From Naegleria gruberi (taxonomy: Eukaryota), in assembly GCA_000004985.1 (NCBI GenBank), contig GG738907.1: a stretch of DNA of 64,000 nt; one strand, written 5' to 3'. Of the stretch, positions 1-64,000 are shown one piece after another. Position 1 is the stretch's first letter. Every line of letters begins with the position of its first letter. The notes beneath the pieces were generated by a model. That model was not told the DNA's origin. It was given only the letters and a program-made list of their open reading frames with translations, and did not search any database. A program made the translations under genes and the position numbers.

Positions 1-1
1 A

Positions 2-2188
2 CTCTACTTGCAGGAGATTTTCGAAAAGAAGAAACTTGGAAGTGAGAGTGATGAGGACACTGCAGAAGTACCTGCAACTTTATCTCATGATGCAATTCCT
101 AATCCTGTTGAAATGTTAATTTCACGTTATACTAATATGAGTTTACCAATTCAAAATTTCCAAAAGAAGCTTAATAAGGACACTACTAGTGATACCTTCT
201 TTTTATCAGTCAATGATACATTTGGACCATTTACTCCATTTGTTGACCCAGACCAACCAAAGATTATTTCAGATCAAGAAGATGTCAAAATAATTGATCC
301 AGAAGGTCTACAAAAGTACATACTCACATTCACAGAAATTACTCTCAAATTTACGTATAAGAATATTTTCACTCAAGGTACATTCCCAGAACTTTTAATT
401 TGGGATATTGCTCTCAGTTATGATTTTTCAACAGGAGCTGGTGTCATTCCTGTAACTTTGAGATATGATGTTGGATTAGGTCTTGAAAATGAACAAGATT
501 TTAATGCTGCTAACGTGTTATCCTCACCTCTAACTTGGATTTCAATCCTCATTATTGTCTTTGCTTTATTTTCACTTTTCTTGATATTCCGTGCCATTTA
601 CAGATCCTTCAGATTTATTAAGAAGGCTATGAAAAAGGACAGAAGCATTTTCCAAATGATGCTTATGGAAAGCACTGACGATATGGATGAAACTGAACAA
701 AAATCAGTCGATCTTCACAACAGTAGTGTTTTATCTGAAAGTACACCTCTTGTAGGCATTAATAATTCTTCTCCACAAACCAAACCAGTTGCAGTTAAGA
801 ATGCTAAGAAGAGATTTGATGAAGAAATGAACGAAAGTTATGGAAGTGCTATTAGTGGTATGACTTTCACAAGTCAATACTATCAACATGTACTGGATAA
901 GCACCAATCTGAATTACATCAATTACAAACACAAAAGGAGGAAGAAGAAGATTTTACACCATCAAAGAAAGTACATTTGCCAGGAATACCATTCAGAATT
1001 GTTACTGGAGAAATTGGAGTCCCAACCCCAGAACATATCATTGCAGCAAAGGCAGAACTCAGTCCTAACTTTACACCAAAACTCAAACACAAACTCAAAT
1101 TCTTCAATCCATGGCACGTACTTGGTATTATTTCAAATCTGTTTTGTATTGTTTCCAGTTGCATGGTTTTCACAAACGTTACCTATCAGTATTTCTCCTT
1201 GGATGCTACTAATATTTTGTTAGGTTTGAGTGCCATTTTCATGTGGGCCAATATTGTTCAATATCTCTCTCACAGTCCAAAGTTCTACGTTTTGATCAAG
1301 TCTTTGAGAAAGGGTCTTCCAAATATTGGTAGATTCATTATTGGTGCTGCACCATTGTTGATTGGTTATGCTCTTTGTGGTATGGTTTTGTTTGGTTCTT
1401 ACACTGAAAGTTTCCAAGGTTTCCAAAATTCTCTTATCACACTCTTCAGTGCTGCAAATGGTGACGCTTTGATTGATACTTTTAACTCATTATTTGGACA
1501 AAACTCAGTTATTGCCTACTTTTCAAGAATTTATCTTGTTACCTTTGTATGCCTCTTCACATACAGTGTTATTAACATCTTTATTCTTATCATGGAAGAC
1601 GCTTACTTTAGTGTTAAGGAAGCAAATATTAAGAAGGAAGCTGCAGAGGCTGCTGCTCAAGCCATCGAAGAATTCAAGAAGGGAGGAAAGGGAGGAGCAG
1701 GTTCTCAAAATCAACAAGGTGGAAATGAAAATGATACTCGTTCAGATTCTATGTTCAATGATGCTGGTTCATGGAAGAAAGGTGGTCAAAACGATGAGGA
1801 TGATGATGTTGAAAGATTACAGGATGAACGTTCCAAGATTGACGTCCTTATTAATTTACTCAGTGAATTGAGATCAGGACAATTATTAGGTGAAGGTGAA
1901 GAGCAAGATCCTCAAAATACTATCCAACAAAAGAATTTGAGTGAAAAACTTACAAGACTCTTGGTTAATAGAAACTTGAAGAAAATTAGAAGAAAGAAGA
2001 GTGACCCTTATATGAAGAGTGCTCTGAGTAGCTCTTTCAAAAAGTTTGAAGTTGGTAGCTTTGGAGAAAAGAAAAAGAAGGAAACTAAATTCAATTTGGA
2101 TCTCAATGAATCAATTGATGATGGCACTCTCATTGAAGTCTATGATGAAGATGATGAGATGGCATCTCCAACTCCTCCAAATCTCTAA
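2..2188 (+). CDS. TRPML (mucolipin)/PKD-type six-TM cation channel. The 5' end is cut by the window edge: the ORF is open to position 2 and the listed start at 8 is a TTG codon.
   Basis: Translation shows TM helices (WISILIIVFALFSLFLIF, WHVLGIISNLFCIVSSCMVF, ILLGLSAIFMWANIVQYL, FIIGAAPLLIGYALCGMVLFG, IYLVTFVCLFTYSVINIFILIMEDAY). The pore-helix motif LFSAANGDALIDTF resembles the TRPML signature LFSLINGDDMF. A large loop lies between the first visible TM helix and the next. Stop codon is TAA at 2186. Confidence 0.6.
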   Translation, partial: LYLQEIFEKKKLGSESDEDTAEVPATLSHDAIPNPVEMLISRYTNMSLPIQNFQKKLNKDTTSDTFFLSVNDTFGPFTPFVDPDQPKIISDQEDVKIIDPEGLQKYILTFTEITLKFTYKNIFTQGTFPELLIWDIALSYDFSTGAGVIPVTLRYDVGLGLENEQDFNAANVLSSPLTWISILIIVFALFSLFLIFRAIYRSFRFIKKAMKKDRSIFQMMLMESTDDMDETEQKSVDLHNSSVLSESTPLVGINNSSPQTKPVAVKNAKKRFDEEMNESYGSAISGMTFTSQYYQHVLDKHQSELHQLQTQKEEEEDFTPSKKVHLPGIPFRIVTGEIGVPTPEHIIAAKAELSPNFTPKLKHKLKFFNPWHVLGIISNLFCIVSSCMVFTNVTYQYFSLDATNILLGLSAIFMWANIVQYLSHSPKFYVLIKSLRKGLPNIGRFIIGAAPLLIGYALCGMVLFGSYTESFQGFQNSLITLFSAANGDALIDTFNSLFGQNSVIAYFSRIYLVTFVCLFTYSVINIFILIMEDAYFSVKEANIKKEAAEAAAQAIEEFKKGGKGGAGSQNQQGGNENDTRSDSMFNDAGSWKKGGQNDEDDDVERLQDERSKIDVLINLLSELRSGQLLGEGEEQDPQNTIQQKNLSEKLTRLLVNRNLKKIRRKKSDPYMKSALSSSFKKFEVGSFGEKKKKETKFNLDLNESIDDGTLIEVYDEDDEMASPTPPNL

Positions 2189-2340
2189 ATAATTTATTAT
2201 TAAAATACTTTTCTATTTACACATGTTGGAATACTTGTTTGTAGGTTTTTCCACTCAACTACTACCGAAATATTGTAGGTTGTATTTCTTGTGAAAAGTA
2301 AATCTTAAAATAAAATATAAAAAAATACACTAGATCGAAA

Positions 2341-3293
2341 ATGAGTATTACCCTTGATCGTTTGGACCAACTCCTCTCTGAAACCCCTAAGTCCTCATCT
2401 ACTACAACTAGTACCACAACCTCCACTACTCAAAAAAAGAATAACAAGAATAACAATAACGACAATGGAAAGAAGGAAAAGAAATTCGTAAAGAAGGGTA
2501 TGTTAAAAAATAATAACAATTTATTCTGATCGTGCATATGATGATAGATAATAATACAACACAAAAGAAGCCTTTCAACAAGCAAAACAAAAATAATAAT
2601 AATTACAAAAAGAAGAACCCAGCTCCTGAAGACTTGGTTTTCCAAATTACTGTACCAAAATCTCACGGAAAGAAGGATGATGATAAAACATCGTTCAATT
2701 ACAAACAAAACAAAGTTCAAAAGAATCAAAAGAAAACACAAAATACTAAACCTAAGAAATCAAGAAATTATTCATCCGATGAAGAGGATCACAAAAAGCC
2801 AAAGAAATCAAACAATAACAACAATAACAACAATAATAACAATAATACTGAAAATATTGCGGATATTGTAAGACAAGTCCTCAAGGAAACTCTTTCACAA
2901 CAACCTTCAACACAACAAACTCCAACATATACACCAATTTCTATACCAATCGGTAATCCAGGAGCTTATTGGCCTCAATATCCAGGCAATAATCCTACAA
3001 CAATTGTATTACAAACACCAACACCACAAGTATCAACAAATCAACAATCTGAACCATCAAGAAAGAAAAAGTCTAGACATAGCGATAGTGAGGAATCTGA
3101 TAATGATAGAAGAAATGATAGACGTCAAAATAATAAGAAAAATCCAAGAGATGAAAGACGTATCAATCAATCCAATAATAGAGAACAAAAGCAAGATAAG
3201 AAAGATGATAAGTATAACAAATTTAATGACTTCCGTATTGTGAGTGAAAGAGGAGAACGTAAGGTAACTAAGATCAATAAGACACGTAGATAA
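2341..3293 (+). CDS. Lys/Asn/Thr-rich low-complexity basic protein. Two-exon model: 2341..2497 and 2548..3293, with a 50-nt GTATGT...CTGATCG...TAG intron.
   Basis: ORFs 2341..2529 and 2532..3293 are in different frames. They join in frame if intron 2498..2547 is removed (5' splice site GTATGT, branch-like TTCTGATCG, 3' TAG). Product has a TTTSTTTSTT tract, N12 tract, K-rich stretches and SDEE/SDSEESD acidic patches typical of nucleolar or nuclear proteins. Confidence 0.4.
2813..2850 (+). repeat. (AAT/AAC)n microsatellite encoding poly-Asn inside the CDS
   Basis: aacaataacaacaataacaacaataataacaataat, translated SNNNNNNNNNNNNT. Confidence 0.8.
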
Positions 3294-3461
3294 ATAAGCT
3301 TAATAAAATAACTAAGTTCACCAAGATTCCAAATTTTCTGTTGTGTTTTCTAATAGAACAAGTTTATTTTAAGATTAATCCTCATCAAACAGACAATTTA
3401 CCGCCAAAAAACTACACATTTTTGTACGAAGAAAAATAAACGGTTCCTTAGATTAAAAAAA

Positions 3462-6400
3462 ATGAGTGAAGACGGGGATGTCTTTCATCCCATAGCCGAC
3501 GATAATGGTTATTCGAGGCCTCTTTCATCGGCCAGTGATACATCCTCGGCTCGTCGAACAAAGATGAAGAAACAAAAAGTAGTAAAAAAGATGGATGAAA
3601 ATGGGGAATTAAGATACTACAACCCAAACACTGGAGAGGATGTCACGGAAAAAGTACTTAGACAAAAGAAGAAGAAGAAAACATCCACTGCTGAAAATGT
3701 GGTTGAGACTGAAATGAAGGAAGTACAAAGACCATCAATTACTCCTCCACCAACTGTCAGAAACCATTCCCCTATTCAACCTTCTGTACCAGATCAACCA
3801 ACACATCAGCTAACAACTCAACCAACACAATTAGATGAAACTGAATCGGATTATAAATCACCTGAAGAGGATGAAACAAAAACTGGTCGGAAATATTCCC
3901 CTCCTTCGCATCACTCACAACATTCACAACAGAGTGAAACAAAGGAAGTGCCGAGACACACTATTACTCCTCCACCAACTGTCAGGAACCATTCTACTAT
4001 TCAACCTTCTGTTTCAAATCAGCCAACAGATAAATCAGAAAAATTGGATGAAACTGATTTGGATTATAATCAAGAAGATGAAACCAATAGTGGTAGGAAA
4101 CATTCTCCTCCAGTTGCAGAAGAGAGCCAAGATGACTCAGGAGAGTCCTCAGTTACTGAACCATCTGAAAACGGTTTGGTCAAGGAATCTCCAATGGATG
4201 ATCTCTATAAGGAATCTAATCAACCAGCTGCAGCATTAACTAGTGGAGCAGGTGGATTATCTGCAATCAGTCATAATATTCAAAGCCAGTCAAATAACTT
4301 GTGGTCAATGAGTGGAATTTCGAAACTGTACCGAAGAGGATTGAATTTTGTGAGGACATTCTCTTTTGTTGACCCTCAACAGGTGCCAGACATTAAATCA
4401 ACTAAACATGCGCTTTTTGATTCCAGTAAGAGAAATGATACAGAGAAGATGACAAGGCCGATTTTATCTCTGCACATCAAAGGTGCTGATATGTTGACAT
4501 TGGATGAACATTTAGTTCACCCATCTGTAAAAGTCTCAGTTTGTGATATTACAACTGGTCAATACCTAAGAACAGCAACCCTAAATGATAAATCCACTGA
4601 GGTGGTACTTCCACAAATGACCCTTCCTTTCAATATGAAGAAAACCAAAAGCTTAGTTCCAGTTTGGAATGACATTATGTATTTTGACACGTTATACAAT
4701 CACTTCCTGAAAGATAATGTTGTTTTTATATTTGAGCTAATTGATTTTAGTTTTGAGAAGGGTGAGTACCAGATAGCGTGGGGGTTCCTTCGACCTGTAA
4801 GCACAAGTGGAAGATCAAACTCAGAGAAGAATCTAAGAATAAGACTTTTCAAATATCCTAGAAAGTTACAGCAAATTGACTGGTCAAAATTGTTTTCTAG
4901 ACCTAACCAACAAAACACAGCAACTCAACCAAAAGTACCTACCATTGAAGCTTTTCAACTTTATCAATCAAGAGATAAGGTTAAACTTTATCCATCAACT
5001 CTGTATATAGAAATGAAGGCAATTCAAAGACCTCCAAAGAGAAAAGTCGCCTACCCTAATCGCCCTCAGAAACCTAATGAAATTGAAATAGGACGTCTAA
5101 CATTGACCGAGCTTCTTGAAAGCAACAATGAAGAGGTTGTAAATATTGTTCAGTCTGAAGAAATTAAAGAGAAAAAGAAGGAACAATCCCTGCAAAGGTT
5201 GAAAGTTAAAAGAGAGATTAATGAACCTTGTGAAATACCAACAAAGTTGCTACATCAATTTGACTCTGGTGACAAGGGATGTCTCTGTATGGAATTTTCA
5301 AAATCAGGTCAATACTTAGCTTGTGGATGTCATTCCACTGATGGAATTGGAATTCTCAAGATATTCGATATTTATGAAGGGTCAATTATGGATGTACTCA
5401 ATGCTCACGTAGAGTTGATATACAGTATTGATTGGAACAATGATGATTCTGAATTGATCACCGCCTCATCCGATGGTACAGTGAAAGTATGGAATGTGGA
5501 GTATGACAAGAAGAAGAGCTCAGCAAGAAAGCCAAAATTACTGGCCACCTTTCAACATCCTTCATTTGTTTATTGTGCAAAATTTCATCCAACTTGCAAG
5601 AAGCTGATAATCACTGGAAGTTATGATAAGAGAATTAGAGTTTTCAACAGAGAAACTAATAAGATTGTCAAAGAATTAGAAGGTCATACCTCAAGAATTA
5701 GTAGTGTGTCCTTTGATGTAGCAGGTACAAGAATGTACTCAGCAAGTGGTGATGGTGTTATTAAAATTTGGAGTTGTAGACTTCGAGAAGACTCCTCAGT
5801 TGAGGATATAACTAACTCGTTTGCTTGTATGAGAACAATACAGGATAATGACCTTACCAAATCAGCTGTTACTTGCATTAGATCAGATCCTAAATATTCC
5901 CAGGAAAGAATATTTGTGCATTCACAAGACAACATGCTTAGACGACTTGACACTGGTCTTAAGAACGTTAGAAACAGATATCATGGTGTAAAATGTTTCA
6001 TCAATTCTCAAAAGTCCAACATTAGTCCCGATGGAAAATACCTGATATCAGGCTCAGATATTGGAAAAGTCTATCTGTGGAATGTTGAAACTGAGGAATT
6101 AATATTTAAAGAAGGAAAAGATTATGGTTTTGAAGAATCACCTGTATACGACATTGCTTGGAGCTCTAAAGAACACGTTATTGCATTGTGTTCATTTGAT
6201 GGAAACCAACCAATAAGAGTATATTGTTTTGAAAAACCAGTTGACCAATCAGCAGAAAAAGAAAATCATTCACAAGTGCCAAAAACTTCAATGCCTGGAG
6301 TAGCTATTAAAACAGACAAACCAGAACTAAACAATCCCAACCTTACTGCAACTAATACATCTAACCAAACTGTAAATAGAAATAATTCACTATTCCCTTT

Positions 6401-6512
6401 CTCATTTGGAAGGGCAAAAACTCCAGACCCATTTAAACTCAATCTTCCAACCCCTAATAATAGTTTAGCTAGACCTAAGACATCAATGATTCTTAAAAGT
6501 GCAAAACCATAG
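3462..6512 (+). CDS. WD40-repeat protein (1016 aa). The N-terminal half is disordered; the C-terminal ~500 aa is a beta-propeller.
   Basis: ATG start with A-rich context. Multiple WD-like repeats (GHTSRISSVSFDVAGTRMYSASGDGVIKIW; ITASSDGTVKVWN; ISGSDIGKVYLWN). Internal near-duplicate TITPPPTVRNHS[P/T]IQPSV segments. TAG stop at 6510. Confidence 0.7.
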   Translation: MSEDGDVFHPIADDNGYSRPLSSASDTSSARRTKMKKQKVVKKMDENGELRYYNPNTGEDVTEKVLRQKKKKKTSTAENVVETEMKEVQRPSITPPPTVRNHSPIQPSVPDQPTHQLTTQPTQLDETESDYKSPEEDETKTGRKYSPPSHHSQHSQQSETKEVPRHTITPPPTVRNHSTIQPSVSNQPTDKSEKLDETDLDYNQEDETNSGRKHSPPVAEESQDDSGESSVTEPSENGLVKESPMDDLYKESNQPAAALTSGAGGLSAISHNIQSQSNNLWSMSGISKLYRRGLNFVRTFSFVDPQQVPDIKSTKHALFDSSKRNDTEKMTRPILSLHIKGADMLTLDEHLVHPSVKVSVCDITTGQYLRTATLNDKSTEVVLPQMTLPFNMKKTKSLVPVWNDIMYFDTLYNHFLKDNVVFIFELIDFSFEKGEYQIAWGFLRPVSTSGRSNSEKNLRIRLFKYPRKLQQIDWSKLFSRPNQQNTATQPKVPTIEAFQLYQSRDKVKLYPSTLYIEMKAIQRPPKRKVAYPNRPQKPNEIEIGRLTLTELLESNNEEVVNIVQSEEIKEKKKEQSLQRLKVKREINEPCEIPTKLLHQFDSGDKGCLCMEFSKSGQYLACGCHSTDGIGILKIFDIYEGSIMDVLNAHVELIYSIDWNNDDSELITASSDGTVKVWNVEYDKKKSSARKPKLLATFQHPSFVYCAKFHPTCKKLIITGSYDKRIRVFNRETNKIVKELEGHTSRISSVSFDVAGTRMYSASGDGVIKIWSCRLREDSSVEDITNSFACMRTIQDNDLTKSAVTCIRSDPKYSQERIFVHSQDNMLRRLDTGLKNVRNRYHGVKCFINSQKSNISPDGKYLISGSDIGKVYLWNVETEELIFKEGKDYGFEESPVYDIAWSSKEHVIALCSFDGNQPIRVYCFEKPVDQSAEKENHSQVPKTSMPGVAIKTDKPELNNPNLTATNTSNQTVNRNNSLFPFSFGRAKTPDPFKLNLPTPNNSLARPKTSMILKSAKP

Positions 6513-6562
6513 TCCACAAATAAATTATTTATTCTCTAGAAATGGATTTAATACTCTCAAAA

Positions 6563-7162
6563 TTATTTAGTTCTTTTAAGGAATCCTTTTGTACAATTTT
6601 CAAAATAATTTACAAAATTATTTAATCCTTCATTTGAACTGTATTTTATCCTAACTTTGGCAGTTCTAGTTTCATTAATTGTAGTTTCTATCAAATAAGT
6701 AATATTATTGGTGCTCTCACAATAATTATAAAATGTAATAGAATTAACATTTACACCAGAAGCAAGTGTATATATATGAAAAGACTCTAATAAATTATCC
6801 AAATCAGACTTGATTTGATCGTTTTCTGCACTTTTGTCCAAAACAGAATATTCCAAAGTAACGTGCATATCTCCGAATTGTTTCCACAATGTTTTGTATT
6901 CCTCTGTAGAATATTCCTTGACATTTTGATTCATTCTAATTTGCGATATTAACTCTATCGATTTTTCTTCATCTTCCGAATGATGAAAAGATTCCCCGTG
7001 TTTTTGTTGATTTGTATAATATAAAGCCTGTGAAGATTCCATAAATTCATCAGTATCAATTTCATCCTTTGGTGATGTGTGTTTACTCCAAGATTTTTCA
7101 CCACCACCATTATTTGTGGCTGATGAATCACCACCAAAACAGCAGCACAACATTCGCTTCAT
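6563..7162 (-). CDS. Hypothetical protein (199 aa) with N-terminal MKRMLCCCFGG, a possible palmitoylation Cys cluster
   Basis: Intact ATG-to-stop ORF. Codon usage is consistent with its neighbours. No recognisable domain. Confidence 0.45.
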   Translation of the reverse strand: MKRMLCCCFGGDSSATNNGGGEKSWSKHTSPKDEIDTDEFMESSQALYYTNQQKHGESFHHSEDEEKSIELISQIRMNQNVKEYSTEEYKTLWKQFGDMHVTLEYSVLDKSAENDQIKSDLDNLLESFHIYTLASGVNVNSITFYNYCESTNNITYLIETTINETRTAKVRIKYSSNEGLNNFVNYFENCTKGFLKRTK

Positions 7163-7380
7163 TTTTTTTCAATGTATTTGTTATCCGTCACTCAATCTCG
7201 AAGAAAGGAATTAGAAGCAATTACAATGATTATCTTTGATGTAAAATAATGATATATATTGAACTTTTTACTGCATGTAATTGGAATAAGGATAAATTTT
7301 GTAAAATGATTAAGGAAAATTTTTGTAAAATTTATTCACACATGATGGAACATATTGATTCAGGTTGATTGGGTTGTGAA

Positions 7381-8232
7381 CTAGAATGTAATGACAATTA
7401 TTTTAGAATCTCTAACAAATCCATAATTCATTAACCTTTCCTTGTCATCCAACAATCGGCCGAAAGCAACCATTTTAGAGGTGTCTGGAAATGGTCGTTC
7501 AATATTTAATAAATTTCTTAATTCCCCAACCGTGTAAAGCTGGCTCACTTTGTTTGTTTTAAATCTGATTGGTGTTTTTGCTCCATTTCTACTTATTGAA
7601 TCAACTATAATTGAAAATCCACCATCAATATTAACAATTTGATCGAAAGATTGATTATTATCTTTGAGATGTTGAGAGAGGTAACTTCTTAATGAGACTT
7701 GTTCAATATCAATATGAATTTTCTCATACTTGTGAGCATGATCAAGTTCCTTCACTCTTAGACAATCCTTCAAATGGATTTCTTTCAAGTCATGCAACTG
7801 ATTTGTAATGTCCTTCAATAAATTGCTATCCATCATGAAAAATCCGTTCAAATTCAATTCTTTGACTCTCAAAAAACATTTCCCAATATTATTTCTCAAA
7901 CCCTCTCCAATTCTCCTCATCTTTTCAAAATCCAATTTAAGGCTCTCTTTCTTCATCAAATCTGCCTCCGAGGGATCATCCAATCGGAAGTAAAACCTCT
8001 TTTCCATGCCAAAACTAATAGTTCCCTCTTTCTTTATCCTCTCCAGAATTGATTTAAAAAGAGGAGACAAATCAACCACAGAGCAGCCATACATAATTCC
8101 GTGATGAATTAGAGAGGATTCACTCCTCCATTTCATCCACTGTTTTAATATTGTGAGGGTGCAGGTGCAGCCATCACCAAATGGCTCAACAAAGGACAGT
8201 ATATAGGCCCAAACCTCTCTCGGAATTTCCAT
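7381..8232 (-). CDS. F-box-like / leucine-rich-repeat protein. The real ATG is at 8232; the listed start at 8235 is a GTG codon.
   Basis: N-terminal IPREVWAYILSFVEP is F-box-like. LRR-like segments follow (LKELNLNGFFMMDSNLLKDITNQLHDLKEIHLKDCLRVKEL). The C-terminus may be ubiquitin-like. Confidence 0.5.
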   Translation of the reverse strand: MEIPREVWAYILSFVEPFGDGCTCTLTILKQWMKWRSESSLIHHGIMYGCSVVDLSPLFKSILERIKKEGTISFGMEKRFYFRLDDPSEADLMKKESLKLDFEKMRRIGEGLRNNIGKCFLRVKELNLNGFFMMDSNLLKDITNQLHDLKEIHLKDCLRVKELDHAHKYEKIHIDIEQVSLRSYLSQHLKDNNQSFDQIVNIDGGFSIIVDSISRNGAKTPIRFKTNKVSQLYTVGELRNLLNIERPFPDTSKMVAFGRLLDDKERLMNYGFVRDSKIIVITF

Positions 8233-8410
8233 CACACAATTGATGATTTATTGGATATTTTTTTTTATTGTAAAATTGTTCATCGATTTGAATTATTTCA
8301 AAATCCACAAATTCGTTACAAAGTATTGTTCATTTGAAAAATTGACCAGTTTACAAAAAGAGAACTTTGGAACTAATATTCAAGATTCTTTTAAAATTCA
8401 ATCAAAAAAA

Positions 8411-9025
8411 ATGTTTAAACAACTTGGATCTCTTCTCAGTAGGAAGAGGGTGAGGCTGAACAAATCATCAATAAATTCCCTCTTCCATTTTGATAACTGT
8501 CAACAATCAAAAGGTTTGCCAAATTATCATGATCGGAAATTTTCAACAATTTTCAACAAACAATTTAACAAGGATGAAAATAATACCGAACCTGATTTTT
8601 ATACAACACAAGTTACTAAAGAACAGCTTGTCAAAATAATTGATCTCAAAGTAGTGCTTTCTTCCCCTGCATTTGATAAAACTAGACTTGATCAACTTGA
8701 CCAGAAAATCAAAAAGAATCAAAGAGAATTCCCTGAGAAAGCTCTTCCTTCTGAAATTTTGGGCGAATTGGTGAAAGGTATCATGGACTTTTCCATATTT
8801 ATGTTTGTAAATCGTTCAATGGAACAAGATAAATACGAGCTAATTGAGAATTTAGATGAGATGAAGAGACAGGCCGTTTATTTAATGTTGAAATTCTCAA
8901 CTTTTAATTGTTTATTGATTAAGGGAGTTTATCAAGAGTGGTTTAGTTTTGAAGATTTGAAAAATATGTATCCTCCTGTTTCGCATGGAATAGATATTGA
9001 GGGAAAGGATATTGTAACAATATGA
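8411..9025 (+). CDS. Hypothetical protein. Preferred start is the ATG at 8411 (MFKQLGSLLSRKRVRLNKSS, presequence-like). The track start at 8240 is a TTG codon only 8 nt from the divergent neighbour's ATG.
   Basis: Long ORF with an amphipathic basic N-terminus after the 8411 ATG. No recognised domain. Confidence 0.4.
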   Translation: MFKQLGSLLSRKRVRLNKSSINSLFHFDNCQQSKGLPNYHDRKFSTIFNKQFNKDENNTEPDFYTTQVTKEQLVKIIDLKVVLSSPAFDKTRLDQLDQKIKKNQREFPEKALPSEILGELVKGIMDFSIFMFVNRSMEQDKYELIENLDEMKRQAVYLMLKFSTFNCLLIKGVYQEWFSFEDLKNMYPPVSHGIDIEGKDIVTI

Positions 9026-9178
9026 TCAAGTGAATTATTATTCAGTATTGACTGAACTAATACTGATCGACTTTGTAAATGTCGAACAAGTGACAACAAG
9101 AGAAAAACTCATGTGCATGGTTAGTTTAATCTGTTTGGAAATTCAAAAGAAGGTACAATTACAATATACAACAGATGA

Positions 9179-10009
9179 TTGATACATAGATTTATTGAAT
9201 TGTATCCAGTTGTGAAACAAATGTATTCCACACCATCTGAAGGAGATATCGACAAGTCATGGACAGATATTTTAGAGAGGGTCTATTCTGAGGATGAATT
9301 TGATTGGTACCACGATTTGGAAACAGATCTTCCAATACATTTAGGTGGCATGTATAACATCTTTAAAGAGTTTATTAGAAATTCTCAAGACGGTTCAATG
9401 TTAAGGGTATTAGAAGAAGAGAGTAAGAGAGCTCCTAATAATCCATATATTCCCTATATCAAACTGATCGTCACTAATGACATCTCTTGTACTGATCAAT
9501 GTTTGAATATCTTGGCAAATGCTTACTCTCCTTCAAGAGTGGAAGATTTGAAGCGTATTGAATTGTTCGAAATTTTCAAGAATAAGAAACCACACTTAAG
9601 AATCAAGGATTTCAAATTTTTCCCTCAATTACTGCCCAGAGTTAAATATCAAAGCCGCAATGAAGCTCCTGATATATTGGATTCAACAGTGTTATTAGAT
9701 CAATTGGAGTACTATTCAAGAATACCATCTCATGTTGACCTTATTGTTGTAAAGTTTTTGGTTCATCTCAAAGCTGGACGATTTGAAGAGGCCTTACAAA
9801 ATTATCAATTTCTCTCCTATTTTGAAAAATCATTAACCAATGAATTGTTGTTCCTAACAACTAGGGCTGTTAGAGCAATGCTTATTTTGGGCTATCACAT
9901 TGAGGCTATTGAGCTAGTTGAAAAATTTAAGGATAAGTATGGGGATAAATATCCAGCTTGGGAAAAATTACTGCAAGAACAAAAGAATGTAGTAAATATA
10001 AAGAAATAA
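9179..10009 (+). CDS. Hypothetical helical protein (276 aa)
   Basis: Intact ORF ending in TAA at 10007. It shares a frame with the upstream ORF, but in-frame stops intervene. A possible CTGATC branch-like motif lies at 9063-9070, but no consistent intron could be built. Confidence 0.4.
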   Translation: MIHRFIELYPVVKQMYSTPSEGDIDKSWTDILERVYSEDEFDWYHDLETDLPIHLGGMYNIFKEFIRNSQDGSMLRVLEEESKRAPNNPYIPYIKLIVTNDISCTDQCLNILANAYSPSRVEDLKRIELFEIFKNKKPHLRIKDFKFFPQLLPRVKYQSRNEAPDILDSTVLLDQLEYYSRIPSHVDLIVVKFLVHLKAGRFEEALQNYQFLSYFEKSLTNELLFLTTRAVRAMLILGYHIEAIELVEKFKDKYGDKYPAWEKLLQEQKNVVNIKK

Positions 10010-10014
10010 AAAAA

Positions 10015-10095
10015 CGTTGAGGATGGGATTCGAACCCACGCGGATTTCTCCACCAACTTAGCAGGCTGGCGCCTTAACCACTCGGCCACCTCAAC
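10015..10095 (-). tRNA. tRNA-Ser(GCU): tRNA-Ser (anticodon GCU), 81 nt, class II with a long variable arm
   Basis: Reverse complement reads GTTGAGGTGGCCGAGTGGTTAAGGCGCCAGCCTGCTAAGTTGGTGGAGAAATCCGCGTGGGTTCGAATCCCATCCTCAACG. There is a 7-bp acceptor stem and a TTCGAAT T-loop. Anticodon loop is CTGCTAA. Variable arm is 14 nt. Confidence 0.85.
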
Positions 10096-10199
10096 TTCAC
10101 ATTATCGTGAATTCATTTTTTATGATCCTGATTTTCTTAATTTTGATTCATCAGCAATTATATGACTTGGAGAACAATGTGGAATTTTTAATTAGATAT

Positions 10200-13100
10200 T
10201 TAAAGTGGGAGTTCTTTTAACGAGTTGATAATAGTCTGGAAAGAAAACTTGTTTAAGGGAATGGAGAGCAAAATCAATTCCAAGACACGACACGACACAC
10301 AACAAGTGAATAAACCAGAATAGTGGAGATTTGGCAGATTCAAACCAAATCTGAAATAAAGGTGAAGTTTCACTAGCATATATCCAATTGAATCCATAGA
10401 AAGTGCCCAGACAAACAAGAACTGCAAAAAAGTGAAATGGTGTAACCTAACAAATTGAAACTCTAAAAAACTCTTCAAGTGCACCACAAGGAATGAGCAT
10501 GAGGTGACTAATACAACCTTAACCCAAAATCCATCATCTTTCCCATTGGTGAATAAACATGAATCAGTAGAATACATGCAAAGGAAGAAAATTATGGTCA
10601 TGTGAAGCATTCCACCACCAATCCACTTGACAAATGTGTACAGGTTAAAGATATTTTCCTTCCTCAGGAGTTTGTAGAGAATTGGTCCATGTTTTGCATC
10701 TTCCAAATACTTTTCTGAGATATCCTTCTCAAAAATTCCAAAAGACAGAGGATTCAATTGCATAAAGAATAGAGTTGAAAGAATGGTTACAAAATCCTCA
10801 TTCAATGATTGACCTGAAAATTGAACAAAGAATGCATAAATAATTTGAATGAAAACAATTCCTAAATTGATATAAATGTAATAATGAATGAAATCGGCAA
10901 TTCTTTTGTATGAATATCTTCCATGGACAACTAGTAACCTTTTAAGCATTCTAAATTTTGGAATGGCAAAGTCAGATGACATTTTGGCTTGATTACCTTC
11001 CTTTCCAATTATTCCAACTCCAACATTCGCTTGCTGAATCATTGGTACATCATTAATACCATCTCCAATAGAAAGAATTCTCTTTCCAAGTTTGATTTTT
11101 GCAAAATGTACAAGTTGTGATTTTTGCTTTGGTGTTGATCTGCAAAAAACAACTGTTTTGCACTTTGACACCAAGGATTCAAAGTTTCGGCTAGATGAAC
11201 AAAATGTAAATGCATGTCCATCTAAAACAAGTACAATCTCCTTTTGGTTTTCTGAAGAGAGACTTTGAATCAATGTTAAAATCTCACAAACTTTCACATC
11301 ACCCTCTTCGTTACTTGTTATGGAACCTAAATCTCCATCAAGAGTGAATACTTGAGAATGTTCATGTATTAAACCTGCAATACCAGCTATTTTAAATGCA
11401 GTCTCTCTTTTGTCTCCTGTCAACATCCAAACATGAATTCCTGCCTCAATTAAAAAGGATATTGTCTCTGGAACTTGATCTTGAAGTGTGTCTTCTACAG
11501 CAGTACAACCAACGATTTCCAGATCTTTTTCTAATTGGCTTTCGCAATTTTCAATAGCTTCTTTTCTAGATTTTGAAATGAATGACTGAACTGAATTGTA
11601 ATTGGTCAACCAATTGATGGCCTCATTGGAATCCACAAATTTGAAACAAAATAAGAGAGTTCTCAAACCCTCGCTTGCAAATTGTGAAGATTGCACATTA
11701 ATCTTTTCATAATTTTCCTCAAAGTTTTTGGTTGCAAGCAATGGATATAAAAATGAATCGGCACCTTTCGAAAAGCAAATAACAAGTTGACCACTTTCGT
11801 CTGGAGCTATCCCATATTTCTCAGTTGCAATATGATAATATATTGGGAAATCATTTAAAAACTCTAATGATAATTTAAAGAGTGTTGACATTCGTTTCCT
11901 CTTTGGTGAGAATGGAATTTCTGCAATTCTTTCAAAAGAATATTCCTTTCCAAAAATGGAGAGAATAGTTTTCTTTTCTGAGAAGTATTTCAACTCAAAC
12001 TGGTTGTTCATTGCCCCCAATACAAGAGCCACCTCATCAATACTCTCTCCCTCATAAAAAACCTCATCCTCATTATCTTTCCTTATCTTCCTCAATGAAA
12101 CATTGTGACACAAACTCATCGAAAGCAGAGTGTTCATTACCAAGAATAATTGATCTTGATAGCTGTTTTGTAGATTGTTTCTGACCCACTCACCAATACT
12201 TCCTCTTTCGAGCATGTCATCAAATATTAAATCTAATCCTGCACAACACTTTTTGAAAATCATTGAATTTTCAGTGAGCGTTCCTGTCTTGTCAGAGAAG
12301 ATCATGTCAATTTTTGCAAGATCACAATTCAAATCACTGGAAATGGCTACTGAAGAAACTAATTGTTTCTTTTCAGGTTCCTCAATCAGGTTTGAAAATG
12401 CAACTAGTTCATTATCCATTGAAATAAACCAAGCTTGAACCATTTTTACCAACTCGAACGAAACCAATAAAGAAACTGGAATCAAATGGGCAAACATAAT
12501 AATGTGAGATAAGAATGCCAACACAACAAAGGATCCATCCGATATTGTCCTCTCTCTATTTCCCAAATAAAATTCTGTTCGTTCCCTGAATTCATAATAA
12601 GATTTAACAGCAGTAAATGAGAGGCAACAAATCATTTGAATACCAAACATGATTCCCACCATAATGTTCAACATTTTGTTCACAAGACTGAATTTAACAC
12701 TAGTCCTATTCATATTTTTCAATGATTTTGTGTCCTTTCCAGTATAGATTACAATTCCATAGGCAATCTCTGTGGAGAGCTTACATCCTTTCAAGAGAAG
12801 ATTCTGATGAAAAAGTGGAACTTGTTCATGACCATCCACAGTAATTGATCCAATAAATTTGTTCAGAGATTCATTTGGTTCTTGACACTTAATAATGCCA
12901 CCCAACCCCTTCAAACTTGCCACATTATTAAAAAGTTTTGAGAGTGTTGGAGGAAATCTTGATTTGAGAGATGTTTCACCATCCAAATTAGAGGTCTCTA
13001 TTTTACAACATGAATCTTCCTGACTTGAACCAATGAGAATCAAGTCTGCTGGGAATATTTGTCCTTGATCAACTTGAACAATGTCACCAACTCTTACTTT

Positions 13101-13706
13101 ACCAGTTTCTATTTTAACAAATTGTTCTTCTCTCAAAACCAATGTGTTGGCTTGGTTGACCTTTCTATCATTTAAAAATCTGAGAAAATCTTCACCTCCC
13201 TCTCTCAGCATATTCACACATATAATGAAAATGACAGGGAGAACAATTAATGCAGGTGGAATTGAGGTCACTCCTGGAATTAGTGAAATAATCATTTGAA
13301 AAATAAAGTACAATGTTCCAACTCTTCTACATTGATGAAATAGGTTAAGAAATGGGAAATTCCACCACGTGTACTTTGGTTCTGTTAGTGAAATTAACCT
13401 AATTTAACTTACCTTTGTTGTTGAGATGTAATTGGATGGAAATCTGCTAGTTCTAATTCCACATAACCACGGTTTAGTTTGTTTTCTATTCCATTCCCAA
13501 TCATTGATCTTTACAATGTGGGTAGTATTCGAATCTTGTTCCTCTAATGCATTCCTTGTTGAAATGTTGGTCGAAATTAGCTCAATTGAAGAGGAGGTTG
13601 TCAAAGAGACATCTGAACGGTTAACAAGTGAATGATTAAATGATTGATAAAGTGGAAATGTTGCAGTTGAAATACTTGAGTTTTGTTTCTGGTTTTTTGT
13701 TGACAT
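10200..13706 (-). CDS. P4-type ATPase (phospholipid flippase, Drs2/ATP8 family). Two exons: 13706..13413 and 13373..10200. The 39-nt intron is 13374..13412.
   Basis: Exon 2 carries P-type motifs: DKTGTLT (phosphorylation site), MLTGDKRETA, GDGINDVPM, and ten TM helices. Exon 1 ends ...FPSNYISTTK. Exon 2 begins YTWWNFPFLNLFHQCRRVGTLYFIF, matching the P4 consensus ...STTKYN..TFLP..LFEQFRRVANLYFL. Intron is GTAAGT...TCACTAAC...AG. The listed exon-2 start MYFIF is a TTG codon. Confidence 0.8.
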
Positions 13707-14045
13707 TTTTTTGTGGTTGTTTAGTTCTAGTACATGAAATTGCCAAACAGTTTACAATGAGATCATAAATCTCACACAACTGAAAAAATGAAAGGAGATA
13801 ACTTCAAATCTCCTTAGTGGAATCATTGTCAAATAAGTTAAGATAAAGGACCTTGTAACTTAACGGAAATAATATTTTTGAAATTTTTTGAGTATTTTTT
13901 AAGGATAAACACACATGTCACTAACCTGAGGCTATTTTCTCAATAGTTTCTAATTATCAGAAAGAAAAAAATGAGCATGTGTTAGATTGGATGCAATACT
14001 ACTTTGTAGTCAAACTGTAAATATGTAAAAAGAAAGGACTGAGTA

Positions 14046-14116
14046 AAAAATTTATCTCGAGTGCCGGGAATTGAACCCGGGTCGCCAGAGTGACAGTCTG
14101 GAATGCTACCACTATA
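14046..14116 (-). tRNA. tRNA-Asp(GUC): tRNA-Asp (anticodon GUC), 71 nt
   Basis: Reverse complement reads TCGGGTGTGGTATAGTGGTAGCATTCCAGACTGTCACTCTGGCGACCCGGGTTCAATTCCCGGCACTCGAG. Anticodon loop CTGTCAC matches eukaryotic tRNA-Asp. Acceptor stem pairs with one G-U wobble. Confidence 0.85.
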
Positions 14117-14633
14117 CCACACCCGATTTCACATGTTCTAAATAGGAAGTGTGATCCTAATCTAGTATTTTCCAACAGGTGGTAGCTTTTTGAAAATGTT
14201 AGTAATTAACCAATATCGAGTGAAATTGAAGGAACTTTTTGAAGTTATTTTGAATAAGTGATCTAGTGGTAGTCTTGTGATGTGTTTAATTTCTTAAAAT
14301 TTTTATTTTTGAGATTAATGCCTTGCTTAATGTATTAGAAACAAGTTCGTCCCAAATATTTAAATTTTACATGGGGAGTAGAATTTAATTCGTTCACGAA
14401 TCAATTTACTTGAGTAAAAACATGTAAATAGGAAAATTACATTAATATTGTAAATATTATTTGGATACTCATTTGGCTAAAATTGTTGTTGGATGAATTC
14501 AATCAACCACCAACAATAGTTTCAAATTAGACTTTCCTTTTTAAAAAATATCCGTAAATGGAGCGAGGAAAATAGCGCTCCAAAGTTTCCTTTTTTATCC
14601 TCATTCAATAACTCAATCACACCATTAAAAAAA

Positions 14634-15437
14634 ATGTCTCGAACAATTTCAGTGTTTTTCATTCTATTCCTTTGCTGCACCTCTTCATTCAATCAATTAG
14701 TGCACGCAAACACAATTGACCTCAACAATCTCCACAAACAATTTGACTTGGTCATGACTTCAATCATGCCAAATTCAATTATGACCTTCCACCCAAAGTT
14801 TAAACAAGTTTATACTGTTGGAAATTCGAATAGTGTTGGTCCATCCTCATTGGATTATTGTTGTTTACCTCCAAAAGTTTCGATTAAATCACGAGTTTTC
14901 CAATTGGCTGTTCTTCATAATACTAGTAGTAGCACTTATTATTCTGATTGGGTTTTGATGAATGATTTGGAAAACTTTAGAGCTCGTTCAGATGTGCTCA
15001 ATACTAATGCTGGTTCGAATACTTCAGTTTATTCCTATAGAAATGAATTGGATGGGTTGACCTATAATTATGTTCACATGTGGAATCAAGAATGTTTCTG
15101 TACCAAGACAAGTAAGGCAGATTGGAAGAAAGGTTTCTGTACTCCACCTGGTAAATTACTTGAAGAATCGAATATTGCAATGAGAATTGCTAGAAAGTAT
15201 GGGACTGAACGAAAGGAAACGAATGCAAATTATTCAGGAGCCTATGCATGGACACAATCTGTTGAGGGATTAAATAAGGAATATTGTTGGTTCATTGGTG
15301 ACTATGTTTTTGAAGTGAATATTTATGGAACTGTTTCAAAAACTACTCAATTTTATGACATGTCATTAAATGTTGACGAAAAGGCATTTGACATTCCAAT
15401 GGTTTGTCCTCCACCATCCTCATGTCGATTGGTTTAA
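14634..15437 (+). CDS. Secreted protein (267 aa) with an N-terminal signal peptide, Cys-rich, N-glycosylation sequons
   Basis: Hydrophobic leader MSRTISVFFILFLCCTSSFNQLVHA. Multiple Cys residues. No homolog recognised. Confidence 0.5.
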   Translation: MSRTISVFFILFLCCTSSFNQLVHANTIDLNNLHKQFDLVMTSIMPNSIMTFHPKFKQVYTVGNSNSVGPSSLDYCCLPPKVSIKSRVFQLAVLHNTSSSTYYSDWVLMNDLENFRARSDVLNTNAGSNTSVYSYRNELDGLTYNYVHMWNQECFCTKTSKADWKKGFCTPPGKLLEESNIAMRIARKYGTERKETNANYSGAYAWTQSVEGLNKEYCWFIGDYVFEVNIYGTVSKTTQFYDMSLNVDEKAFDIPMVCPPPSSCRLV

Positions 15438-15640
15438 TATTTCTTTTATATAAATCAAATTATCTCAAGTTCTTAATTACAATTTCACCCCCCAAACCTT
15501 TCACAATTATCATCTTTCTTAATATTTTAAAACATTAGAAAGAATTTCAAGTTGTTTTACAACTATATATATGACAATAACAATTAAATTGTAATGAAGA
15601 TGATTTTTCAATTAAGTTGCTTTTGAAAAAACTCAAAAAA

Positions 15641-16336
15641 ATGTTCAAACAATTAGTGACTGTTAGGAAACAATTAAATTTTCATTCAATCAAGAACCTA
15701 CAAAATTATTATTACGGAATAAAATCATTTAGTACCAATTGTGTGATAAAATCATCCTCGGAGCAAGCAAATAACAATAATGATGAAGTGAATAATAATA
15801 ATATTAATTTAAAAATTGAAGAAAATAATTCGGAACAATTCAATGATGTAAATAATAATAACAATTCAAAAAGAACAATTGGAGAAAAACAAAATAGAAA
15901 TATGAGCAAATTATTCAGAAAGAGAGACCAAACATTGGAGACTGCCAAAAAATTCAAAGATTTGAATAGAAAGTTTACTCCTTCAAATGTTGAAGAGCCA
16001 AAGAAAAAGAAAGCTTCACCTGACTTGAAAAAGGCAATTAAATTATTGAAATTTATGGATGTAATGGAAAAGGCTAGTCAAGGAATTGATTTTGATCAAG
16101 AACAGGAATTTTCAAAATATGATAATGACGATGATCCAAGAATGCCAGAAAAGAAGTCAAAAGTTGCAAAGACTAGAAGAACAATGGATATTCATTTGGA
16201 TGAAAGAAACTTTAACTTACAAAAACCTGTTCCAAAAACAATTCTGAAAGGACAATTAAAAGAAATTAAGAGAGCTAGAAAGATAATTGATGATGACGAA
16301 AAGCATTTGAAAGATAAAAAACCATTCAAGTTCTAA
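15641..16336 (+). CDS. Lys-rich basic protein with a presequence-like N-terminus. The ATG is at 15641; the track start at 15617 is a TTG codon.
   Basis: MFKQLVTVRKQLNFHSIKNL is amphipathic and basic. A poly-N and N-rich tract follows, then a KK-rich C-terminal half. Confidence 0.45.
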   Translation: MFKQLVTVRKQLNFHSIKNLQNYYYGIKSFSTNCVIKSSSEQANNNNDEVNNNNINLKIEENNSEQFNDVNNNNNSKRTIGEKQNRNMSKLFRKRDQTLETAKKFKDLNRKFTPSNVEEPKKKKASPDLKKAIKLLKFMDVMEKASQGIDFDQEQEFSKYDNDDDPRMPEKKSKVAKTRRTMDIHLDERNFNLQKPVPKTILKGQLKEIKRARKIIDDDEKHLKDKKPFKF

Positions 16337-16358
16337 ATCAATAATGATTTATTGTGAA

Positions 16359-18614
16359 CTAGTTGTGTGAATTAGGATCATTGAGACTTTGTAAGAATGA
16401 GCCTTGCATTATTCCAAAATCTAGTTGGGTTTCGTCCTCACTTTCTTTTTGTCTGTAATAATTATTGTAATCATTTGTTGGTTCATTAATTATGGGTATT
16501 TCATTAAGTATACCCATCATGGAGCCTGTGATTTGAGATGGATTTACTTGAGAAACTGCAGGTTGATTATTTCTATCCTCAGAAGAGTCTGAATCGTTAT
16601 CATTGTTTGCATTAGCATACGAAGATGGTTTTCTATTACTCTTAATAAGTGCTCTAACTTCCTTGATTTGTATTAATGTTTCTGCATCAACACCAAATTT
16701 TGAAAGAACTGGAGCAAGGATTTGGTTCAACTTTTTTCTCTTCTTACTTGAACATAATTGTTTAACTGGCTTGTGAATTGTTGACATTAGGACTGTATAT
16801 TGCCTTGTAGTTTCATTATAGAGTCTTAGAGAATAAACACCTTCATCATTCTCTTCTGAAAGTTTCTTAATAAGATCATCTCTAATTTCTACAAAATCAG
16901 ACTCTGAAGCACTAGCACCTTGATTAGAGCCTGCATTAGAACCTCCTCTTTTTCTCTTCTTTTGAGAATTTTGAGTTGAGCTTGTTCCTCCGGGGGAAAG
17001 AGATGGTGATCCATCTTGGAAAGATTGCCATCCTTGTTGATTTGGTGAGAGTTGTTGAGAGTAAGATGGAGAAACGTTATTGCTAAAGGATGAAGCAGAG
17101 AGGTAACTAGTTTGTGGTTGAGGCTCTATGTATGGTTGGAAAATATTACCTTGTTGTTGAGGTTGGAGAGGAGAGTTTGGATTATTAGGTATTATAATTT
17201 TGGTATATTGTTGAGGTTGTTGATTTTGTTGTTGATTTGGAGATATTGGAGCAGAAACTAGTAATGAAGGAGAAATTGCATTCATTCCTCTTGTTTGATG
17301 TGCTTGATTTGGATCCAGAACACGTCCTCCTGGAGAAGTACTTCTATTATTTGTATTTGTGATGATAATTTGTTGTTGTGATTGTTGATTAGGATTTGTA
17401 TTGAATGGATAACCAACATTTTGGGAACCCATTGGTTGCATTCCAAATGTTCCTGGGGCAATTTGTACAAGTTGTTGTTTTGGAGAAGTAGGATAGTTAT
17501 TTTGTGGACTGAGCCTATTCATAACATTGAATAATTGTTGTTGTTGAAGAGCGGAATTGTTTTGTTGAGGAATTACTATGGTAGGAATACTGTTGGAACT
17601 ATTATTACTCTTTGGTGAGAGTGGTGCTTGACTCATTGATGAAACTTGTTGTAAATTCATTCCATTGATCATATTTAACATATTGGCTGCTTGATATTGT
17701 TGAAGGAAGGAAGCATTATTGTTAGAAGGGTTTGATGCTGGATTTGGCATAATAACAAATGTTGGAGCTCCAACATTATTCGGTACGTTCATCACATTAT
17801 TATTTGGCATCATATTATTTTGATTAAACTGTGATGGATTTCCAAGGATGACGCGAGGTTTCGACTGTTGATTATTTTGTTGATTGTTGATAGTGATGGA
17901 TCCATTTGATTGAGTATCATTTCTATTTTCTTGTTTTGTGTTGTTGGAAATGGCTGCACCATCGTAGGCTAAACTCACTATTGCACCAGAGAGTGGAAGC
18001 ACATTATTGAGTCCTTGGGAAATGTTTTGTGTTTGGGCAACAGTATTAGAAGTAATATTGGTAGAAGTTGTAGATTGGGTTGTGGAGGCTCCAGAAGGTG
18101 CACACTTGTTTAAATGTCTCGTATACTTTGGTCCTGAAACTAACTTGTGACATTCATCACAATTCACATATTTTGGAGCTCTCTTATTATTCTTGTGATG
18201 ATCCAGTTCGTAACACCAAATTCCTCCTTGTGATTTATGGTTATTCTCTTCACATTCTAGACATATAGAATTTTCATATTTGATTTTTCTACCTCTTCTA
18301 ACTTTCATGTCTTGACGACTTTGTCTCAATTTTGCAAGAGCTTCATCTGACATGCCCGGATGTTCTTCCATTTCATAACTGTCATCAGAGGCATTGTCAT
18401 GAACATGTGTACCACTATTATTATTATCTTCTTCAAAAGTCTGTTGATCAAAAACTTGATATCTGGATGAATCTTCTTGTTGTTGATGAGATGATTGGTT
18501 TCCTACTACATATTCGTCATTTTGAAAATCGTTAAAAGTGCCAGGTGAAGTTAAACCGTTAATAATATTTGTAAAGTTATTGAAGTCATTTGAGTTATGA
18601 TTATTAGAACTCAT
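16359..18614 (-). CDS. Gln/Asn-rich nuclear-type protein (751 aa) with an Sgf11-like C2HC zinc finger
   Basis: Zn finger with spacing C-x2-C-x11-H-x3-C (NCDECHKLVSGPKYTRHLNKC). Long Q/N/P/S low-complexity regions. A KKRKRG basic patch. Ends in TAG. Confidence 0.55.
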   Translation of the reverse strand: MSSNNHNSNDFNNFTNIINGLTSPGTFNDFQNDEYVVGNQSSHQQQEDSSRYQVFDQQTFEEDNNNSGTHVHDNASDDSYEMEEHPGMSDEALAKLRQSRQDMKVRRGRKIKYENSICLECEENNHKSQGGIWCYELDHHKNNKRAPKYVNCDECHKLVSGPKYTRHLNKCAPSGASTTQSTTSTNITSNTVAQTQNISQGLNNVLPLSGAIVSLAYDGAAISNNTKQENRNDTQSNGSITINNQQNNQQSKPRVILGNPSQFNQNNMMPNNNVMNVPNNVGAPTFVIMPNPASNPSNNNASFLQQYQAANMLNMINGMNLQQVSSMSQAPLSPKSNNSSNSIPTIVIPQQNNSALQQQQLFNVMNRLSPQNNYPTSPKQQLVQIAPGTFGMQPMGSQNVGYPFNTNPNQQSQQQIIITNTNNRSTSPGGRVLDPNQAHQTRGMNAISPSLLVSAPISPNQQQNQQPQQYTKIIIPNNPNSPLQPQQQGNIFQPYIEPQPQTSYLSASSFSNNVSPSYSQQLSPNQQGWQSFQDGSPSLSPGGTSSTQNSQKKRKRGGSNAGSNQGASASESDFVEIRDDLIKKLSEENDEGVYSLRLYNETTRQYTVLMSTIHKPVKQLCSSKKRKKLNQILAPVLSKFGVDAETLIQIKEVRALIKSNRKPSSYANANNDNDSDSSEDRNNQPAVSQVNPSQITGSMMGILNEIPIINEPTNDYNNYYRQKESEDETQLDFGIMQGSFLQSLNDPNSHN

Positions 18615-19674
18615 ATTTATCTTGTTTATATTTGAAATACTGTATCTTGTGTAAATTTACAACTAGTTGATGATAAAGGGATGAAGATTGACAAGAAGGA
18701 GTGAAAAAGATCTACCGGAATATAAAGGAATAAGAGAAAGGATGATAAATTGATGAGAAATGATGATGGTTTGTTGTTAATAATTATTCAAACGACAACA
18801 ACAGGTTTTCGTACGAAGGCTTTTCAAATTCTTGTTGCGGAAGAATAACTTATTCTCGAGTGGGTAATTAATTAATTTTTTTTTGATGAAGTTTTTTTAA
18901 CCAGAGTTTGATGGACCACAAGCAAAGCCTCTCCCATGGAGAGCCTTTTGTGCTATTCACCAAATCTTATTGGAAAAAAACGAGCAAAACGAACAAGAGC
19001 ACTGTTTCCCTAATCTGACCTTAATTACAGTGAAGAAAAAGAGCGATGGTTGTTTTTACAGAAGAGTCAGGCAACTTGGCCACCCTTTTTTCATTAAGCA
19101 ATCTGAGAGGCTGTTATTGGGTTGATTTCTTCTGTGGGAAATTGTTTGGACCTTATTAAATAATAGTAGTACAATTTTCAATATTGGTATGCCCCTTCCG
19201 TGTGTGGTTGGATACAACCAGATGGAATTGTTCATTTTCTTGTTTCATTTTGGAATCGCTTATTTTGAGATTCTAATGGCTCAGGATAACCAACAGTTCT
19301 GGCTGGCTGATTTCTACAATTCAGCCTTCCAACTTGGGATGAGTTTATGACCAAATTGAATCAAGTGTTATAAGGTGTACAATAATAATTCGCGGAATTT
19401 TAAAATAGAGGGACTTGTATATTTATTAAGGCGTTGAAGATTGTAATTCTGTTGACAATTATGATCTTGTCCACTTGGAAATATATTTCTCACTGTATTC
19501 ATCCACACTTAAAGAGCGAAGATTCCCCATATTTTTTAAAGAAGCAAGATATGATTCAAGATACCCTTTAACAAAGAAGATGAAGGACCAAATTCTCTTT
19601 TACTTCATCCTGAGGAAGCTTGCTTAAAAATGCGATTTTTCTTGTCATTGTAAATTGCACAAAAATTTAAAAAA

Positions 19675-19998
19675 ATGGGCGCAAAGGAAATTATTAGTAG
19701 TTTGAGCAAGGTTGTTGCTGCTTCTCCTGTTGGAAAATATGCTAAATATTTGAATCCATACACTCCAGCTAAGATCTGGGCTGAAAACGGAAAGAAGGAA
19801 TATGTACGTACTCATAAAATTACCAAAAAATTAATTTTTATCATCATCCGATGACCATCACGAATTTTTAATTATTACTATTTTATTATTTTAATGGAAA
19901 TTATCATCAAATAGGCTATCATTTACTTCTTCTCTTGGTACGTCCTTGCCGGTCTCTACTTTGCCAACAAGCCAAAGAAGGTCGAACAACAAAACTAA
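19675..19998 (+). CDS. Small single-pass membrane micro-protein (~70 aa). Two-exon model: 19675..19803 and 19915..19998, with a 111-nt GTACGT...AG intron. It is missing from the ORF track because each exon is under 60 aa.
   Basis: Spliced product is MGAKEIISSLSKVVAASPVGKYAKYLNPYTPAKIWAENGKKEY|AIIYFFSWYVLAGLYFANKPKKVEQQN, with a C-terminal TM helix plus basic tail. The unspliced frame stops after 17 codons. There is a weak resemblance to ATP-synthase subunit k/DAPIT-type proteins (KYxxYxNxYT motif). Confidence 0.35.
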
Positions 19999-20577
19999 AT
20001 TATTTTTGGAGAATTAAAGATTGAATTTTATCATTACACAATAACATTCTTTTGAAAGAATCCCTACTAGATATTAAAGGGTTTTAAATAAACGTCCAAG
20101 TGGGACCTTTAGTAATAATAATAATAATTATTAATATAATCTACAGTACAACATTATTGATGTGGAGCGATTTGATGAGACTTGATTTTTGTAGAGTGAT
20201 GATGAAGGGTAGTTGATTAATGTTATTACACTACATTTCAGGGGAATAATATTAATCTGGAATATTGATGATAATCCGAGTTGTATTCAAAACAAACATG
20301 AATAAGGATACAACCGAGCCATTCCAAGTATCTCTCATGATAACACATGATGACAAGACGTGACTTTTCTACAAAAGAAGAACAATTATGAAATTAGTAG
20401 CTACTCTCTCCCAAGTGAAACAACTTCCTAAAAACAAACGAATAATCAAATACATCAAGCAACTTCCAAAATCAAAGCATGCCAAGTTGTATGTTGATTG
20501 TATCATTGAGCATCATATCTCAATAATTGATTCATTCATATAATTGATTCGTAAATGAGAATTTGGAATGAAAATAT

Positions 20578-21903
20578 TTAATTGTCAACTTGTTGACTTT
20601 TAACAAAATTGTAAAACTCGATAGTAAATATGGAAACTCTCCAAGCATGTTTCTTCTCTGAATTTGATCGATTGAAATTTTCTTTAAAGAGAGCTTTGTA
20701 ATCTTCATTACAGAGAACCAATTTACAACTCTTTTCTGGATACTTGTTCTGGAAGAGTGGCACGAAATAATTCAAAATCTGAGTTCGATTCTTGAATGCA
20801 TCAATCAAGACATAAGTTTTACCTTTCCACTTGACAGAGAAATCGTCCAAATCACCAACTGGTTTCTGAGACTTGGTATGATCTTTTTCTGATTCATCCA
20901 CAATGGAGAATGAAGTACCATTTGAGGAAGAAACACTTGTTTGTTTGCTGCTAAGTTTTGAAGACTTGCTTGGTTTCTCATAGGATGAGCCATTCGAAAC
21001 TGGAGATGAAACATTGTATTCATGTGTTGGTGATTCTCTTCTCTTCTTTACAACATTATTTCTTGCTCTGGTTTTGATTGGTTCTGGATTTGGTGGAAGA
21101 TCAGCACATGCATTCGAATGCAAAACATGACTATTAGAAACTGCACTGTTTAACCTCTTTTCAGATTCATTAATTTGATACCTCAGTGAATTATTTTCTC
21201 TTTCCAAATCGATTATCATTACAGATTGCCTTTCCAGCTGTTTCTCCAACTGAGAAATTCTTTCGAATAGAGGGGAAAGATTTTGATCTGCTACTATTGT
21301 TGGTGTATGTGGAGCATGTTGATATTGTGGACGTGAGTTATTTCTAGAGTTTGTGGATGATTGTAAACATGCAAAGAATCCATTTGGTGAATCTACTGCA
21401 GTTCTACATGGATATGATACAGTATTCGAATAAGTTTCGTACTTTCGTTGAGACGAAATGTGAGAAACATTATCATCAGAAACTTGTCTTTGATTTGAAT
21501 GCATTGATACATGTGGAGTTGCTGTGTTGTTCTGGGTATTAGTATGAGATGGATATGAAGAATAAGTTTCCTGTAAAAATTCTTTCAAATTTGGCAAAAC
21601 AGAAACTGGAGAAGCAGAAAGCAGTTTTCTATTATTGGAAAACATGTTAGAATCCTGACTAAACCCATCCATTTGATGTGCTGCTCTATTCATCATCATA
21701 TCTGAATTAGTAGTAGCCAACAGTTGGTTTGAAGTATTTGAATTAAAATATTTAAAACTTGCTGGTGGTGGCAGTTGACTTGTAGTGGACATGGGTGATG
21801 TTGAGGATGTTAGAGCCGGAAGAGTCATGTTACTGGAGTTGTATCTTTCAGGTATAGTGGTGGTATTACTAGAAGTAGTTGTTGAGGAAGTTGTTAGTGA
21901 CAT
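20578..21903 (-). CDS. Member 1 (441 aa, dispersed copy) of the uncharacterised LPNF/coiled-coil/C-terminal KxAWRxSIFT-domain family
   Basis: N-terminal S/T-rich region. LPNLKEFLQETY motif. Coiled coil LSPLFERISQLEKQLERQSVMIIDLERENNSLRYQ. Basic VVKKRRESP patch. C-terminal FSVKWKGKTYVLIDAFKNRTQILNYFVPLFQNKYPEKSCKLVLCNEDYKALFKEN...SEKKHAWRVSIFTIEFYNFVK, which aligns to the four copies at 37.7-44.4 kb. Confidence 0.6.
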   Translation of the reverse strand: MSLTTSSTTTSSNTTTIPERYNSSNMTLPALTSSTSPMSTTSQLPPPASFKYFNSNTSNQLLATTNSDMMMNRAAHQMDGFSQDSNMFSNNRKLLSASPVSVLPNLKEFLQETYSSYPSHTNTQNNTATPHVSMHSNQRQVSDDNVSHISSQRKYETYSNTVSYPCRTAVDSPNGFFACLQSSTNSRNNSRPQYQHAPHTPTIVADQNLSPLFERISQLEKQLERQSVMIIDLERENNSLRYQINESEKRLNSAVSNSHVLHSNACADLPPNPEPIKTRARNNVVKKRRESPTHEYNVSSPVSNGSSYEKPSKSSKLSSKQTSVSSSNGTSFSIVDESEKDHTKSQKPVGDLDDFSVKWKGKTYVLIDAFKNRTQILNYFVPLFQNKYPEKSCKLVLCNEDYKALFKENFNRSNSEKKHAWRVSIFTIEFYNFVKSQQVDN

Positions 21904-23506
21904 TTTGTTTTGTTTGTGTTGCTGTGTTGGAAACTATCTGAAAGTCTGTCATAAAGGTTTTTATGTGTCGGCCTGTGTGTTGTCGCAATGTTGTTGCTGT
22001 GTTGGATGTTACTTGATAAACAATCGTCGTAATCTTTGTTTAAATGGTCTATGAAATGTCAAACTGCAATACCAATCAAGGAGTGCAAATGTCATGATAG
22101 GTTGCGCAATAGGATATAATCGCATAATGAATAACGTTATCAGAGCATGCAGTTAAAGACAAGTGGAACCTTGTTTTTGGCTAATTGTCATGTTTGTAGA
22201 AAGTTAGTCCATCTTTGTTGGAAACTAATTTAACGAAGGTTCCAAACTGAATGCTCGCATTGCATAAAAAGTTGTAACTCTCTTGAGGGACAGTGTTGTT
22301 TTAGTAGATAATGTGCACATCTGACACAATTATTACATCCTCATTGGATTTTTATCTTTTGTTATGTTGGTTGGACATTGTCCACGTGGTAATTGTTTCG
22401 GTTAAAGTTATTGGAAAGGTTGGTTTCAAGATGAATTTAAAGAATAAACATAAAATAAACATGAAATAACATAATGAACAGAAGAATAGATGTGAAACTG
22501 TGTTGTATTATGTTGGAGGTGGTCAAATTGACTGGTTGTGATAAAACATGCTCTTCCAGTAACTGTATGCGTGATACTTGTCATCTCTGTTTGATAAATA
22601 AAAAGCAACTTTCATAGGTCCCATCGCATATAATCTTGCGCAAGGTTTGAATTTCTTAATTGTTGTGCGATTTGAAGGGTTCACTTGGTCAATTTGGGAT
22701 GTTGTTTACTTTGATAGAACTGATCCGAATTAAAGTATTTCCTTTTGAAAATCTTATTGTTGTTTTGTAACCTCAAGCTAATTCCAGTACAGAAAGATCT
22801 CATCCAATACATGTAATAATTGTTACATGTTTAATATCAAGTCAATGTGAAATTCCAATGAAATAGTTTGGCACTTGACAGTAAGAAGATAAGATATGCA
22901 GTTGGTTGTGCTAACAGTTCACGCGTTTGCAGTTATTCTTCCTATCGGCTTTTTAACAAACATTTACAATTAGGGATGGAACGAAATTGGATTTAAAATG
23001 ATTAGTTTCGTCTTGGTTACTGTAGTTGAGGATATAGGAAGATGATTGAGATTACAATCTAGATGATTTGCCGTGGATATTTATTAGAAACCTTATCTGA
23101 AAACTTTAAAGTACTTGCCGAAAGGAAAGACTGTGAGAAGCAATGTTACATTTTAGGCAAGAAATTCTTGAATGTTTTTTACAATTAAATTGGATTTACA
23201 GTTAATACAACATTTATCTTGAAAAAACAGTAAATGATTGTAAAGCGAATGGTCCAATTGACTTGACCAAACTAATGATGAGCTACCAAGTCAGCTCAAA
23301 AATGGATACGCACAAATAATAAGTTAACACTTATTACCTAGTAGAATACTCTGAAAAATCCGAAAGATGTTTAGGAGCTTGTTATCCAAACAAAGTTGCC
23401 TCACCAAAGCACGCAACTCATCTTACAAGATGATAATAGAAAGTATTACAATAGGATTCGTTGTCGACGACTTACTATTGTATAAGAACTGCATTATCTA
23501 CAGAGA

Positions 23507-23525
23507 GAGGTAGGTAGGTAGGTAA
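23507..23525 (+). repeat. (GGTA)4 microsatellite in intergenic DNA
   Basis: gaggtaggtaggtaggtaactg. Confidence 0.6.
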
Positions 23526-24073
23526 CTGCAAGGTTGTTGAAAATTAACTGTAAATTGATAAAGGGTTGGTGAATTTTGTTAGTGGCAGTTATTAGAAATG
23601 ATAAAGTTCAGAAATGATGAAAGAATCTGGGCATTCTTGCATTTTGGCATCTTGCTTAACAGAAGTTGTACTACTGGATTCTGAACTTTGTTCAATTGAA
23701 AAGTAAGCTTGGCAAAATTCTTACTGAATCTTTTCATGACCGAAAGGAGCTCTTTTCTCCCCTCATTATAACAATGTGGAATATTCAATTCCATACCAAG
23801 AACTTGTGTGAATCTCCAATTTGGTCCCAAGATTACGATACCAATGAGAGGATGACTGGTTGAAGACCAACTTGTAATTTTTTCAAGGCAAAAGTTCATC
23901 TATGCTGCTGTAGATTGAATCTCCACACACAAGTATGTGAAAAAAACAAGTAAATAAAAACGAGACAAACAAACGAACACTCAAGTGCAGACGTTTTCAT
24001 TGCAAACTTTTCATCATTAAAATCATTAAAATCATTTAATTATTTACTTATTAAATTCGCCAAGTTACAAATC

Positions 24074-24964
24074 ATGTGTTGGTCTCAAAGTACATCCGGA
24101 TGGTTTGCACTCATTGGAGCCTTGATGAGTGCCGATCAGTTTAGAAGATTCTACAAATTGTATTCTACTAATCAAGTTGGATCCACAAGAATGTTCTCTC
24201 AATTTCTCTTATATTTCACATATACATTGATGGAACTTTTGCAACATATTCAATATAGAGTTGGATTGGAAAATATGGAGGGAACTGAGGGTAGATGTGT
24301 ACAGTCCTTGTTGGAAAGCCCAAATGTTTTCTTCTCTTTAGTTGCCCATTTTCTTGTGTGGCTTCAACCTGTTGTTCACAATTACTGGATTTTGCATAAT
24401 TCTAAAAAAGGGAAATTGGCTTTCAAGTTGAGTTTGACATTGGCTTGGATCACTTTGATTGTTGCTACCATTTCTTTGGTTATGGGGTATAATAACATGT
24501 TTGGATTTGGTAAACCAGAGATAGCTCACAATCATACGCCTGTAGATCCTGCCATTATTTTCGGAGTTCATGTCCACAATGTTGATTCCAAATTGTGTAG
24601 TTATCAAGGTCCAAATCATTTATTTTGGATGTTCCCTTATCATCCAATGTGGAATTATTCCTCTGCCAATTGGTTCGTTTGGTTGGCCATTACAATTATT
24701 CCACATTTCTTTAGAAGATCAATTGGTTTTCGTGATTTCTTGGGAAATAACATTGTGGTTGGTTGTGGAGTTTTCTCAGGTTGGATTGCTTCGGTTGTGG
24801 TAACCTTAACTGTAGGAAATGGTTATCAACATGAAATTCCATCATATTGGTGTTTAATATCAATGCCATTCCTCATTCTTCCATATTTAGTGGCATTGAT
24901 TTTCAAACCAAAGAGATTTAATTTTGATGAAACATTATATCTGAAGAATAAGAAGGTTGACTAA
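24074..24964 (+). CDS. Polytopic membrane protein (296 aa, about 7 predicted TM helices)
   Basis: Seven hydrophobic helices (WFALIGALM, FSQFLLYFTYTLMELL, FFSLVAHFLVWLQPV, LSLTLAWITLIVATISLVMGY, WFVWLAITIIPHFF, VVGCGVFSGWIASVVVTLTV, YWCLISMPFLILPYLVALIF). Family not recognised. Confidence 0.5.
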   Translation: MCWSQSTSGWFALIGALMSADQFRRFYKLYSTNQVGSTRMFSQFLLYFTYTLMELLQHIQYRVGLENMEGTEGRCVQSLLESPNVFFSLVAHFLVWLQPVVHNYWILHNSKKGKLAFKLSLTLAWITLIVATISLVMGYNNMFGFGKPEIAHNHTPVDPAIIFGVHVHNVDSKLCSYQGPNHLFWMFPYHPMWNYSSANWFVWLAITIIPHFFRRSIGFRDFLGNNIVVGCGVFSGWIASVVVTLTVGNGYQHEIPSYWCLISMPFLILPYLVALIFKPKRFNFDETLYLKNKKVD

Positions 24965-25049
24965 GGAATTAGTATTTCGCATCATTAAGACATCTACATA
25001 TGTGTTAAATTAGATTTTATTAAACTCTTCAAAATTGAAATATTTACAA

Positions 25050-27182
25050 TTATTGCAAAACTTCCATGGTAGCTTCGACATCTCCATGTTCATTGGAGAA
25101 CAACATTTGTCTTTCGGCCAAATTCTTATAGATACCATGTTCAATGGCCATCAATTCAGCATGGGTACCAGTTTCTTTCAAAATACCCTTAGCCAAGACG
25201 CAAATCTTGTCAGAATTTCTAACAGTGGACAATCTGTGAGCAATACAAATAGTTGTTCTTCCCTTCATCAACAAGTCCAAAGCAGCTTGAACGAGAGCTT
25301 CAGATTCAGTATCCAATGCAGATGTGGCTTCATCCAACAAGAGAAGCTTTGGATCTTGCAACAAGGCACGAGCAATACAGACACGTTGCTTTTGACCACC
25401 TGAGAGTGAGACACCACGTTCACCCAATAAAGTATTGTATCCATCTGGCAAGTCCATAATGAAACTGTGACAGTTGGCAGATTTGGCAGCTTCAATAACC
25501 TTTTCCATTGTAGTATTTTCTTCACCAATAGCATATGCAATATTCTTGTAAATGCTGGTAGCAAACAATACAGGTTCTTGAGTGACAATACCAATATTCT
25601 TGTGGAGCCACATTGGATCGATTTCGGCAATATCAACACCATCAAGATAAACCTTACCCTTAGCTGGATCGTAGAATCTTTCCAATAAACCAACAATTGT
25701 TGATTTACCTGAACCAGATGGACCAACCAAAGCAACAGCTTGACCGGCCTTAATATCCAAACTGAATTCCTTCAAGACAGTAACATTTGGACGTGATGGA
25801 TAAATAAAGTCAACATTTTCAAATCTGACATTACCAATGATACTATCAAGAGTTTTACCTCCCTTGAAAATAATAGCTGGCTTTCTCTTCAACAACTTCA
25901 AGACAGTCTTTTGAGAAACCATGGCCTTACCATAATCAGGGAAGAATGAACCAGCTTGTGAAATACCAATAATAGCAAACAAGGTTAAACCGAAAACCTT
26001 GAGCATAGATCCGATATTCATGGTTCCTTCAACAACAAGACCTCCACCATACCAGAAAGCTAAAATAAAATTATTGAGCTAATTTGAAATAATTAAAAAA
26101 CATACCCAAAGCAGTAGTACCCCACAAGATACCAACCAAAATACCAAAAGTAGAACCTTGAGCAACAGCTTTACCAATACCAGCCAAATACATCTTGGTC
26201 AAGTCCTTCTTGTATCTGACTCTTTCCTTTTCTTCTCCGGCCATTGATCTTACAGTTCTCATAGCTCCCATCACTTCAGTAGCAATGGAGGCACTATGAT
26301 CGTTGGCCTTATTAATTGCCAAAGTTAACTTTCTGATAATACCCCCGAGGAACACTACACCTAGAATCATCAATGGTGTAGTACTCATCATGACAAGGGC
26401 CATTTGCCATCCTGATGTCAAGGCAAGAATGACACCAATCAAAAATTGTGCCAAGTTTTGAAGTAAAGTAGCCATTTTGACAGAATAAATTTCTTGAATA
26501 CGAGTGATATCTTCTGAAAGTGTAATGGTCAATGCACCAACCTTCTTAATATCAAAGAAGCCCATCTCTTGAACTGTCAATGAATCAAAGTAAGCACTTC
26601 TAATAGCAACACCAATTCTTTCACTGGCCCAGTTCAAGAAGAATTGAGACATGAAATTGGCAATGCAAGCAGCAGCTGCAATAATGGCAAAGTATGAAGC
26701 ATAGACTCCAATTTCGGCCTTTTGTTGCTCTGGAGTAACAGTTGATCCATCTGCACGTGTTGGTGAAAAGACATTGATTAAATCTCCCATAACAAATTGG
26801 AAACTATTAGATTCAACAATATTAACAATCGGAATGTTAGTATAATTACATACCTAATTGGAATCACACCAGTACCCATAGCTCCGATGCTTCCCAAGAA
26901 TACTAATATCCAATTCCATCCTATAATTTTATAAATTGTAAAACCGTCTTTAAATGTAAGATTTGGTTCTCTTTCATCAGGAATTTCCTCGGAATCTTTC
27001 TTTTCTTCTTCTTGTTTCTTCTTTCTCTTGAAAGGATTTCTTGATTTTCTTTCCGTTTGTGGTTGTTTCTTATCTTCCTTAATTTCTTGTTGTTGTGCTT
27101 TAACTTCCACCACATCAACAACTAATTCATTGTTTGCCGACATGTTGTGTTCTATATACAAAGATGATTGTGTATTATCCAC
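25050..27182 (-). CDS. ABCB-type half-transporter (TMD-NBD, ~678 aa). Three exons: 27182..26854, 26803..26106, 26059..25050. Introns are 26804..26853 (50 nt) and 26060..26105 (46 nt).
   Basis: The NBD carries Walker A GPSGSGKST, ABC signature LSGGQKQRVCIARAL, Walker B LLLLDEATSALD, and an H-loop. The TMD end FWYGGGLVVEGTM is reconstituted only after removing the 46-nt GTATGT...TTTTAG intron. Intron 2 is GTATGTAATTATACTAACATTCC...TAATAG, with a canonical TACTAAC branch. All exon junctions stay in frame. Confidence 0.8.
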
Positions 27183-27608
27183 TATTATTATTCAAATTTC
27201 AAATTGATAGGAAGACCTAAAAGTTGAGTGGATAACAATTCGCTTGTTTTTTTCTGTTGTGTTTTTAATTTTAGTGGAGAGAATCTCAAGCACGTACAAT
27301 TTTCTTCCATCTAGAAGAGATTCAATTGCGACTGCAAGTCATTTGATGTTGTGACTATCATTGAAATGGTGGCGCACTTGTGGGTGTTGGTATTCAATAG
27401 TGCGGTAGGCACGCTTATAGCGAAATTGTTCAACGCTTATAGCGCCAATGTGTCTAACGGTAAGAAAAAACCCGCTCTTTAGTTGAGACTTTAGAGAGGG
27501 AGCATGAGATTTTTGAGTGAGGATAAATCCTATACTATTAATACAATACAATTACACAGTGTTAAGATTATCAATATTCTTTAGATTCATTGTTTTAGGG
27601 TTATGAAT

Positions 27609-27727
27609 GGCTACGGCCATATCACGATGAATGCACCTCATCCCGTCCGATTTGAGAAGTTAAGCATCGTCGAGCCACATCAGTACTGAGGTTGGAGACA
27701 ACTTGGGAACCTGTGGTGCTGTAGTCT
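27609..27727 (+). rRNA. 5S rRNA: 5S ribosomal RNA gene (119 nt), dispersed rather than in an rDNA array, followed by a T6 Pol III terminator
   Basis: GGCTACGGCCATATCACGATGAATGCACCTCATCCCGTCCGATTTGAGAAGTTAAGCATCGTCGAGCCACATCAGTACTGAGGTTGGAGACAACTTGGGAACCTGTGGTGCTGTAGTCT matches 5S consensus blocks (GGCCATA..C; GAAGTTAAGC; AGTACT..GGGAGAC; GGTGCTGTAG). Helix I pairs across the 5' and 3' ends. TTTTTT follows at 27727-27732. Confidence 0.85.
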
Positions 27728-28082
27728 TTTTTGCTTTTACCACACATTTTCTATTTAGAGACATTTTCATTACAAGATTCAAAGGTTGAGGTGGAAATCA
27801 AGGACGTTCTTTCCAGTCACTGGAAGACAGTGTCTATTATCCTCAATCTAAATCTCACAAGCTCATCAAATCTACAGAGATCTAAAGAGAAAAAGTCCTA
27901 AATATTCAACACTGGATTTTTAAGAAGCAATTAGTGGTAGTTGTCACCATTGCTAATTATCTTTTTAAATAGAAGAAATGAGAGAGGGATTTTTTCGTAT
28001 CGTAAACTTAACATATGAGGTAAAATATTTCAGTTGAAAAATAAGGTAATGGCAGTAAGGGAAAAGAAAAAGAAGTAAAATC

Positions 28083-28193
28083 TGCAGAAGGTGGGATTTG
28101 AACCCACGAAGCTTGCGCAGTAGAACTTGAGTCTACCCCCTTTGACCACTTTCAATGTGGCAAACACTAACATACCTACTGCGCAACCCCTGC
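28083..28193 (-). tRNA. tRNA-Leu(CAA)-like: Aberrant tRNA-Leu(CAA)-like gene (111 nt). The anticodon, variable and T arms and both acceptor strands are intact, but the D-arm region carries a ~30-nt insertion. Possibly a pseudogene or an unconventional intron.
   Basis: Reverse complement reads GCAGGGG TT GCGC AGT[AGGTATGTTAGTGTTTGCCACATTGAAAGT]GGTCAAAGGGG GTAGA CTCAAGT TCTAC TGCGCAAGCTTC GTGGG TTCAAAT CCCAC CTTCTGC A. AGTGGTCAAAGG matches the class-II Leu D-loop AGTGGTCTAAGG. The insertion is flanked by an AGT direct repeat and equals one arm of the 28-bp inverted repeat below. The D-stem GCGC/GGGG pairs poorly. Confidence 0.5.
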
Positions 28194-28230
28194 TTCACAT
28201 TAAGGTATGTTAGTGTTTGCCACATTGAAA
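28150..28230. repeat. Perfect 28-bp inverted repeat (arms 28150..28177 and 28203..28230) with a 25-bp spacer that contains the tRNA-Leu-like 5' acceptor strand
   Basis: Arm tttcaatgtggcaaacactaacatacct and its exact reverse complement aggtatgttagtgtttgccacattgaaa. One arm lies inside the tRNA D-loop region. The other lies in the 5' leader immediately upstream of tRNA position +1. Confidence 0.8.
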
Positions 28231-28567
28231 AATGCGACATTCCCCTTTTTGTTGGTTGAGTAGTATCTTATAGTAGATCAACAATGTTTCTAGAGCAGTG
28301 TTAGAGTGCAAATGTACTATCGTACTGACAAAAACTATTAGTGGTTCATTTGGATCATAAACTTTAACCTCATAAGAGTAGTATCGTACCTTCTCTAGAA
28401 GACTGATAAAAATGATTGATGGAGTGAACATGCGGATTTGTACCTTAATTTTTATGAATAAATGAAAAAACGAAAGTAATTCAAACTTTACCCCGTATAT
28501 TTAAACATTGAGGGAGGGTCATATGACCTTAATTAAATGAAGTCAAACCAAAAGTTTTGTCACAATA

Positions 28568-28639
28568 TAAAACAGAAGGGGACCAGTGGGAATCGAACCC
28601 ACGGCCTCTCGCACCCAAAGCTATAATCATACCACTAGA
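28568..28639 (-). tRNA. tRNA-Pro(UGG): tRNA-Pro (anticodon UGG), 72 nt. Two A·G mismatches in the anticodon stem suggest a possible pseudogene.
   Basis: Reverse complement reads GGGACCATGGTCTAGTGGTATGATTATAGCTTTGGGTGCGAGAGGCCGTGGGTTCGATTCCCACTGGTCCCC. Apart from the anticodon stem it is near-identical to canonical eukaryotic tRNA-Pro(UGG). The 5' stem strand is ATAGC rather than CTCGC, giving two A·G mismatches against the 3' strand GCGAG. Confidence 0.6.
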
Positions 28640-29020
28640 CCATGGTCCCTTACATGAAATATGAAGAATTTATTTCTCAATGTAGTATTATATCCTTATT
28701 TTTGATACCTTATCTCTTTAGATATTTATTGCAAGTCTTGTTGTCAACCCAAATATTCAACTTGTTTGTCATTGAGGATGAGACGATTGCAGCATTTCTG
28801 CTCTCATTCCTTAATTGATTAATTAGTGTGAAAAATCGAATGGACAAAGAAGCTATATTTTGAACATGACTAATCAAAAGTAAGTGTCGGTTTGACTAGC
28901 ACCGTACTTTCGTATTCACTACAGAACTTAATCATCAAAACTCGTGAACCTCAAGAAATTAAACCTGATATTATTGCGCATCAATCTATTGCATATTTAA
29001 TACTATTTTATTTTACAATT

Positions 29021-30148
29021 TTAATCGTCGAAGACTATTGATACATCAACTAGCTTTGAATTTCTGGCACTTTCGATTAATTTCTCCTTTGTTCTTGAAT
29101 GTTTGGTCATTGTCTTGTGCGAATTGTGGAAAAAACAGCATTGCCATCCACTGTTCAAAACATCATTAAATTTCAATGGGCCAACTCCAGCAAGTGAGCT
29201 CAATTCATCTAAATTAAACTTCTGTACGAATGGAAATTTTGGAAATGGTTTTTCAGGAAAATCAGCAAACATTTCACCAATACAAAATACATCATTCTTA
29301 CTATTGAGAAAATACTCTCCTCTTGAAAATCCTCCTATTTCAATAACTTCTCCTAAATCTAGAGGGCATTCAGTTAAATTATTATGATCTGAACTATCCT
29401 CCTTCAATCCAAATGTTGCTTGATGCATATTGTCATAACCACAACAAAATATCTTGTTCTCTTTGGTTCTAAGTATAACATGATAGTAACCTCCTTTAAC
29501 TTTGTCTATTGTGTGTTTTTTTTCTAGGAAAGTTGATAAATGGTTCAAATTGGAGTCATAATCTGAATAACCTAATCCTGATCTAATGTGATTGCCCAGA
29601 TCTTGAGCGTAAATCTTATTCTCTCTATCAACAATTAAAAATCCACCATTCCAACAACCTCCACATCTAATAACAGTATCATTTGGTATCTCAATTTTCA
29701 CAGGAGTTTCTTTTTTGCTCAATTCCCACAATTCGTTCCTGTCGTTGATAATTAAAAATTGATTTGCCAGAGGTCCACTCATTACTTCCTTAATCCTAAT
29801 GTTTAATTGATACATATGGCCCTCTGGATTCTCGGCAGAATCAATTCTCAAAACTCTTGTTCCATTTACATCAACTATATAAATTGAATCAACATTTCTA
29901 TAATATTCATTTGGTATAAAATCTGGATGGTGCTTTTTGAAATTAATTTTCAAAAGTTTCAAGGACACGGTTTTTTCAGCAATCAATTGATTATTGCCAG
30001 TCAATCGTGATAATTCCAATTTACAACAATCACCTTCGCCATGCCCAAAATAAACAATATCATTATTCTGATCTACAAAATAAATATACCTCTCTCCTCC
30101 GAACATTGTTTTAAATTGAAAATTAGTAAATTGGCAATAAAACAACAT
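29021..30148 (-). CDS. Hypothetical beta-propeller-like protein with RCC1-like repeats (375 aa; the start is probably the internal MFGGERYIYF)
   Basis: Repeats of the form GGYYHVILRTKENKIFCCGYDNMHQATFGL and RCGGCWNGGFLIVDRENKIYAQDLGN resemble RCC1 blades. Domain assignment is weak. Confidence 0.4.
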   Translation of the reverse strand: MLFYCQFTNFQFKTMFGGERYIYFVDQNNDIVYFGHGEGDCCKLELSRLTGNNQLIAEKTVSLKLLKINFKKHHPDFIPNEYYRNVDSIYIVDVNGTRVLRIDSAENPEGHMYQLNIRIKEVMSGPLANQFLIINDRNELWELSKKETPVKIEIPNDTVIRCGGCWNGGFLIVDRENKIYAQDLGNHIRSGLGYSDYDSNLNHLSTFLEKKHTIDKVKGGYYHVILRTKENKIFCCGYDNMHQATFGLKEDSSDHNNLTECPLDLGEVIEIGGFSRGEYFLNSKNDVFCIGEMFADFPEKPFPKFPFVQKFNLDELSSLAGVGPLKFNDVLNSGWQCCFFHNSHKTMTKHSRTKEKLIESARNSKLVDVSIVFDD

Positions 30149-30421
30149 AGTACCAGAGGAATTGAGTGGTAAATCTGCAATAATAATTTTAGTATTTTGA
30201 TGAAGAATATTTCATGATGATGATTATGATGATTGCGATCAAATATTTTGATCACGAAAATACATACACTCAGAATCAAAGCTAGCAGCATGGAAAAAGC
30301 TGTTTGATAGTTCAGTGTTCATTTTTTTTTTGATTTTTTTGAAAAGTTCATTATTGTTGTAATCGGAATAATTATTAAATGTTTAATAATTTAATATTAT
30401 TTAATATAATCCAATTAAAGG

Positions 30422-31036
30422 TTAAAGGTTTAATTTAATGACCAGAAAGATAGGTGAATCTTTCAGAAATGAATATTCTGATAATCGTTTATCATTTTCC
30501 AAATGCATTCCAACATAAATTAGCATTTGCTGCTCAATTCGATAACCCTCCTTCTCGAAAATTATTTCCTTTACTCTTCTAATCGATTCATCCCGATCCA
30601 TTTCAATACTAATCGCTTTTCCAGTCAAAGTTCTTACAAAAAATTGAATAATGCATTTATGTTGGCAACTTAATAAGGAATTTGGTTCGATATTGTAATC
30701 GGTTATAGTTTTTGTATTTTCCAACAATCGACCATCATGAAATAATTTAATTTGATCGGAGGAGGAAATATTTGGTTTCAGCTGCTGATGAACAATTTTT
30801 TCCTTAATACTTTGAATGGAATCTTGCATCTCAACTTGAAGAGTAATTAAATAGTTAGATATTTGAACATTGAGTGGTTGCATTTGATAGGGAGTTGAAT
30901 TGAAATTGTTGGAAATATATAGGGAGATGACGATTAGGAAGAATTTGAATTGTTTTCTATTTTTTTGAGTAAGAAATGAACTTCTTGGAGATATTTCATA
31001 TTTTTTGAAACTTAATAAACAAGGAAATATTAACAT
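30422..31036 (-). CDS. Tandem ubiquitin-like (2 x UBL) domain protein. The true start is probably the internal M of MQPLNVQISNY.
   Basis: Two ubiquitin-fold segments: ITLQVEMQDSIQSIKEKIVHQQ...IKLFHDGRLLENTKTITDYNIEPNSLL and IQFFVRTLTGKAISIEMDRDESIRRVKEIIFEKEGYRIEQQMLIYVGMHLENDKRLSEYSFLKDSPIFLVIKL. Confidence 0.5.
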   Translation of the reverse strand: MLIFPCLLSFKKYEISPRSSFLTQKNRKQFKFFLIVISLYISNNFNSTPYQMQPLNVQISNYLITLQVEMQDSIQSIKEKIVHQQLKPNISSSDQIKLFHDGRLLENTKTITDYNIEPNSLLSCQHKCIIQFFVRTLTGKAISIEMDRDESIRRVKEIIFEKEGYRIEQQMLIYVGMHLENDKRLSEYSFLKDSPIFLVIKLNL

Positions 31037-31428
31037 GATTTAATGTAGTTGGAGATAAAAGATAATATTCAATATTTTGTAATGTTCATCTTGCAGTGTT
31101 TGTTGAATGTGAAAAATGGCTTTCCATAAAGCAATGGTGTTGAATACACATTCAATGAATTTCCCTTTCAAACAACTACTTTATCACCACCTCTAAACTC
31201 TGACTTAACAATTACTCAACAAGACATCTCCATGAAGTCCAATTAGATATGAAACACTTGAAAATAATTCACTTTGTTTTCTTCCACTGCAACCCTTATT
31301 CAACAGAAAATTAGAAACTAATCAGAAAGCATATTTAAAAAACAGGGTAAAAGTTCAAACTTCCTTCTTTAATTATCCGTGTTGATGGCTATTGGCCACA
31401 TTGTTTCGAATAACAATAAACTTAAAAA

Positions 31429-32754
31429 ATGATAGCAAATCAACCAACCACAACTACATCCTCCTCTTTAGAAGACACCAACTCAACAATTGATATTGTT
31501 GTTGTTGGTGCTGGTCCAGTCGGATTGTGGACTAGTTGTCAAATTAAACTTTTAAATCCCAAGTTAAATATTCGAATCTTGGAGAAACATGAAGAATATA
31601 AAAGAAGTCATGTGGTTGTTTTGCATCATAAATCTTTGGAAGGACATGTTGCTCATCCTACTTTAAACAATTTCAGAAAAGAAGTTACTGAAAATACGAA
31701 AATTAGGACGAATAGAATTGAGCAAACTTTGTCGAATCTTTGTAAAGAATTGAATATTGAAATTTTTAAAAATTTCAATGTGAATGACATGAAATCTATT
31801 GAAAGCATGTTTCCTAATGCAAGATTTATTATTGGGGCTGATGGTTCTCATAGTACAGTGAGAGGGGCTGTTTGTGGAGGCGAATTGGAGTATACGAAAC
31901 ATTTCCACACTCTCGTTGAGGTGAAATATGAAGCCATTGGGCAAACCAAATCTCTAAATACAGTCATGTTCGGCTACCCAACCATGAAACTGATTGGATT
32001 TATAGTCTTTGAACTTATTGGAAAGGTCAATAAGGAAGGAAACACTCCAGTCACCTTACAATTCTTTGTAGATGAAGAATTGGGTAATCAAATCAAGAAT
32101 GCCACTTTCAAAAACCCACTCATGTTTGATAAAAACAGACATGAGCTCCCTGATGAAGTAAGAAATGCAGTAGAAACTTGGATCGCTATTCGAAAGAAGG
32201 CATGTGATGAAAATGCAGAGATGAGCTCCATAAAAATCACGACAACCAAATTGGCAGCCTATGCAAGTAATACATTTGTGAAATGCTCAAAATCAGGTGG
32301 ACCAACTTATTGTTTGGTTGGTGATGCAGCCTTTGGGATGCCCTTTTTTAGAAGTTTGAATAATGGCATGTTATGTGGAACTGAACTAGCTCAAGCAATT
32401 TCACTTGACTTTGCTGGAATGAAAAAGAAAGAGTCAATTTTCAAATCATTAGGAACAAAGATTTCAGGTGTTGTTTCTCAACAAATTGGTGGAAGAACTT
32501 CACCTTCCGAAGGTCCCGTTTCTGATACTATGGTTGAATATGCAAATTATGTACGAATGTTGGAACAGAAAGAGTATAATTTAGCAAAAATCAAGAGCTC
32601 AGGTCTAGTTGCATTTAGAATGTTCACTCGTGTGAGCTCTAAAGTGCCATGGCAAACGAACAAATTTTCACAGGAAGAAATAGATGAAATCAATAAGTGT
32701 AAGAATTCGTATAGTGATGATAATCGAGTTAGCTCGTTGATGGACTCTCTTTAA
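31429..32754 (+). CDS. FAD-dependent monooxygenase (aromatic-ring hydroxylase/PHBH-like class), 441 aa
   Basis: N-terminal Rossmann dinucleotide-binding motif DIVVVGAGPVGLWTSCQI with ...LEKHEE. Downstream FAD-contact motif LVGDAAFGMPFFRSLNNGM (GDAAH-type). Confidence 0.7.
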   Translation: MIANQPTTTTSSSLEDTNSTIDIVVVGAGPVGLWTSCQIKLLNPKLNIRILEKHEEYKRSHVVVLHHKSLEGHVAHPTLNNFRKEVTENTKIRTNRIEQTLSNLCKELNIEIFKNFNVNDMKSIESMFPNARFIIGADGSHSTVRGAVCGGELEYTKHFHTLVEVKYEAIGQTKSLNTVMFGYPTMKLIGFIVFELIGKVNKEGNTPVTLQFFVDEELGNQIKNATFKNPLMFDKNRHELPDEVRNAVETWIAIRKKACDENAEMSSIKITTTKLAAYASNTFVKCSKSGGPTYCLVGDAAFGMPFFRSLNNGMLCGTELAQAISLDFAGMKKKESIFKSLGTKISGVVSQQIGGRTSPSEGPVSDTMVEYANYVRMLEQKEYNLAKIKSSGLVAFRMFTRVSSKVPWQTNKFSQEEIDEINKCKNSYSDDNRVSSLMDSL

Positions 32755-33073
32755 CAACATAAACATGTAACACACAGTAAACAGCTACCGTAGTTTTTCG
32801 CTTTGTACATGTTGTGTTTCTCATTAATTCGCGAATGGTCCAAGTTGGGGTGGCACTAATTGCGTGCAAATTAGCGCCCGCAAAATATCTTCTGTTTTCT
32901 CACTGGTCCTAGCATTTCATATCTTTTGTAATCTCTTTGAACATTTCACACAAGCATTTTAAGGCAAATTTTAGATACTTTACTCTACTCCGAACTAAAC
33001 TCCTTTATAAGCATGTCTAAATCAATAAATAGTCAACTTACCACCAACGTTCGTATAAACGATTAGAAAAAAT

Positions 33074-34063
33074 ATGAAAACCTCATTGATTGCATTAATT
33101 GCCTTCATTCTTTCTTGCCAACTAGCTTTAGTAACCTGCGCATGCCCACCAGGCATGTACATTGCTAATTCTCAATGTAAGCCTTGCTCACCAGGAAACT
33201 ATTGTTTAAATGATGAATCCAAGCCATGTCCTGCAGGAACCATCAATACTGATGTTGGACAAACCACATGTCAAGCATGTCCAAAAAATTACATTACCAA
33301 CCAACAACATACTGCATGCATTCCATGTCATTACAGAACCAATGAAGATTTGACATTCTGTCTCTTGCCAAACACCCCAATGAATGCTTTGGAGATTACT
33401 AAAGTAGAAAATCATTTGACTAATATCACTGAAGGAGAATCTAACTACTTTTTCAAAAAAATCAAATTTGGAAATGGTCAAGCAACTGAACTAGTCACTG
33501 TTCAAGAAACTTTCTCCCTTCTCGTCAATAAGAGATTGATGATTTTTGCAAGCAAGTTGACAGGAATGCCAGGTAAAGATAATTACCAATATGTTGGAAG
33601 TGGAGTGAATACAACTTTGGGAATTGTTGGAAAGGCTGGAACTGAAGAAATGTACTATTTCAATGTTATTTTAATGGAAAGTATTCCAAGATTTGCAAAC
33701 GAATTGTTTATCCAAGACTTTACAACAGTTATTCAAGCAGAGCGTCCATTAATGGGCATGGGTAAAAATATAGTTTCACTTTCTGAGCATGTTGAAACCA
33801 TCATTGAATTTAAGAATACCATTTATATGAATGATCCATTGAATTTCAATTTGGAATTCAGTGATCCATCAGTTGAAGTTTACTATTCCACAAATCCTGA
33901 TATTCAATTTCCAAATCCAAATAATTCCTTCTTTGTTTCTTATAATTCAAAGTCTGTTTCATTCCAAGTTAGAAATCCTCCTACTGGTATGATACGTGTT
34001 GCTATCTATAAAAAGGTAAATAATGGCAAAGCAATTGTAACCATTTCACCAATCAAGAAATAA
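33074..34063 (+). CDS. Secreted cysteine-rich protein (329 aa): signal peptide plus furin-like/TNFR-like CxxGxY...CxxCxxGxYC repeats
   Basis: MKTSLIALIAFILSCQLALVTCA leader, then CPPGMYIANSQCKPCSPGNYCLNDESKPCPAGTINTDVGQTTCQACPKNYITNQQHTACIPC. The C-terminal half is beta-rich with no recognised fold. Confidence 0.55.
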   Translation: MKTSLIALIAFILSCQLALVTCACPPGMYIANSQCKPCSPGNYCLNDESKPCPAGTINTDVGQTTCQACPKNYITNQQHTACIPCHYRTNEDLTFCLLPNTPMNALEITKVENHLTNITEGESNYFFKKIKFGNGQATELVTVQETFSLLVNKRLMIFASKLTGMPGKDNYQYVGSGVNTTLGIVGKAGTEEMYYFNVILMESIPRFANELFIQDFTTVIQAERPLMGMGKNIVSLSEHVETIIEFKNTIYMNDPLNFNLEFSDPSVEVYYSTNPDIQFPNPNNSFFVSYNSKSVSFQVRNPPTGMIRVAIYKKVNNGKAIVTISPIKK

Positions 34064-34180
34064 AGGTAATACTTGGCATGTCCAATTCTATTTGTTTCGT
34101 TGTGGAGGTGATTGAGAAATAAAATCTTGAATGTAGGAGGAGTTAGACAACTTTATGTTGAAGGTTAAAAAGTGCGTGCC

Positions 34181-36013
34181 TCATAAAGAGGAGTAGGGAA
34201 ACCAATACGGAAAATGATGTGGGTTTTGCTGCTTGATATCATCCCAAGAGAATTCAGGTAGTAAATTCCCACTATTTATGTCCCTGTAAATCTTTTTGAA
34301 TTCCTCATCTACTGGCATGTATTCAACTGTTTGAAGATTTTTGCAGTCTTTGAAAGGATTGCACGAGAAAAAAGCAATTGATAATTTCAATTGCTTTAGT
34401 TTGGTAAGGGATTTAATCATCTCGGCAAATTCATCATCATGGAATGAATTATTTCCAATTTCCAAAAACTCTAGCTATGGGTTATTTGTAGGAATAGTTC
34501 TTAACAAAGTAGTATGATAATTGTGAAATACCAATCTCTTTAAATTTTTGAATTTGGTAATTACTACGTGTTCAAGGTATCTGTCGTAGCCATAGTCGTG
34601 TAGCATAGAAAATTCTGAAGAATCATAAATAATTAAGTTCTTTGCATTTTCTTGCAAAAGAGGAATATTTAGCACATTAAGCATCATTTCTCTCTTGTTA
34701 GGGGTTTCTTCTTTTGGAAGGAATAAATTCTTAACAAGAGATGTAATAGCTTTCTTATCTGTTGTGATCAAGGAAGCACAACTAATATGAATATCATTCT
34801 CCTGTAAGTATTTCTTGATAAACATTCTTGTATACTTGTTAAGTGAAGATACAACCAATAATTGCTTGGTTTGAAGGAAGGACATGATGTGAGATAACGC
34901 ATCCTCATTCAATAATCTAAGATGGAATAATGGTAATGGTTTAGCAAATGGATTGAGGAGTTTTGCCTTATGTTCATCGCTCTTCTTTTCAGTCTCCAAT
35001 CCCAATCGTCCATAGGAAACAGCTCTCATTGTGTATACTATATCTCTTTGCTTGAGGAGAGGCATCAAAGAAATAGACTTGGTAAAGTCATTGATAGCAA
35101 GTTGTAACTCTCCTAAATAATAATAGCATAATCCTCTATTGTAATAGGAAGATTCAACATATTCAGAATGATAACTTTCTCCCAATTCAATAGCTTGATT
35201 AAAGTATGGAATTGCATCCAGATAGTAAGTGCCAGAGTAATAAGCTACGCCAGCTCTAATGTACAATAATTCCAATGTAATGTATGTATTTGGTTTAGTC
35301 TTGAGTACTGGCTTATCAGTACCAAGCATCAAGCTGTGATTGTAATAATTCTTTGCTTGATTTGTAAAATTGGTTACACTAGTGGAATAGTAGGACCAAT
35401 TTCTCGACCAGGAAGCAGCAATTTTCTCAATTGGTTTCTTGGCTTCCAATTGCATTGAAAAGAATTTCTCTTCTAAATCTAGCAATGATTGTTCAGCATT
35501 TTGATTTTCAACCAATTCAGTTTCAAGAGAAATTCTGTGATCAATTGATTTTTGGAAATAATTAGCAGCTTCCTTATATTCTCCATTTCCATAACAACAA
35601 ATTCCAAGTAAATATTCAAGTAAATAGAACTTGGAGTCACCATTATTAACAACATTCATCAATGAGAGAGCTTCGTGTAAATCCTCTTTTGCCAAATCAA
35701 AGTCATTCCCTTCCAATCTAGCAACACATCGTTGAACCAACAATGTGGCCAACTTATCCTTATCGTCATCACTCATACCTTCCGATTGTTTTTTAATTTC
35801 TGTGATGGATATTGTCGATCGCTTCTCAACTTGATTAGAGGCTGCTTGATCAATTTGTTGCTTCTTCCTCTTGAAGAGGTCGAACATCTTTAAATTATTA
35901 GCCTTGATTGCTTCATCCATTGCCTTGATTCCACTGCCAATTTCTTGAACGCCTTTAATCAAAAAGATCACTGGTAAAAGGAATAAAGGGGGTGCATAGG
36001 CTCCTCCACACAT
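34181..36013 (-). CDS. TPR-repeat plus F-box-like plus LRR protein. It is interrupted by an in-frame TAG at 34475-34477. Either it is a two-exon gene with a 57-nt intron (34475..34531), or a pseudogene, or a readthrough gene.
   Basis: TPR-like helices (EYKEAANYFQKSIDH..., AINDFTKSISLMP). The same frame continues 100 codons past the TAG (LEFLEIGNNSFHDDEFAEMIKSLTKLKQLKLS...). Removing GTATTT...CATACTAC...CATAG (57 nt, a multiple of 3) joins KRL|LEFLEIGNN in frame. Confidence 0.5.
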
Positions 36014-36631
36014 CTTGTTTTTGCTGTTTTAATTTGTAATTATTATTTAAATAATATTATTGTATGAATAATAATAATATGCAAAAGGAGCTATGATGGC
36101 TTTTTTTCTCTTGTTGATGACGAGTAGAGAGATGAAATGTTAAAAAGCAGGATAAACACATGGATAGGTTGTGATTTTGATGTCGAAATGTGATTTGTTG
36201 ATCAGAGAGAAGTAATAGAACATTAAAAGTTAGGAATACCTCGACCTGAGTACTATCCAAAGTTCATCAATATTCTTCTCTGAAATTACAATCAAAGTCT
36301 TCCATATCGTAATAATATTACATGAACAATATTTAACTTGATGTTTCTTAATTTTTAAATTTTTTTTTAATAAATTATTTCGATTTTAATTTTTTTTCAA
36401 TAAAGATTTTCCTAGTGATAAATTTAAATGGCTACACTTTCATTAGGAACACAGGATTGAGTATTTAACCACCTCTTTGGCATTATCTAATCAGAAATAC
36501 ACCTTAAATTCATGTTTAGACAATTGAATCAGTTCCCAAAAAGGAAACATAATTAATTGGTTTGATTTTAAGCAATCGATTACGATCTATTAAAACTGTG
36601 TTCTCTTTTCTAACTTTCCATCACAAAAAAA

Positions 36632-37432
36632 ATGAAAAAACACAGATCAACACTTTTTGGCATAGCTCTGTTAATTACCATCATCTTGACATTGTTGATT
36701 ATTGACAGAACAACTGCATCCACAAGTACATGTAATCGACCAGCTGATCCTTCTGTATCAGGTATCAAACGAGGTGTAGTTGCCAATGTATTGGAATATG
36801 ATAACGTTGAAGACAATGATGATTATGATGAAGTTTCGTCTCCAAAAGTTGTGATCGAAGGAGATGATGACGATAACTCAACTTTGCCTCTTGTAATGGA
36901 TACACCTGGTAGTTCAATTGATACAATGGGTGTTTTACGTGAAATTCCTTCATATGTTCAAGAAATTATTGACAAGCAACCTGAAATTTTCAATAATGTG
37001 ACAGGTGCCACTAATAAGAATTTGAAACATAGAAAAGAATTTATTGGAAAGAAGAGAACGCATTGCGTTGCATGTCGATTAAATTGTATGAATTTGGGAG
37101 TTTTTGCTGCATGTGAAAGAAAGTAAGTTTATGCTGATCTTTCGAATAATTGTATTAAAACTGAATATGAAAGGTATCATTTCTATGGTTGTAAATTCAT
37201 CTCTCCATGCATCACTGAAGTAACTGCCACAAAGGAAACCATCAAAGCTGCAGTAGGAATATGTATCGATAGAAATGGATGTATACTCAAGAAACTCAAA
37301 AACATATTCGAATATAAACTAATCAAAAATCAAGATGGGCAAGTAATCAAGCACAGAGTCAAGATAGTTCCACGTTTACCAAGAGTGTACAAGAAGGTAA
37401 AGAGATTGGCGCACAACATTTCTGATGAATAA
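36632..37432 (+). CDS. Secreted acidic/Cys-containing protein. Two-exon model: 36632..37122 and 37174..37432, with a 51-nt in-frame intron carrying the TAA that terminates the naive ORF at 37126.
   Basis: Signal-peptide-like N-terminus MKKHRSTLFGIALLITIILTLLII. After the TAA at 37124-37126 the same frame stays open for 85 more codons (YHFYGCKFISPCITEVTATKE...KRLAHNISDE*). The intron is GTAAGTTTATGCTGATCTTT...TGAAAG (5' GTAAGT, branch-like GCTGATC, 3' AG). Confidence 0.45.
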
Positions 37433-37694
37433 ACTGTAGAAATATTCTAAAGCAAATACTAAAGAACTCCAATTAAGGAAAGATTCGATTCAATCGCTAT
37501 TTGATGATTTACACTACTTTTTATTAAGTTTTGGTGCAATCACAAGTTGTGTTTCTCAAATTCAACATGCATGGAACCTTTTTCTATATATATTTGAGTT
37601 TTGTAATCATGTTTCAATTCTCCTAACAATTTCCATTCACCAAACACAAGAATTTTCCTAAAATCTCACTAATTTCATTTATCACTTCTCTGAT

Positions 37695-38837
37695 TTACAC
37701 TTGCTGATTCTTCACAAAATTATAAAAATCAATCGTGAATATTGAAATTCTCCATGCATGCTTTCGTTCTGATTGAGATCGATGAGTATTCTCTCTAAAT
37801 AATTGTTTGTACTCTTCACTGGAGAGAACTACTTTACAATTCTTGTCAGGAAACTGACTCTGATATAATGGAACGAAATAATTCATGATTTGAGTTCGAT
37901 TTTTGAAAACATCCACCAGCACATAATTTTCTCCTTTCCATTTGACTGAAAATTGCTCAATTCCTCCAAGAACTGGAGCTTCTTCAATATCAACTGGTTG
38001 CTTACTAGCTCCTGATTCATCAACTAATGAAAACGTTGTTTGAGTAGTAAGTAAATTATTCGAAAGTTGTTCATTAGAAACAGGTGAAGTTTTCCTCTTT
38101 TTCTGTGCTTTCTTTTTCCTTGGTTCGTTTTGATTTTGCAATTCAGAATTTTCTCGTTTGTTAGGTGCAGTTTTTAATTCATAATTTTCTCTCTGCAATT
38201 CAGTAATTGTTTTGTGTTGAGTTTCTAATTCTCTTTCCAATAGATGGATTCTTTCTCTTAGTTGGTTGATTAAATGTTGTTGAGAATCTGCTGCATGTAC
38301 TTCATGTTGAATGTGGTGATTGTAGGGAGAATTTGTTGAGAGAATGTTTGTTGGTGAAGAAGTGGAAGAATTGAAATCTTTCGTCTGGTTTCCAATAGAT
38401 GCATATCCATAACTGCTTGATGTACAAGATGATGTTCTGTTGAAGAGGTTTCGTTCTGTTGTTGGAGGATACTGTACATGCCCTTCCTCATGCCACATGT
38501 GTTGTGATGGCATGGAAGCGGATGGCAAACTGCAAGACACATTATTAGAAAGATTATTAGAAAGGTGGAGGACATGATTGTTTGGTAATGTTGATCCTTG
38601 GAAGTTATCTTGGAATAAATCTCTCAAGTTTGGTAATGGCATGGGTTTCGTAGTCCAATTATCTGAAACATTTACTTGCCGAGAGTCTTCGAAAGTAGAC
38701 GAAACTTGTCGTATTCTTGTTGGTGGTGAAACAGATGAAGAATAAACCTCTTGTGATGATGATGAAACTGGATAATTGGATGAAGCAAAGAAATTGGCCG
38801 AATTTGCACTTCTTTGATTTGGATAGTTAGGAGACAT
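37695..38837 (-). CDS. Family member 2 (380 aa) of the LPNF/coiled-coil/KxAWRxSIFT-domain family; first gene of the four-gene tandem array
   Basis: LPNLRDLFQDNF motif. Coiled coil QQHLINQLRERIHLLERELETQHKTITELQRENYELK. Basic PRKKKAQKKRK patch. C-terminal IEQFSVKWKGENYVLVDVFKNRTQIMNYFVPLYQSQFPDKNCKVVLSSEEYKQLFRENTHRSQSERKHAWRISIFTIDFYNFVKNQQV. Confidence 0.6.
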   Translation of the reverse strand: MSPNYPNQRSANSANFFASSNYPVSSSSQEVYSSSVSPPTRIRQVSSTFEDSRQVNVSDNWTTKPMPLPNLRDLFQDNFQGSTLPNNHVLHLSNNLSNNVSCSLPSASMPSQHMWHEEGHVQYPPTTERNLFNRTSSCTSSSYGYASIGNQTKDFNSSTSSPTNILSTNSPYNHHIQHEVHAADSQQHLINQLRERIHLLERELETQHKTITELQRENYELKTAPNKRENSELQNQNEPRKKKAQKKRKTSPVSNEQLSNNLLTTQTTFSLVDESGASKQPVDIEEAPVLGGIEQFSVKWKGENYVLVDVFKNRTQIMNYFVPLYQSQFPDKNCKVVLSSEEYKQLFRENTHRSQSERKHAWRISIFTIDFYNFVKNQQV

Positions 38838-40282
38838 TTGTTTAGTTTTTTTTCGAATAGATTAAACAATTCAGTGGTAAAGTCTGCGTCTAAAACAAAG
38901 TAAACAACACACTTTGATAAAGGAAATATCGGATGAGTCTTGATAACGAAACAATTCTAATGATTTTCACAAGATGAAACCTCGTTTCGAATAAGCTTGT
39001 TTAAGTCTTAAGAATTTGCACAAATTAGACAGGTGTCACAACTTACAACTTGAAATGCTGAGGTTTCCTCGCAAGATTCCTCTTGTTCATGTAAAGGAAA
39101 CAAGTGTCCCTATTTAACTCAATTGATTTGCAAAGAAAACTGAAAGATTTATAAGGAACTTTGTGCGATGAGATCATTAATCCGTAAACGATAGTCCAAT
39201 AACACGATGTATCAGATTGCATCCAATGTTTCAAGTGTAATTGTGTCTTCTTTTTCTTTCGTACAAATAGCTGTTATCATGCAAAGCCAACCGATATTAC
39301 CAAAAGTGGAAATGACATCCTAGTATAAAATTGTGTTGTTTCCAAAGGTCTGATAAAGGACTCCATTGTCTTGTCTTTATTATATTCATTTCATGTTCTC
39401 TTATAATAATGGTTAACTTTAGGCAAGTTTCGTCAAGGATTCATTTGATTGCAAATTATGATAATCCACACAGGTATATATATTGGATCTCCTATTCTTT
39501 TCATTTTACCCGAAAGAATTTCACCTCATTCTATAATTTGTTTCCAAGTGGCCACGAATGCTAACCTCAATATTTATAAGGTATTACCCTTTCTATCATA
39601 TGATCTAGAGTTGGCAACTGAATGTATCAAATGTACCAAGAAGAGAAGGTCTCGCAAAACACTTTTGTTTGTAACTATGGAATTATTTTCACCATTTCCA
39701 ACCAATGTTGAATTCACTGACAGTGAAGATGATACGCCACGATGATGATTGCACTTGTTGTTGAAGTCCTCCTCCATAAGCATCCGCTCCAAATATTGAG
39801 AATGCGAATGACAAGGTCTAACAACATTAGAAAATTTCAGTAAATGATAAGTTTTGTAATAAGGTTCTTCATTTTAAATTGTAAATTTTCAAGTCCTTAT
39901 ATTGTTGGAGATGAAGCTCTTTGTGTATAGTATTTTGGAATGAATGACATGATTCAACAATGTATTTCTATAATTTGATCATGAACATTCCAAACGAGTT
40001 TAAAAAGGACATTAGGTGATTGAAATATGTGTTCGAATTGTTGGATTAGATCCAAAATCAATTTTTCTCGTTTAGGTTAATAAGAGATCTCCCAAGATTG
40101 GAAAATTGAGTAAATTTGCTGATATATTAAGTCTTTCACTTCTGGTTAGATCTCTGTCAATTGATTCAAATCCACCAAGTATTTGGCTGTCTGAGAATGA
40201 ATCATTGAGATTCGTCATGTTTCTGATTGTAATTATTCTTGATCAATCTCTTCGTATTTAATTATTTCTGTCAAATTACATT

Positions 40283-41215
40283 TCATTTATTTTGACGTTT
40301 CACAAACTCATAAAATTCAATAGAAAATATGGTTATTCTCCAAGCTCTCTTTCTCTCACTTTCTTTAACATGTGGATTCGTACTAAACAGTTTCTTATAT
40401 TCCTCTCTTTCTAATACCATTTTCGAAACCTTATCTGGATTATTCGATTGGTAGAGTGGATAATAATAGTTTACAATATCTGATTTGTTACTGAACGCAT
40501 CGATCAAGACGAATTGTTCTCCATTCCAGTCAACTGTGTAATTTTCAAGGTTTTTGACTTGATTGTTGGCTTTTTGTTGACTCTTCTCAAATTCATCAAT
40601 CACGAGGAAGAGCTTTCTATCCTTTCGTTTGGTTTCGGTGAAATCTAGAGTTTCGTCTCGTTTCTTTAGAATTTCATCATGCTTTCTCTTCTTTTCTTTC
40701 ATTTTCTGGTTTTCATTCTCGAGAATGGAAATTGTGCTGTCTTGTTTCTTGACATCACTTTCAAGTTTTTGAATTCTTTCGTATAGTTTTTCGATAAGGC
40801 CATCCATGGTTCGTCCCATTTCGTCTCGAATTGCAGAGTGAAAAGGTATCTTGTCATGTCCCTTTGGAGATGTAGAGACACTACTCGTAAAGTATGGTTG
40901 TGACATTTGTTTCTTCTCCCAATATTCGAAACTATTTCCCCATGTAAATGTACTTTTCCTTGTTGAATTACATGTTTCGTCTCTACTTTCGAAAGGTTTC
41001 GAGACGAAAGTATCTCTTAGAAATTCATTGAAATTTGGCAATGCTGCCACTTCATCTTCTTCACCACAACTTCTTTCATTATTTCCTGGGCCCACAACTG
41101 CATCATTTCCTTTCGAATAATTTCTACCGAAAGGTAGGCTAAATAATGAACTATTCATTTGTCTTGTTTTTTTGTTTGTTATCCTTCCAAGCGACCAACC
41201 AACACACAACTCCAT
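40283..41215 (-). CDS. Family member 3 (310 aa), same strand and same architecture
   Basis: LPNFNEFLRDTF motif. Coiled coil MDGLIEKLYERIQKLESDVKKQDSTISILENENQKMKEKKRK. C-terminal YTVDWNGEQFVLIDAFSNKSDIVNYYYPLYQSNNPDKVSKMVLEREEYKKLFSTNPHVKESERKRAWRITIFSIEFYEFVKRQNK. Confidence 0.6.
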   Translation of the reverse strand: MELCVGWSLGRITNKKTRQMNSSLFSLPFGRNYSKGNDAVVGPGNNERSCGEEDEVAALPNFNEFLRDTFVSKPFESRDETCNSTRKSTFTWGNSFEYWEKKQMSQPYFTSSVSTSPKGHDKIPFHSAIRDEMGRTMDGLIEKLYERIQKLESDVKKQDSTISILENENQKMKEKKRKHDEILKKRDETLDFTETKRKDRKLFLVIDEFEKSQQKANNQVKNLENYTVDWNGEQFVLIDAFSNKSDIVNYYYPLYQSNNPDKVSKMVLEREEYKKLFSTNPHVKESERKRAWRITIFSIEFYEFVKRQNK

Positions 41216-41745
41216 TTAACACAAACACATCGATTCGTTCATAGGTTTAGTTTGCCTCCTTAACCTATCTGTTTCCAATAGTGGTTTCTTCTCAGTCCTT
41301 TCTAAAGTGATTAACCTCCCGATTTGTAAACTTTAAATCAAGATCTTTGTGTGATCTTTAATTTTCCGCCCAATTAAGATGCCACCTAAGGATTGACTTA
41401 CTCATTAATTAAAGAGATTCAAATAAAGGTTTCTAATAGTGGTGTGAAAAATGATAGAATTTGACGGCAAGTGTCCGAGATGGTGCACATTAAACATAAA
41501 TACTTTTAAAGTGAAATGCCAAGTTGTGCAGTAACATGAGCAATGTGGCTATGGATTTCTTTATTTGGGAAATGACAGTTGTGATGGACACGACTCTTAT
41601 ATCAATGGCTATAAAGCACAACATTGAGAGAACATGACATTTAAAAGTTTCTAATGTAATATGAGGAGGATCAAATCATCTCTGGTCGGGGTAGCAACAG
41701 TTTCGAATAAGATACACGAATGTGTGATAATGTTTACAGATTTTC

Positions 41746-42603
41746 TCAAACTCTTATATGGTTCTTAACAAAATTATAAAAATCGATTGTAAAGATTGAA
41801 ATTCTCCAAGCTTGCTTCTTTTCTGATGTCTTGATGTGCTGATTCTCTTTGAATAGTTTCTTATATTCATCACATTGCACAACTAATTTAAATTCCTTAT
41901 TTGGAAATGTGGTTTGATAGAGTGGACAATAATAATTCATAATTTCATCTCTATTCTTAAAAACGTTGATAATGACATATTGATTTCCTCTCCAATTGAC
42001 TAAATATTGATTTAAATCACCAACTCCTGATTCCAAATTTTCAATAAATGATGTTTCTTGGACAAGTGTCATTTGTTTTGATTGGTTGGTGAGTTTTTTT
42101 CTACATGCAGTTGGTTTTCCAATTTTTCTTGTTTTCAGTGATTGATTTTCTTTCAAGAGATTTGAAATTACTTGAGATTGTTCATAAATTCTTCTTTCCA
42201 TTTCTTCTATTTTCTGAATCAGAGACGAAACTTGAATCGAACTATCATTTTGTAAATCAACATGTTGACCATCACATGATAAAGATGAGCTCGATTGTGA
42301 AATTGCTTCAAATCTTGGATTATCCACTTGATGTGTTTGTTGCCCTTCAAATTTCACCTGACAAAATTCTTGATTATTAAAATTCTGTAAAGATGAAGAA
42401 GAAGGAGATGATGGAGAACACATGGATTGTGAAAGGAATTCTCTGAAATTTGGTAAAGCATGTTGTGGAGTTTCTTCCTGCTTGATTATTGCGTATTGAA
42501 GATGTTGATTCATTTTAGTCAACTGTGAGAATGTTAGTGGAATTGATTGTGTTTGTTTTTTAAAGTTTGTTGTTGCCAGATGCTTATCATCTGATGTTTG
42601 CAT
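41746..42603 (-). CDS. Family member 4 (285 aa), same strand and same architecture
   Basis: LPNFREFLSQSM motif. Coiled coil IQKIEEMERRIYEQSQVISNLLKENQSLKTRK. C-terminal YLVNWRGNQYVIINVFKNRDEIMNYYCPLYQTTFPNKEFKLVVQCDEYKKLFKENQHIKTSEKKQAWRISIFTIDFYNFVKNHIRV. Confidence 0.6.
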   Translation of the reverse strand: MQTSDDKHLATTNFKKQTQSIPLTFSQLTKMNQHLQYAIIKQEETPQHALPNFREFLSQSMCSPSSPSSSSLQNFNNQEFCQVKFEGQQTHQVDNPRFEAISQSSSSLSCDGQHVDLQNDSSIQVSSLIQKIEEMERRIYEQSQVISNLLKENQSLKTRKIGKPTACRKKLTNQSKQMTLVQETSFIENLESGVGDLNQYLVNWRGNQYVIINVFKNRDEIMNYYCPLYQTTFPNKEFKLVVQCDEYKKLFKENQHIKTSEKKQAWRISIFTIDFYNFVKNHIRV

Positions 42604-43508
42604 TCAAAATTGCGCAGCAAGAAGATGTGTAAGCAGAAAGGATGAGGTTTATTCTACTTTCGGATGATCAAACACCCGCTGTTATGAGCAAACCTCCTCG
42701 AATGTTTCTTGTCTGGAAGGCAGATTATTGTTATGGTGTTTGATAGCGGGGCGGTCAGTTGGCTGTACTACACTATGCGATATGTCTTTGTCCATCTATT
42801 GATGCGAATTTGAATGGTGAAACAAGTTTATTAGAAACTAATCTTTTGAAGTTGTTCAATAGAGTAAGTTTAAAATTCGAAAACATACATATTATCCAAT
42901 GAAAATCAAAGTGTTTATTCCAATTCTAAAGAAAGGTTTCGAATATTAAATAAAGCAACATGCCATGTTAAATAATCTCCAAAACCTTGAAACTAATGGT
43001 AAACTGAGTTCATAAGTTGCCCATCAATTTAAGATGACACAAAGATATAAATGTCAAAGAATAATGAATAATACCATGTCGCCTCCTCAATTTCAACTAC
43101 AGTTTTATGTCAATAATCACAATTGACATTAGATTGGCAACTTTCCTTTTATTAATACAACAAAATGTTACAAGTTAGAAATAGTAGCTAACAAGTTGGA
43201 ATGTGTTTAAAATTCTCCTGAGTAGAGCCACTACCAACTCATCTCGAGCTTATCAATCTTTATCCTGTTGATAGTGTGTTACAATTGATCAATTCATATG
43301 ATTCATTCAATTGTAGATGATAATAATTGATAGAAATTTATTAGAGATGATCTGCAGACACTTGAATGGTTTGTGTTTACTGTCTTTTTCGTTATTCAAT
43401 TACTATCTGGTTCTCACGAGTTTGTTTTCATTCTGATCTTTGGAATATTCTCTGTTCGTTTGTACAACACATGTAGTTTGCAAACATGTGTGGAGAAACA
43501 AGTAGACT

Positions 43509-44444
43509 CTAATTGTTGCCATTCTGATTGCATTCTCTTACAAAGTTTACAAATTCCATTGTAAAAAGTGAAACTCTCCATGCACGTTTTTTGAAAAGTG
43601 GAATAATGTGTGGATTCTCGCTCAATAATTGACGATATTCATTCTTCTCAACAACCAATTTGTAATCCTTCTTTGGATAGAATGATTCAAACTTTGGACA
43701 ATAGAAATGAGAAACATCATCCTTATTAGTGAAAATATTCGAAATGACATAAGTGGCTCCATTCCAAACAACAGAATAGTCATTGACATTGCTCATCACA
43801 ATATCTTGCTTGTTATGACTCAGTGATGATTCTGCTATAACAGTAAACTCAATTGGTGAACTGCTGGCTCTACTAGAAGTATGACTTGGTTGTGGACTAT
43901 TTGTTGGTTGAGTGCTGTTTGATTGAGTATCTACCTTTCTCTTCTTCCTTTTGAGAAGTACGTTCTCTTGCACAAGACGAGAAATTTCAGATTGTTGTCT
44001 CTCAATTTCTGCATTTAGCCGGTTAAACTCATCAACAGGGGATGTTCTCTTCAATGATTGTTTCATCTGGCCAACTGATGTTTGCTCAGTGACAGAAGAT
44101 GGTATGTATAATTGTCTGTTACTGCTTGTTGATACTGCTGCTGTAGCTGGATTAACATGTGTGAATCCCGGTTGGTTATTATTTTGGTGGTGATATAAAA
44201 CAGTTGGGTTGACCAAATTATTTGCAAAGGTGTTTTGGATAAATTCATCAAAACTTGGCAAGGTATTGTTTAATGGCATGGTGATTATTGACATTATCGA
44301 ATAGATAACAACAATTGATGAAGGTTGTTCGTTTGTTTTTTTCTCTGTGTATGAGAAATTCTCCAAGCAGCTTGCTGGGCTTAAAGATATTGTTCCCAAG
44401 AAAAGTGACCATTTCAGGATTCTAGGAAGGACCGATACCACCAT
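43509..44444 (-). CDS. Family member 5 (311 aa or less; the real start is probably the internal MSIITMPLNN or MPLNN), the most diverged copy
   Basis: LPSFDEFIQNTF motif. Coiled coil FNRLNAEIERQQSEISRLVQENVLLKRKKRK. C-terminal YSVVWNGATYVISNIFTNKDDVSHFYCPKFESFYPKKDYKLVVEKNEYRQLLSENPHIIPLFKKRAWRVSLFTMEFVNFVRECNQ. Confidence 0.55.
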   Translation of the reverse strand: MVVSVLPRILKWSLFLGTISLSPASCLENFSYTEKKTNEQPSSIVVIYSIMSIITMPLNNTLPSFDEFIQNTFANNLVNPTVLYHHQNNNQPGFTHVNPATAAVSTSSNRQLYIPSSVTEQTSVGQMKQSLKRTSPVDEFNRLNAEIERQQSEISRLVQENVLLKRKKRKVDTQSNSTQPTNSPQPSHTSSRASSSPIEFTVIAESSLSHNKQDIVMSNVNDYSVVWNGATYVISNIFTNKDDVSHFYCPKFESFYPKKDYKLVVEKNEYRQLLSENPHIIPLFKKRAWRVSLFTMEFVNFVRECNQNGNN

Positions 44445-44966
44445 TCTTCCACCACAGATTTACAGAGCTTTTCAAGAAACTGGTTTAAACATGTTACATT
44501 GTGAGTGCTTGTACGGATCAGTACTTGCCAACTTCAAATGTCAATATAATTACCCTGAAATCTAGTTTGGACTTGTGTTTAGAGACGTTGATGACCAATA
44601 CATTGAACAAGGAAGGATATCAGCTTTGATTAAAAAGTATTTATTGTGATGTGAGTAGGTACATTTTGCTTTAAACTTATCATTCTATCCAATTAATGCA
44701 TTCCCTTACGACTATTGTTTAAAATGATAGGTTACCTAATTGAGAAGTGGATTGCATACTTGGAGTTTGGAATGCAGTTTACAAAGGTTGTATTAACAAT
44801 TCTCATCACATTTCTAATGTTTTCATTGTTTGCCATACAGTTAGTTGGACACCATAGATGAATTAAGAAGAAATGAATCAATTGACTTACATTTAAAATA
44901 CTAGGATTTATTCATCTTAGTTGTATTGATTAGTTGGTAGTTGACCAGCTATTCCACATAATTTGC

Positions 44967-46469
44967 TTAGAAAATATAGTTAGGGGATGGAATGTTCATT
45001 CCGAGACTGTTATTAATCTTTTCAATAACTTCTTCCTTAATCTTACTCTTATCCTTAATGTGCAATGGATTCAAAGCAAAGTGATCAGCAACAACGTTAA
45101 TGTTGGCAGCAACCTTACCACGAGTAATGGCCTTGACTTCATCACCCATAAAAGTAATACAGAGATATTTGCTTCTCTTTACATTATCTAATTCACATGC
45201 AATAACACGCAAAAGAATATGGTAGGCCTTATCTGGCAACAAGAGTGAACAACATTCATCGAATGAGGTACCCTTCTTGAACAATTTGAGGAGTTTCTTA
45301 TCCTTTTCATCATATTCAATAATAGCATAACTAATATCAGATTGTTCATCTCTCAATTCATTGTAAGCAGCTCCGATAGCTTCTTCAAATTTGATACCAG
45401 TGGATGTTGTGGCGACGAATGGTTTGGCAGATGGTGAAGCAACCTTCTTTTCAATAGTTTCTTCAGCCTTCAATTCTTCGAACTTTGAAATAGTATCATT
45501 GATCTTCTTTGGAGTGGATGGAGCAATTGTCTTTTCTTCAACAACAGGTGTGACCTTTTCGATAGCAATTGGTTCAACCTTCTTTTCGACAACAGGTTCT
45601 GGTTTCTTTTCTTCAACTTTTGGTTGTTCAATCTTCTTTTCAACAACAGGTTCAGGCTTCTTTTCTTCGACAATTGGTTCAGGTTTCTTTTCTTCAACAA
45701 TTTGAACTGGTTCAGGCTTCTTTTCTTCAACCTTTGGTTCTTCTACTTTCTTTTCAACAACAGGTTCTGGTTTCTTTTCTTCAACAACTGGAGTTGGTTC
45801 AACCTTCTTTTCTGCAACAACTGGTTCTGGTTTCTTTTCCTCAACTACTACAGGTTCTGGTTTCTTTTCTTCAACTTTTGGTTCTTCAACCTTCTTTTCT
45901 ACTACAGGTTCAGGCTTCTTTTCTTCAACAACTTGAACTGGTTCAGGTTTCTTTTCTTCAACAATTGGTTCAGGTTTCTTTTCTTCGACAACTTGAACTG
46001 GTTCCGGTTTCTTTTCCTCAACTACTACAGGCTCTGGCTTCTTTTCTTCAACTTTTGGTTGTTCAACCTTCTTTTCTACTACAGGTTCTGGTTTCTTTTC
46101 TTCAACAACTTGAACTGGTTCAGGTTTCTTTTCTTCAACCTTTGGTTCTTCTTGTTTCTTTTCAGCAACAGGTTCCTTCTTTTCTTTCTTCTTTTCAGCA
46201 ACAACAGGCTTTTGTTCAACAGGAGTTACAGTACTAGTTGTGGCAGCAGCCTTCTTTTCCTTCTTTTGAGTTGAAGGTGTTGATGGAGTGGATGGTGAAG
46301 ATGAGGCTTCTGGAGTAGCTGGAGTTGTAGCAACTTGTGGAGTACCAGCAGATTCTTGTTTCTTCTTCTTCAAGTCTTCCTTAGAGAAGCCATCCTTTTG
46401 TTGTTTCTTGACCTTCTTTTCTTGTTCCTTACGCTTCTTATCTTCTCTCTTCTTTTCTTCATTCTTCAA
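44967..46469 (-). CDS. Repeat-rich Lys/Glu/Pro/Val protein (500 aa) with a C-terminal ADF-H (cofilin/coactosin-like) domain
   Basis: About 15 tandem EEKKPEPV(V/Q)VVE / KKVEEPKVEEKKPEPVV units. The C-terminal globular region aligns to the ADF-H fold, including KRSKYLCITFMGDEV matching cofilin KRSKIVFFTWSPDTA. Confidence 0.55.
   Translation of the reverse strand: MKNEEKKREDKKRKEQEKKVKKQQKDGFSKEDLKKKKQESAGTPQVATTPATPEASSSPSTPSTPSTQKKEKKAAATTSTVTPVEQKPVVAEKKKEKKEPVAEKKQEEPKVEEKKPEPVQVVEEKKPEPVVEKKVEQPKVEEKKPEPVVVEEKKPEPVQVVEEKKPEPIVEEKKPEPVQVVEEKKPEPVVEKKVEEPKVEEKKPEPVVVEEKKPEPVVAEKKVEPTPVVEEKKPEPVVEKKVEEPKVEEKKPEPVQIVEEKKPEPIVEEKKPEPVVEKKIEQPKVEEKKPEPVVEKKVEPIAIEKVTPVVEEKTIAPSTPKKINDTISKFEELKAEETIEKKVASPSAKPFVATTSTGIKFEEAIGAAYNELRDEQSDISYAIIEYDEKDKKLLKLFKKGTSFDECCSLLLPDKAYHILLRVIACELDNVKRSKYLCITFMGDEVKAITRGKVAANINVVADHFALNPLHIKDKSKIKEEVIEKINNSLGMNIPSPNYIF
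45480..46200 (-). repeat. Coding tandem repeat (units of ~33 nt nested in ~180-nt higher-order units) encoding the KKPEPVVE array. It generates spurious ORFs on the opposite strand.
   Basis: Reiterated ggttcaggtttcttttcttcaacaa... blocks. The plus-strand ORFs 45391..45705, 45569..46237 and 45624..46274 are low-complexity artefacts of this repeat. Confidence 0.75.
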
Positions 46470-47341
46470 ATCTATTTTCCATCATCACCAAATTATTTAA
46501 TAATAATAATAATCATCATCCAATTTTATCAATATAAATAATATCATCAACATCATCATTTGGTAATTTTATAAACGACAATGTGAACGGTTCATCATCA
46601 AACCATTTTTTTCATCATCATTATGAAATCGTAAATTTGTATTTTGGCGGGAAATGTTCATCCTTTAGCAAAAATTCATGTACAAAACATACCATTGAGA
46701 ATTTGGTCAATATCTTCTTCAGACTTGGTAGTGGTGGTGTTCTTCCTTGCTTTTGTCATCTTGTTGGTGGCAATGTGTTAATTTTTTTTTCGACTTTTGA
46801 CGTGAGTCATTTTGTTAATTGGGTGTGAAAGGTTCAGCGTCAACAGTTTGCACCTTGTTACGAATAAGTAGAATAGATTTCGTCTTGCAAAAAATCGGTC
46901 AACCTGTGTAGTAATAAGAAGCATTAATGGTGTTGTTGCTTTGCTTTTGTCAGATGGTTTAGATGAAGGAGATACAATTGTTATTCGAAAGGTTTCGTTT
47001 TTAGTGTGTGATGAAGAGACTTTTGGATCTATTCCATTACAAAAAATGAAGCATCAGGAAACTTCCGATGTTCCACCATTCAAATTCCTAGAGGTCTTGT
47101 TCCATCTTTCGAATATTAAATAATTTAATTTTCTTCTCTCACTTTCGAATATCAAAAACAATGAGAAAAATAACACACAAACAATTTACAAATATAGCCA
47201 GTACTGTGAATTAACCATATAAAGCCCATCCATCACCATAACAATCATGATGACGTGTGCGACGAATTATTGTAAACAAAGATGCAATAATTTAACTATT
47301 TAACAATTTCAAAAAATCTTTAAAAAATCTTTAAAAAAAAA

Positions 47342-48010
47342 ATGTCAACAACACACCAACAAGAAGAATCCAACAAAATTGTCCAATACTTTGTGAAAAA
47401 GTACAAATTGTTGCCTCACGTTGAAGGCGGATATTATTCGGAGATTTTCAGAAACCCACTTTCTGTGAATATTCAAAATTCTTCAACATCTTCTGATTCT
47501 ACTATTAGTAGTGCCAGTAGTGAAAATTCTGTTGAAAATCAACGTAGTTTATCAACGAGTATTTTCTACTTGTTGGGTGGAGGTGATTTTTCATGTTTTC
47601 ACTCGATTAAATCCTTTGAACAGTGGCATTATTATACGGGAAGTTGTAATTTGATAATTCACGTATTGGATCCTCAAACAAAGAGATATGGAAAGTTTGT
47701 GTTGAATAATAGACCGAATGTGGAGAGTGATTTGTCATTGCAACAAGAGGATTTGTTGACACCTCATTGGGGAAGTGAAAAAGTTGAATTGACAAATTTG
47801 TCGTGTTTCATTCCTGAAAATTGGTGGTTTGCTGCTGAATTGGAGGATAAATCACCAGAAAATTATGTTATGGCAGGTTGTACTGTTTCATTTGGATTTG
47901 ATTTTAGAGATTTTGCTAAGGCTAAAAGAGATAATTTACTTGCAGAGTTCTGTAAGGATGGAAATGATAAGGAATTGGAGGAATTAATTAAAAGATTAAC
48001 GAGGGATTAA
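47342..48010 (+). CDS. Cupin-superfamily DUF985-like protein (222 aa)
   Basis: Diagnostic HVEGGYYSE and ...WHYYTG... motifs of the DUF985/cupin_5 family (yeast YML079W type). An S-rich insert lies between beta-strands. Confidence 0.55.
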   Translation: MSTTHQQEESNKIVQYFVKKYKLLPHVEGGYYSEIFRNPLSVNIQNSSTSSDSTISSASSENSVENQRSLSTSIFYLLGGGDFSCFHSIKSFEQWHYYTGSCNLIIHVLDPQTKRYGKFVLNNRPNVESDLSLQQEDLLTPHWGSEKVELTNLSCFIPENWWFAAELEDKSPENYVMAGCTVSFGFDFRDFAKAKRDNLLAEFCKDGNDKELEELIKRLTRD

Positions 48011-48169
48011 TTTTTATTAGAAATTTTGAAAATGTTGAAATTATTTGAACTCAAACCATACATCCAAAATATTCATTCTCTTTTCAATTCTTGATTATAT
48101 TTACATTTTTCTTAATATCAATCGTTTGAACTTCTGAATTATTTTCTTAATCAATGAATATAATTTTTC

Positions 48170-49318
48170 TTACTGAACTTGACAATGCTTCTTCTTTTCA
48201 GAATTATCATTGTATGAATGTAATGCAGCTAAGGCTTTCACACAAACAGGCATAAAATCCTCCAATCCAATCTTTTTCAAAGAAGATGTTTCAATATAAG
48301 TGATACAACCAGTATTTCTTGCAATAGCTTCACCTTCCTCAAACGATATTGGGGTTTTCAGAGATTTGAGTGATTCTTTTGAGAATTTTAGCTCTCTGTC
48401 ATCAATCTTGCATCCAATCAGAATAATTGGAGTAGAAAATCCCTTATGTAGTCTTATTTCTGGAATGTAACAAGAAATTGCCATTTCCAATGACTCTTTC
48501 GAACAAACAGAGAAACAAACACAACTCAAATGAGAAATAGTGTAACCGTGAGGTCGGAGCCGTTCAAATCCTGGATGACATCCTAAATCCCACAACTCTA
48601 AACACACTTTCTTTTTTTCCAATTGATAGAATAGTTCAAAATTTTCGTAAACTCCTGGAATGTATTCTGGAAACTCTCCATATCCCAATGTGAAAATCAT
48701 TGAAGTTCTTCCACTTCCTGGTAAACCAAGCATTGTGCAATTGAATTTCAAATCTTTTGAGATGTTTTTCAATTTGTTTGTGAGTGGAGCTGCATCTTGA
48801 TGAATATTTTCCAAATTTTTCAATTCTTCCTTTGGAATAAACAATGTCTTTTGATGGTATGGACTAATAAAATTTGGAACTAGTATGTTTTTAGTCATTT
48901 CCATATAGTCCATCTTTTCATTCATCACTCGATTGTCAATTTCATGAAATAGTTCAACCAATTTTTCTCTGAATTTTTCTCTAATTATCAATTCAACTTG
49001 TGGCATTCCATTCGTTTTGTTTGATTCAACATGGAAATAATTTTCATAAATTGGATGATGCAAATAATCGGTGGGATAGGAGGTTTCTTGAGCATAGAAA
49101 GGTTCACTGACAAGCAGTGCCAATGCATTTAATTTAGTTTCCACTCTTAGTTTCCACAAATCATCTTCCAGCAGGAGATATCTAGAGAATGGACAAGTGT
49201 TCATGGAGGTGAGTAGAAGATTTCCGAGAGAGTAAATATCAAGGAAACGAAAAATTTCTCGCCACATGTCATCGTTTAATAGACAAAATGGCATTGTTTT
49301 ATGATCTTGAGATGACAT
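48170..49318 (-). CDS. F-box-like domain fused to a divergent Rho-family small GTPase domain with degenerate G motifs (pseudo-GTPase?)
   Basis: N-terminal FCLLNDDMWREIFRFLDIYSLGNLLLTS is F-box-like. The GTPase core has P-loop GLPGSGRTS (Lys to Arg), G3 WDLGCHP (DxxG/Q degenerate, in place of WDTAGQE), and G4 GCKIDD (NKxD becomes CKID), with a Rho-like ordering of elements. Confidence 0.55.
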   Translation of the reverse strand: MSSQDHKTMPFCLLNDDMWREIFRFLDIYSLGNLLLTSMNTCPFSRYLLLEDDLWKLRVETKLNALALLVSEPFYAQETSYPTDYLHHPIYENYFHVESNKTNGMPQVELIIREKFREKLVELFHEIDNRVMNEKMDYMEMTKNILVPNFISPYHQKTLFIPKEELKNLENIHQDAAPLTNKLKNISKDLKFNCTMLGLPGSGRTSMIFTLGYGEFPEYIPGVYENFELFYQLEKKKVCLELWDLGCHPGFERLRPHGYTISHLSCVCFSVCSKESLEMAISCYIPEIRLHKGFSTPIILIGCKIDDRELKFSKESLKSLKTPISFEEGEAIARNTGCITYIETSSLKKIGLEDFMPVCVKALAALHSYNDNSEKKKHCQVQ

Positions 49319-49608
49319 TTTTTTTCATTGTAAACAAATTAATTCAAGAAGTGATTTGGACACATGGTAATCTCTCTTGCAAGGTTATCTTTAACAGCTA
49401 GAACCATATTACTAGCCAATCTTTCAGTACGAATCTAAATTCAATATTTGTAAATTACATTCAATAATAATACTAAATACACACGGAGTGATGATGTCCT
49501 TCAAGTCAAACCAACCAAACAATATTGTTAAATATTATCTTGTGTGGGGCATGCACAAAATTGGGAGGAATTTTATTTTTAACTAACATTTTTTGATATA
49601 TAACGTAA

Positions 49609-49680
49609 AGCAAATTGGCGCAGCGGAAGCGCGATGGGCTCATAACCCATAGGTCCTAGGATCGAAACCTAGATTTGCTA
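49609..49680 (+). tRNA. tRNA-iMet(CAU): Initiator tRNA-Met (anticodon CAU), 72 nt
   Basis: AGCAAATTGGCGCAGCGGAAGCGCGATGGGCTCATAACCCATAGGTCCTAGGATCGAAACCTAGATTTGCTA. Eukaryotic initiator hallmarks: an A1:U72 pair, three G-C pairs closing the anticodon stem (GGG/CCC), and a T-loop ATCGAAA (A54, A60). It is near-identical to animal and fungal initiators. Confidence 0.9.
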
Positions 49681-49750
49681 TGACTTTTTGGCTGATAGTC
49701 AATGGTATTGGTATAGTAATATAAGTAAAACTAATTTTGGTACAGTCAAT

Positions 49751-51211
49751 CTAGAGTGTTATTTTCAATGATTTTAATGTGGAAAGCTGATTCTCCATTC
49801 TTACTGTAATATCATAATTTTCCCGCAAGTCTAGTTCTGTTAATTGTTTCATTAAAAGAATGGATTTAACTCCTTCATCACTCAACTCATTCTTTCTAAT
49901 GTGGAGGATTCGTAATTGTGTCAATTCACTGATTAATTTTGCACCCTTATTTCCAATTTGATTTTCACTAATGTAAAGGGTTCTTAATTGTTTTAGTTGA
50001 TTGATAAATTGAGCTCCTTTGTGACTAATATTGTTTCCACCAATGTCAAGAAATGTTAATTGTTTCAATTGGATTATCGATTTTACACCCTCGTTGCCGA
50101 TTTGATTGAAATCAGCCTTGAGTTTTGTTAAATGTTTCAATCTACATAGTGATTTTAGTCCTTCATCATTGATTCGATTGCTTCCAATTGAAAGCTTGGT
50201 TAATTTATCAAGTTTGCTGATCAAAATAGCTCCTCTAGCACCAATTTGATTGCTACTAATTTTGAGTCTTGTTAATTGAGACAATTGACTGATGGTCTCG
50301 ACTCCCTCAATGCCTATATGATTTTCACTAATAGAGAGGTTTGTTAATTGTTTCATTTGAGAAATAAATTGGGAACTTCCCACATTAATATGATTATTAT
50401 GAACACTCAATTTTGTTAAATGTTTCATTCCACTTATTACTTTCATTCCTTCATCACCAATATTATTGTAACTAATATTAAGCTTTGTCAATTGATGCAA
50501 TTCGCCTATAGAACTTGCACCCTGTGAGTTGATATCGTTATATCTCACATAAAGTTTGGTTAATTCTTTCATTTGACTAATATATTTAGCTCCTATATCT
50601 CCAATATCATTCGCAGTTATATCAAGTTCTTTCAATTGGTTCAATTCGCTCACTGCCTTTGCTCCCTCTATTCCAATTCCATTACAACTAATATCAAGAC
50701 ATAACAATTGATTAAATTGACTGATAGTTTGTAATCCATTCTGTCCAATTTGATTTCTATGAAAGTTGATCTTTTTTAATTGTTTCAATTCAGCAATTGC
50801 TTTTAAACCGTTTGTTACAATGTAATTGTGATTATAGCTCAATTCATTTGTCGTAGTGGAAAAATCAAGAGATTGTAAATTTTTCATCTGAATAAGAGAT
50901 TTCAAAACACCAGAATTGTATCTTGATAACACTTCCCCAGTCAAATTCACAACATTATCCAAAAATGGACTGAGTAATAATTGTTTGATTGTTTCATCGT
51001 TATTTGAAAATTTAAATGAAAGTTTTCCTCTTTGCTTGATGACAGTGAAAAATTGTTTAGAAATTAGCAAACAACGACTCAGAACAAATCTAGAATTTAG
51101 AAATGACAAAATTTCAAAGCAAATATCATCGGGAAATACCTCATCTATATATTGATCAAAATAAATTTCGAAAATAATCGCTGTCAAAGCATTGTAATTA
51201 CTTACTGTCAC
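49751..51211 (-). CDS. F-box-like plus ribonuclease-inhibitor-type leucine-rich-repeat protein (486 aa, about 14 LRRs of 24 aa)
   Basis: N-terminal DDICFEILSFLNSRFVLSRCLLISKQF is F-box-like. Tandem LxxLxLxxNxIGxxGAxxISxLxxLTxLxIxxN repeats follow (LTKLNISYNNIGDEGMKVISGMKH...). Confidence 0.65.
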   Translation of the reverse strand: MTVSNYNALTAIIFEIYFDQYIDEVFPDDICFEILSFLNSRFVLSRCLLISKQFFTVIKQRGKLSFKFSNNDETIKQLLLSPFLDNVVNLTGEVLSRYNSGVLKSLIQMKNLQSLDFSTTTNELSYNHNYIVTNGLKAIAELKQLKKINFHRNQIGQNGLQTISQFNQLLCLDISCNGIGIEGAKAVSELNQLKELDITANDIGDIGAKYISQMKELTKLYVRYNDINSQGASSIGELHQLTKLNISYNNIGDEGMKVISGMKHLTKLSVHNNHINVGSSQFISQMKQLTNLSISENHIGIEGVETISQLSQLTRLKISSNQIGARGAILISKLDKLTKLSIGSNRINDEGLKSLCRLKHLTKLKADFNQIGNEGVKSIIQLKQLTFLDIGGNNISHKGAQFINQLKQLRTLYISENQIGNKGAKLISELTQLRILHIRKNELSDEGVKSILLMKQLTELDLRENYDITVRMENQLSTLKSLKITL

Positions 51212-51330
51212 TTTCTAGAACACACTTTTTACTTGCTCGGATGCAATTCTGATCATACTCTGTGTTGCTGTTGTGATCTCTAACGCGTTTGTTTGTTGTC
51301 ATTTTTTTGAGGGTTCCCAAAGATTTCTTC

Positions 51331-51413
51331 CAGATTCAAATCGAATTAAGAGGTAAAGGGTTTGTGTTTAATGCGTTTGGTTGTTGTCAGATTCAAATCG
51401 AATTAAGAGGTAA
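51331..51413. repeat. 26-bp direct repeat (cagattcaaatcgaattaagaggtaa; copies at 51331..51356 and 51388..51413, period 57 bp) upstream of the LRR gene
   Basis: Exact duplicate seen in the sequence. It lies between the LRR gene's ATG (51211) and the P450 stop (51428), both on the minus strand. Confidence 0.7.
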
Positions 51414-51427
51414 GAGATTTGTGAGAT

Positions 51428-52987
51428 TTAATTTGTTTTGTTTCTCAAGGTAGCTTTGATTTTGAGGTTTGTTGGTCTGATTGTAACTGCAACAGCTTTT
51501 CCAATTGGATCAACACTTTCATCATTCAATAACTCCAATTTGTATTTTCTGACAAGCTTGGTAAAGATTGCATTCAGTTCAATTAATGCAAACTTGTAAC
51601 CAATACACTTTCTGTTGGCCATTGAGAATGGCATCCAAGAAAATGAGTGTTGATATCTCAATTGTGTTTCAGCATCAGGGAAACGATCAGGATTGAATTC
51701 TGTTGGATTTTCCCAATTTTTGTCTGAATTACAGGCTTGTGCAAGACTCAATAATATACTGGTATTCTTTGGTATTTTGAATTCTCCTAATTCGACATCC
51801 TTCTTTGCAACCTTAATAATTCCACCAACAGGTCCATGCACTCTAAGAGTTTCCATAATAAAAGCATTAACATAGGTGAGCTTTTCATAATCATCAAAAG
51901 TTGGTTCTCTATCACCCAAAACGTTTTGAATATTATCATAGAGCTTTTGTTGAATATCTGGACGTTTAGCTAAAACGTAAGAAGCCCATTGGGATAAACT
52001 GCTACTAGTATCATTTCCGGCAAGCGAAAAAATAAATGAATTACTCTTAATTTCGTCTTTGGTCAAACCACCATGTTCAGACTTGGTATTGTCGAGTTGA
52101 GATTCAGTTAGTGAAGAGTTGGTTTCAATCATCATGGTTAACAAATCATTGTGTTCAGTACCTTCCAACTTGTCATTTTCGTAAATTTCCTTCTTTTCTT
52201 GAATGATTTTGTCCAACTTGGTGCTAACCAACTCGAGTGCTTTATCAACTCCAAAGTAGCTCATTACGTATGGATACAAATATTTGAGAATTGGAGTTTC
52301 TGACAAGAATCTCTTGAATAAAATACCCTTTGTTAGCAAGATTTCCAATGACTTTCTAAAGTTGGATTCATTCTTGGTTGGATCGTCAGAGAATAAACCA
52401 AAATCCAATCCGAAAATAGATCTTCCCAAAACCTGTAATGTTAAATCAGAATAATCATCAATAGGCAAGATGAATGATCCATTTGCATCTGGCAATTTTT
52501 CCCATCTATGAGCTACCATCTCATCGAATGATTCACAAGTTACCTTTGTGACAAACTTTAAATTATTTGAAGAGAATGCAGGAGAACAAATTCGATGGTG
52601 TGGCTTCCACGTGTCAGCTTCCAACATGGACAAGATATTGTCTCCAAATATTTTAAATGCTTCATAGGAAGGTGGATACTTCTTGAAGAACTTTTCCTTA
52701 GTCAACAAGAGCTCCTTAATATGATCCTTGTGACTAACAATGACAATGTTTCTTCCGAGCATTGACATTCTAACAATACCAGTCTTTTTATCACCAAACT
52801 TTTCAACCATTTCTGGAACGTGCTCTGTACCAAAGTAAATGTAGGGAGCAATGAAAGGAATTCTGAAAGGAGCGAAGGCAATTTGCCAAGAACCAGGAAT
52901 ATGCTTCACTGCACTATATCTTGAATAGATTGACCATGTCAAAACAGTCAATCCAATAATTATCAATGCAACAATCCACTCTAACAT
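51428..52987 (-). CDS. Cytochrome P450 monooxygenase (519 aa) with an N-terminal membrane anchor
   Basis: Heme-binding loop FSMANRKCIGYKFA (FxxGxRxCxG). ExxR (ETLR). PERF-like region (NPDRFPD). I-helix AGNDTSSS. N-terminal TM helix MLEWIVALIIIGLTVLTW. Confidence 0.8.
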   Translation of the reverse strand: MLEWIVALIIIGLTVLTWSIYSRYSAVKHIPGSWQIAFAPFRIPFIAPYIYFGTEHVPEMVEKFGDKKTGIVRMSMLGRNIVIVSHKDHIKELLLTKEKFFKKYPPSYEAFKIFGDNILSMLEADTWKPHHRICSPAFSSNNLKFVTKVTCESFDEMVAHRWEKLPDANGSFILPIDDYSDLTLQVLGRSIFGLDFGLFSDDPTKNESNFRKSLEILLTKGILFKRFLSETPILKYLYPYVMSYFGVDKALELVSTKLDKIIQEKKEIYENDKLEGTEHNDLLTMMIETNSSLTESQLDNTKSEHGGLTKDEIKSNSFIFSLAGNDTSSSLSQWASYVLAKRPDIQQKLYDNIQNVLGDREPTFDDYEKLTYVNAFIMETLRVHGPVGGIIKVAKKDVELGEFKIPKNTSILLSLAQACNSDKNWENPTEFNPDRFPDAETQLRYQHSFSWMPFSMANRKCIGYKFALIELNAIFTKLVRKYKLELLNDESVDPIGKAVAVTIRPTNLKIKATLRNKTN

Positions 52988-53566
52988 TTCCGAACGATGA
53001 AAATCTTTGTTACTATTTAACTATTTAATAAATCAATCACTAATTCTCTATATAAAGTACTTGATATTAATTCTATCAGTAGTTATTATGTTTCAATTTT
53101 TTTATCAGTGTTTGGAGATGGAATTCATCAATTCATGGAGTTTTTATTCATCATCACAAGGTGCGTCGAAGAGTTCAACTAAAGTGCGTCAGACAACATG
53201 AAGGCTATTTTTTAGAGATGGACAAATAGGCTTTGATTGAGTCTGCCAAGAACAAGGCAACGCAACAAAGACATTTATGGAACATGTGTGCGTTTTTTTA
53301 AGGCGCACCAGCAATGATTCAATACTTAATAATGTCATAGGTTGATGGAGTAATGGTGGAGTATTGACTTATTTAATAGTATATTATTCAAATTGTAATA
53401 ATTAATAGGATGACTTGTTCAATTTCAATTTTTACAAAAATTCATTCTCCAGTTTGATATTGATGTTCCAGCATGAACATTGATCATCATTAAAAAAAAA
53501 GATTCAAGTCATCACACACTGATTTATTTATTAATAATTATCATCACCACATAGAATATTTGAAGA

Positions 53567-56215
53567 ATGGTCAGATTTTCATCTTCCGAATTGTTTTCAG
53601 CCTTTTCTTCTGATGAAGAAAGTCAGGTTGCCGATCCTGCAGCACTTGACTTGATAGAGGGTGAATTGTCTGATGATGAAGAGGTAATACAAAATGCTTT
53701 TGATCAACATGCAATTCCTGTTCAATTCAAATCACAAAAGAAGAAGAAAATTAAAAGAAAACAAAAGACTGTAAAAAAGGAAAAGCAAATTATTTATGAA
53801 TTTGAAGAACAAGTATCAGCTCCAAAGGTTGTCAAGTCAACTGTGGAAAAACAAAATAATCAACAAGAGAAGGGATTGTTGGATGAGGTTAGGTTCAATT
53901 TTCCGATATGCTTTTCTAAAAATTTGTGGAAAGACGTAGTTCCAGAACAGATTACAACTTATCAAGTTGATTCAAATTATATTTCAGATGTTATGGACAT
54001 TTCATTTAATTATCATAGATTGAGCGAGGCCAGAAGTAAGATATTTAAAGAACCTTTCAAGAATTTCACAGAAGCTGTTGAAGAGCTAGTTAGAATTCCT
54101 CGATTTAGAGAAAGAACAACTTCCAGAAAGCTCAATTCCTCCTCCACAAATCTCCTTTCACAATCCAGAAGTATTGAAAGGAAGATTTTCAGTTGTGTGG
54201 CTCACAACTTTTCTTACATTTTAGAAAAGAAAGAGAATACCTTGCATTTTCTTATTTATGATAGCGCAAGAAATACTCTAGTAGATTATTTGAATTTTGA
54301 AAAGTTGTTTTTCCTCAAAGGAAAGCACAGTATGATCAAACTTGATTTGGAATTTAATTCTGATTACAAAATCGCAAAGTTCGCTGATAATATACTCATA
54401 TTTTGTGGAGATCATTCACTTACCGAGTCCGAATATTTAGAACAAGGAGAGGTTGAAAATGCACACTTTAGTGCTCATGATAGGGTTCAATTTCGTAATA
54501 TCAAGGCCGATGAAATGATAATTTATAAGATTATCAAGGTCGACACACCAAAGGAGATTGCAATTGTCCCATGTTTTTCAATTAATAAGGACGGCGATAA
54601 CTGTATCACCAAGAGAAGCGACTACTCGGTCAATTCTACTAATGGCTCTTTCATATACGTCTTTGGAGGTGTAGAAAAGAATGGAAAATTATCTAATGCT
54701 CTCTTTATGCTTACTAGAAGTACCACTCATAATGGAAGACTTGACAGCCGTCTTCAAAACAATGAATGTGCTCCTTGCCCAAGATACAAACACTCCTCTT
54801 GTATGATTATCTCTGATTTGTTTATTTATGGAGGTATTGGAGAGAATGGAAAAGTATTGAATGACTTGTACAGATTCAAGGATGGAAAATGGGTTGAAAT
54901 TATTGTTGATTCTCTACTTCCTTCTCCTACTGCAGATTGTTCTCTATTTTCAGATTCGAGAAACGTGTACCTATTCCAGAAGAATTCTGACAGCTATTGT
55001 ATTGAGGTTAATGAAAAAAACCCAAGTTGGAAAATTCTTAATGGTTTGATTAAAGAGAAGAGAGATGGGCAACCTCCAATCAAAATAGATGCAACCAGTA
55101 GTATTTTTGAGTTGAGTGATGAAGGGTTACACTTTTGTCCAAAGTATCTTTTTGATTTCCGTTCTCAAAGAACTTCCCTTCCACAATTCTTGATGGAAAA
55201 GAGAAATGAATACTATATGGTAGATATGGCTTTCAAATTGGAAGACTCTCTCAATGATTTGTCTGATTACATTCTCGCCCACAAATGTGTCATACTTGCT
55301 AGATGTCCTGGTTTGTATAAATACATTGAAGAAACAAATCAAGAATTAGAGAAGGAAGAATTTATTGGAGTAATTTTCCCAAATGATGATAAGGCAACAA
55401 TTCCACTTGTAAGAGTATTACCAGGTTATGAACCTGTTTTCAAAACATATTTGGACTTTTTGTATTGTGGAGAAATTATTGTCACTGAAGCAAAGAATGT
55501 GCCTCTCTTGTTAGATTTAGCAAGAATTCTCTCTCCAGAGAGCCATTATCCATTCTTTTTGAAGCTTTTCAATAAGAGCACCAAGATTGATATGTCGTTG
55601 TGTAGAGAATCAATAAGAGAATATGAGAAGAATTTTGAAAATCTCTTCAAAAATAACACTGGCTCAGATTTAGCACTAGTATTTCCAGATAGTCATCCAA
55701 ATATTGAACTCGATGACTGTGGAATGGTTGCTGATCAAGAAAAAATTCCTACAGGAGCACTCAATGTTCACAGACTATTCCTCTCCAGAAGTCCATATCT
55801 TTCCAGAGTATTCGTTACAAGTAGAATGTCTGAAGCAATGTCCAATGTTGTCTATATGGAGGAGTATTCATATGATGCCTTTAAAAAGATGGTCGAATTT
55901 TTCTATACAGACAAAATTCAGTTGGATGGCCAGAATTGTCTTGCAACCTTAATTTATTCTTCCTTGTTTGAATGTGAGGATTTACTTTCTTGTTCTAGAT
56001 CTGTTGCCACAGAATTGATCGATACTGCTACCGTCTGGGCTGTCATGGGTATTGCTCTACATTATCAAGATCCAGGCCTTCAAATTGCATGTGAGGATTA
56101 TATTATTAAGAACAACTCTCTAATGGATACAAGAGATTTTCATGAACTTCCAAAAGATGCCAAAAGAAGAATCAAGGAACAATTCAAAAAGAAAAAGCCA
56201 AACAAAAAGAAATAA
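53567..56215 (+). CDS. LZTR1-like protein (882 aa): Kelch beta-propeller repeats followed by two BTB/BACK domains
   Basis: Kelch-type repeats (FIYVFGGVEKNGKLSNALFML; LFIYGGIGENGKVLNDLYRFKDGKWVEI). Two C-terminal BTB-like domains (CVILARCPGLYKYIE...; LNVHRLFLSRSPYLSRVFVTS...YSYDAFKKMVEFFYTDKIQL). Kelch-then-BTB is the reverse of the KLHL family and matches LZTR1. Confidence 0.55.
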   Translation: MVRFSSSELFSAFSSDEESQVADPAALDLIEGELSDDEEVIQNAFDQHAIPVQFKSQKKKKIKRKQKTVKKEKQIIYEFEEQVSAPKVVKSTVEKQNNQQEKGLLDEVRFNFPICFSKNLWKDVVPEQITTYQVDSNYISDVMDISFNYHRLSEARSKIFKEPFKNFTEAVEELVRIPRFRERTTSRKLNSSSTNLLSQSRSIERKIFSCVAHNFSYILEKKENTLHFLIYDSARNTLVDYLNFEKLFFLKGKHSMIKLDLEFNSDYKIAKFADNILIFCGDHSLTESEYLEQGEVENAHFSAHDRVQFRNIKADEMIIYKIIKVDTPKEIAIVPCFSINKDGDNCITKRSDYSVNSTNGSFIYVFGGVEKNGKLSNALFMLTRSTTHNGRLDSRLQNNECAPCPRYKHSSCMIISDLFIYGGIGENGKVLNDLYRFKDGKWVEIIVDSLLPSPTADCSLFSDSRNVYLFQKNSDSYCIEVNEKNPSWKILNGLIKEKRDGQPPIKIDATSSIFELSDEGLHFCPKYLFDFRSQRTSLPQFLMEKRNEYYMVDMAFKLEDSLNDLSDYILAHKCVILARCPGLYKYIEETNQELEKEEFIGVIFPNDDKATIPLVRVLPGYEPVFKTYLDFLYCGEIIVTEAKNVPLLLDLARILSPESHYPFFLKLFNKSTKIDMSLCRESIREYEKNFENLFKNNTGSDLALVFPDSHPNIELDDCGMVADQEKIPTGALNVHRLFLSRSPYLSRVFVTSRMSEAMSNVVYMEEYSYDAFKKMVEFFYTDKIQLDGQNCLATLIYSSLFECEDLLSCSRSVATELIDTATVWAVMGIALHYQDPGLQIACEDYIIKNNSLMDTRDFHELPKDAKRRIKEQFKKKKPNKKK

Positions 56216-56281
56216 ATCACTGAAACCTCCTGTCACACTCAAACGATTTATTAACAACATTATCTTGGAACAACTTGAATC

Positions 56282-56512
56282 TCATCCACCTCTCAAACTC
56301 AAAATCAAGGAAATGGTACTATCCTGTTTCATTTCATAATCTTGAATTGTTTTTCCATCTTCAAGTTTTTTGCCATTTAAAATCATTCGTTGACTTGGTG
56401 GTGGGATTCCCAGTTTTTCGTTCACCAGTTCTTTAATTTTTTCGATAGTGTCTGTGCATTCTACTTCGATAGGTACGGAATGACCTGATAGGGTCTTGAT
56501 AAATAGTTGCAT
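56282..56512 (-). CDS. NEDD8: NEDD8/Rub1-like ubiquitin-like modifier (76 aa). The ORF ends directly at ...LRGG-stop with no C-terminal propeptide.
   Basis: MQLFIKTLSGHSVPIEVECTDTIEKIKELVNEKLGIPPPSQRMILNGKKLEDGKTIQDYEMKQDSTISLILSLRGG has the ubiquitin fold with a di-Gly C-terminus. It is closer to NEDD8 than to ubiquitin (I44-equivalent patch, non-Arg at position 72; Ser72 here versus Ala72 in NEDD8). Confidence 0.6.
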   Translation of the reverse strand: MQLFIKTLSGHSVPIEVECTDTIEKIKELVNEKLGIPPPSQRMILNGKKLEDGKTIQDYEMKQDSTISLILSLRGG

Positions 56513-56597
56513 TTTTTATCGTGTTTTAATAGGATAATAATAAACATGAACTTTGTTCAGAAAAAAGAAACTAAACCCTTAAAAATTAAAACGGAAA

Positions 56598-56670
56598 CCC
56601 CCACCGTGGGGGTCGAACCCACGACCACAAGGTTAAGAGCCTTGCGCTCTACCGACTGAGCTAGACGGGC
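56598..56670 (-). tRNA. tRNA-Lys(CUU): tRNA-Lys (anticodon CUU), 73 nt
   Basis: Reverse complement reads GCCCGTCTAGCTCAGTCGGTAGAGCGCAAGGCTCTTAACCTTGTGGTCGTGGGTTCGACCCCCACGGTGGGGG. Anticodon loop is CTCTTAA. Near-identical to animal and fungal tRNA-Lys(CUU). G1·G72 is a possible mismatch. Confidence 0.8.
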
Positions 56671-56771
56671 TACATTGTATGATAATAAGAAAAAGAATAA
56701 GTAATCATAAGTCTGTCTGAATACTGTTAAACTCATTTTTTAAAAATTAATAAAAAAATAAATTCAAAAAA

Positions 56772-58133
56772 ATGTTTCCAACGGCCCACAACAATAATGC
56801 TGGTGGTAACATGATGCAAACGAACAATAATCCAGGAGCATCATCATCAGTGGCCACTAATGGAGCATCCAATCAACTACCACCACCGGAACAAGGTTAT
56901 CTTTCTCAACCTAATATGCCTATGGGCATAAACTATCCTATCCCACAACACCCTAATTATCATAGTACCAACTCGTATCAAACACCACTGATGTCCCACA
57001 ATAATCCACCAACACCATCCAAGTCGAATACATCACAGGGAATGATTAATCCTTCTACTGGACAACAAACTATGGAAAATCAAACTTCAGTTCCTCCTCA
57101 TCAACCATATCAACCACAACCATTGGTGCACAATTCACCAGGAAAGGCAGGATATTATTCTGCTCCAAATGCTGGTATTGCATCATCAAGTAATCAAAAT
57201 ATACCTCCTCAATATGTTGTAGATAATCATCAACATGGTTACACTGTTGTGGATCATCAAAATGTTGCTCCAACTTCTGTTAATCAAGTGGAAGCAACAA
57301 TTGAGGAACCTAGGACAAGAGCAAGTGATGAACCACAACTTGTATTTTCTTGTAAACATTGCCGAACAATATTTATTGATAGTAATGCTCTATTTTTCAA
57401 TGGTGAGGAACATGGAATTATTACATTCTTGAAAGTACACAAGGTGGAAGTAAGAGAAAATGTACAAATTGCACCAAATGATAGATTTGATGCTGGAAGT
57501 AATTACTATCCATTATTTTGTAAACAATGTCAAACACTTGTTGGAAGAAAATATTTAATGAGTGACAAGTCACCAATTGTAGATATTATTGGATATTACA
57601 CTTTGGATATTGATGCATTATCTCTGTATGAAATGTGGACTGCTGAACAAGAAACTGGAGAAATTCAAGGAGGTCACATCGATAACATTAAATCAATTCC
57701 AACCAACAGATCAATCATGAAAGAAATTACGTTATTGAAAAATGCTCTATTAATGTTACAACACAATCAATCATCTCAAGGTAAAGAAATACATCTCCTC
57801 AAACAAGAAATTAATGGAACTGTGGATAAGAATGATAGTGTTAAAAAGATACCTGAATTAATTCAAAAAATGGCACGCATTGAAAAGGAACTGAACATAT
57901 CCCAAGAGGAACAAAAGAAAATTTCACACATAAACAGAAGATTAAATAATGAAGTTGGGCATATCAAGAAGGAAACCGGCATCACTCCCTTGGGAACAGA
58001 ACCTATTAAGCCACCACCACCAACCAACCAACCATCAAACAAAAAGAGAGCTAGTATGGGCAGCACAACAGCAGCCATTGAAAGTTCTCACACACCAGAA
58101 ACCACCAACTCTAAGAAAAAGAAGACTAAATAA
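56772..58133 (+). CDS. Mis18/Yippee-like zinc-binding domain protein with a C-terminal coiled coil (453 aa). Candidate kinetochore or centromere licensing factor.
   Basis: The N-terminal ~170 aa is P/Q/N-rich. A Yippee-fold follows with paired CxxC motifs (FSCKHCRTIF ... LFCKQCQTLVGRKY). A coiled coil follows (ITLLKNALLMLQHNQ...KKIPELIQKMARIEKELNISQEEQKKISHINRRLNNEV), then a basic tail. Confidence 0.45.
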   Translation: MFPTAHNNNAGGNMMQTNNNPGASSSVATNGASNQLPPPEQGYLSQPNMPMGINYPIPQHPNYHSTNSYQTPLMSHNNPPTPSKSNTSQGMINPSTGQQTMENQTSVPPHQPYQPQPLVHNSPGKAGYYSAPNAGIASSSNQNIPPQYVVDNHQHGYTVVDHQNVAPTSVNQVEATIEEPRTRASDEPQLVFSCKHCRTIFIDSNALFFNGEEHGIITFLKVHKVEVRENVQIAPNDRFDAGSNYYPLFCKQCQTLVGRKYLMSDKSPIVDIIGYYTLDIDALSLYEMWTAEQETGEIQGGHIDNIKSIPTNRSIMKEITLLKNALLMLQHNQSSQGKEIHLLKQEINGTVDKNDSVKKIPELIQKMARIEKELNISQEEQKKISHINRRLNNEVGHIKKETGITPLGTEPIKPPPPTNQPSNKKRASMGSTTAAIESSHTPETTNSKKKKTK

Positions 58134-58251
58134 ATTTTCACTAGTGTAAATCCTCCAATAACATATATTCTTTTAAAACTTTTCAAATTTCAAGTCATTT
58201 TACAATTAATTCTTAAATTTCAAAAAAATCAAATTTAATAATTAAAAAAAA

Positions 58252-59214
58252 ATGTTCAAACAAGCAATCAAGCAAACCTCATCACTTTCATCATCATTTG
58301 CTTTCCGTAATAGCTTCCTCCTCTCCGTAAAGAGATGTTTCTCAACATCTTCCCTCCAGGATTGTATCCTCAAATTACCAGATCCTGTTACTAATCCTTC
58401 CGTAGCTGTTCTCTCATTCAATAGACAACAACAACGTAATGCATTGGGAGTTAATATGGTCAATGAATTGCTCTCTTGTTTGGAATTTATTAAATTTAAT
58501 CATACTGAACAAGGAATTCGTTGTTTGATTATTAATAGTGCTGTCAAGGGAACTTTCTGTGCTGGAGCCGATTTAAAGGAACGATCACAAATGACACAAA
58601 CACAAACTAGTCAATTTGTTACAAAACTTAGAAATTTGATGAATGATATTGAAAATTTACCAATTCCAACCATTGCTGCTATTAATGGTTATTGTTTAGG
58701 AGGTGGAATGGAATTGTCACTTGCTTGTGACTTTAGAGTTGGTGTTCAAAATAAGGATGTGGAATTGGAAAAATTACCAGGATATTATGGATTAGTTGAA
58801 ACTGCATTGGCTATTATTCCAGGTGCTGGTGGTACTCAAAGATTGCCAAGATTGATTGGTGTTCCAAAAGCTAAGGAATTGATTTATACTGCCAAGAAGA
58901 TTAACGTCCAAGAAGCTTATGAAAAGTATGGAATTTTGAATGATGTTTTAATTGTTGATTCTTCAAATGTTGCCAATGAAGATCAATTACTCATCGATTT
59001 TTGTGTTGAAAAGTATGGTAAACCAATTTCACAAAATGGCCCAATTGCTGTCAAGATGGCCAAGCAATCAATTCAACAAGGAATTCAACTTGATCTTGCC
59101 AATGCCATGAAAACTGAAGAACTCTGTTATGCTCAAGTTATTCCAACAAAGGATCGTATTGAAGGTTTGACTGCTTTCAGAGAAAAGAGAAAGCCAGTTT
59201 ACAAGGGAGAATAA
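58252..59214 (+). CDS. Mitochondrial enoyl-CoA hydratase/isomerase (crotonase) family protein, methylglutaconyl-CoA hydratase-like (320 aa)
   Basis: N-terminal presequence MFKQAIKQTSSLSSSFAFRNSFLLSVKRCFSTSS. Crotonase motifs GTFCAGADLKER and AAINGYCLGGGMELSLACDFRV (catalytic Glu in GGGMEL). Confidence 0.8.
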   Translation: MFKQAIKQTSSLSSSFAFRNSFLLSVKRCFSTSSLQDCILKLPDPVTNPSVAVLSFNRQQQRNALGVNMVNELLSCLEFIKFNHTEQGIRCLIINSAVKGTFCAGADLKERSQMTQTQTSQFVTKLRNLMNDIENLPIPTIAAINGYCLGGGMELSLACDFRVGVQNKDVELEKLPGYYGLVETALAIIPGAGGTQRLPRLIGVPKAKELIYTAKKINVQEAYEKYGILNDVLIVDSSNVANEDQLLIDFCVEKYGKPISQNGPIAVKMAKQSIQQGIQLDLANAMKTEELCYAQVIPTKDRIEGLTAFREKRKPVYKGE

Positions 59215-59215
59215 A

Positions 59216-62200
59216 TTATTTATTTTGTGGAAGTTTGGATTTTTCGTCGTTTGTCAAATTTTGAGTGTCAACAAGTAATTCAGTAAGGTGAGTATTGCTT
59301 TGAGCAGCAGAAACAATGGTACTGAGTCCAGAAGCAGTAAATCCAGTTCCAGTCAAATCCAAAGTCTTGAGAGCAACATTATTCTTTACGAGTTCAACAA
59401 CAAGAGGTGCACTTTCATCAGTGATGAGTGGATTGTTTGACAAGTCCAACTTGGAAATGTGGCTGTTTGGTTTGACATTTTGTAAAACAACTCTAGCAAC
59501 ATCATCGTCACAACCCTTATTCTTCAATGAAACAGACTTTAAAGTTGTTGCATATTCAAGAAGGTAGCCAAAGTCTTGTAATTGTTCTCTATCTAAATAT
59601 CTCAATTCGAGGATAATTCCATCAAAGTCCATATCTGGAGTTTCACCATTTTCAGCAGCATCCAAAATATCATCAAATTCTACAAGATTGACATATGACT
59701 TGGTTGAGCTAGTTTCACTGACAGCAGCTGGAGAAAGGTCTTCGTTAGAAGTTTGTTCTATCATCTTTTCCTCCGATTCATTCTGTTGTTGGAAAATAGT
59801 TTCCTGTAATTTGGTTTGAGTCTCAAGAGATGAGATTTGAGTCAACATTGCTGACTTTTCCTTTTCAAATTCAATTTGAGTTTCGCTTAATTGTTGAGAG
59901 GAAATTTCAACTTGTTTGGCCAAATGTTCAACCCTTTGTTGCATTTCATTCAATTCTGATTCCTTACCGTTCAAGGTAGTATTCAATTCATCCAAGGATT
60001 GTTTGAGCTTGTTGTTTTCATCAACTTGGTTATCCAAAGAGTGTTGATTTGACTTTGTTTCTTCAGAGGCCTTTTCAACTTGTTGAGTCAACTCAGCAAT
60101 CTTTTCATTCAAAGTCTTGAGGTTATTTTCAGATTGGTTAATTTCATCTTCCTTCTTCTTGAGTGATTCCTTCAATTCAGTAACAGTATTAGAAAGATCA
60201 GAAGCAGATGATTCCTTTTCCTTGTTCAAGACATCAATTTGTTGTTTGAGAGTTTCAGCAGTCTTCTTTTCATTGGAGAGCTCTTCAGTGAGAGATTTGA
60301 CAGATTCAACCGTATTCTTCAATTCAGTGCCATTCTTTTCCAATTCAGAGGCCTTTTCCTCGAGTTGCTTCTTGATAGATTGCAATTCTTGTTCGAGAGT
60401 CTTGCTTTGAGTTTCAAGAGCAGATTCTTGCTTCTTGGAGGATTCCAATTGAGTAGTGATTTCTTCAACTTGCTTCTTGTATTCATCGATCTTAGCATTG
60501 GTAGTCTTGAGTGTTGATTGACTTTCTTCGAGTTGCTTTTCAACTTGTTGCAATTGACTCTTCAAAGTTTCAACTTGTTCATTGGATGAGGAGCTGGTAG
60601 TCTTGAGAGATTCTTCAAGCTTGGCAAACTTTTCACTTTGTTCTGTGAGTTGTTGAGTGAGAGCTTGAACTTGAGAAGTCTTGGATTGAGTTTCTTCTTC
60701 CAAACTCTTCTTCAATTCTTGAATGTGAGATTCCAATTCTTGGCTCTTCTTAGTGGCAGCATTCAATGCTTCAACAGTTTCAGTGGATGTCTTCTTTTCA
60801 GCATCGAGTTGAGTCTTGACATTATTCAAATCGGTTTGAGAAGTTTCAACTTGTTGAGCGAGTTCCTTCAATTGCTTTTCCTTTTCGGCAATATCTTGTT
60901 CGAGCTTGGTTGCCTTATCAGCGAGTGAGTTCTTTTCTGATTGGAGAGTTTCCAATGAAGATGAAACCTCAGAGTGATTCTTGAGTTGGGATTCAAGGGT
61001 GGAAATTTGAGATTGAAGCTTGGTCAAGTCGGTTTCCTTTTCCTTTTGAGCATTTTCCAATTGTGATTGCAAATCTTGAACCTTTTGAGAGAGTTCAGAA
61101 TTTTGAGTGGCAGCTTGTTGACTCTTGTTTGATGATTCAGCAAGATCTTCCTTCAACTTGTCAGCTTGCTTTTGTAATTCAGCCTTTTCAGAGTTGGCAG
61201 TTTCCAATTTCTTGGAAAGTTCTTCCTTCTCATTTTCAATGGTTTTAACAGCAGATGAAGCATTTTCCTTTGATTCTTCAATGGTCTTTTGAAGAGTTTG
61301 CAAGGTAGATAAAGTAGCTTCATTTTCACTCTTAATCTTGTTCAAATCATCGGCCAACTTGTTCTTTTCATTTTCCAAAGATTGCTTGGTTTGATTGATT
61401 TCTTCTTCCTTTTGCTTGATACTTTCCAAGAGTTTGGAATTATCTGTAGAAAGATTGGAAACTTGTTCTTCGAGAGATTTGGCCTTGGAAACTTGAGATT
61501 CCTTTTCTTGAGTGAGAGTTTGAGAGTTGGCATTCAAGGTGGCAATTTGTTCCTTCAATAAGGTAATTTCCTTTTCCAATGATTCCTTTTCCTTTTGAGT
61601 GGATTCAGAGGATTGGGAGCTAGAATGGATAGTCTTTTCCAATGATTTGATTGTTTCCAAGGATTCATTATATTGAATCTTGACCTTTTCCAATTCAGCA
61701 ATTGACTTTTCAAGGTCACTAACTTGTTTTTCCTTTTCGGAGAGTGAAGCAGCATGTTGAGTGGATTGAGTATTGGCTTGTTCCAATTCTGTCTTGAGAG
61801 TTGAGGACAAGGTTTCAGCTTGAGTAAGCTTTCCATTCAAAGTATTGATATTTTGAGTCAATTCTTCAATTTGAGTCTTGAGAGTGGCAATTTGCTTTTC
61901 ACTTTCAGAGATTGATTCACTGGCATTCTTTTCCTTAGATTGCAAGGATTGGTTCAATTCATCCAATTGCTTTCTCAATGATTCAGCATCTTGTTCCAAC
62001 TTGGCATGAGAAACCTTACTTTCACTCAATTGCTTTTGTAAATCAGATTCGGATTGTTTAGTCTTGTTCAAATCTTCATTGAGCTTTTGAATGTCTTGTT
62101 CCAATGAAGAACCACTTTGTTTGGCATCTTGTTCCAACTTTTTGATTTGAGAATTCAACTTTTCTTCACTTTGCTTTGATTCAGAAAGAGTCAACTTGAG

Positions 62201-63043
62201 TTGTTCAACATTCTTTTCCAATTGTGAAATGGTAGCAGTGTAAGTTTCAACATTGATAGATTGCAATTTCTTTTCTTGCTCTTCGACTTTCTTGTTCAAA
62301 TCTTGAACTACCTTTGAATGGGAATCTTCAACTTGTTTCTTTTCCTTGTTGAGTTTTTGAACAATTTGTTCGGATTCTTCTAATTTCTTCTTCAAATCTT
62401 GAGAAGTTTGATCCAAAGAAGATTTTGCCTTCTTGAGTTGCTCATTCAATTCTTCAATCTTCTTTTCGGAAATTTGAGCTTCCTTCTTCTTGTCATTCAA
62501 AATCTTGTTCTTTTCCTCATCAAGTTTAGTTTGGAATTTCTTTTCCAAATCGGATTCACTCTTCTTTAATGATTCAGTCTCCTTGGAGAGTGTCTTGTTA
62601 AGTTGTTGTTCCTTTACCAATTGTTCATTCAATTCTTGATTTTGCTTTTCCAACAATTTAACAGAATCTTGTTGAGTTTTCAAAGTTTCGACTTGTTTCT
62701 CAACCTTTTCACTTTCTTCTTGAATTTTCTTCTTTTCAGAGTTGACTTTCTCAACTTCCTTTGTTAAAGTTTGGTTTTGTTCAGTCAATTTCGAAACTTT
62801 CTCTTCTAATTTTCCAACTTTATCTTCATCTGGATTTTCTTTCTTTTTATTCTTGGAGAGGAGGAATAAATTTCCAAGACCAACAAGTATTAAAGTAGCC
62901 AACAAAGCAAGAATAGTTGTATCAGCCATATTGACAATTGATGATGAAAATTTCTTCGGTTGTTGATGATGACAGGTTTTCTCACTGAAGTGTGAAATTT
63001 TTTTTTGAGCGGTCAAAGTTTGCCTGTTGATTGGAGATAACAA
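59216..63043 (-). CDS. Giant coiled-coil protein (1275 aa) with an N-terminal signal-anchor TM helix and a C-terminal RNI-type LRR cap
   Basis: The N-terminus has a basic stretch then a TM helix TTILALLATLILVGLGNLFLL. About 1000 aa of uninterrupted heptad-rich E/K/Q/L sequence follows. The C-terminus is LKNKGCDDDVARVVLQNVKPNSHISKLDLSNNPLITDESAPLVVELVKNNVALKTLDLTGTGFTASGLSTIVSAAQSNTHLTELLV. Its stop codon lies 1 nt from the convergent enoyl-CoA hydratase stop. Confidence 0.65.
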   Translation of the reverse strand: MLSPINRQTLTAQKKISHFSEKTCHHQQPKKFSSSIVNMADTTILALLATLILVGLGNLFLLSKNKKKENPDEDKVGKLEEKVSKLTEQNQTLTKEVEKVNSEKKKIQEESEKVEKQVETLKTQQDSVKLLEKQNQELNEQLVKEQQLNKTLSKETESLKKSESDLEKKFQTKLDEEKNKILNDKKKEAQISEKKIEELNEQLKKAKSSLDQTSQDLKKKLEESEQIVQKLNKEKKQVEDSHSKVVQDLNKKVEEQEKKLQSINVETYTATISQLEKNVEQLKLTLSESKQSEEKLNSQIKKLEQDAKQSGSSLEQDIQKLNEDLNKTKQSESDLQKQLSESKVSHAKLEQDAESLRKQLDELNQSLQSKEKNASESISESEKQIATLKTQIEELTQNINTLNGKLTQAETLSSTLKTELEQANTQSTQHAASLSEKEKQVSDLEKSIAELEKVKIQYNESLETIKSLEKTIHSSSQSSESTQKEKESLEKEITLLKEQIATLNANSQTLTQEKESQVSKAKSLEEQVSNLSTDNSKLLESIKQKEEEINQTKQSLENEKNKLADDLNKIKSENEATLSTLQTLQKTIEESKENASSAVKTIENEKEELSKKLETANSEKAELQKQADKLKEDLAESSNKSQQAATQNSELSQKVQDLQSQLENAQKEKETDLTKLQSQISTLESQLKNHSEVSSSLETLQSEKNSLADKATKLEQDIAEKEKQLKELAQQVETSQTDLNNVKTQLDAEKKTSTETVEALNAATKKSQELESHIQELKKSLEEETQSKTSQVQALTQQLTEQSEKFAKLEESLKTTSSSSNEQVETLKSQLQQVEKQLEESQSTLKTTNAKIDEYKKQVEEITTQLESSKKQESALETQSKTLEQELQSIKKQLEEKASELEKNGTELKNTVESVKSLTEELSNEKKTAETLKQQIDVLNKEKESSASDLSNTVTELKESLKKKEDEINQSENNLKTLNEKIAELTQQVEKASEETKSNQHSLDNQVDENNKLKQSLDELNTTLNGKESELNEMQQRVEHLAKQVEISSQQLSETQIEFEKEKSAMLTQISSLETQTKLQETIFQQQNESEEKMIEQTSNEDLSPAAVSETSSTKSYVNLVEFDDILDAAENGETPDMDFDGIILELRYLDREQLQDFGYLLEYATTLKSVSLKNKGCDDDVARVVLQNVKPNSHISKLDLSNNPLITDESAPLVVELVKNNVALKTLDLTGTGFTASGLSTIVSAAQSNTHLTELLVDTQNLTNDEKSKLPQNK

Positions 63044-64000
63044 ATAGTCGTCAATTTATTGTGTGATGGTAATGAAAAAGGATATTATGAATGTAGAATA
63101 GATTACTTTTTATTGTATCCTAATGTCCTTCTTTATTTTCAAAAAGCCAGTGGAATGATGGCTTGGAATTTTCCCTCCAAAATTTAAAAATATTTTAAAA
63201 AAATTGGCAACCATAAGCAAGAAAATAATCAGAAGAAAATGGCCAGAGTGATGGTGGGTTTGTTAAGTTAGCTTGTTATGTTTTTCAACCCAGAGAATAT
63301 GTTGTGATGGTTATTGGATCATTGCAGTGGTATTGCTCACTCGGGTGAAGTTCTCCATGATTAAAGTTCTTGTTTCACAAGTTATCCCTATCTGTAAGAA
63401 AATGTGAAGATAAACAATATGGTAAAAATTGGATGAGCAAATTTTAATATTTGAATTGTTTTTATTCTATTATGAGATTATTATTGTAATATTCACAATA
63501 CAGACAGGTTCATGATTACAAGGATCTAAGTTTGTTCTTAATTCATGATGTTAAACATGTTGTGACGACAATAGCTGTTTTTGATACATTTGACTAATAA
63601 CGTACCTTTTGTGGTCGCCTATTCCACTTGAGGGGTTCACAATCAAGGCAACAAATCACTCATCAGCGATTACAATTGTATGAACTATTGAAAATGCTTT
63701 GTGTGGGTATTACCAATAAGAATCAATGTTCAATTAAACTCTGTTGATGATGAGCAACGGTCGCGAATAATTATTATTAAATTCTCAAACAAAAAACCAT
63801 CTCTCAATATTCCCACTCTTGTGTGTGACATTTATTTGTTCATCATCAACAGCATCAACAACACTTTAATAATATTTTAACAAACTTGATCGGTATCAAA
63901 ATATTGTCAACAACTCAACAACAACCCTTGTAGAGTTCATTATCATCATCTTATCCATACAAAGTCTGTGAGAGCATAGGCCTAGATTCTATTCTTCTAA

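Follow-up and report, generated by a model that had tools for sequence, protein, structure and literature searches.

A tRNA-Leu(CAA)-like gene in nuclear DNA of Naegleria gruberi carries 30 additional nucleotides within its D loop, and the locus raises the question of whether the gene still works, the insert being removed as an unusual intron, or whether a tRNA gene copy has been disrupted and by which process. The gene was located at positions 28083-28193 (-) of the window, i.e. the whole 64-kb stretch of DNA that was analysed, whose GC content is about 34%. It runs from +1 at 28193 to the discriminator A73 at 28083 and measures 111 nt with the insert and 81 nt without it. The Rfam model RF00005 matched this segment end to end (model positions 1-71) with a score of 26.7 bits, slightly below the gathering threshold (29), and it was the only tRNA match below that threshold in the window. 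ARAGORN with default settings returned no call at the unmodified locus, and a run allowing for anticodon-loop introns gave only a low-score parse as tRNA-Gly, which was rejected as spurious. When the 30 nt were removed in silico, the default search called an 81-nt tRNA-Leu(CAA). Every deletion register of the insert yielded a detectable tRNA-Leu, four of them being equivalent (AGT stands on both sides), and the repaired 81-mer begins GCAGGGGT[GT]CCCGAGTGGTCAAAGGGGG... A tRNA originating from this locus would be recognisable by GCAGGGGTTGCGCAGTGG.

Inspection of the sequence and the ARAGORN call after the 30-nt deletion both confirmed the anticodon, variable and T arms and the acceptor stem described in the original prediction. 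The acceptor strands (GCAGGGG / CTTCTGC) form five Watson-Crick and two G-U pairs. The anticodon arm GTAGA-CTCAAGT-TCTAC, at 28120-28136 (-), has a 5-bp stem and the anticodon CAA at 28127-28129; it is followed by a 12-nt variable arm and by the T arm GTGGG-TTCAAAT-CCCAC at 28091-28107 (-), also with a 5-bp stem and containing box B GGTTCAAATCC. A box A-like segment, TTGCGCAGTAGG, was also recognised, consensus matching of the promoter boxes being carried out by eye. Terminator-like T runs lie within 28067-28080 (-), with TTTT at 28077-28080, 3 nt past A73, and TTTTT at 28067-28071, and similar runs were found 3' of the other tRNA genes and of the 5S gene in the window.

The region upstream of the gene was then compared among six flanks. 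A motif of the ATGT(G)AA type abuts +1, at about -9 to -1, in all five other tRNA genes of the window (10096-10104, 14127-14136, 28650-28658, 49600-49608 and 56671-56679) and in the Leu-like gene, where the leader TAATGTGAA occupies 28194-28202 (-) and matches the tRNA-Ser(GCT) leader exactly. Read up to the +1 nucleotide, examples are TAATGTGAA before G, ACATGTGAAA before T, TCATGTAA before G, AACGTAA before A and CAATGTA before G, and the 5S gene shows a weaker version, TTATGAAT before G, at 27600-27608. The motif may represent a start-site or leader element of Naegleria Pol III genes and, as such, may assist their annotation. The sequence AATGT, followed within 1-3 nt by GCA, was also observed three times in the 5' flank of the Leu-like gene (28194-28241, minus strand, -48 to -1), as GAATGTCGCA, CAATGTGGCA and TAATGTGAAGCA, the second falling within the upstream arm of the inverted repeat described below and the third being the true leader plus +1. 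About 0.14 occurrences of AATGT are expected by chance in this stretch, and the repeats may be degenerate copies of the leader or of the start region.

Since the leader motif is in place and box B and the terminator are present, the 5' end and the flanks of the gene are native, and the locus is neither a retrocopy nor a chance resemblance. An interpretation in which the first 16 nt are not a genuine tRNA 5' end was also considered and dropped, in view of the native leader motif, the presence of T8, A14 and R15 and the complementarity of the acceptor strands. Its neighbours form a small Pol III cluster with it: on one side a 5S rRNA gene at 27609-27727 (+) (Rfam RF00001, 105.4 bits), on the other an intact tRNA-Pro(TGG) gene at 28578-28649 (-), which was detected by both ARAGORN and Rfam (50.6 bits) and lies 385 bp upstream on the same strand. 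The cluster is a mixed one, with a dispersed 5S gene less than 360 bp from the Leu-like gene and about 850 bp from tRNA-Pro.

The insert, AGGTATGTTAGTGTTTGCCACATTGAAAGT, occupies 28148-28177 (-), with a cut register that is ambiguous by 3 nt. It is bordered by an AGT direct repeat (28178-28180 and 28148-28150), and the earlier description of 30 extra D-loop nucleotides with this flanking repeat could be read directly from the sequence. An exact 28-bp inverted repeat, hereafter IR1, had also been claimed and was verified: arm B, inside the gene at 28150-28177, accounts for 28 of the 30 inserted nucleotides and is complementary at 28/28 positions to arm A, which lies in the 5' flank at 28203-28230. 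The position given for the second arm, immediately upstream of +1, proved incorrect, as arm A spans -37 to -10 and 9 nt (TAATGTGAA) stand between it and the gene. The 25-nt spacer of IR1 consists of the gene's own leader motif and tRNA positions 1-16, in the correct place and order. Throughout the 64-kb window, IR1 is the sole perfect inverted repeat of at least 16 nt with a short spacer. Matches to the arm with up to 3 mismatches were absent from 100 dinucleotide-preserving shuffles (0/100), and further copies of the arm were found neither in the window at the same tolerance nor among 43 fetched loci and a set of viral contigs. In the reading developed below, arm A is taken as the source and arm B as the derived copy.

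Such perfect, terminal-looking inverted repeats, together with a 3-nt AGT direct repeat beside one arm, recall a small foldback or MITE-like mobile element inserted in the tRNA gene, as initially proposed, and mobile elements frequently integrate at tRNA genes in several protists. The two arms, however, bound no inserted unit: the gene's own leader and positions 1-16 lie between them, arm B alone is extra, and dispersed copies were missing from the window, the fetched loci and the viral contigs. An origin from a mobile element is very improbable on these grounds, so that of the original proposal, a pseudogene produced by an element, only the pseudogene stands in outline.

The relationship of arm A to the leader motif also bears on whether the two arms can meet in RNA. 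Eukaryotic pre-tRNA leaders are typically short. As arm A lies above the leader motif, which directly precedes +1 in all tRNA genes of the window, it probably falls outside the Pol III transcript of the Leu-like gene, and a duplex between leader and insert would then not form. The processing helix that had been suggested for this pair of arms would require a start at least 37 nt upstream of the gene and is not favoured for the same reason. If a transcript did run from -37, the 28-bp duplex would dominate its fold, with a minimum free energy of -69.7 kcal/mol and a z-score of -7.8.

This hypothetical 28-bp perfect duplex invites the reading of the locus as a newborn hairpin gene for a small RNA of the miRNA or siRNA type, driven by the Pol III promoter of the tRNA. 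Several Rfam miRNA-precursor models did match below threshold, and it has been proposed that miRNA hairpins can originate de novo through template switching (PMC10710096). All of these matches, however, scored far below their gathering values (45.6 versus 90 bits for mir-633 and 40.5 versus 80 bits for mir-2011), they occurred on both strands, which indicates a generic hairpin shape, and arm A is probably not transcribed by Pol III. We consider a small-RNA gene extremely unlikely. Scarcely more probable is the broader proposal of an active Pol III unit in which both arms are transcribed and the hairpin is diced, as a proto-miRNA or siRNA in an RNAi-bearing deep-branching eukaryote, or in which the insert is removed independently of a bulge-helix-bulge (BHB) motif. 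If the hairpin were diced in this way, template switching within a tRNA gene would have given rise to a small-RNA gene.

We next considered whether the insert might be an ectopic intron cut out of a functional tRNA by the tRNA splicing endonuclease, possibly with the help of a helix between leader and insert. Excision of the 30 nt gives back a D loop that fits the consensus, there is no damage to the acceptor, anticodon, variable and T arms, to box B or to the terminator, and nuclear precedents exist in Cyanidioschyzon merolae (PMC3728597). A BHB scan covered 512 cut-site combinations in both orientations and required 3-nt bulges and a 4-bp central helix; no BHB was detected at any of the four registers whose excision gives back the D loop, where at most 2 of 4 central-helix pairs form. 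Moreover, the D stem remains broken after excision and the 'spliced' product is predicted to misfold, arm A, located upstream of the conserved leader motif, is probably not transcribed, and none of the five other tRNA genes in the window (0/5) is interrupted. The literature was also searched for ectopic tRNA introns of Naegleria, and nothing relevant came up. The non-canonical D-loop intron put forward in the original prediction is accordingly not borne out by these results, and we assign it only a minimal probability.

The BHB-dependent ectopic introns of Cyanidioschyzon merolae and Archaea, as described in PMC3728597 and PMC4090602, resemble the present case in that the interruption lies outside position 37/38 and its removal restores the loop consensus. 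In contrast to them, the insert of the Leu-like gene lacks a bulge-helix-bulge at its junctions, would leave a product that is not a foldable tRNA, has no counterpart elsewhere in the window and duplicates the flank of the gene itself. A likeness of the insert borders to spliceosomal splice sites had also been pointed out. It is true that GTATGT starts N. gruberi introns, as in the genuine 46-nt intron of the neighbouring ABC-transporter gene. In the insert, however, GTATGT simply corresponds to an ACATAC of the flank, read as its reverse complement, and the borders GTATGT...AAAG delimit a 27-nt segment that has no pyrimidine tract and lies within a Pol III gene.

The D stem of the gene was then examined with the insert removed. 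The original prediction had the remaining D loop matching the class-II Leu consensus; the loop is indeed canonical, but the stem is not, a defect that had gone unmentioned. Positions 10 and 25 (G10.G25) and 12 and 23 (G12.G23) are mismatched, C11-G24 is the sole pair and position 13 is C. A set of homologues was assembled by scanning metagenome contigs for the anticodon arm plus the T arm of the gene, which returned 39 loci comprising 17 distinct tRNA-Leu(CAA) sequences; the anticodon arm is identical in all 39 loci, which were picked by that very pattern. All 17 distinct homologues follow the pattern T-(G/T)-CCC-GAG-Y...GGG, with three of three D-stem pairs formed and G13 invariant, and one of them shows a compensatory T10-A25 pair. 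Compared with the CCCG of the 17 homologues, the 5' D-stem strand of the Leu-like gene reads GCGC, i.e. three changes within four nucleotides, while the GGG of the 3' strand and the loop GGTCAAAG are retained and the variable arm TGCGCAAGCTTC is very close to the TGCGTAAGCTTC of some homologues. The tRNA-Leu(CAA) genes nearest to it in D loop and variable arm were those of the metagenome contigs L017, L032 and L043, and strong hairpins, e.g. AACCCTTCCCTT...AAGGGAAGGGTT, were observed upstream of them.

The aberrant GCGC falls within one arm of a second inverted repeat, IR2. Arm 1 of this repeat, TTGCGCAGTAG, at 28176-28186, comprises tRNA positions 8-16 and the first AG of the insert, and arm 2, CTACTGCGCAA, at 28113-28123, covers the last nucleotides of the anticodon stem on its 3' side together with the first ones of the variable arm and is taken as the source copy. 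The arms are complementary at 11/11 positions and lie 52 nt apart, and IR2 overlaps the 30-nt insert by 2 nt. When the 201-nt region was dinucleotide-shuffled 2000 times, 0.8% of the shuffles contained an inverted repeat of at least 11 bp, and IR2 could have arisen by chance with a probability of about 1%, its position being left aside. A possible extension of IR2 by GAAGC/GCTTC over a 5-nt bulge was discarded as probably due to chance, the GAA being part of the conserved leader motif.

RNAfold calculations returned structures in which the IR2 helix is formed in place of the cloverleaf, displacing the anticodon and D arms, with minimum free energies of -44.4 kcal/mol with the insert and -36.2 kcal/mol without it. 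The cloverleaf of the Leu-like gene was evaluated at -16.2 kcal/mol, and restoring CCCG in silico brought this value to -23.2 kcal/mol. No D stem could form in the RNA, for which a rod shape built on the 11-bp helix is predicted. On the basis of these predictions, the locus is best described as an ordinary tRNA pseudogene that would not work even without the insert, its loss of function being predicted from structure. Nevertheless, as box B, the terminator and the leader motif are kept and box A is nearly intact, the locus may still bind TFIIIC and be transcribed. N. gruberi has been reported to contain 924 tDNAs (PMC2888827); given the redundancy expected from such a number, the loss of one Leu copy should be neutral.

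Taken together, these features make it probable that the Leu-like gene is a copy disrupted by a short-range, microhomology-mediated inverted duplication due to template switching during replication. According to this model, the nascent strand would have left its template while the D-loop and box A region was being copied, would have used the opposite strand of the adjoining 5' flank (-37 to -10) as template for 27-28 nt and would have returned at a microhomology of 1-3 nt (A/AGT), leaving a 30-nt insert that is the perfect reverse complement of the flank. About 10 nt would likewise have been copied from the opposite strand of the junction between anticodon stem and variable arm, converting CCCG to GCGC, whether as a further step of one event or in a separate, earlier event. 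On balance, the D-stem strand would have had about 5 nt replaced and the gene would have gained 30 nt. The copied blocks share the dinucleotide AG, an A/AGT repeat borders the larger of them and the remainder of the gene is canonical. Microhomology is thus present at the junctions, as AGT/A at the return point and AG between the blocks, these overlaps being too short to weigh much alone. The direction of the change, with CCCG as the ancestral state, is inferred from distant homologues.

The D-stem cluster deserves a separate evaluation. If template switching is accepted for the insert, the chances that the cluster was generated by the same process, on the one side, or by chance or ectopic conversion, on the other, are in our estimate about evenly balanced. 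A class-I tRNA gene could, in particular, have donated the GCGC cluster through ectopic conversion, and the tRNA-Met of the window, which has TGGCGCAG, is an example of a candidate donor.

The inverted duplication might instead be an artefact of assembly, cloning or amplification, produced by a chimeric or fold-back read or by the assembler itself. The perfection of the repeat and its restriction to this locus are features that an artefact would also show, and no independent assembly of the locus was found. The only other N. gruberi-like contig obtained, L004 from an environmental metagenome assembly (ENA ERZ929261, k127_594083), covers positions 25798-27636 of the window at 99.1% identity, with 14 mismatches and 1 gap over 1842 bp, and ends at 27636, inside the 5S gene. 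This contig shows that public data contain a second N. gruberi-like strain (raw reads ERR1078381), and the same sample also contains a relative, L001, at 74% amino-acid identity. When the orthologous locus was sought through the ABC-transporter neighbour, the contigs L001-L003 (74% and 58% amino-acid identity) carried neither tRNA nor 5S genes there. An exact look-up of the ORFs around the locus (375, 512, 882, 73 and 47 aa) found none on record, a protein search with the concatenated stop-to-stop ORFs of 27728-29030 gave no match to other assemblies of the locus, and the RCC1-like neighbour (ORF 29021-30148, minus strand) matched only the N. gruberi protein itself, at 100% identity.

Against an artefact stand the clean junctions with microhomology inside a colinear gene, whose 3' part and flanks are intact, and the adjacent cluster of substitutions, which bears an inverted-repeat signature of its own and would be hard for an assembler to make. 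Fold-back artefacts are normally long palindromes at read ends, and a 28-nt block between unique sequences is unlike their usual product. An artefactual origin is unlikely, although we rate it above the mobile-element, intron and small-RNA readings.

The template-switch reading relates the locus to events already described elsewhere. According to PMC5453318, PMC10710096 and bioRxiv 10.1101/2021.04.15.439925, one template-switch event can give rise to a perfect hairpin as well as to a cluster of substitutions. With the short-range template-switch mutations treated there, under the four-point model of Loytynoja and Goldman (PMC5453318) or as hairpin-creating events (PMC10710096 and the bioRxiv report), and with serial microhomology-mediated switching (MMBIR/FoSTeS), the Leu-like gene shares an exact reverse complement that is drawn from less than 100 bp away and replaces or extends the local sequence, a perfect hairpin made in one step, 1-3 nt of junction microhomology and adjacent substitutions, which would correspond to a second reverse-complement copy. 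The Leu-like event differs from those mutations in that it destroyed a Pol III tRNA gene and neither made nor kept a functional stem, and in that the switch is here deduced from its product alone.

The locus also resembles the tRNA pseudogenes of tDNA-rich eukaryotes (PMC2888827) in belonging to a large family, in its sub-threshold score, in a defect confined to one arm and in the persistence of promoter elements. In contrast to the usual tRNA pseudogenes, its lesion is neither decay by point mutations nor a SINE-like retrocopy but a discrete and recent rearrangement, the inverted repeat having zero mismatches, within a native context that includes the leader motif. For biology at large the loss of one redundant tRNA copy carries little weight. 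The locus nonetheless has modest value as a clean worked example of a short-range and possibly serial switch that would have produced a 28-bp hairpin and a substitution cluster in a Pol III gene in one step, and it illustrates that template-switch lesions can pass for a non-canonical tRNA intron in annotation.

Finally, two minor observations were made on other parts of the window. The intron of the mitochondrial-type ABC-transporter gene (GTATGT...TTTTAG, 46 nt, 26061-26106, minus strand) splits the ORFs 25050-26021 and 26071-26790, whereas the corresponding intron of L001 lies a few codons further downstream; from this comparison of sequences, the intron position appears to have been shifted or replaced between the two. 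Weak matches to C/D-box snoRNA models were also detected at 62938-62989 (+), to sR5 (24.7 bits versus a gathering score of 40), and at 63376-63433 (+), to ceN61 (27.3 versus 60 bits), the latter containing a AATGTGAA motif at 63401, and the two segments may be unannotated snoRNA genes.
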